The notes beneath the pieces are model-generated. The model saw nothing but the letters and a program-made list of their open reading frames with translations. It did no database searches and was not told where the DNA came from. DNA of 24,545 nt, taken from assembly GCA_964419565.1 (NCBI GenBank), contig CAYQPW010000002.1, positions 63,745 through 88,289 on the forward strand, read 5' to 3'. Below are positions 1 through 24,545 of this stretch, piece by piece. How positions within the stretch are numbered: the first letter of the stretch is position 1; every line of letters begins with the position of its first letter. This DNA comes from an uncultured bacterium (GTDB taxonomy: Bacteria > Hydrothermota > Tepidihabitantia > SM23-42). A program made the translations under genes and the position numbers.

Positions 1-68
1 CTTCAGTGTCAATGTAAAGTGTTTAGATTTGACCCCATTAAATCCCGCTCATTTGTGATCGGCATAGA

Positions 69-959
69 TTATGAGATCCTGGTACCGAATTTTTTACGTA
101 CCTGGTACCAGAATGTAGTTATCGACTTGATCTTTCTAATATTTTTTTCAGTTGCCGCGCGTCCGATCTTAATGAGTTCATCGACCGCGGCAAAATCAGC
201 CCAGTGAAAATCGTGGACTTCTGGTTTGATAGTAAGATCGACCGGCTCGAGTATTTTCTGGTCAAGATGATAACGGATAAAGGATTGAGCACGGCGGCTG
301 ATCTGAAATCCGGTGTCAGGATGACCTTTGAATTGAGGCTGGTTACCAAGGTAACTCGCGAGCACTACCGACGCACCGAGATCCATGACCGGTCTGACCG
401 GGATATTATCGATGACCCCGCCGTCAACAAGTATGCGATCATCCTTTACAAAGGGCGGGAAAATACCCGGTATCGCACAACTCGACCAGACTGCTTCGAG
501 GAGCGAGCCCTTTTTAAATACCACTTCGTCACCTGACTGGATATCAAGAGCATTACAGGTAAAAGCGATCTTGCAGTCGCTAAAAGTTTTATCACCGAAA
601 AGATTGTGGAACATTTTCTTGGCAGCCTCGGTTTTGATATGAGCTTTCTTAAATAACAAACGACCGATATAGAATTTTTCAAAGACTTCTTGTTTAAACC
701 TCTCCAGGATATTTTCAGAATCCTTGTAAAATTCATCGAGACCAAAATTTTTAAATTCCTCAGAATCGATCATGTTTATCGCTTTTTCTTTAAGATTTTT
801 CGCGGTGCCGTCAAGCGCATAGATCCCGCCGATTATCGAACCGATCGATGTTCCGGCCACAAAATGTGGTTTGATATTATGTTCTTCAAGGACTTCAAGC
901 ACCCCGATATGCGCCAGACCTTTTGCGCCACCGCCGCCCAGAGCGATACCGAGTTTCAT
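69..959 (-). CDS. Patatin-like phospholipase (RssA/COG1752-like)
   Basis: 296-aa ORF. It has the oxyanion-hole motif GIALGGGGAKG, the nucleophile-elbow G-T-S-x-G (GTSIGSIIGG) and a later DGG Asp motif (VDGGVIDN), i.e. the patatin Ser-Asp dyad arrangement. There is a 6-nt gap to the upstream GGDEF gene on the same strand. Confidence 0.85.
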   Translation of the reverse strand: MKLGIALGGGGAKGLAHIGVLEVLEEHNIKPHFVAGTSIGSIIGGIYALDGTAKNLKEKAINMIDSEEFKNFGLDEFYKDSENILERFKQEVFEKFYIGRLLFKKAHIKTEAAKKMFHNLFGDKTFSDCKIAFTCNALDIQSGDEVVFKKGSLLEAVWSSCAIPGIFPPFVKDDRILVDGGVIDNIPVRPVMDLGASVVLASYLGNQPQFKGHPDTGFQISRRAQSFIRYHLDQKILEPVDLTIKPEVHDFHWADFAAVDELIKIGRAATEKNIRKIKSITTFWYQVRKKFGTRIS

Positions 960-965
960 AAATGA

Positions 966-2945
966 TCAATCCTCACTGGCCAAAGCTTGATCATCTTTGT
1001 CGAGCATATGGGCAACAACGACTTTGTTACGGCCCAGATCTTTTGCCCGGTACAAAGAGCGGTCTGCTTTTTCAACGAGATCTTCCTTGGTTTCTGCATC
1101 GTTTGGATAATGGGCAAGACCGATACTGATCGTTATGTAAATATCACGGTCATTGATCTTGATCGCCATCTTCTCGATATTCGATCTTATGCGCACGGCT
1201 CGATCAATACCCTTTTTCAAAGAAGTATTGGGTAAAATAAGGGCAAATTCCTCACCCCCATAACGCGCAGCAATACCGGTCCGTGAGATCAGGTTTGAAA
1301 GGGTGATCAAAACCTTATCACCGGCTCGATGTCCATACCCATCATTGATCTTTTTAAAGTGATCGATATCGATCATTAAAAGGACAAAATCATCTCCTTC
1401 ATCGATCAGTTTCTGCAGCATTTCATGGAATTGCCGGTGATTATATAGATTTGTAAGCCCATCGAGCGCTGCTTTTTCCTTTTCTTGCTGATGGTGGATA
1501 GCCCGCTGCCACACTAAACTCAAGTGTGACGCTAAGATATTGACCGGTTCAACATCTTCTGCCTTGAATCTCTTCTTTTTGCTGTCCTCGCACCACAAGA
1601 CACCGAGCAGACGGTCATCCTGCATGATCGGTACGCCGATAAAAGAAAGATTACGGGTTTTCTCGCTCTTTTTGAAAACGACCAATCTCCCCTGACTTAG
1701 ATCTTCTTTTATGATATAATTTCTGTGCCGGGCGATAAAACCAACGAGACCGTCTTCGAGCGAAAACTCGGTATTTTCTTTAATATAAGTAGATTTGATC
1801 ACAGTACCGCATTCATTCAGTTCATCGATCTCCGCGATTGAAACATCATTACATTTGAGCACGTCTTGAAATGATTGTATCGCACTGGGCAGGATCATCT
1901 CGAGATCCAGACCCCGGTGCAAACGCATCGCAAACTCAGCGATCGAATCAAGGTAGGCAGCTTTAAACCATTGCTTTTCATACAATTGCAGCATCCCCAG
2001 CATGTACCCGGCTGTTTTTACGGCTTCATCAAAGAGCTCTTTATCCTTATCAATAAAGGGTTCATCTTTGCGATCGATAACGAGCACACCTTCAGTCCTT
2101 TCAAGCAGAATGATCGGCGCGATCATGACCGATGCGATCTTTAATTCACCTTTATAATAACCGAGTTCCTCGGGGTCCTGGAAGAATTCCTTAATGAGAA
2201 CGGTTTTATCTGAAGCCATGATCTGACGGTAGATGCCTGATTTCAGACTAACGACCGCCCCTCGCTTGAATAACTCTGATTTTGAAAAACCCTGGACCAA
2301 GACAAGATTATCATCGGTCTTAGCAAAAAAAGCGATCGAGAAAGCATCAAAAAGTTTGTGGATGAATTTTATATAATAAAGCAAAGGACGCTCAACACCC
2401 TTATGCTTGTCGATCTCCTCGATCGCGGTCGTAACTGTTTTAGCGTCAAAATCAGCCGGTCGAAAAACATCATCACGCGCTTCGTATTTTATCAATGACT
2501 TTTTTAAAAACGCTGCGTTCCTGGCATAATTGCCAGCGAGCAGACCGAAAACAATGATCGCGGTTGCCAATATGACAAGATGTAAAATACTTATTTCGTG
2601 GCTAAAGACCGCAGACATTGTTTCAATGACAAACAGACTCGAAGCGATGATCCAGTAATTAGTATATTTTTCTTTATAGCCTATTATCGGTAAAACTATC
2701 GCATAGGCAATGAAAAGCGGTGAATCAAAGCCGCCGGTCATTTGAACGGCCAGATTCACCAGAATCGCACCGATCATGGTTTGGAATAGTTGGATCTTCT
2801 TTTGTGCCGTATAAAATAAATAATATATCGTGATAACGACTGGGAAAATATAAAGAAAATAACCGGGTAACTGCAGTCTTAGAACACCGATGCTGATGAT
2901 AACAGCATAGATAATTGCGATCAGGTAAAAGATCTTTATTCCCAT
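966..2945 (-). CDS. Membrane-anchored GAF-domain diguanylate cyclase (GGDEF)
   Basis: 659-aa ORF. The first ~150 aa are hydrophobic (several predicted TM helices). A central region resembles GAF, and the C-terminal GGDEF domain has the active-site RYGGEEF. The FKKINDGYGHRAGD motif keeps the Asn/Asp that contact guanine in canonical DGCs. The position of the RxxD I-site (5 aa before GGEEF) reads SRTG, so it is degenerate. The gene overlaps guaA by 10 nt. Confidence 0.85.
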   Translation of the reverse strand: MGIKIFYLIAIIYAVIISIGVLRLQLPGYFLYIFPVVITIYYLFYTAQKKIQLFQTMIGAILVNLAVQMTGGFDSPLFIAYAIVLPIIGYKEKYTNYWIIASSLFVIETMSAVFSHEISILHLVILATAIIVFGLLAGNYARNAAFLKKSLIKYEARDDVFRPADFDAKTVTTAIEEIDKHKGVERPLLYYIKFIHKLFDAFSIAFFAKTDDNLVLVQGFSKSELFKRGAVVSLKSGIYRQIMASDKTVLIKEFFQDPEELGYYKGELKIASVMIAPIILLERTEGVLVIDRKDEPFIDKDKELFDEAVKTAGYMLGMLQLYEKQWFKAAYLDSIAEFAMRLHRGLDLEMILPSAIQSFQDVLKCNDVSIAEIDELNECGTVIKSTYIKENTEFSLEDGLVGFIARHRNYIIKEDLSQGRLVVFKKSEKTRNLSFIGVPIMQDDRLLGVLWCEDSKKKRFKAEDVEPVNILASHLSLVWQRAIHHQQEKEKAALDGLTNLYNHRQFHEMLQKLIDEGDDFVLLMIDIDHFKKINDGYGHRAGDKVLITLSNLISRTGIAARYGGEEFALILPNTSLKKGIDRAVRIRSNIEKMAIKINDRDIYITISIGLAHYPNDAETKEDLVEKADRSLYRAKDLGRNKVVVAHMLDKDDQALASED

Positions 2946-4444
2946 TCGATAGTCGCCGGCGGTTTCGATGTAATGTCGAAGACGACCCGGTTTATGCCCT
3001 TAACTTCATTGGCGATCCGGCGCGCAACGCGTCCGAGAAATTCTTGCGGCAGCCTGACCCAATCAGCGGTCATGCCGTCCTCAGAACAAACCGCCCGGAT
3101 CGCACAGACCGAATCGTATGTTCTTTTGTCGCCCATTACACCGACACTGCCTAAAGGCAAAAGCACCGCAAAAATTTGCCAGATATCGCCATACATTTTC
3201 AGTTTGCTCGCTTCAGCGATGAGTATTTTGTCTGCCTGCCGCAAAATATTCAATCGTTTTTCAGTCACCGGTCCAACGATCCTCACCGCAAGACCTGGAC
3301 CCGGAAATGGTTTGCGCCCGATAAAAGAAGCCGGTAATTTAAGTAAACGACCAAGCTTGCGTACTTCATCCTTAAAAAGAGGCCTGAGCGGCTCGATGAC
3401 TTTCAAACGCATTTTTCGCGGTAGACCACCAACATTATGGTGGCTTTTTATTACCGCCGATGGACCGATACCCTTACCCGATTCGATCACATCAGGATAT
3501 AATGTGCCCTGAACCAAAAACTTGATGTTTTTGATCTTCCTTGCTTCGGATTCAAAGATACGGATGAATTCACGACCGATGATCTTCCTTTTTCTTTCCG
3601 GATTTTTTACGTCCGCCAATTTTCGGAGAAAGCTCTTTTTGGCATTCACTACTTTGAGGTTGATGCGAGAACCGATCGTCTGCATGACTTCTTCTTTTTC
3701 CCGATGACGCAAAAGACCATTATCGACAAAAATCCCGATAAAATTCTTGCCCACTGCTCTGGTCGTCAATGCGGCAGCAACGGTTGAATCAATGCCTCCA
3801 CTGACCGCACAAAGGACTTTATCGCGACCAACCGCACGCTTGATATTATCGACCTGTTCATCGATAAATTTGTCCATCGACCATGCTTTTTTGGCCTTGC
3901 ATACTGAAGTGACAAAATTATTGATGATCTTCTTGCCGTACTGCGTGTGATGGACTTCAGGATGAAACTGCAGTCCGTAGATATTGCCCAGCCTGAAACC
4001 TGCTATCGGCGTTGCTTTGGTCTGGGCGATCACCTGGGCATCAGACGGCAGGGATTCCACTGAATCACCGTGACTCATCCAGACATTGAAACGATTCGGT
4101 AGTCTGGCAAATAAAGGCACACTTTTCGCAGTAATGACTGCGTGACCATATTCCCGTGTCTTGCTGTGTTTTACGACTCCGCCAAGCATCTGCGCAGTAA
4201 GTTGCATACCATAACAGATCCCGAGGATGGGTACGCCCAGCTCAAAGAAATCCCTCGATAGATAATAGCGTTTCTGGTAGACGCTACCAGGACCTCCAGA
4301 GAATATCAGTCCTTCGATATCCTTGTTCTCGAGTTCATCGATATCAATGAGATGGCTGTATATCTCCGAATATACTCTGCATTCCCTTACCCGACGGGCA
4401 ATGAGCTGAGTATACTGAGAGCCAAAATCAATGACCGCGATCAT
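2936..4444 (-). CDS. guaA: GMP synthase (glutamine-hydrolysing)
   Basis: 502 aa. The N-terminal class-I glutamine amidotransferase carries the catalytic Cys in GICYGMQL. The ATP pyrophosphatase P-loop is SGGIDSTV. The C-terminal dimerisation tail ends ...KPPATIEWE, typical of GuaA. Confidence 0.95.
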   Translation of the reverse strand: MIAVIDFGSQYTQLIARRVRECRVYSEIYSHLIDIDELENKDIEGLIFSGGPGSVYQKRYYLSRDFFELGVPILGICYGMQLTAQMLGGVVKHSKTREYGHAVITAKSVPLFARLPNRFNVWMSHGDSVESLPSDAQVIAQTKATPIAGFRLGNIYGLQFHPEVHHTQYGKKIINNFVTSVCKAKKAWSMDKFIDEQVDNIKRAVGRDKVLCAVSGGIDSTVAAALTTRAVGKNFIGIFVDNGLLRHREKEEVMQTIGSRINLKVVNAKKSFLRKLADVKNPERKRKIIGREFIRIFESEARKIKNIKFLVQGTLYPDVIESGKGIGPSAVIKSHHNVGGLPRKMRLKVIEPLRPLFKDEVRKLGRLLKLPASFIGRKPFPGPGLAVRIVGPVTEKRLNILRQADKILIAEASKLKMYGDIWQIFAVLLPLGSVGVMGDKRTYDSVCAIRAVCSEDGMTADWVRLPQEFLGRVARRIANEVKGINRVVFDITSKPPATIEWE

Positions 4445-4445
4445 G

Positions 4446-6494
4446 CTATTGCACAGTTTTTTCCAATGCCTTTGAAGCGAGTTTCTTCAGATAACGATCT
4501 TCTGCTTGAGCCAGTTCGTTGAGTGTAGATATTAGATCATGGGATCGCATTTTCAAAAGGGTTGCGATACCAAGCTCTTTGAGGCTACGCGCGGCTGAAT
4601 CATTTCTTTCCTGTAATGATAACAGTATTTCCTTTATCCAACCAGCGGCTTCGAATAAGGTTTTATCTTCAATTATCTTAAGAACCTCAATATAAACTTC
4701 ATCTCCAGTATCTTTGAAGCGCGGTAATAGCCGGACGAACTCCTCGGAGGCCAACTTCTTTTTTAATCCTCTCAGGGCTTCTGCCTGGACCTCGACGGAC
4801 GCATCATGCAATGCCTTTAGCAGTCCTTCGGTATACTCAAGTCGTGTAAAAGTTTTCACCAATTCAAGACGGACGCGGTAGTCATCATCTGCAAGAAGGG
4901 GTTCAAGCTGTACAGTTATTGCCGGAGTTCCGATATCGCTGAGAATAGTAAGGATATTTCTCCGCAAATACCATTCAGGTGCACCCAAATTCTTGAGCAG
5001 GATCGTGGTGCTTTTTTCACCGATATTTTTCATGATATCGACGAGTCTCATACGGATATTATAATCCTCAACATCACGCAATGTAATGATCGCCTGATTT
5101 ACAGCCGCCGCACCGAATTTCACGATCGCAGTTCTTACCTCGGGATAGATGCCACTCTCCCATACCATTGAAAAGAGTAAAGATAGCCCAAGGGGGTGTC
5201 CGGTCTCGCCCAAAAAGTGTATGATCTCTGTCTTGAAAGAAGAGCTGATCGCCTCTTTTGACAGGATTGTGTTGAAGGGTTCAAGAAGCCTGGTGCAGAA
5301 ATCTTTCTGGCGATGTTCTCTGCATACATGATAAAGCAGAGATAGATCGTTAAAAACCTGTTCGATAGATTCGACGATGGGTTCCCTCTCAAGCCCTGTG
5401 GAAATTCGTGCAATGATCGTCTTGGCAATATCGTAACTGCCCTGTACGACAAATCGATTAGCCAGTACCGCGAGTGATCTGAGAGCAGTCTCCCGGGTGG
5501 TGACATTCTCAGAATCGAGCATCGCGAAATAAGGTTCAACGGTCATACGTAAATCGTCTTCAGTAACCACTGACGCAAGTTTGTCGCTGAGCAGTAATTT
5601 CACGCCCGTATATGCAAGATGCTCGAATATTTTCGGCATCTTGTTTTTAAGAGCCGGAACCATGCGGGAAAGTTTGTCTTCATCCATCGCACGCAGCAAT
5701 TTATGGATATTCGTCTCTTTGTTGCGGTCAACCCAATCAGTTATCACGCTGAGCAGAAAATCATCATTCGCACCGGACAATAAATTCAGTAAAAATGGTT
5801 GCATATCCATATTCTGAAAGAGCTTCAGCCGTTGTTCAGGGGGCATCATCTGGAGTATCTCGGCGACAGTTTTGCTGTATGTTTTGCGTGATTCCTCTGG
5901 TGTTTCTTCAATATGATCGACAACCTTACCCAGATCCTTTTGCATCTCTGATACTGGCAAGCCCTTTTCGACAAAGGTCTTGAGATTATGAAGAGCGCCT
6001 AAGATATCTTCTTTTGTTTTAACGGATTCTTTGTCGACACCGGCTACCTGCACGGTCCCGCTCGTCTGAACGCCAAATTTCACCGCATTGATCTTTATCA
6101 AACGAGTACCTTTTGTATCGAGCATCGTTGCCGCGTCACCATACTGTTTGATCTTCATTTTTGGTGTTGCCATAAGTTCTAAAAGGTTCCGTAGATCTTG
6201 TGCTGTAACGCCTGATGCAAAAGACAGACTGTCGACTTCGATCTTGCGCAATGCATCAAGCATAGTAAGCACTGCGGGATTCTTTTGTACATCGATCTTT
6301 ATATCCTGAAAAATAACGGTCTGTTCCAAGAAAAACATAGAAAAATCGCTGATTTGACTATACACGATCGATAATTGCTCCTGCAATTTGTCGACGACTT
6401 TGTCCATCACTGGATGGCCTGGCGGGTATGATTTTGCAGTTCGAAATGATACAGCGATCTCTTTTAAGAAGTCATTGACAACTGCTTGCTCCAC
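4446..6494 (-). CDS. Hypothetical protein with C-terminal HEAT-like repeats
   Basis: 682-aa ORF with consistent coding statistics. The C-terminal third has HEAT/PBS-lyase-like repeats (…LRRNILTILSDIGTPA…DDDYRVRLELVKTF…DASVEVQAEALRGL…). Its stop codon is separated by 1 nt from the guaA start codon. No catalytic motif was recognised. Confidence 0.6.
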   Translation of the reverse strand: MEQAVVNDFLKEIAVSFRTAKSYPPGHPVMDKVVDKLQEQLSIVYSQISDFSMFFLEQTVIFQDIKIDVQKNPAVLTMLDALRKIEVDSLSFASGVTAQDLRNLLELMATPKMKIKQYGDAATMLDTKGTRLIKINAVKFGVQTSGTVQVAGVDKESVKTKEDILGALHNLKTFVEKGLPVSEMQKDLGKVVDHIEETPEESRKTYSKTVAEILQMMPPEQRLKLFQNMDMQPFLLNLLSGANDDFLLSVITDWVDRNKETNIHKLLRAMDEDKLSRMVPALKNKMPKIFEHLAYTGVKLLLSDKLASVVTEDDLRMTVEPYFAMLDSENVTTRETALRSLAVLANRFVVQGSYDIAKTIIARISTGLEREPIVESIEQVFNDLSLLYHVCREHRQKDFCTRLLEPFNTILSKEAISSSFKTEIIHFLGETGHPLGLSLLFSMVWESGIYPEVRTAIVKFGAAAVNQAIITLRDVEDYNIRMRLVDIMKNIGEKSTTILLKNLGAPEWYLRRNILTILSDIGTPAITVQLEPLLADDDYRVRLELVKTFTRLEYTEGLLKALHDASVEVQAEALRGLKKKLASEEFVRLLPRFKDTGDEVYIEVLKIIEDKTLFEAAGWIKEILLSLQERNDSAARSLKELGIATLLKMRSHDLISTLNELAQAEDRYLKKLASKALEKTVQ

Positions 6495-6520
6495 ACTCTA
6501 TTGTAAACAGATTTTACATC

Positions 6521-6548
6521 TTGTCAACTTCATAAAAAAATGTATAAT
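6521..6548 (+). promoter_or_regulatory. Sigma70-type promoter for the nucleotide-sugar dehydrogenase
   Basis: TTGTCA (6521-6526), a 16-nt spacer, then TATAAT (6543-6548). SD AGGAGA lies at 6561-6566 and the ATG at 6575. Confidence 0.5.
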
Positions 6549-6574
6549 AAAAGGACTTTAAGGAGAGAACTATA

Positions 6575-7873
6575 ATGAAATCTTTAATAAAAAAGAATAA
6601 AATCAAGGTGGGTATAATCGGTCTTGGTTACGTGGGTCTACCACTTGCTGTTGAGATAGCTAACAAAGGCGCAAGAGTTTATGGTTTTGACATAGACAGC
6701 ACCAAAGTCAATCAGGTGAATCGCGGTATATCAATGATAAACGATGTTGGATCGACCGTATTGAAAAAACTTATAAAAAGGAAGAAAATAAAAGCAACAA
6801 CTAATTTTAAGGAATTAAAGCTCTGCGATATCATCCTGATATGTGTACCGACCCCGGTCGACGAGAACAAAGAACCGGATCTAAAACCAGTTATTGACAG
6901 CGCGCATGAGATTAAAAAGAACCTGCGCCGGGGACAGCTGGTCATTTTGAAAAGCACGACATACCCGGAAACTACTGAGAAGGTGGTATTACCTATTTTA
7001 ATGGAAACGGGTTTTAAAGTGGGTAAGGATTTTTATCTCGCCTTTTGTCCAGAAAGAATCGATCCTGGAAATAAAAGGTTCGGCGTTGAAAATACACCGA
7101 CAGTGATCGGTGGAGTTACCAAAAAATGTACTGAACTAGCTACTATCTTTTATCGTAAATATGTAAGTGATGTTCATCGAGTGAGCTCTCCGCGCGCTGC
7201 TGAAATGACAAAACTCTTGGAAAATACTTTTAGAAATGTAAATATCGCTTTAGTAAATGAGTTTGCCCAGCTATGTGAAAGAATGGGCGGTATTGATATC
7301 TGGGAAGTCATCGAAGCAGCAAAAAGCAAACCTTTTGGGTACATGGCTTTTTATCCAGGGCCTGGCGTGGGCGGACACTGCATCCCGATCGATCCATACT
7401 ATCTATCATGGAAAGCAAGAGAGTATGATTTCCATACGGTTTTCATCGAGCTCTCCGCACGTATCAATGAAGAAATGCCATATTTTGTCGTTAACAAGAC
7501 GATAAATGAACTGAGCAAATCAGGTGTTTGCCCCAGTAAATCAAAAGTTCTTCTCCTCGGCATGGCCTTCAAAAAAGATATCTCTGATCTGCGTGCATCG
7601 CCGGCCATCAAGGTCTATCAAACCATTAAATCAAAAGTAGCCGTGGTAAAATATCACGACCCACATGTTTCGCAGTTCCGCATTGACCGCAAAGTCATAA
7701 GGTCAGTTAAGTTGACGAGCAGCGAATTGAAGAAATACGATGTCGTTATAATCCTTACAGACCATAGCGCATTTGACTATGATTTCATAGTCAAACACGC
7801 CAGATTAGTCATCGATACGCGGAATGCGATAAAGAAAAAGCACAAGAAAATCAGGAAACTGGGAGTCTTGTAG
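6575..7873 (+). CDS. Nucleotide-sugar dehydrogenase (UDP-glucose/GDP-mannose dehydrogenase family; UDP-N-acetyl-D-mannosamine/glucosamine dehydrogenase-like)
   Basis: 432 aa. The N-terminal Rossmann motif is GIIGLGYVGLPLA and the catalytic Cys sits in GGHCIPIDPYYL. The central and C-terminal domains are typical of WecC/TviB/WbpA-type enzymes. The gene has its own promoter and terminator. Confidence 0.9.
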   Translation: MKSLIKKNKIKVGIIGLGYVGLPLAVEIANKGARVYGFDIDSTKVNQVNRGISMINDVGSTVLKKLIKRKKIKATTNFKELKLCDIILICVPTPVDENKEPDLKPVIDSAHEIKKNLRRGQLVILKSTTYPETTEKVVLPILMETGFKVGKDFYLAFCPERIDPGNKRFGVENTPTVIGGVTKKCTELATIFYRKYVSDVHRVSSPRAAEMTKLLENTFRNVNIALVNEFAQLCERMGGIDIWEVIEAAKSKPFGYMAFYPGPGVGGHCIPIDPYYLSWKAREYDFHTVFIELSARINEEMPYFVVNKTINELSKSGVCPSKSKVLLLGMAFKKDISDLRASPAIKVYQTIKSKVAVVKYHDPHVSQFRIDRKVIRSVKLTSSELKKYDVVIILTDHSAFDYDFIVKHARLVIDTRNAIKKKHKKIRKLGVL

Positions 7874-7947
7874 TCAAAAAAACATCCACAATATAAGCTC
7901 AATACAACGCCAGAGAATAGCTGACAATATTGGAAAAACCCTCCAAA

Positions 7948-7995
7948 CCCCTTCCGGCCGCGACCCGCAGGTCGCGACCGGGAGGGGAAATGTTT
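7948..7995. terminator. GC-rich hairpin, probably a bidirectional intrinsic terminator between convergent genes
   Basis: CCCCTTCCGGCCGCGACC-cgca-GGTCGCGACCGGGAGGGG forms an 18-bp stem with 2 mismatches. On the + strand it is followed by aaatgtttct. On the - strand it is followed by tttggagggtttttcc, which contains a T5 run. It sits between the dehydrogenase (+) stop and the mutS (-) stop. Confidence 0.6.
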
Positions 7996-8096
7996 CTAAT
8001 ATTTAGACACCTGAAGCTATCGGCGGTTTATTATCTTCGTGCTCATTATAACAAAAAATACTTAAGTGTCAAGTAGTAAAAATACTGTTTTTTTGA

Positions 8097-10541
8097 TCAT
8101 TTATCGACAAAAAGATCTTGCTGGGTCAATTTTGCTTTTTTTAATTTTCTCACACTAAAAACTTCACCCTCCTGAAAATCTCTCAAGACTTTTTTAGCCC
8201 TTTGAATGACCGAATCAGGTAAACCCGCTAACCTTGCCACCTGGATGCCGTATGATTGATCGCTCGGCCCAGCGCCCAGCTTACGCAGGAATATGATCTC
8301 ATCACCCCATTCTTTAACGAGAAAATTGAAATTCTTAACACCTTTGAGAAAATCCTCAATGCGTGTCAATTCATGAAAATGTGTAGCAAAAAGCGTTCTC
8401 GGCCTTTTTGTGCTATGCAGATATTCAACGATCGCCCAGGCCAAAGAGAGTCCATCATACGTTGATGTTCCCCGACCGACTTCATCGAGGATAACAAGGC
8501 TATTCTCCGACACATTATTCAGGATGTTCGCGGTCTCCATCATTTCTGCAAGAAATGTGCTTACGCCACGCGAAATATCATCGCTCGCACCGATACGAGT
8601 GAATATCTTATCGACAACACCGATCTTTGCTTCCTTTGCCGGCACAAAACTGCCAACCTGAGCCATTATCGTTATCAAAGCAACTTGCCGAAGATAGGTC
8701 GACTTACCGGCCATATTAGGACCGGTGATAATGAGTATTTGATTAGAATCCCTGTCTAACATTACGTCATTCGGTATGTATGAACCTTTTTCCAATATTT
8801 TTTCAACGACCGGATGCCGTCCTTCAGTGATGCTCACTTTTTTGCCTGTGTTGATCTCTGGTCGAGTATAGTTATTCAATACCGCACTTTGTGCAAAACT
8901 CTGGAGTACATCTAGTATAGCGAGTTGCTTGGTCGTTGCCAATATTGCCCCGGCGCTCTTTGCGATATCATCCCTCAACTCGATATACAATTCCTGCTCT
9001 AATTCTTTAATATCATCCTCAGCACTGAGAATTTTTTGTTCAAACTCTTTCAATTCTGGTGTATAGAACCTTTCTGAGTTGGCGAGGGTTTGTTTCCTGA
9101 TGTAGTTGTCAGGGACGAGTTTTAGATTGGCTTTTGTTACATCGATGTAATAACCAAATACGGAATTGTAAGACACCTTCAACGAAGCAATACCGGTTCT
9201 TTGCTTTTCTGTCCGTTCAAAATCCAGGAGCCATTCTTTTCCACCGCGCGCAATACTACGTAGGTCATCCAACTTTTTTGAATACCCCTGTTCAATAATA
9301 CCACCTTGATCCATAGTTGGCGAAGGACTATCGAGCAAAGCATTTTCGATCTTCGCTACTTCACGGTCAAAATTGCCGATACCATTGCATATATTCTCAA
9401 TGATTATGCTCTCACAACCATCGACCATTTCTTTGGCCTTAGGGTAGAAGTTCAAAGATTCCTTGAGGGCTACCATTTCCCTAGGCATGATCCTTTTGCA
9501 GGCAAGGCGTGCTGTTATGCGTTCGACATCACGGATATTTTTCATGACCTCGCGCAGTTCCTGTCGGAGGAACTCTTTATTTTTGAGTTCCTCCACGCCG
9601 TCTAACCTCTCCTCAATACTTATTGTATTTATAAGAGGTTCCTGAAGCTCACGGCGTAATCTTCGTTTACCAAAAGGCATAAGACAACTGTCCATGACCC
9701 ATAATAAATTCCTGACCTCACCGCCGTGGATATTCTCGAAAATCTCTAAGTTTTTGCGCGTCGGTGCATCGATATACATCGCATCCTTCGCTTCGAATAA
9801 TACAACTTTGCTGATATGCGATAATGATGTTTTCTGATTTTCCTCAAGGTAATAAAGCAAGGCACCTGCGGCACCTGTTGCGAGCTTGAATTCTTCAACA
9901 CCAAAACCATCGAGCGCGACAACTTTAAAATGATCGGTCAGTTTTTTATGCGCGATCTCCTGGATAAAATGATAACCGTCAAGATTTGTTTGCGGCAGTT
10001 CCGATTTAATTTCAACGCCCTCGGGCACGATAACTTCCTTCACTTCTTTTCTCAGCAGTATCTCTTCGGCTTGCGAGGTATTCACTTCACCGCATGAGAA
10101 TTCACCGCTGGTGATATCACAGAATGCGATACCCGTTTTCTCTTCATCGGGTAGGCAAGCGGCGATAAACAGAGGTTTATTTTCATCAAGCAGTGAAGTT
10201 CTCAGAACAGTACCCGGTGTTATAACTTCTACAACGTCCCGTGCAACAAGCTTTTTGCCTTTGCTGGCTGGTTCCAGCTGTTCGCAAATCGCGATTTTCA
10301 ATCCATGTTTTACAAGTTTTGCGATATAGGTCTCGCTCGCCTTGATAGGCACACCAGCCAGAGGTACCCTGACACCCTTTTGAATGGTTTTTGATGTCAA
10401 CGTTATGCCCAAGTATGAGCTTGCCAGCTTAGCATCCTCGTAGTAGAATTCATAAAAATCACCCACTCTAAAAAGCAGCAAAGCATCCTTGTAATTACTT
10501 TTGATCTTCTGGTATTGCTCAAGGAGGGGTGTTAATTGCAT
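8097..10541 (-). CDS. mutS: DNA mismatch repair protein MutS
   Basis: 814 aa. The N-terminal mismatch-recognition domain has the F-x-E-type motif (FRVGDFYEFYYED). Walker A is ITGPNMAGKSTYLRQ, and the ABC-ATPase and HTH dimerisation regions are typical. Confidence 0.95.
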   Translation of the reverse strand: MQLTPLLEQYQKIKSNYKDALLLFRVGDFYEFYYEDAKLASSYLGITLTSKTIQKGVRVPLAGVPIKASETYIAKLVKHGLKIAICEQLEPASKGKKLVARDVVEVITPGTVLRTSLLDENKPLFIAACLPDEEKTGIAFCDITSGEFSCGEVNTSQAEEILLRKEVKEVIVPEGVEIKSELPQTNLDGYHFIQEIAHKKLTDHFKVVALDGFGVEEFKLATGAAGALLYYLEENQKTSLSHISKVVLFEAKDAMYIDAPTRKNLEIFENIHGGEVRNLLWVMDSCLMPFGKRRLRRELQEPLINTISIEERLDGVEELKNKEFLRQELREVMKNIRDVERITARLACKRIMPREMVALKESLNFYPKAKEMVDGCESIIIENICNGIGNFDREVAKIENALLDSPSPTMDQGGIIEQGYSKKLDDLRSIARGGKEWLLDFERTEKQRTGIASLKVSYNSVFGYYIDVTKANLKLVPDNYIRKQTLANSERFYTPELKEFEQKILSAEDDIKELEQELYIELRDDIAKSAGAILATTKQLAILDVLQSFAQSAVLNNYTRPEINTGKKVSITEGRHPVVEKILEKGSYIPNDVMLDRDSNQILIITGPNMAGKSTYLRQVALITIMAQVGSFVPAKEAKIGVVDKIFTRIGASDDISRGVSTFLAEMMETANILNNVSENSLVILDEVGRGTSTYDGLSLAWAIVEYLHSTKRPRTLFATHFHELTRIEDFLKGVKNFNFLVKEWGDEIIFLRKLGAGPSDQSYGIQVARLAGLPDSVIQRAKKVLRDFQEGEVFSVRKLKKAKLTQQDLFVDK

Positions 10542-10652
10542 AACATATTTTGGATTTGGGACTTGTCCCGATTCATCATTTCTGGATTATTTTATGCAGG
10601 AAATCATCGATCCCGTAAAGCGGGAGAATCCGGAATTTCCCGGTTACCGGGC

Positions 10653-11426
10653 TCAGTAGCCTTTAACGACATTCCCTCTTATGCCTGAAGACTCAAGTTC
10701 CGCGGAATAAGTCTTGGCCTGTTCAATAGTGGAGAATTTACCGACCCAGACACGGTAGTATGTATTGCCTTTAACTAATGCCTCGACGACCTGAACGCTG
10801 TGTCCCTTTTCTTTGATCTCATCAGCATAAGTATCCGCATTGCTCTTATTACGGTATGATCCCACCTGTACGGTATAATACTCTTTGGTTTTGTCCGGGG
10901 TATCTTTTGAGGGAATAATCGTTAGCGCTCTTTCACTCCATAAGGATTTTGGATATGTTTTCCTCAAATCCTTGAGAATGCTGATACCCTCATCCTCCTT
11001 ACCACTGCTCATATACGAAACACCTAACCAGAACATTATTTCATCGTGTAAATTTGTATCCGGATATTCTCGTAATAGCTCGGTCAGGGTTATAATCGCA
11101 TTTTGATAGTGCTTCATCGAAATATTACTCTTAGCGATCTCTAAATATGCAATATCGGCATAACGCGACTGAGGATAGTCTGTTTTGACCTTATTAAAAT
11201 AGTACAGTGAACTGTCGGGGCTGATCGACAAACGACCCAAATAATAATACGCTTCAGGGATCCGTGGATTGCTCTTGTCTTTTGCTACTTGAACAAAGAT
11301 ATCGCGTGCCCGTTCAAACTGTGAAGAATTAAACAATCTTATAGCTTCATCAATGTCCTGAGAAAACAGACAAAGAGGAATTATAAGCAGGGCAAGAATG
11401 ATTCTGGAGCGTGGCATCTTGGACAT
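10653..11426 (-). CDS. TPR-repeat protein with C-terminal SPOR (septal peptidoglycan-binding) domain
   Basis: A signal peptide (KMPRSRIILALLIIPLCLF) is followed by TPR-like repeats (AYYYLGRL…, ADIAYLEIAK…, EIMFWLGVSY…). The C-terminal SPOR-like block is YYTVQVGSYRNKSNADTYA…YYRVWVGKFSTIEQAKTY. The ORF track begins at 11459; the ATGs at 11426 or 11417 give a proper signal peptide. The 5' end overlaps the lapB 3' end. Confidence 0.8.
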   Translation of the reverse strand: MSKMPRSRIILALLIIPLCLFSQDIDEAIRLFNSSQFERARDIFVQVAKDKSNPRIPEAYYYLGRLSISPDSSLYYFNKVKTDYPQSRYADIAYLEIAKSNISMKHYQNAIITLTELLREYPDTNLHDEIMFWLGVSYMSSGKEDEGISILKDLRKTYPKSLWSERALTIIPSKDTPDKTKEYYTVQVGSYRNKSNADTYADEIKEKGHSVQVVEALVKGNTYYRVWVGKFSTIEQAKTYSAELESSGIRGNVVKGY

Positions 11427-12511
11427 AATAAAACAAATGCATCGATATTGAAACCGCATTTCTCACAACAATAATTTCCATGCGCTACGGTTTCCTCTAT
11501 TTCGATTAATTTTTCTTTCAGTGATTTATCTTTGATATTTGTTTTCAACAACCGCAATCTCGGCAATGCACTGTTTGGAAAAATATCAATAAGTTTACTG
11601 TAGATCTCCTTAGCTCCTATCAGGTCGTTCTTTTTTTCGTAAAGATCAGCCAGAGCAAAAGCCACGGAAAAATTCTTTGGATTTTTGTGGAATATCTTTT
11701 CGTATATCGGTATTATTTCGTCGAAGAGCCCGAGTTCAAAATATACTTTTTCGAATTTCGAAACGACAAGGAATGCTCGGTCTGGATGTTGAGTCATTAT
11801 TTTATGATAATATTCTTTGGCTTTCTTCAAATTACCTTGCTGTTCATAGTAGCTGGCAAACTGACAGGAAGCAGAGAATGAATTTGGATATATCTTTAGG
11901 GCTCTTTTAAGAAGACCTAAAACGGCTTTCTCGGCTTCAGGGTCTTTCCCTTTTATGTTCTGCAAGCGGACATCAGCGAGTGATGCATAATAAAACGCGT
12001 GCCGCTGGTCATCTTTGAGATTAGCACCACCCTCTTCATAAAGTGCAATGCAGTCTCCGTAATTAGCCATATCCTCATAGATGGTAAGGATCATTTCCCA
12101 GGCATGCTTGTCCTTTTTATCGATCTTAATGATCTCTTTCAAAAAAGAAGTTGCTTTATTGAGCCGACTAGTTTCAAGCATGTCTTGGACCAGCGCTAAA
12201 TAAACCCTTTTTTCTTCGTGTTTTTTCAGGGTCGGCCGCACTGTCAGGGACTGGTGTATCTGGATCGCTCTATCAGTATCACCCTTTTTCCTGTATAGAT
12301 CACCGAGTCTTATGTAGGCATCGACAAGATCACTGTCAATAGCGACCGCTTCTTTGAATTTTTTCATTGCTAGGCTCTCTTTGTTTTCGAGCAAGGCAAT
12401 GAGGGCTTCAATATACGGCGTGTGACCAGTAGCTTTATCTCTTCTTCGATAGAAATAAAGAAAAAGAACACAGGCGATCAATGCAACGATCAGAATTATC
12501 AATACTATCAT
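11381..12511 (-). CDS. lapB: Lipopolysaccharide assembly protein B (LapB/YciM-like)
   Basis: 376 aa. An N-terminal TM helix (IVLIILIVALIACVLFLYF) is followed by multiple TPR repeats. The C-terminal rubredoxin-like metal site is CEKC…CPRC. This TM + TPR + CxxC…CxxC architecture is diagnostic of LapB. It has an ATGA overlap with the upstream lapA-like gene. Confidence 0.85.
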   Translation of the reverse strand: MIVLIILIVALIACVLFLYFYRRRDKATGHTPYIEALIALLENKESLAMKKFKEAVAIDSDLVDAYIRLGDLYRKKGDTDRAIQIHQSLTVRPTLKKHEEKRVYLALVQDMLETSRLNKATSFLKEIIKIDKKDKHAWEMILTIYEDMANYGDCIALYEEGGANLKDDQRHAFYYASLADVRLQNIKGKDPEAEKAVLGLLKRALKIYPNSFSASCQFASYYEQQGNLKKAKEYYHKIMTQHPDRAFLVVSKFEKVYFELGLFDEIIPIYEKIFHKNPKNFSVAFALADLYEKKNDLIGAKEIYSKLIDIFPNSALPRLRLLKTNIKDKSLKEKLIEIEETVAHGNYCCEKCGFNIDAFVLLCPRCHAPESFLPCL

Positions 12512-12804
12512 TCTTCTTCCTCAAATGGTAAATTGCGTAATGCGTTCAATTCTTTGCGTAGATTCTTGTTTTCTTTACGGAGTCGGTGCAGACTACTTCT
12601 GAGAACGATCTCATCAGCGAGAGCAAAGATCAATACGAATATCATACCTGCAATAAAAGCATAAAAACAAACGAGTGATAATGACATATCATTGACTTTT
12701 TGGCCAAAAACATCGAGATCGACTCGTGCCTGGGAATTAAGTACCATAAACCCGATCATAAAACCGATGACCAAGATCACAAAGACAAGTCCAACAAAGC
12801 GCAT
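12508..12804 (-). CDS. lapA: Lipopolysaccharide assembly protein A (LapA/YciS, DUF1049-like)
   Basis: 98 aa. It has two TM helices and a charged coiled C-terminal tail (LRKENKNLRKELNALR). It lies immediately upstream of lapB with a 4-nt overlap, as in lapA-lapB operons. SD AGGAGG lies 5 nt upstream of the ATG. Confidence 0.75.
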   Translation of the reverse strand: MRFVGLVFVILVIGFMIGFMVLNSQARVDLDVFGQKVNDMSLSLVCFYAFIAGMIFVLIFALADEIVLRSSLHRLRKENKNLRKELNALRNLPFEEEE

Positions 12805-12819
12805 TAGACCTCCTGTTTA

Positions 12820-12848
12820 ATCATATACAATATGGATTATTTGTCAAT
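12820..12848 (-). promoter_or_regulatory. Sigma70-type promoter for lapA-lapB
   Basis: On the minus strand: TTGACA (plus coords 12843-12848), a 16-17 nt spacer, then TATGAT (~12820-12825). The SD AGGAGG (12809-12814) and ATG follow. Phased A-tracts lie upstream at 12850-12895. Confidence 0.5.
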
Positions 12849-12970
12849 ACGTAATTTGGTCTATTTGGTTTGTTTAGTTTATTTGGTTTATTTTATTTCT
12901 TCCTAGTGATTAGTGTAAGTATCCTCCATTTCTCCCTTTCTCCTATTCTCCGTTACTTTCTTTTAACGCC

Positions 12971-13005
12971 TTACTCTTTACTCCCTACTCTCTACTCCCT
13001 ACTCT
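12971..13005. repeat. Five tandem heptamer repeats YTACTCY inside a ~95-nt homopyrimidine tract
   Basis: The repeats are TTACTCT, TTACTCC, CTACTCT, CTACTCC, CTACTCT, running contiguously from 12971 to 13005. They are embedded in a tract at 12915-13010 that is almost purely C/T on the + strand. The tract lies directly upstream of the ddl -35. Confidence 0.8.
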
Positions 13006-13010
13006 TCCCC

Positions 13011-13038
13011 TTGACTCATTTCATTTGCTGATTATCAT
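13011..13038 (+). promoter_or_regulatory. Sigma70-type promoter for ddl; the -10 ends 5 nt before the ATG (leaderless candidate)
   Basis: TTGACT (13011-13016), a 16-nt spacer, TATCAT (13033-13038), then the ATG at 13044. Confidence 0.45.
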
Positions 13039-13043
13039 ATTGT

Positions 13044-13976
13044 ATGGAAAAAGAACGAAAATTCTTCATGAAAAAGAATATCGCTGTTTTATACGGGGGC
13101 TGGTCTTCAGAAAGAGATATCTCGCTTGGTTCTGGAAAATGCGTTATGCAATCTTTGAAAAAACAGGGATTTAAGACTAAAGGTATCGATGTCGACAAGA
13201 AATTTACGAGTAAACTCAAAGGTATCGATGTCGCCTTTATCGCGCTCCATGGTAAACCCGGTGAGGATGGTTCGGTTCAAGGTATCCTGGATTTTTTGGA
13301 TATCCCCTATACTGGTTCTGGTGTCCTGGGTTCTGCAATCGGCATGGATAAAGTTGTATCCAAGTATCTCTTTGAGATAAACGGCATACCAACACCGGAT
13401 TTTTACTTTGAAGATAATATCGATATCGACGAGATCATAATAAAACTCGACTTGCCGGTCGTGGTCAAACCTCGAGCTGAAGGATCGAGTGTCGGGATCC
13501 ATGTCCTCGAAACTAAAAACGATATTAAAAAAGTAATAACGAGTATGCGCCGTAAATACAATGGTCTGCTTTTTGAAAAATATATCCCCGGGATGATGGC
13601 AACCTGCGGGATACTCCACGAAACACCATTACCGGTCCTGGAAATCGCACCAAAAAAACGTAAATTCTATGACTATAGATCAAAGTATACAGAAGGTATG
13701 ACTGAATATATCGTCCCGGCCCGTATACCTGAAGTCCAGTATAAGAAAATCCAGGAATATGCACTCAGTGCCCACCGGGCGATCAGTGCTCAGGGATTTT
13801 CACGCGTGGATTTTGTCCTCGATGGGGATCATAATCCTTATGCACTCGAAGTGAATACGATCCCGGGTCTTCTTTCCGGTTCCAACCTGCCCCTTGAGGC
13901 AAGTGCCATGGGTCTTTCATATGATGATTTGATCTTCGAAATCTTGAAGACATCGCGACCGAAATTTAAACGTTGA
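13044..13976 (+). CDS. ddl: D-alanine--D-alanine ligase
   Basis: 310 aa. The Ddl N-terminus is KKNIAVLYGGWSSERDISLGSG, followed by a central ATP-grasp fold, with a typical C-terminal region (…EVNTIPGL…). An alternative start is the ATG at 13068 (MKKNIAV…). Confidence 0.93.
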   Translation: MEKERKFFMKKNIAVLYGGWSSERDISLGSGKCVMQSLKKQGFKTKGIDVDKKFTSKLKGIDVAFIALHGKPGEDGSVQGILDFLDIPYTGSGVLGSAIGMDKVVSKYLFEINGIPTPDFYFEDNIDIDEIIIKLDLPVVVKPRAEGSSVGIHVLETKNDIKKVITSMRRKYNGLLFEKYIPGMMATCGILHETPLPVLEIAPKKRKFYDYRSKYTEGMTEYIVPARIPEVQYKKIQEYALSAHRAISAQGFSRVDFVLDGDHNPYALEVNTIPGLLSGSNLPLEASAMGLSYDDLIFEILKTSRPKFKR

Positions 13977-14106
13977 CGGTAGTAATTTTTTAGCAGCCGC
14001 ATCGACCAGATTCTTTCATGATCAGTGAGTTCTAAGAAACCTTTAGGCTTCGAAGAAAATCAAGTTATCAGCATCATGAAACAAGTAACGCGCCTTGACG
14101 CACCAC

Positions 14107-14134
14107 AATTGACATCAATATTATTTCTGCTATA
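14107..14134 (+). promoter_or_regulatory. Sigma70 promoter for the SPFH gene
   Basis: TTGACA (14107-14112), a 16-nt spacer, then TATAAT (14129-14134). SD AAGGAG lies ~10 nt upstream of the ATG at 14168. Confidence 0.55.
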
Positions 14135-14167
14135 ATCAGCTGTAAAGAATAAAGAAAGGAGTATATA

Positions 14168-15109
14168 ATGTTTATATTCGGAATCATAATCATCGTTGCA
14201 GTGCTAATCTTCAGGAATACATTCAAAGTAAAACCTGAAGACCGGCGTTTTCAGGATAAACTCAAAGCACGCCAATTAGGCTCGGTTGCCGGTTTTGTCC
14301 TGGCTGGAATTCTCATTCTTGCTTCCTTGCTGCGTATCGTACCGCCTGGTGCGGTTGGTGTCCAGGTCTTATTTGGTAAAGTGCTCACCGGTTCGACCCT
14401 GTCTGAAGGACTAAATATAGTTAATCCTTTTGTTGACCTCGAGATCATGACGGTTCGTACCCAGGCTTACACGATGTCTATAGCACTCGAAGAGGGACAG
14501 CGCTATGGCGACGACGCGATTACTTCACTTACCAAGGACGGACTTGAAGTAGCCATGGACTTAACTGTCTGGTATCATCTTGAGGCCTCTGAAGCAGCAA
14601 CGGTCTTTCAGAAGATCGGCGCCGATTATGTCGATAAGATCGTTAGACCTGCAGCCCGTACAGCGATCAGAAACACCACTGTCAAATACAATGCCGTTGA
14701 AATATATTCAGAAAAAAGAGAAGAGGTTCAAACTCAGATCAATACCACCCTGGATAGGGATTTCCAAGAAAGAGGCATTGTCCTGGAAAAGGTTCTGCTG
14801 AGGAATATAAAACTTCCAGCCAAAGTGAAAAATGCGATCGAAGCCAAGCTCGAAGCTGAACAGGATGCACAAAAAATGGAATTCGTTTTGCTGAAAGAGA
14901 TAAAAGAAGCAGACCGGAAAAAGATCGAAGCTACCGGAATTGCCGAAGCACAGCGGATCATTGCCCTTTCACTGATCGGTGAACGCGGTCGAGCTTATTT
15001 ATCCTGGAAATATCTCGAAAACCTCAAGAGCCTGTACCAGTCACCCAATAACACTATCGTTATCTCCCCTTATGACAAGAACTTCATCCCGCTCCTTCAG
15101 ATCAAGTAA
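14168..15109 (+). CDS. SPFH/band-7 domain protein (prohibitin/HflKC/stomatin-like)
   Basis: 313 aa. Two N-terminal TM segments are followed by an SPFH domain (…GLNIVNPFVDLEIMTVRTQ…VAMDLTVWYHL…). The C-terminal coiled coil is AKVKNAIEAKLEAEQDAQKME. Confidence 0.9.
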   Translation: MFIFGIIIIVAVLIFRNTFKVKPEDRRFQDKLKARQLGSVAGFVLAGILILASLLRIVPPGAVGVQVLFGKVLTGSTLSEGLNIVNPFVDLEIMTVRTQAYTMSIALEEGQRYGDDAITSLTKDGLEVAMDLTVWYHLEASEAATVFQKIGADYVDKIVRPAARTAIRNTTVKYNAVEIYSEKREEVQTQINTTLDRDFQERGIVLEKVLLRNIKLPAKVKNAIEAKLEAEQDAQKMEFVLLKEIKEADRKKIEATGIAEAQRIIALSLIGERGRAYLSWKYLENLKSLYQSPNNTIVISPYDKNFIPLLQIK

Positions 15110-15158
15110 TTCGCGAGGGTATAATATCGGGTTTTCAACAGCAACATAATAGAGCAGA

Positions 15159-15731
15159 ATGGATTTTGCGGCACAAAGAGTATTTGGCAGCGCATTGTTT
15201 ACAGATATCAGGTATTTCAACAGGATCGCTAATATCTTACCATTAGAGGAAATCCACGCATTCCTCAACGACTGTTATAAACCTATCGTCGATACGGTTC
15301 TTCAATATGAAGGAAATGTCGATAAATTCATAGGCGATGCGGTCATGGCATTTTTCGGTGCACCCCGGCAACATGATGATGATCCGCTGCGTGCGGTGAA
15401 ATGCGCCTTGGATATTCAGAAAAAAACCGAGGATATTAATATACAGTGGCGGAAATCATTTGATTTTCTAGTTGAAATCGATATCGGTATTTGTACCGGT
15501 GAAGTCTTGGCCGGCAATGTCGGACACATTAAAAAAATGCAGTATACGGTTATCGGCAAACCGGTAAATCTTGCCGCGCAATTGGTCCACATGTGTCGTG
15601 ACCACAGCGCTGAAATACTCGTCGATGAGCAAACCTACCAGAAGGCAAAAAGTGATGTTGTGTTCAGAGAAATAGGAGAAAAACTTATCATGGGGTTTGT
15701 CGAACCAGTACGTTTGTACTCGCCCGATTGA
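15159..15731 (+). CDS. Stand-alone class III nucleotidyl cyclase (CHD) catalytic domain with atypical active-site residues
   Basis: 190 aa, with an in-frame stop 9 nt upstream of the ATG. The ALFTDIRYF motif is the FxDIxGFT metal-Asp motif with GFT changed to RYF. The KFIGDAVMAFFGAP motif is KxIGDxYM, carrying the second metal Asp and the specificity Lys. In MQYTVIGKPVNLAAQL the transition-state Asn is present. The position that holds the base-specifying Asp in canonical adenylyl cyclases is Thr, and the transition-state Arg position is Gln. This alignment is from memory and needs confirmation. Confidence 0.8.
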   Translation: MDFAAQRVFGSALFTDIRYFNRIANILPLEEIHAFLNDCYKPIVDTVLQYEGNVDKFIGDAVMAFFGAPRQHDDDPLRAVKCALDIQKKTEDINIQWRKSFDFLVEIDIGICTGEVLAGNVGHIKKMQYTVIGKPVNLAAQLVHMCRDHSAEILVDEQTYQKAKSDVVFREIGEKLIMGFVEPVRLYSPD

Positions 15732-15736
15732 ATGAT

Positions 15737-16129
15737 TCATTCCAGCTGCTGTTTGCTGGCTTCTTCAAAAAAATTCAGGTCAGCGGTGAACATCTTCTCT
15801 ATGTACTTCATTTGTTCATAGCTGACCCATTGATAATCCTTAACTTCATCAGGGTTCATGGTAATCCTGTCATCGACCAATCTTACTGACCACCAGTGCA
15901 AAACATACTGTTTATCTTCCGTATAACACTCCCATATTTTTTCGATCGGGGCAACGGTGACCCCCATTTCTTCACTCGCCTCGCGTATCACCGCCTGTTC
16001 CTGGGTTTCTCCGGGTTCGATGGCGCCGGTAATCGGACACCAATAGTCCTCAGCTTCACCTCTTTTGGCGCGCTTGATAAGAAGGAATCTGTCAGCCTCC
16101 CTGATAACGATAGCAACTGCTTGTTTCAT
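15737..16129 (-). CDS. NUDIX hydrolase
   Basis: 130 aa. The Nudix box GAIEPGETQEQAVIREASEEMGV matches Gx5Ex7REUxEExGU. The gene converges on the cyclase gene with a 5-bp gap. Confidence 0.9.
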   Translation of the reverse strand: MKQAVAIVIREADRFLLIKRAKRGEAEDYWCPITGAIEPGETQEQAVIREASEEMGVTVAPIEKIWECYTEDKQYVLHWWSVRLVDDRITMNPDEVKDYQWVSYEQMKYIEKMFTADLNFFEEASKQQLE

Positions 16130-16267
16130 TATTAGATAATCAATGCCAAAGAATGATAGACACCCGATTCACCCACGCCCCTCGGCGAGGATCGCGGTTT
16201 ATCGGATAGAATCAGGTTTTTTGTCCAATGAATTGGACGACTACAGAACGAAATGTTTGCCAGCAAT

Positions 16268-17290
16268 TTAGCGACCCCGGGCAAGATGCTGCTTCTGACG
16301 GAATACTGAAAGGCCATCTTTCAACAAAAGGCCTGTTGATTTTTCAGTATTCGCGCGCATACTTACATAACATCCGCCACACGTATTTGTTTTCGAGAAA
16401 TTATCGATCAAATCGGCTTGGTTTTGAAAAGGCTTGTTTTGCATTGCACAAGGGACCAGTCGACCATCAGGGTTGACCACGAGCGAACGGTAACCAGCCC
16501 GACAATTAGGCATATAACTTCCGTTTGCGAAAAAATCATAATAGCGATTTAAAACCGTTTCCGTGGTAAATACCCGTCCGGTTTTTCTCTTGAAAGCGAT
16601 CAGATGATCGATCTGTTTTCTCAAGCGCCTGAGTTCCTCTTTCGTTACGATCGATTTTGTATAATCACCCGTGCGTAAAGGCGTATAAGTGCTGAAGTTA
16701 ATGGCTACATCCCATTTGATCGCGTGCTCGGCGAGTGCCGGCAGATCATCGATATTCTCTTTTCTGATAACACTGATCAAGGTAATATCGTTGTTATGGT
16801 AATTTGCAAGCTGCGGGATAAGATCATTCAGATGTTTGTATAATCCACGAACACCACGGTTTTTATCATGACGCTGGTCAGGATAGTCGAGTGATATCGA
16901 AAATTCATCTACCCCGATCTCCTTGAGCTCGATATATTTCTCCCTGGTCAGAAACTGTGCATTCGTTACAAAAACGATATGGGGTGGTCTACCCCATACC
17001 TTGATTTCCTTGATGATATCATAGACATCACTGCGCAGAAAGGGCTCGCCGCCAGATATCTGCGCGAACAGCGGCTGTAGTTCTCTGACGAGCGCGCCAA
17101 AACGTTCAGGAGGAGCCAATTCTTCATCCGGTATAATTCCGCCTTTGTCACAATGCTGACAATTGCAATTGCATGAATGAGTTATCTCTAATGATATTGC
17201 CAGAGGTTTCTTATAGAGTACGTTATATATACCCTGAGAGGCTAGCCGAAACGCAGTGGAATAATCGATATCAGCCATATTGCATCTCAA
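16268..17290 (-). CDS. Radical SAM enzyme with C-terminal twitch/partial-SPASM auxiliary-cluster domain
   Basis: 340 aa. The CNCNCQHC motif is the CxxxCxxC [4Fe-4S]/SAM site. The QISGGEPFL motif is the GGE SAM-binding motif. The C-terminal C-x13-G-x4-C … CGGC pattern is SPASM/twitch-like. The track start is TTG at 17290; an in-frame ATG (MADIDY…) at 17278 is the more likely start. The gene is only 13-25 nt downstream of the T9SS-cargo gene. Confidence 0.9.
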   Translation of the reverse strand: MRCNMADIDYSTAFRLASQGIYNVLYKKPLAISLEITHSCNCNCQHCDKGGIIPDEELAPPERFGALVRELQPLFAQISGGEPFLRSDVYDIIKEIKVWGRPPHIVFVTNAQFLTREKYIELKEIGVDEFSISLDYPDQRHDKNRGVRGLYKHLNDLIPQLANYHNNDITLISVIRKENIDDLPALAEHAIKWDVAINFSTYTPLRTGDYTKSIVTKEELRRLRKQIDHLIAFKRKTGRVFTTETVLNRYYDFFANGSYMPNCRAGYRSLVVNPDGRLVPCAMQNKPFQNQADLIDNFSKTNTCGGCYVSMRANTEKSTGLLLKDGLSVFRQKQHLARGR

Positions 17291-17303
17291 TCATCTTACC
17301 TCA

Positions 17304-18371
17304 CTATCTCAGCATCAGCATTTTTCCTGTTAGCACTTTCTTATCAATATTCAAACGATAGAAATAAATCCCGGCAGACAGTAGATTACCCGACTCATCG
17401 TTGCCATACCACATCGCTGTTTGCTTACCCTGATTCTGAAATGCATTAACTACCGTTTTAATCAATCTTCCGGTTCTATCATATACTCTCAAATCGACAT
17501 GACTCCTCTGGGGAAGCGAATAGGTAATAGCCACTTTATCGGAAAACGGATTTGGCTGATGTGACAGTGAAAAAACAGCTGCTGTTTTTGATTCCTCGAT
17601 GCCGGAAGAAAAAGAGGTAAGACGCTCAAGAATTGCGGCGTCTGTGAAATTTGGATTTGTCTCTTCTGGGTAGCTTATGATGCAAACCACAGCACCGTGG
17701 TTTTCAGCGACAAACTGATAATTAATATGGGTGATGGTATCCCAATATATGGGTGTACCGCCGACATACATGGTCATTGCGCAGGTATCGAAAACACAAA
17801 CCCGCAGGCATGGGTACGAACCATAAGGGATCGTAACTGTTCCATAGGCATTGCAGGTCTGTCGACCAAAATGGTCATACCGGAGCGAATCACTACCCAT
17901 CTCTATTGTAAAACCATAATGGAAAGAACGGCTGTCCTGATAATGCAGTGGCAATGGGCAAGAATCAACCGGCGCGTACTGCATCAGAAATGTTGTGTCC
18001 GGACCTATCCCGCCAAGACCCAGGGTAATATCCCACCCTGCCGTGAGTTCGTAATACCCGTAAGCTGTGTCGCTGTCAACTGGTGATTGGTAAACCAGGT
18101 TCGCGTCAGGAAACGAATCGGCAAAAGGCGTCGACGATACGGGAACGATAAGCTGGATTGAACTATCTGAACCCATTGGCTGACTGGTAAAAGCCCATGT
18201 TTGCGGACCTCCTGTTGAACCAAGATCAACGGAGACGCTGTCCTTGTTATTTTTGGTCCAGGTGGTACCGACGCTATGAGGTATTTCAGTCCAGTCGATG
18301 ACAATCTGGCTGTACAGGGGAACGATTGTCCATGCCAGAATCAATATGATTATTGAACTTAATGATTTCAT
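17304..18371 (-). CDS. Secreted hypothetical protein with T9SS C-terminal sorting domain
   Basis: 355 aa. A signal peptide (MKSLSSIIILILAWTIVPLYSQ) leads the protein. The C-terminal ~80 aa fit the T9SS type-A CTD pattern (NPFSDKVAITYSL…VDLRVYDRTGRLIKTV…MWYGNDESGNLLSAGIYFYRL…KMLMLR). The mature region has 9 Cys (…DSCPLPLHY…QTCNAYG…YPCLRVCVFDTCAMTMY…VVCIISY…). SD AAGGAG lies 5-6 nt upstream of the ATG. Confidence 0.85.
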   Translation of the reverse strand: MKSLSSIIILILAWTIVPLYSQIVIDWTEIPHSVGTTWTKNNKDSVSVDLGSTGGPQTWAFTSQPMGSDSSIQLIVPVSSTPFADSFPDANLVYQSPVDSDTAYGYYELTAGWDITLGLGGIGPDTTFLMQYAPVDSCPLPLHYQDSRSFHYGFTIEMGSDSLRYDHFGRQTCNAYGTVTIPYGSYPCLRVCVFDTCAMTMYVGGTPIYWDTITHINYQFVAENHGAVVCIISYPEETNPNFTDAAILERLTSFSSGIEESKTAAVFSLSHQPNPFSDKVAITYSLPQRSHVDLRVYDRTGRLIKTVVNAFQNQGKQTAMWYGNDESGNLLSAGIYFYRLNIDKKVLTGKMLMLR

Positions 18372-18391
18372 AATTTCTCCTTTGCTATACT

Positions 18392-18419
18392 ATTATCAAC
18401 AGAAAATCATAAAAATCAA
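18392..18419 (-). promoter_or_regulatory. Candidate promoter for the T9SS-cargo/radical-SAM transcript
   Basis: On the minus strand: TTGATT (plus 18414-18419), a 16-nt spacer, then GATAAT (plus 18392-18397). The SD AAGGAG and the ATG at 18371 follow. Confidence 0.4.
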
Positions 18420-18453
18420 GCTTATGTTTTTCAGTCATCTGATAATCAACCGG

Positions 18454-18476
18454 CGCTGCAAGGGAAATTTGCGGCG
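18454..18476. promoter_or_regulatory. Inverted repeat abutting the -35 of the DUF2007 promoter (operator candidate)
   Basis: CGCTGCAA-gggaaat-TTGCGGCG forms an 8-bp stem with one G·T position. It ends 1 nt before TTGACA at 18477. Confidence 0.3.
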
Positions 18477-18504
18477 TTGACACTGGTAGGTTTTCATTTA
18501 TAAT
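18477..18504 (+). promoter_or_regulatory. Consensus sigma70 promoter for the DUF2007-CapA operon; leaderless candidate
   Basis: TTGACA (18477-18482), a 16-nt spacer, then TATAAT (18499-18504). The ATG at 18510 lies 5 nt after the -10, leaving no room for an SD. Confidence 0.55.
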
Positions 18505-18509
18505 GATAC

Positions 18510-18740
18510 ATGTTAATGCGTGCTTACCTGGCGCCGGACGAATTCACCGCTATTACGCTGCAGACAATACTTGAAGGTCAGGGCATCAAGGCAATGATCA
18601 AGCGCTTTGAAACGACCTGGCTCGATGGCCTACCCAAGATCATGAAAGGCGGCTGGGGTGAGGTCCTGGTCGACGAACATGATATCGTGGATGCAAAAAA
18701 ATATATCGAGGAATTTCTCCAAGATATCCCTGAGCCTTAA
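18510..18740 (+). CDS. DUF2007-like small protein (putative signal-transducing protein, PII-like fold)
   Basis: 76 aa. The pattern …APDEFTAITLQTILEGQGIKAMIKRFE……GEVLVDEHDIVDAKKYIEEFL matches the DUF2007 consensus (hydrophobic-x-A-x-x-hydrophobic-x-x-L-E-x-x-G-I … V-x-V-x-E-x-D-x-x-x-A). The stop lies 2 nt before the next gene. Confidence 0.65.
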   Translation: MLMRAYLAPDEFTAITLQTILEGQGIKAMIKRFETTWLDGLPKIMKGGWGEVLVDEHDIVDAKKYIEEFLQDIPEP

Positions 18741-18742
18741 CA

Positions 18743-20398
18743 TTGCTGGCACTTGCCCTCATCATATTCCTTCAAAATCCCACACCAGCGCGTATCAGCT
18801 TCTGTGCGGTCGGTGATATTCTGTTAGACCGCGGCATCAGAACAAGTATCAATGCCGAAAATGTCGATCACCCGTTCGCTAAGATTACACATTTTACAAA
18901 TCAATTCGAGCTGGCTTTTTGTAACCTTGAATGCCCAGTCTCAGCAATAGGTAAATCAACCGGCAAAATATACTGTTTCAGGGCGGACACCAATTTCTTT
19001 TCAGGCGTGCAGAATGCCGGTTTTAACGTAATTTCACTAGCCAATAATCATATAATCGACTGGGGTGAGCAAGCCTGTCTTGATACCAGACGATTCATCG
19101 AAAAAAAAGAGCTCTTTGCTTTTGGCGCTGGTAAAGATCAAACTGAAGCGCTGCAACCTCTTATTGTCAATAAAAACGGCTTGAGGGTTGCGTTCCTCGG
19201 AAGTGTTGGCGCACCATTAAAAAATGTGATCTGGCCAATAACAAAATCAGGCCCTGGTCAAGCGACCCTTGCCCAGCTCATTGAACGTATCGATCTCGTG
19301 CGCAATCATGTCGATTATATCGTCGTCTCTATGCACTGGGGGACTGAATACGAGCATATACCAAGAAGTCACCAAATTACGTGGGCGCATGCTCTTATCG
19401 ATGCCGGAGCAGATCTCATTATTGGACACCACCCCCATGTGCTGCAGAGTATCGAGATATATAAAAACCGCATCATTCTATATAGCCTGGGTAATTTTGT
19501 CTTTGACCAGCGTAAACTATATCAAAGACAGAGCGGGATTTTTTCATGCATCTTCAAAAAGGGTCGTATTGATTCTGCCTGTTTCCATCCGGTAATGATC
19601 AATGACTTCCAACCAGCAATAGCTCAAGATACTCTCTTTGAAGTAATTGCAGAAAAGGTAAATGCGATATCGGATGAGTACAATGCTGTTTTCATCAAAA
19701 AGAATAATCAGCTATTCATCACCGATTCGGGCTGTGCCTTGTATTTCGATGTACCGATCATGCGCACAAAAATTCCAGGGTTAACGATACTCGTCAACCG
19801 CAGCTCAGTAGAAATGTATGATTCCTGTGGTTTGCTACATGACAGACTCATACTCCAGTTAGATCAGGAAATACAAGACTGTTGTTATACAGAAGATTCT
19901 GCTGGTATCAGGCTTTTTGCGCTCATCCGTGGAGCAGATCCTCAATGCGGTGACTTTTTGGGTCAGTTCAGGATCAATGCACAGGGGATTACACCTGAAT
20001 ACTGTATCGAGAATATGAAATACCGGTTCTGGAAGATACTTACCGCTGACATCGATTGCGATTCAGTTCCTGAAATATGCATCGGTGCTCATAAAAAAGG
20101 CACGCTTGAAAGTTCTGTTAACACCCTTATTCTATACCGATGGAGCGGTGCTAATTTTCATCAAATGTATACGAGTTCTAAAAAATTAGGTCCCTTCGTG
20201 GATTTTTTATTCAAGGACATCGATAATGATGGTCTTGATGACCTGATCAGTCTTGAACCATGTTCAACCGGAACATACGAGGCCACGGTGTATCAATGGC
20301 TTGGATTTGACTTCATGAAGTATCGAGTAATGATCACCGGACTTAAACAAGCATGGTTGAGTAATTGTGATGTGAAACGACTGGTCTTCACACAGTAG
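18743..20398 (+). CDS. CapA-family (PGA_cap) metallophosphatase-like protein with C-terminal FG-GAP/VCBS-like region
   Basis: 551 aa starting at TTG. The hydrophobic N-terminus is followed by a CapA-type domain (CAVGDILLDRG…ISLANNHIIDWG…VVSMHWGTEYEH…IGHHPHVLQSIE…ILYSLGNFVFDQ). The C-terminal ~230 aa contain a DIDNDGLDDL (DxDxDGxxD) Ca-binding-loop motif typical of FG-GAP/VCBS repeats. Confidence 0.8.
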   Translation: MLALALIIFLQNPTPARISFCAVGDILLDRGIRTSINAENVDHPFAKITHFTNQFELAFCNLECPVSAIGKSTGKIYCFRADTNFFSGVQNAGFNVISLANNHIIDWGEQACLDTRRFIEKKELFAFGAGKDQTEALQPLIVNKNGLRVAFLGSVGAPLKNVIWPITKSGPGQATLAQLIERIDLVRNHVDYIVVSMHWGTEYEHIPRSHQITWAHALIDAGADLIIGHHPHVLQSIEIYKNRIILYSLGNFVFDQRKLYQRQSGIFSCIFKKGRIDSACFHPVMINDFQPAIAQDTLFEVIAEKVNAISDEYNAVFIKKNNQLFITDSGCALYFDVPIMRTKIPGLTILVNRSSVEMYDSCGLLHDRLILQLDQEIQDCCYTEDSAGIRLFALIRGADPQCGDFLGQFRINAQGITPEYCIENMKYRFWKILTADIDCDSVPEICIGAHKKGTLESSVNTLILYRWSGANFHQMYTSSKKLGPFVDFLFKDIDNDGLDDLISLEPCSTGTYEATVYQWLGFDFMKYRVMITGLKQAWLSNCDVKRLVFTQ

Positions 20399-20402
20399 GT
20401 TG

Positions 20403-20430
20403 TTGACACAATACATTCTGTCGCTATAAT
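20403..20430 (+). promoter_or_regulatory. Consensus sigma70 promoter for the lipoprotein gene; leaderless candidate
   Basis: TTGACA (20403-20408), a 16-nt spacer, then TATAAT (20425-20430). The ATG at 20436 lies 5 nt after the -10. Confidence 0.55.
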
Positions 20431-20435
20431 AACGA

Positions 20436-21374
20436 ATGAGATTACGTTTTGCCATCATCTTGATTATCCTTTTCCTGATTAACTGCCCCAAAGCCTATAA
20501 ACCCGATGTTGAGAGTATCGAGGTTTTGTATCTGTCTTCATTACATGATGATATCTATCGGGACAAACCAATCCTTGCTGGAATAAAAGAACTCCACGGC
20601 TTCAAAGTCGGCCATCTCAAAACAAATCCACCATTTCTTAGCATAATCATGGGGCGTCTGGGGTTCTATGAATTGCTCAATAATACGGGTATAGATTTTG
20701 TCGTCGCCGATTCTCTCACCTTTTGGACCGATAATATCAATTACTTTCTAATACCTGAATCAATGGGTTATGCTATTAAAAACCATGAGGGGATAAGGTT
20801 TGCCATTTTGCGAAAAGACAAAGATATTCTAACTATCGATGACGAAATACGGATATCACTGGTAAAACAAAGAAGCGATGTTCTCTGGATAATCGAGAAT
20901 ACACTAATCGATATCTCGCCGGTAAAAATAAATTTCTTCATTAAAGACCGCGGTCTTACAGATACTACTATGACCGTACTAAGCGTTGAGCCAGATTCAT
21001 CATTGCTCTTTAAGATAAAAAATTTCAAAGAAATGCTTGAACAGATTTTGAATAAAAAGACCTTTCTCGATGGTAAATCCTTCAAGGAATACATCCTGTC
21101 AAGTACCGCGCAGGATGAGGGAGTTAACGTGATCCTTTATCCACAACATCTTTTTATGAATGGTATAAAACAGGACTCGGTAAGCTTGCGGGAGATCTTA
21201 AGCAATATAATATGTGAGATGAGATTCACCAAAAAAACAATGGACAAAGAACAAATACAGAACTTGAGCACCGAAAGGAAATACGAGATCTGGGGTAAGG
21301 TGGGAAAAAATAACAGTGTTCTCCTGCCCGATGGTTTCGGGACATATTTATTCGATATGTTCTACGAATTGTGA
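20436..21374 (+). CDS. Hypothetical lipoprotein
   Basis: 312 aa. The signal peptide has a lipobox-like Cys (RLRFAIILIILFLINC). No recognisable catalytic motif. AT-rich codon usage. Confidence 0.7.
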   Translation: MRLRFAIILIILFLINCPKAYKPDVESIEVLYLSSLHDDIYRDKPILAGIKELHGFKVGHLKTNPPFLSIIMGRLGFYELLNNTGIDFVVADSLTFWTDNINYFLIPESMGYAIKNHEGIRFAILRKDKDILTIDDEIRISLVKQRSDVLWIIENTLIDISPVKINFFIKDRGLTDTTMTVLSVEPDSSLLFKIKNFKEMLEQILNKKTFLDGKSFKEYILSSTAQDEGVNVILYPQHLFMNGIKQDSVSLREILSNIICEMRFTKKTMDKEQIQNLSTERKYEIWGKVGKNNSVLLPDGFGTYLFDMFYEL

Positions 21375-21378
21375 TTCT

Positions 21379-22050
21379 ATGGCAGGGAATAAATTGAAAT
21401 TCAATTGGAAAAGATGCCTCTGGGTTACTTTCTTATTTCTCTATTCAGGTTTGTTCTTCTACAACTTTTTCAGGCCTTTCAATAATTGGCTTGTTACCTA
21501 CATATACACGATGATATTAGTGTTATGGTTATCTGTAGAATATTATGAGAAGCACCTTTTTTTCCAAAGCGGATTCCTGCCGATAAATCAATATCCATGG
21601 TATTTGCGTGCGTTATTCGCACTGTTTTTTTACTCCTCTTTTATCATCGGCTGTGCGACACTTGTCTGGTGGCAGAGTAATCGCATACATCTTTACCCGA
21701 TCCTGCAAATCCCTGGTGTGCTTTTGTTAATCTACTCCATATTCATTCGCCGGCAAGCCTTCCGCAACGCTGTCCCTGATCAAATGAGTATCACTAAATT
21801 TTATGTTAGCTTGTTCTTCCTAACGATCTCGCTGGCCCTGGGTTACAGCTCATGGTTTCTTTTCCCTTATGTCATATTCATAGGCTATCCGTTTATCTTC
21901 TGGCAGCGTTTCTATGAACTAAAACATTTTAGAAAATTTACAAAATATATTTATGAAGATAAGAAAATTAAGAAGATCGACGCCAAGAACTATTTAAATC
22001 TTTGGGAAATATTTATAAATAAACATAGCAAAAAGCGAGGGAAACAATGA
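21379..22050 (+). CDS. Hypothetical polytopic membrane protein
   Basis: The track ORF starts at 21316, but ATG 21379 (MAGNKLKFNWKRCLWVTFLFLY…) lies 4 nt after the lipoprotein stop and gives a proper N-in topology. There are ~6 hydrophobic segments. No ICMT (RHPxY) or CAAX-protease motifs were found. Confidence 0.65.
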   Translation: MAGNKLKFNWKRCLWVTFLFLYSGLFFYNFFRPFNNWLVTYIYTMILVLWLSVEYYEKHLFFQSGFLPINQYPWYLRALFALFFYSSFIIGCATLVWWQSNRIHLYPILQIPGVLLLIYSIFIRRQAFRNAVPDQMSITKFYVSLFFLTISLALGYSSWFLFPYVIFIGYPFIFWQRFYELKHFRKFTKYIYEDKKIKKIDAKNYLNLWEIFINKHSKKRGKQ

Positions 22051-22763
22051 ATTTAATACTAAGTGCCCTGACATTATTCATGCTTAATGCCGACATTCCA
22101 GCCAAAGTATCATTTCTTGTCGGCACGGCAACTATTGACCGAGCCGGTAAAAGGTATTCTGCGGTACTCGATGCTTCACTTCTTGTCGATGATGTCGTGA
22201 CAACCGGCACAGATTCAGAATGTGAAATTCAATTCTCAAACTATGCCCTGGTTAGACTCCAGCCGAATTCCAGTGTTAAAATAGAAAGAAAAGAAGAAAC
22301 CCCTAAAGGAATTTTTCACAGTATCTTTGCATCGATGGGAGAAGTTGTCTCCAAGGTCACAAAGATGAACAAGGACGATGAATATCAGATAAGAACCGAT
22401 GCAGCTCAGGCATTCATCAGGGGAACGACATTCACGACAACGATCGAACAAGACGGGACTAGTTCTTTCAGCGTCTTTGAAGGGAATATCGCCGTCAAAA
22501 GTCTGCTTGAAGGTGCCAAAGAGATACTCCTGAACGAAAATTTTAAATCCAAGATCAAAAAGGGCGAGTTAGAACCCGTTGTCGACAAATTGTCTGACCT
22601 TGAAATCACCGCTTTTGCCAATAACTATAAGGATTTCCTTGATCGCGGCAAAGTTCTCGATGAAATGCGCGAAAAGCTGGAACAAGAGAAGAAGAAGATC
22701 GAAGAAGATCTTAATAAAGAAAAAGATGGCGCCAAGGATAAACTGAAGGGTTTATTTAAGTAA
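22047..22763 (+). CDS. FecR-domain protein with Lys/Glu-rich coiled-coil tail
   Basis: 238 aa. An N-terminal signal/TM is followed by a FecR-like beta-rich region (…AKVSFLVGTATIDRAGKRYSAVLDASLLVDDVVTTGTDSECEIQFSNYALVRLQPNSSVKI…). The C-terminal tail is EKLEQEKKKIEEDLNKEKDGAKDKLKGLFK. There is a 4-nt overlap with the membrane protein gene. Confidence 0.7.
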   Translation: MNLILSALTLFMLNADIPAKVSFLVGTATIDRAGKRYSAVLDASLLVDDVVTTGTDSECEIQFSNYALVRLQPNSSVKIERKEETPKGIFHSIFASMGEVVSKVTKMNKDDEYQIRTDAAQAFIRGTTFTTTIEQDGTSSFSVFEGNIAVKSLLEGAKEILLNENFKSKIKKGELEPVVDKLSDLEITAFANNYKDFLDRGKVLDEMREKLEQEKKKIEEDLNKEKDGAKDKLKGLFK

Positions 22764-22781
22764 AGATCGTACCGCATAATA

Positions 22782-23603
22782 ATGTTCAGTAAAACGCTAA
22801 GAGTACTCTTTAGGGGGTATATAAGCTTATTCCTCGGCATTTTCTTGTTTCAATGCGAAAAACCACCGCATCACGACGGTCTCAAAATAGTATCCCTTTC
22901 TCCGGCAATGACCGAAATCATCTATGCCCTCGGTGCTGAAGAAAACCTGGTTGGCGCAACTACTTTTTGTAATTACCCAAAGCAAACTAAAAAGCTCTAC
23001 AAAGTTGGAGATTTTTCCAATCCATCGATCGAAAGGATTGTCAGTCGGAAACCTGATATTGTAATCGTTAACCTCCCTGAACAAACGAGGATCAAAAAAG
23101 AGCTCGATAAATTAAATATAAAGATCTTTGCATCATCACCTAGGACACTCAATGATATCTATGAAGAAATCATCGAAATCGGACGTATCGTCGACAAAAA
23201 GAAAACCGCAGATTCTCTTGTGGGATACATGAAAATGCATATAACCAGGGTCGATACACCGGATCGGCAGCGCGTATACGTTGAGCTTTCACCCAAGCCG
23301 CTGGTGACTGTAGGAGCACCGAGTTACCTCAATGAATTGCTGGAAATGGCCGGTCTTGAAAATATTTTTGCCGATCTCCAGAAGGATTATCCGGTCGTTG
23401 GTCAAGAACAAGTGATAAAACAAAATCCGGATATAATAATCGTACTCCATCCGGTACCGATAAAAGATCGAATGGGCTGGCAAACAATAACGGCGATAAA
23501 AAACAACCGGGTCTATACACATTTAAACCAGGATCATCTAATGCGACCCGGACCCAGGTTAGTAATCGGTTTTGAGGAACTGAAAAAAATAATAAATGAG
23601 TAA
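22782..23603 (+). CDS. ABC transporter periplasmic substrate-binding lipoprotein, cobalamin/iron-chelate type (BtuF-like)
   Basis: 273 aa. The N-terminal signal has a Cys (LFLGIFLFQC). The block KIVSLSPAMTEIIYALGAEENLVGATTFCNYP is typical of BtuF/FhuD-type class III SBPs. The gene overlaps the permease gene by 8 nt. Confidence 0.88.
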   Translation: MFSKTLRVLFRGYISLFLGIFLFQCEKPPHHDGLKIVSLSPAMTEIIYALGAEENLVGATTFCNYPKQTKKLYKVGDFSNPSIERIVSRKPDIVIVNLPEQTRIKKELDKLNIKIFASSPRTLNDIYEEIIEIGRIVDKKKTADSLVGYMKMHITRVDTPDRQRVYVELSPKPLVTVGAPSYLNELLEMAGLENIFADLQKDYPVVGQEQVIKQNPDIIIVLHPVPIKDRMGWQTITAIKNNRVYTHLNQDHLMRPGPRLVIGFEELKKIINE

Positions 23604-24504
23604 ATTCATACTGGTTTTTATCGTTCTTTTATGCGCGATATTTCTCAGTATCGCAGTGGGACCGGTAGAGTTGAATTCCGATATTTTGCAGCTCCGTATT
23701 GCGCGCGTTATACTGGGCATTTTCGCTGGTGGTATCCTTGCTTTTTGTGGTGGTATGCTGCAGGGTCTGTTTGGCAACCCACTCGTTGAACCATATACCC
23801 TCGGCTCTGCCTCGGGTGCAGCACTCGGGGGTTCAATAGGCTTGCTATTATTTGGCACGATAAGCCCGTTATTTGCCTTCTTCGGCTCACTCGGAGTCGG
23901 TTTTTTCGTTTTCACGGTCGCCCGTATTAAAGGCGGGGTGCTACGCGACCGTTTGATCCTGGCCGGCGTTGTCATGAGCTTTCTGTGTTCATCCCTGGTT
24001 ATGATCATCATGGTCATGGGTGGTCGTGAACTATATGAGATACTTTATCTGTTAATGGGTTATCTTGGTATCGTCATAAATTCATCGAATCGCCTTATGA
24101 TAATTACGATGATCGCGCTTTCTGGCATCCTGCTCGTTTTTCTTTACCGATATTACCGAGAAATAGATATCATATCTCAAGGTATGGAAACGGCGGCTGG
24201 CCTGGGCATCGATATTCAGAAACTCTCGGTAACAATATTTCTTACGACTGCCCTACTCATCGGTATCACGGTTTCTCTAGTCGGCGCGATCGGGTTTGTC
24301 GGTCTCATCGTGCCTCATATCGCCAAGTTGATATTCGGTCCAAAGCACATTAAAAACTTACCTGCTTCATTTCTGCTCGGGGCGACTTTTCTCCTTCTTG
24401 CCGACACTCTTGCACGGGTGATCACGGTCTATGAACTCCCGGTTGGTGTCGTTACGTCACTTGTCGGTGTGCCGTTTTTCATTTACTTATATAGAAAACA
24501 ATGA
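23596..24504 (+). CDS. FecCD-family ABC permease (BtuC-like)
   Basis: 302 aa with ~9 TM helices. It carries FecCD signature regions (…LGSASGAALGG…, …GAIGFVGLIVPHIAKLIFGPKH…). The gene ends near the window edge; the cognate ATPase is presumably beyond it. Confidence 0.92.
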   Translation: MSKFILVFIVLLCAIFLSIAVGPVELNSDILQLRIARVILGIFAGGILAFCGGMLQGLFGNPLVEPYTLGSASGAALGGSIGLLLFGTISPLFAFFGSLGVGFFVFTVARIKGGVLRDRLILAGVVMSFLCSSLVMIIMVMGGRELYEILYLLMGYLGIVINSSNRLMIITMIALSGILLVFLYRYYREIDIISQGMETAAGLGIDIQKLSVTIFLTTALLIGITVSLVGAIGFVGLIVPHIAKLIFGPKHIKNLPASFLLGATFLLLADTLARVITVYELPVGVVTSLVGVPFFIYLYRKQ

Positions 24505-24545
24505 ACAGGTCTATCATACGCAATTGTTTGGTTTATCAAACTCTT

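Follow-up and report, generated by a model that had tools for sequence, protein, structure and literature searches.

The interval between the divergent lapA-like and ddl genes of an uncultured WOR-3 bacterium most plausibly consists of two conserved back-to-back core promoters, one of which would give a leaderless ddl mRNA, with slippage-made repeats between them that contain no sequence-specific operator. This reading is given a probability of about 0.6. Judged from the sequences compared, the spacer is a labile, fast-evolving assembly of short tandem repeats lying between two conserved promoters. The arrays are best fitted by slippage-generated intergenic heptameric repeats, of the kind known from Xanthomonas and cyanobacteria. 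The main value of the locus lies in annotation and housekeeping, and a new regulatory mechanism is not revealed.

The locus was studied within a stretch of 24,545 nucleotides (the window), and was compared with about 70 related WOR-3 loci. An earlier note on this DNA had described the interval as a divergent control region, and near-consensus sigma-70-type promoters indeed flank it on both sides, with 163 bp between the two -35 boxes (Table 1). The lapA-like gene leads a lapA-lapB-like operon; its neighbour encodes a LapB-like TPR protein, to which LapB models align end to end with scores below their cutoffs. Ddl is identified by NF002378 (340 bits, cutoff 243), the profile starting at residue 9. 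The divergent synteny of lapA and ddl is kept in about 30 relatives.

Table 1. Features of the lapA–ddl interval, in window coordinates.
Feature	Position	Strand	Basis and remarks
lapA-like gene (98 aa, LapA_dom)	12508..12804	-	Pfam PF06305, 38.8 bits, cutoff 28
lapA Shine-Dalgarno AGGAGG	12809..12814	-	Sequence reading; ACCTCC in all syntenic relatives
lapA core promoter: TTGACA (12847-12842), 16-nt spacer, TATGAT (12825-12820)	12820..12847	-	11/12 consensus
9-bp tandem array ATTTGGTTT, 4.4 copies	12854..12898	+	TRF, 83% matches, score 59
Pyrimidine-rich tract with 8-mer and 7-mer arrays	12921..13010	+	86% Y
8-bp tandem array CTCCATTT (= TTTCTCCN), 3.5 copies	12924..12951	+	TRF; akin to heptamer unit
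Heptamer array, five YTACTCY	12971..13005	+	TRF 4.9 copies, score 47; ends 5 nt before ddl -35
ddl core promoter: TTGACT (13011-13016), 16-nt spacer, TATCAT (13033-13038)	13011..13038	+	10/12 consensus
ddl (310 aa), start ATG 13044, putatively leaderless	13044..13976	+	MxKERKFF conserved, internal Met not

Core promoters and the start of ddl

The lapA core promoter keeps its position in all syntenic relatives, and from the minus strand (12847-12820) it would direct an mRNA whose short leader carries a strong ribosome-binding site, AGGAGG. A perfect 10-nt inverted repeat, ATACAATATG/CATATTGTAT (12825-12834 and 13036-13045), was considered as an operator shared by the two genes and was rejected, its ddl-side arm being unconserved in relatives. 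It is probably the product of chance and the likeness of two -10 regions.

On the other side, TTGACT at 13011, TATCAT at 13033, the 5-nt gap and the ATG at 13044 lie exactly where the earlier note had put them. Of 53 non-redundant relatives, taken as those with a Ddl identity of at least 60%, 51 have the -35/-10 pair in fixed register to the ddl start codon. These promoters have the form TTGAC-16/17-TATNAT, with 16-18 nt from TTGAC to the hexamer; an exact TANNNT ends 5 nt before the start in 31 of the 53, and most of the others are shifted by 1 nt. No Shine-Dalgarno sequence is visible upstream of 13044, while lapA and other genes of the window have strong ones. The gene at 20436 in the window has the identical geometry (TTGACA-16-TATAAT-5-ATG).

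Relatives down to about 65% Ddl identity retain the N-terminal extension M[DN]KERKFF, its codons changing synonymously, which bears out the 8-residue extension (MEKERKFF) proposed earlier. By contrast, the internal methionine (Met9, 13068) is K, R, L, S or Q in many relatives. Because the core promoter and MxKERKFF are conserved while the internal Met varies, ddl is read as leaderless from 13044, and since its -10 box ends 5 nt before that ATG, transcription would start at or beside the A. Geometry and conservation together make it very probable that the ddl mRNA is leaderless, with its 5' end at or beside ATG 13044. The proposal of a leaderless ddl, already made in the earlier note, is thus strengthened by the promoter register among relatives and by the unconserved Met. 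In this path, the ddl promoter would give a leaderless mRNA, and this in turn a Ddl with a clade-conserved 8-residue extension.

Translation from ATG 13068 on a leadered transcript, leaving the upstream 24 nt untranslated, is improbable. A protein starting there, MKKNIAVLYGG, looks like canonical Ddl N-termini, and automatic gene calls give 302 aa here and in several relatives. However, no Shine-Dalgarno sequence precedes 13068, the residue at this place is often not a methionine, the upstream ATG and KERKFF are the parts conserved through synonymous substitutions, and in those 51 of 53 relatives the -10 box stays 5-6 nt ahead of the upstream start.

In this WOR-3 clade, the true ddl start would then be the upstream ATG or GTG, in which case many 300-302 aa database entries would be truncated. 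The genome may follow a mixed strategy, since other genes use strong Shine-Dalgarno sites beside the putatively leaderless ddl. In an uncultured phylum whose genes otherwise rely on strong Shine-Dalgarno sites, ddl appears to be leaderless as a conserved trait, and TTGAC-16/17-TATNAT-5/6-ATG provides a clean rule for finding other leaderless genes in the phylum.

Repeat arrays and their turnover

The five tandem heptamers reported earlier are confirmed in perfect register (TTACTCT TTACTCC CTACTCT CTACTCC CTACTCT), with TACTC invariant in all five units. The same array is alternatively described by TRF as a 14-mer in 2.5 copies with 90% identity and a score of 63, against 81% by period 7. Differences within the heptamer arrays are transitions; these, and the higher-order 14-mer periodicity, are expected from recent unit duplication. 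Upstream, 8-mers grade into the 7-mers, and the whole pyrimidine tract comprises about 11 tandem units of a degenerate YTWCTCY(N). The tract had been called homopyrimidine over about 95 nt, of which the strong strand bias stands and the purity does not: 12915-13010 is 82% pyrimidine on the plus strand (79 of 96 nt), with 17 purines and a longest pure run of 16 nt. It is the most strand-biased 96-nt stretch of the 24.5-kb window, the maximum elsewhere being 75%. Closer to lapA, ATTTGGT-like units had been said to recur every ~10 bp; the units are real, but TRF assigns them a period of 9 bp. This ATTTGGTTT array begins 6 nt upstream of the lapA -35, and its A/T runs are only 3 nt long.

Among relatives, the two -35 boxes lie anywhere from 44 to 547 bp apart, and the spacer changes by non-triplet indels. 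Four relatives (L015, L026, L028 and L029) have repeat-free lapA–ddl gaps of 121-140 bp, with 44-72 bp between the -35 boxes. A comparison of orthologous lapA–ddl regions had been put forward as the check on heptamer conservation, and its outcome is divided: TAC-phased heptads are present in 8 of 16 spacers of close relatives (Ddl identity of at least 78%) and missing in the other half, and they occur in none of about 38 at 64-74%. Where present, they number 3-11 copies, with the unit variants TACTC, TACTG, TACTA and TACGC. TTCTCCG/TTACTCCG units are also found in L167, L008 and L010. The heptad array adjoins the ddl -35 in the window and in L089, lies about 100 bp away in L007, and precedes the ddl ATG by 256-298 nt in L087 and L008; overall, its distance from the ddl -35 runs from 5 nt to more than 200 nt. 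L012 and L088 have ddl DNA that is 98% identical, yet they differ by about four heptads. A 240-bp block in the spacers of L008, L011 and L087 was considered as a mobile element or an RNA and set aside, being absent elsewhere in the compared loci and without an Rfam match.

Other properties of the spacer persist. In all eight closest species, the 60 nt nearest to lapA are best described by a period of 9, although the units differ (TTTGGT versus ATCGTT). The order 9-mer, 8-mer, 7-mer and the YTAC core are shared by the window and L008 at about 20% ddl DNA divergence; persistence of core and order beyond what is expected of neutral repeats leaves room for selection. The TAC arrays lie on the ddl-sense strand in seven of eight cases, and the other 398 kb of DNA in these loci contain a single comparable match.

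To place these arrays among tandem repeats generally, arrays with a score of at least 40 in 837 kb of WOR-3 loci were compared with dinucleotide shuffles. Period 7 accounted for 21 arrays against 0.2 expected, period 6 for three and period 8 for six. Thirteen of the 21 are found beyond the ddl spacer, with units that are unrelated, and in other WOR-3 clades unrelated heptamers occupy the same lapA–ddl spacer. The arrays have the attributes of intergenic heptameric simple-sequence repeats, namely head-to-tail units in a run well beyond chance length, a non-coding site and polymorphism in length and sequence. They do not form a dispersed family in the DNA covered: no other tandem YTACTCY was found in about 38 kb of the own genome (the window plus 13.5 kb, in extensions of 3.5 and 10 kb), and no further YTACTCY arrays were found in the flanks of relatives.

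In the mechanism that we propose, function in the interval would reside in the pair of short, conserved core promoters of sigma-70 type that stand back to back. The 163-bp spacer would be transcribed from neither and would be an expanded stretch made up of the 9-, 8- and 7-bp arrays. These would descend from an array in the ancestor of a WOR-3 subclade, made and continually remodelled by replication slippage, as members of a heptamer-dominated class known from Xanthomonas, cyanobacteria and Beggiatoaceae. Against ongoing slippage in the population stand six near-identical contigs that agree in copy number. The arrays would be dispensable for promoter function and would act at most as generic modulators through spacing or insulation between divergent promoters, and not as a sequence-specific operator.

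Alternative roles for the repeats

The earlier note had seen in the heptamers a plausible multi-site binding platform on which a direct-repeat-binding regulator would coordinate lapAB and ddl. In the form considered here, the heptads, possibly with the 9-mers, would be an operator array on which a repeat-polymerising protein co-regulates lapAB and ddl, which is possible but unlikely. The contiguous units with an invariant TACTC core and variation restricted to the flanking positions are consistent with it, as are an array that in the window, L089 and L013 stops 5-20 nt short of the ddl -35, the specificity of the TAC heptads for this locus and strand (8 of 16 close relatives versus one match in 398 kb elsewhere), and a 9-bp array fixed beside the lapA -35 in 8 of 8 closest species. 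The comparison gives no support to a conserved platform: eight of the 16 close relatives lack heptads despite identical core promoters, none occur in the relatives with 121-140 bp intergenic regions, and copy number, unit sequence and both promoter distances all shift, with about four units gained or lost at 98% ddl identity. Furthermore, the 240-bp block lies between array and ddl promoter in L008 and L087, other WOR-3 clades have unrelated heptamers in the same spacer, there is no second site within 38 kb of the own genome, and no candidate binding protein was identified. An unannotated small ORF (18516-18740), checked as a nearby regulator, gave a weak DUF2007 match (22.7 bits, cutoff 25.7). 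Compared with omega/RHH-type operators, the contiguous heptads and conserved core are found, and a conserved position relative to the promoter is not. A version limited to a Stahlbacteria-like WOR-3 subclade, in which TAC heptads and the fixed 9-bp array form a fast-co-evolving operator coupling lapAB and ddl, is quite unlikely; if true, the operator system would couple LPS-assembly (lapAB) and peptidoglycan-precursor (ddl) genes.

It is very improbable that the array is a contingency locus, where 7-bp gains and losses alter promoter spacing or phasing and so switch ddl or lapAB. The array is a pyrimidine-rich 7-bp repeat upstream of envelope genes, its copy number varies among related genomes, including a near-strain-level pair, and the (ATCTTTC)n repeats of Haemophilus influenzae hmw offer a precedent (PMC12721329). 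However, five imperfect units are present here, compared with 11-63 perfect ones in hmw (PMC12721329), and the array lies upstream of the -35, outside promoter elements and transcribed leader. The features of a phase-variable contingency locus, a long near-perfect tract and heterogeneity within a population, are not seen: array length, as given by assembled consensus, is uniform in six contigs (13 read) from at least five samples of a population that is 99.96-100% identical. Moreover, ddl is an essential housekeeping gene, and as such an unlikely on/off target.

Action of the tract through DNA structure, either as a curved UP-like element for lapA or as H-DNA that modulates supercoiling between the promoters, is very improbable. 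The purine/pyrimidine strand asymmetry is the strongest in the window, and an A+T-rich periodic segment with conserved periodicity lies upstream of the lapA -35. Curved or UP-like A-tracts need runs of at least 4 nt in 10-11 bp phase, whereas the period here is 9 bp and the runs are A3; curvature by an approximate wedge model peaks at a single point, in the 92nd percentile, with ordinary values elsewhere, and the same model predicts the heptamer tract to be unusually straight. The suggestion of curved UP-like A-tracts is therefore weak. Triplex formation, also raised earlier, finds no support: H-DNA requires a mirror repeat whose arms run without interruption for at least about 10 nt, while the tract has no mirror repeat with arms of at least 6 nt, no pure pyrimidine run in it exceeds 16 nt, and every unit is broken by a purine, once per 7-8 nt. 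Both structural features are missing in the relatives with 121-140 bp intergenic regions.

A structured RNA and a small protein were also considered and rejected. Rfam gave nothing in the whole window at the gathering threshold, nor in 12750-13100 at E<=1; no tRNA or tmRNA genes were found, and the predicted fold of either strand is poorer than that of shuffled controls (z = +2.2 and +2.85). The 53-aa ORF at 12870-13031 has a TTG start, no Shine-Dalgarno sequence, no Pfam match and non-triplet indels in relatives.

Comparison with known systems

Leaderless mRNAs with a -10 box a few nucleotides before the start codon are well known in Actinobacteria, Deinococcus and archaea. The putative ddl transcript resembles them in a -10 that ends 5-6 nt before ATG or GTG, in having no Shine-Dalgarno sequence and in a geometry conserved in orthologues. 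Among operators, omega of pSM19035 is a ribbon-helix-helix repressor that binds 7-bp heptads and MetJ binds 8-bp boxes, both polymerising on their repeats. The WOR-3 arrays are like these omega and met-box arrays in their contiguous 7- or 8-bp direct repeats beside promoters. The omega and MetJ arrays, however, keep both their sequence and their position and are bound by a known cognate ribbon-helix-helix protein, and neither holds here.

Like the (ATCTTTC)n tracts of hmw1A and hmw2A, the array repeats a pyrimidine-rich 7-bp unit in tandem ahead of an envelope-related gene (PMC12721329, PMC8262952). The hmw tracts are transcribed into a 5' UTR hairpin that RNase III cuts, and are variable within strains (PMC12721329, PMC8262952), unlike the heptamer array, which would be untranscribed as judged from the promoter motifs. 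The repeat-bearing regulatory regions of hmw also take part in inversions (PMC12721329, PMC8262952), a parallel to the rearrangement in L172. Another likeness is to the TAACTGA repeats of marine Beggiatoaceae, Cyanobacteria and Bacteroidetes, which are short heptamer sets, intergenic and upstream of genes (PMC4679880). The TAACTGA unit superficially resembles the TTACTGC and CTACTGC variants of L087 and L089, and differs in sequence from YTACTCY. With 2-6 copies lying a few nucleotides from start codons, these sets presumably belong to the 5' UTR, and a post-transcriptional role was proposed for them (PMC4679880). The heptamer array, unlike TAACTGA, would be outside the mRNA because it lies upstream of the -35 of a leaderless ddl.

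In many prokaryotes, heptanucleotides form the commonest class of long simple-sequence repeats, for which an origin by polymerase slippage has been proposed (PMC4679880, summarising Mrazek et al. 2007). The Xanthomonas (GGGAATC), Nostoc (GGGGAYT) and cyanobacterial STRR heptamers, for which no function is established, are likewise non-coding, head-to-tail 7-nt units (PMC4692102, PMC4679880). In Xanthomonas, the same genes flank the repeats across related species while their length and sequence vary extensively (PMC4692102). The WOR-3 arrays are like these families in the excess of period 7 over periods 6 and 8, and in a site that is kept with variable content. In those families, one unit recurs at tens to hundreds of dispersed sites in a genome, and some of the families are rich in G and prone to form quadruplexes, whereas YTACTCY and the other TAC heptads occupy one locus in the DNA examined, are pyrimidine-rich and non-G4, and are accompanied by related 8-mers and separate 9-mers. 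The known over-representation of intergenic heptamers is thereby extended to WOR-3. Their turnover is documented for one orthologous site in about 16 species-level lineages, a series that would be useful for studying the origin and persistence of such repeats and the rearrangements to which they occasionally give rise.

Intergenic interval and its tandem arrays

The divergent genes lapA, followed downstream by a LapB-like TPR/zinc-ribbon gene, and ddl, on the plus strand (NF002378 match, 340 bits), are separated by an interval carrying three short tandem arrays, with nothing comparable in the rest of the 24.5-kb window by Tandem Repeats Finder (TRF). The earlier note had described units recurring about every 10 bp on the lapA side; these are real, but their period is 9 bp. 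The five heptamers it had listed stand in perfect register (TTACTCT TTACTCC CTACTCT CTACTCC CTACTCT, 12971-13005), and the 8-mers (TTTCTCCN) and 7-mers (YTACTCY) are variants of a single motif, which combine to make 12921-13010 86% pyrimidine. The supposed homopyrimidine tract, 12915-13010, is pyrimidine-rich (82%) with the strongest strand bias of any stretch in the window, but 17 purines interrupt it, leaving no pure pyrimidine run longer than 16 nt. No indication of an RNA element was found in the interval.

Positions of features in the window
Feature	Position	Strand	Description	Source
LapA-domain gene (lapA)	12508-12804	minus	PF06305	
lapA-ddl interval	12805-13043		239 bp, between divergent genes	
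lapA promoter	12847-12820	minus	TTGACA-16-TATGAT, 11/12 matches	consensus scan
9-bp array	12854-12893		ATTTGGTTT x4.4	TRF
8-bp array	12924-12951		CTCCATTT x3.5	TRF
7-bp array	12972-13006		TACTCTC x4.9 (alternatively 14-mer x2.5, 90% identity)	TRF
ddl promoter	13011-13038	plus	TTGACT-16-TATCAT, 10/12 matches	consensus scan
Second leaderless-type promoter	20403-20408 (TTGACA), 20425-20430 (TATAAT), 20436 (ATG)		spacings 16 nt and 5 nt	

Two structural proposals were set aside on their own terms. Curved, UP-element-like DNA disagrees with the 9-bp period, the A3 runs and an unexceptional wedge-model curvature (an approximate estimate), and a triplex with the absence of any mirror repeat with arms of at least 6 nt.

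Elsewhere in this genome, the two genes of a divergent pair are only 80 bp apart (6495-6574), with overlapping opposed -35 boxes (TTGACA/TTGTCA), which shows the normal compactness of divergent promoters here against the 239-bp region. About 200 bp past the right window end (L174:2714-2813, same genome) lies a tandem array of the 36-nt unit TTTCTGCCCGATGAATCGGGTAACTACAGGGATTGA (2.8 copies, 98% identical), which overlaps a called 40-aa ORF and contains the hairpin CCCGATGAATCGGG; the lapA-ddl spacer of the relative L010 has a hairpin like it, CCCGATTCATCGGG. A Y1 (IS200-type) transposase gene is located about 100 bp past the left end (L173:11063-11965, same genome).

Core promoters and the start of ddl

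Orthologous loci were drawn from 80 species-representative genomes, 80 metagenome contigs and four targeted look-ups, whose Ddl homologues carry the names candidate division WOR-3 or Candidatus Stahlbacteria. Together they supplied about 70 non-redundant regions upstream of ddl, 53 of them with Ddl identity of at least 60%.

The best-supported reading is that ddl is very probably leaderless and encodes an 8-aa N-terminal extension, as the earlier note proposed. It was accepted because peptide and promoter register are conserved, a Shine-Dalgarno sequence is absent before 13044, and a second gene has identical geometry. The N-terminal M-[D/N]-K-E-R-K-F-F is kept in relatives down to about 65% identity, with many third-position codon changes (CGA/CGT/CGG/CGC, AAA/AAG, TTC/TTT); in many relatives the internal Met at 13068 is replaced by K, R, L, S or Q, and within the 310-aa protein the Ddl family profile match starts at residue 9. 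The consensus scan confirmed the ddl boxes reported earlier, with 5 nt from the -10 box to ATG 13044. TTGAC lies 16-18 nt from a hexamer ending 5 nt before the start codon in 51 of the 53 relatives; an exact TANNNT occupies the -10 register in 31, and most others are shifted by one base. Unlike ddl, lapA (AGGAGG, 12809-12814) and several other window genes have a strong Shine-Dalgarno. The second gene (20436-21374) is a 312-aa ORF without a Pfam or NCBIfam match.

On the lapA side, every syntenic relative keeps the positions of the AGGAGG RBS, the -10 (TATGAT or TATTAT) and the -35 (TTGACA), so both core promoters, only about 75 bp in total, are conserved. A 10-nt perfect inverted repeat beside both -10 boxes (ATACAATATG, 12825-12834; CATATTGTAT, 13036-13045) is probably fortuitous, since relatives do not keep its arm on the ddl side.

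Repeat turnover in the spacers of relatives

Across relatives, the two -35 boxes lie between 44 and 547 bp apart. In four of them (L015, L026, L028, L029) the entire intergenic region is repeat-free and 121-140 bp long, and repeats are therefore unnecessary for the promoters' existence. Within the close clade, repeats recur without ever being identical: about seven CTACTGC/TTACTGC units occupy the whole spacer of L089, about 11 units precede a 240-bp block in L087, L013 has about nine CTACTAY/CTACTGC units, L008 combines 3-4 heptamers with TACTCCGT 8-mers, and L007 has five CTACGCT/CTACTCA units near lapA and AGTTCCT units near ddl; L170, L010, L011 and L088 have no such heptads. Of the 16 non-redundant spacers at Ddl identity of at least 78%, 8 contain a TAC-phased run (TAC at exact 7-nt spacing at least three times), seven on the ddl-sense strand and one inverted; none of about 38 at 64-74% does, and the remaining 398 kb of locus DNA holds only one. 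The ddl DNA of L012 and L088 is 98.2% identical, yet the two differ by about four heptads. Units of one array differ by transitions, and arrays often show a 14-nt higher-order periodicity, the pattern that recent unit duplication would produce. On the lapA side, 9 bp is the best period in 8/8 closest species and arrays start 50-52 nt from the lapA ATG, with units varying from TTTGGT-type to ATCGTT-type. The comparison of related lapA-ddl regions that the earlier note had proposed shows conserved core promoters and variable heptads.

Six same-population contigs (99.96-100% identical) are invariant in repeat length; the sole polymorphism in the checked span 12781-13200 is a SNP, 12962 T>A, with T in the window, L003, L004 and L005 and A in L001 and L002.

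The spacer of L171 (2532-3000; 85% Ddl identity) contains two direct copies of a segment of about 110 bp, each with a degenerate heptad run (CATTACTCCCTACCCACAACACTCTACGG). A block of about 240 bp with small hairpins (AATCCCAGTGGGATT) is shared at 75-95% identity by L008:2705-2945, L087:2904-3150 and L011:547-760 (approximate); it is absent from the window and from the other compared loci, and has no Rfam match. In L172 (1965-1999; 86% Ddl identity), a BNR/T9SS-tail gene replaces lapAB beside ddl, and homology to the window restarts at 13001, within the last heptamer. An inverted copy of the heptamer array, GAGTAGG x4.7, 89% identical to window 13005-12971, sits where the called BNR/T9SS-tail gene encodes its signal peptide (…LLLTHYSVLPTLLHA…), which suggests that a rearrangement took place at the array and that repeat DNA may have been recruited as coding sequence.

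Origin of the arrays and known heptamer repeats

The preferred explanation, with a probability of roughly 0.6, is that two conserved core promoters flank an untranscribed spacer, inflated from an ancestral array by slippage-generated short tandem repeats. The arrays would be dispensable, probably with at most generic effects via spacing or insulation of the divergent promoters. The main rival is a repeat-binding regulator, for which the earlier note proposed the heptamers as a plausible platform. It would fit a TAC core that persists specifically at this locus and on this strand, and a 9-mer array that keeps its position, but it is unlikely given that half of the close relatives are without heptads, array position and copy number shift, heptads are gained or lost at near-strain level, and the DNA examined holds no second site. 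Phase variation through the array is also unlikely: whereas the Haemophilus influenzae hmw1A/hmw2A tracts comprise 11-63 perfect, transcribed units (PMC12721329), this array, with only five units, all imperfect copies, sits upstream of the -35 and shows no variation among the population contigs.

The earlier observation is partly confirmed and its interpretation partly supported: its promoters, leaderless ddl and N-terminal extension stand, and its regulator platform, curved UP element and triplex do not. In practice, the comparison corrects the start of ddl in this clade and yields a rule of promoter geometry with which leaderless genes can be sought in WOR-3; it also illustrates heptamer repeat turnover at one orthologous site.

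A-rich heptamers (AAATTCG, AAATCCG, AAATTCT, AAATCCT) recur in several other WOR-3 clades, in the lapA-ddl spacer (L092, L100, L104, L088, L024) and elsewhere (L133:424-457, L083:2484-2514, L046:6281-6321), and may form a dispersed family in those genomes. The distant relative L046 (48% identity) has CCGCATC x4.4 and TCCGAAT x7 within its ddl-matching region (3365-3413).

Both lapA-ddl features, the heptameric repeat in intergenic DNA and the leaderless promoter, are of types already known. Across 837 kb of non-redundant WOR-3 loci (TRF score at least 40), 21 period-7 arrays were observed against 0.2 in dinucleotide shuffles, a sharp excess, with 3 arrays at period 6 and 6 at period 8. Thirteen lie outside the ddl spacer with unrelated units (e.g. 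CGCCTAC, GGCTAAC, AAATTCG, AAATCCG, GATTGCA, ACATAAG), and in other WOR-3 clades the same spacer carries the unrelated AATCCTA, TTTTGCC and TGCCTTT. This excess and the spacer turnover agree with published cases: in many prokaryotes no class of long simple-sequence repeat is more abundant than heptanucleotides, with polymerase slippage as the proposed cause (PMC4679880, summarising Mrazek et al. 2007), and in Xanthomonas and Nostoc heptamer repeats are over-represented in intergenic DNA, where related species have them flanked by the same genes but with extensive variation in length and sequence (PMC4692102).

Follow-up and report, generated by a model that had tools for sequence, protein, structure and literature searches.

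A vertically inherited stand-alone class IIIb cyclase homology domain that may have become a pseudo-cyclase

A stretch of DNA of 24,545 nucleotides from an uncultured bacterium (referred to as the window) encodes a stand-alone cyclase homology domain (CHD) in which the metal-, base- and ribose-binding residues are kept while the arginine and the lysine that contact the phosphates of the nucleotide are replaced. With a probability of about one half, this protein is a lineage-specific, stand-alone descendant of the class IIIb (sAC/CyaB-like) adenylyl cyclases that is now catalytically crippled or altogether a pseudo-cyclase, retained for binding a nucleotide or for contacts with a protein, possibly the SPFH protein encoded just upstream. 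A catalytically attenuated or regulatory CHD had been the fallback suggestion of the initial annotation, and it is this suggestion that fits the evidence best. The gene and its immediate surroundings comprise the following elements:

15159..15731, + strand: stand-alone class IIIb-type CHD gene of 190 aa (open reading frame, PF00211, match to CyaB 3r5g, AF2 model)
14168..15109, + strand: SPFH/Band 7 membrane protein gene (PF01145, 1.1e-32), the upstream same-strand neighbour of the CHD gene
15737..16129, - strand: MutT-like NUDIX gene (PF00293, 2.1e-21), convergent with the CHD gene
14109..14136, + strand: promoter-like site upstream of the SPFH gene, TTGACA-16-TATAAT, 12/12 and with TG, a consensus match only
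15096..15125, + strand: less well matching promoter-like site (10/12) that overlaps the SPFH stop and the spacer before the CHD start, likewise a consensus match only

A spacer of 49 bp separates the SPFH stop from the CHD start, and the stop codons of the convergent CHD and NUDIX genes lie 5 bp apart; both distances are those of the initial annotation, which had also remarked that the latter gap leaves no room for a terminator. Scanning of the CHD–NUDIX gap for a terminator-like hairpin and of the SPFH–CHD spacer for a terminator-like site found none in either. No NCBIfam equivalog was obtained for the CHD, SPFH or NUDIX genes. The neighbours of the CHD gene in the window are the SPFH gene, the NUDIX gene and a radical SAM gene, and a GAF-GGDEF protein is also encoded in the window. 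The PADLOC match of the radical SAM gene to pVip and the match of the NUDIX gene to PDC-S07 were both set aside as generic superfamily similarity.

The encoded protein consists of a single PF00211 domain, matched at residues 12-175 (E 1.3e-17; 64.4 bits, the cut-off being 21.9), and its AF2 model is one compact domain (pLDDT 94.8, pTM 0.91), in keeping with its earlier description as a bare orphan CHD. Foldseek placed the model closest to CyaB 3r5g (TM 0.91, rmsd 1.6 Å), followed by OaPAC, Cya2, CyaC and bPAC, with class III cyclases making up the whole of the top 50. Among solved structures compared by sequence, the catalytic domain of P. aeruginosa CyaB, 3r5g, was again the best match (3e-28, full length), and the other top matches were a Synechocystis Cya2-type domain, human soluble AC, OaPAC, bPAC and Spirulina CyaC. 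The HMMER alignment of the CHD with CyaB pairs FTDIRYFN with FSDIRGFT, DKFIGDAVM with DKFVGDCVM, and MQYTVIGKPVNLAAQL with MDYTIIGREVNLASRL. Membership of the class III CHDs is indicated both by the profile match above the curated threshold and by a βααββαβ fold superposable on solved cyclases; assignment to class IIIb follows from the K56 and T130 pair and from the nearest characterised relatives.

Lys at the first specificity position and Thr or Ser, in place of Asp, at the second make up the class IIIb signature in the Linder-Schultz classification. Because the counterpart of T130 is Thr in 67 and Ser in 6 of 76 canonical relatives, and that of K56 is Lys in all 76, the Lys/Thr pair of the CHD reads as the ordinary class IIIb ATP (purine) code and points to no odd specificity. 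The initial annotation had correctly located a Thr at the adenine-specifying Asp position, but its further claim that this state falls outside the known codes does not hold. In sAC-like cyclases, a Thr at this second position is reported to predict regulation by bicarbonate (PMC3383692). The two metal Asp, the Lys, the YT(V/I)IG motif with its class IIIb Thr and the VNLA Asn are common to the CHD and CyaB, whereas CyaB carries the Arg of NLASRL, G-F-T and K-G-F where the CHD has Q141, Y-F-N and M-G-F, and is fused to a membrane sensor where the CHD is without any further domain. Spirulina CyaC (1wc0) and human sAC (4clf), which are bicarbonate-responsive sAC-like cyclases, resemble the CHD in their class IIIb fold and in the Thr, but retain Arg1150/Arg416 and Lys1184/Lys451, neither of which has an equivalent in the CHD family.

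These replacements are a property of a family. A protein search revealed a tight group of stand-alone proteins of 187-203 aa, 52-90% identical to the CHD, below which identity falls sharply to 39%, the level of HAMP-linked and other canonical cyclases; the unusual residue states are kept across about 55 orthologues. Column counts were taken for 38 family members and 76 canonical outgroup domains (66 outgroup domains at positions 16, 19 and 21), and the active-site features that they define are listed below:

15204..15206, + strand: D16, first metal-binding Asp (FTDI), Asp in 37/38 family members and 64/66 outgroup domains
15213..15224, + strand: Y19-F20-N21-R22, remodelled phosphate-loop motif (canonically G-F-T-small), from column counts
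15324..15338, + strand: KFIGD, from the base-contacting Lys K56 to the second metal Asp D60, both invariant in family and outgroup
15525..15527, + strand: H123, family-specific, in place of a conserved Ser (His in 37/38 family members; Ser in 66/76 outgroup domains)
15546..15548, + strand: T130, class IIIb Thr of the second specificity position, Thr in 38/38 family members and aligned to YTIIG of CyaB
15567..15581, + strand: N137-L-A-A-Q141, ribose Asn kept and transition-state Arg replaced by Gln, from column counts
15690..15698, + strand: M178-G179-F180 in place of K-G-K (beta/gamma-phosphate Lys), from column counts

Alignment with CyaB and the 76 canonical domains showed that the by-eye register of the initial annotation had been right for D16, K56, D60, T130, N137 and Q141, including its recognition of both metal Asp, of the Lys before the second of them and of a Gln at the transition-state Arg position. 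Its reading of the GFT turn as RYF was off by one, GFT aligning to Y19-F20-N21 and R18 being the x of DIxGFT. The loss of the Lys residues of 'KGK' (M178, F180) and the change of S123 to His are additional to what it had reported.

At position 141 the family has Gln in 36 and Glu in two members, compared with Arg in 75 of the 76 outgroup domains; in a wider set, Arg occupies this position in 242 of 260 non-family cyclase domains, most of the exceptions being the second, degenerate domains of tandem-CHD proteins. The two Glu variants are P0023 and P0024, one of them the member from a complete WOR-3 genome. Position 178 is Leu in 29 and Met in 9 family members (Lys in 64 and Arg in 10 of the 76 outgroup domains), and position 180 is Phe in 37 of 38 (Lys or Arg in 56 of 76). 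The phosphate loop is altered as well: no family member has Gly at position 19 (Gly in 39/66 outgroup domains), position 21, the Thr of GFT, is Asn in 33/38 (Thr in 61/66), and position 22 is Lys or Arg in 36/38, with Thr, Ser or Ala in the outgroup. Position 126 (R/K) is presumably a phosphate ligand of the tmAC Arg484 type, by motif only.

Alongside these changes, D16, D60, K56, T130 and N137 are kept in 35-38 of the 38 members, one of which has Asn at the D16 position. All five columns are at least 90% conserved among the 38, a level reached by only 81 of the 190 columns, so that the chance of five out of five is about 0.015. Such conservation would fit retained ligand binding and, equally, retained catalysis. 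As to catalytic competence, the two metal Asp are in place, the Asn-Arg pair has lost its Arg and the Lys of the K-G-K hairpin (Lys1065 in tmAC, Lys1184 in CyaC) is missing. Studies of characterised cyclases assign to the equivalent Arg (Arg1029 in tmAC, Arg1150 in CyaC) contact with the alpha and beta phosphates and action in phosphoryl transfer, and to Lys1065/Lys1184 contact with the beta and gamma phosphates (PMC9223806).

The gene is maintained by selection. Comparison of the window CHD with its orthologue in locus L001 gave a dN/dS of 0.053; the corresponding values are 0.054 (Ddl) and 0.036 (Band 7). The CHD gene is under strong purifying selection at a level near that of Ddl, and is therefore functional and no decaying pseudogene. 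In the same chromosomal slot of other genomes, at least five sequences representing three or four variants have lost the metal Asp and the ribose Asn, in some cases together with the base Lys:

P0121 (L172): D16K, N137V, Q141A
P0271 (L175): D16G, N137M, Q141A
P0124 (L174): D16R, K56N, N137T, Q141A
L199 / L179: D16V, K56N, H123P, N137T; L199 keeps Q141

These orthologues remain intact open reading frames of about 195 aa, the SPFH protein encoded upstream of them is 79-90% identical to that of the window, and the downstream genes are the same wherever the contig reaches. Judged from the residues that they have lost, they would be unable to bind metal A and cannot be expected to act as cyclases. 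Between L172 and L175, which are closely related, the CHDs are only 75% identical (dN 0.177, dS 1.09, omega 0.16) and the neighbouring genes 92-99% identical (dS 0.33-0.45); selection on these CHDs is relaxed and still purifying. The dS of this CHD pair is elevated relative to that of the neighbours. Even in the degenerate variants, in which catalytic residues are lost, 20 family-specific residues are essentially invariant, including N25, I26, L29, H33, F35 and D38 in helices α1/α2, as well as D108, C146, D156 and F180.

The distribution of the family is narrow. When 1.84 billion cluster representatives were searched with a profile, P0121 and P0124, both of about 195 aa, were the only proteins resembling the family, the remainder being multi-domain canonical cyclases; the CHD family is accordingly confined to a small clade. 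The complete genome CP070664.1 (GCA_020355325.1), which carries one member, bears the name candidate division WOR-3, an uncultured phylum that is Caldifarciminota in the current naming of NCBI. Scanning of genome contigs with the family alignment gave no family member among the matches listed, which were generic DKFIGDAV-containing cyclases, the best of them 42% identical; among the matches listed for IMG/VR viral contigs there was again no family member, only generic cyclases of at most 40% identity.

Within the clade the gene occupies the same slot in all of the approximately 30 loci retrieved, in the order MutS – SPOR/TPR – LapB-like TPR – LapA – Ddl – (PALP) – SPFH – [GNAT] – CHD, and the block continues as [311-aa T9SS-tail gene] – NUDIX (convergent) – T9SS cargo – DUF2007 – PGA_cap. 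The CHD gene is thus chromosomal, passed on vertically and surrounded by housekeeping genes, and does not lie in a defence island, and the resemblance to a signalling or defence module proposed in the initial annotation gives way to a syntenic core gene. That annotation had called for the conservation of the SPFH-CHD-NUDIX arrangement to be examined, and the outcome differs for its two ends. Wherever the flank is long enough, the SPFH gene is present upstream of the CHD gene and on its strand, at a distance of 29-240 bp or, in some genomes, with a GNAT gene in between; because the whole 15-kb block is syntenic, this adjacency is inseparable from plain inherited gene order. The NUDIX gene directly adjoins the CHD gene in only about half of the loci, the unrelated 311-aa T9SS-tail gene splitting the two in L001, L087, L088, L089, L220, L217, L210, L187 and L193. 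It is a recurrent neighbour whose functional link to the CHD is weak. A 3',5'-cNMP offers no pyrophosphate bond, the kind of linkage that NUDIX enzymes split; the idea that the NUDIX enzyme might degrade the nucleotide product of the CHD is therefore chemically unlikely.

A pseudo-cyclase would account for these observations in the following manner. The ancestor of the clade would have lost both phosphate-contacting cations, the Arg and the Lys, and some descendants would then have lost metal and base ligands as well, with the fold and a specific helical surface persisting. In window-type members, the two Asp, the base Lys, the class IIIb Thr and the ribose Asn should suffice, as far as residues can tell, to bind a purine nucleotide and a divalent metal at a homodimer interface, and ATP and metal are probably still bound. 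Lacking the Arg for phosphoryl transfer and the Lys that holds the beta and gamma phosphates, such a dimer would be predicted to make little or no cAMP. The CHD may instead serve as a nucleotide- or protein-binding regulatory subunit with the family-specific α1/α2 surface as its working part, and its partner would probably be the membrane SPFH protein. A selected function other than cyclisation is the simplest reading of this pattern. A more specific proposal, which is tentative and has the odds clearly against it, is that the pseudo-cyclase senses ATP (or bicarbonate or another nucleotide) as a subunit docked by its α1/α2 surface onto the SPFH scaffold, and so regulates the scaffold or its clients, and that the clade displays successive stages of decay from enzyme to pseudoenzyme, with the Arg and Lys going first and the metal Asp, ribose Asn and base Lys after them.

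Retained catalysis is the main alternative and a genuine, if doubtful, possibility. The CHD could be a remodelled but working class IIIb adenylyl cyclase whose homodimer makes cAMP, K/R22 and H123 on the metal-binding side having replaced the lost 'C2-side' charges R141 and K178; by analogy with other Thr-type enzymes, it might then be the housekeeping cAMP source of the clade and possibly bicarbonate-responsive. The conserved metal, base and ribose ligands, the near-fixation of Q141 itself (36/38), a family-specific gain of K/R22 and H123 that keeps the charge count, the strong purifying selection and the fact that the nearest relatives are all active class IIIb cyclases are consistent with such an enzyme. 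It also finds some precedent in Ma1120 and Rv1900c, which tolerate non-canonical transition-state residues (one 'essential' residue, the Asn, being absent): the Asn-Arg pair has been cited as essential, yet Ma1120 is active with Ala in place of the Asn, so that non-canonical sites are not automatically dead (PMC4215837). Mycobacterial Ma1120 and the CHD are both bare CHDs with a non-canonical transition-state pair; however, Ma1120 is a K/D enzyme that keeps its Arg, whereas the CHD has lost both the Arg and the phosphate Lys, each of which is individually important for catalysis. Furthermore, Glu141 in P0023 and P0024 would repel the alpha-phosphate, some orthologues drop the metal Asp and yet keep the gene, and no cNMP-binding protein is encoded within the 24.5-kb window.

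It is unlikely that the CHD is the C1-like half of a heterodimeric cyclase, giving the two metal Asp to a second CHD encoded elsewhere that would supply the Arg, the Lys and a productive base pocket, with its own K/T/N pocket acting as a regulatory pseudo-site as in sAC and tmAC. Retention of both Asp with loss of the Arg and Lys is indeed the direction in which C1-type domains decay, and most domains without the Arg among the 260 relatives are second domains of tandem-CHD proteins, but no second CHD occurs in the window or in any of the approximately 30 syntenic loci (flanks of at most 10 kb), K56, T130 and N137 are kept unlike in typical C1 domains, and the degenerate orthologues lose the very Asp that a C1 role needs. 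These same orthologues speak against an essential metal-dependent catalysis in the clade, and hence against a different chemistry, in which the palm-like fold would bind a less negative ligand (a nucleoside diphosphate, for example, or a dinucleotide) and carry out a reaction other than NTP cyclisation. The coordinated loss of two phosphate-binding cations and the appearance of His123 and Asn21 near the phosphates would suit that proposal, but the base and ribose contacts are the standard ones for ATP, and it is very unlikely.

The initial annotation had compared the specificity pocket with the altered, pyrimidine-type pockets of Pycsar, systems that combine a pyrimidine cyclase with a cyclic-pyrimidine receptor protein (PMC11224242). 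That the CHD is a Pycsar-type (or related) antiphage cyclase making cCMP or cUMP is extremely improbable. It is stand-alone, and PADLOC PycC models match it at 3e-21; nevertheless, with these models the canonical cyclases P0040, P0042 and P0073 reach 3e-26 to 1e-37, and the matches of the CHD were discarded as non-specific, ordinary HAMP-linked and other canonical cyclases scoring higher. Solved PycC 7r65 matches the CHD at only 9e-4, compared with 3e-28 for CyaB, and no PycC appears in the Foldseek top 50. The published specificity residues of PycC are Y50/D94/R97 or F100/R142/Q144 and not a K/T pair (PMC11224242), and by this comparison the pocket of the CHD would be of the purine type, its K/T being the class IIIb pair. 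A Pycsar cyclase is encoded next to a receptor effector in which a CNBD is fused to TIR or TM; the 24.5-kb window and the syntenic loci contain no PF00027 (cNMP-binding) or TIR domain, and no CNBD/TIR/TM effector lies near the CHD gene, in line with the earlier remark that no cNMP-binding effector is adjacent. Although PycC proteins are, like the CHD, small and devoid of sensor domains, they are accompanied by an adjacent cNMP-receptor effector, differ in their specificity residues and are mobile and patchily distributed. The CHD shows none of these features, with its fixed position in a housekeeping block and no family member among the IMG/VR matches listed. A Pycsar identity was thus rejected on the non-specific models, the missing effector, the purine-type pocket and the status of a syntenic core gene, and the CHD reveals neither a new defence system nor a new nucleotide specificity.

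Precedents exist for class IIIb domains, for stand-alone CHDs and for degenerate pseudo-sites in cyclases. Pseudo-site domains such as the tmAC C1, the sAC C1 and the second domains of bacterial tandem-CHD proteins have, like the CHD, lost the Arg and kept the fold; they are, however, fused to or paired with a competent partner, whereas the CHD consists of one domain, has no visible partner and keeps its K/T/N pocket. A literature search found no vertically conserved single-domain bacterial CHD without the Arg and Lys that has further-decayed orthologues and a fixed SPFH neighbour, and one on bacterial catalytically inactive cyclase homology domains returned nothing relevant. The published DUF2652 cyclase-like proteins belong to a different family.

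If the pseudo-cyclase reading is true, the family would offer a natural series in which one orthologous cyclase domain loses catalysis stepwise under selection, and it would be informative on the origin of pseudoenzymes in bacterial second-messenger families. It would also raise the possibility that an SPFH membrane scaffold works together with a protein of the cyclase fold, a pairing not described to date. Should this reading hold, annotations as 'adenylate cyclase' in uncultured phyla can overstate the capacity of these organisms for cAMP signalling.

Around the cyclase homology domain (CHD) gene, gene content differs between the window and some relatives, as in the following loci.

Genes flanking the CHD gene in relatives (locus, coordinates)
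L003/L004, 5445-5990: GNAT gene between SPFH and CHD
L175, 4002-4547: GNAT gene between SPFH and CHD
L185, 3129-3671: GNAT gene between SPFH and CHD
L218, 13329-13871: GNAT gene between SPFH and CHD
L187, 3955-4068: GNAT remnant between SPFH and CHD
L001, 6605-7540: 311-aa gene, T9SS sorting domain
L087, 6632-7567: same gene
L088, 6650-7585: same gene
L089, 6630-7562: same gene

On the upstream side, a 181-aa GNAT acetyltransferase gene separates SPFH from CHD in some relatives, is reduced to 38 aa in L187, and is missing from the window and from other relatives, and the SPFH-CHD interval is therefore an indel hot spot. The spacer between Ddl and SPFH also varies, with most relatives encoding a pyridoxal-phosphate enzyme (PALP, 312-320 aa) on the opposite strand there; this gene is missing in the window (spacer 13977-14167) and at locus L086.

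Downstream, many relatives have an insertion between CHD and NUDIX that the window lacks: a gene whose 311-aa product carries a C-terminal T9SS sorting domain. The tight convergence of CHD and NUDIX in the window is thus a local arrangement. The features of the window itself are as follows.

Features of the window
966-2945, minus: GAF and GGDEF protein by domain matches (diguanylate cyclase type), 659 aa
14109-14136, plus: sigma-70-type promoter match (TTGACA, 16 nt, TG-TATAAT; 12/12), consensus match only
15096-15125, plus: weaker promoter-like match (10/12) ahead of the CHD start, consensus match only
15737-16129, minus: MutT-like NUDIX protein, 130 aa
16268-17290, minus: radical SAM/SPASM gene between NUDIX and the T9SS-cargo gene
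20436-21374, plus: 312-aa ORF lacking a Pfam match
21316-22050, plus: 244-aa ORF lacking a Pfam match

The perfect promoter-like match precedes the start of SPFH by 32 bp. Against PADLOC, the NUDIX protein scores 6.5e-17 with the candidate-defence model PDC-S07, and no NCBIfam equivalog reached the cut-off for it. The radical SAM/SPASM gene is limited to window-type contigs (L170) and L210 (84% identity), being missing in other relatives; its matches to PADLOC pVip models (2.5e-10) look like generic radical-SAM similarity. Relatives carry ~317- and ~222-aa genes, likewise devoid of Pfam matches, between PGA_cap and FecR, at a position equivalent to that of the 312- and 244-aa ORFs.

Between the cyclase-dead CHDs of the close relatives L172 (748-1335) and L175 (4558-5145), dS is 1.09, about threefold that of the flanking genes (0.33-0.45), which suggests that an allele was replaced or recombined locally, or else that codon constraint was lost. 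Outside the family, the sensor-linked, single-domain cyclase P0206 (470 aa) carries Gln at the transition-state Arg position while keeping the K-G-K motif, so this replacement occurs sporadically elsewhere. No cNMP-binding domain is encoded across the whole 24.5 kb window; because the window contains the GAF and GGDEF gene, the source organism does have c-di-GMP signalling.
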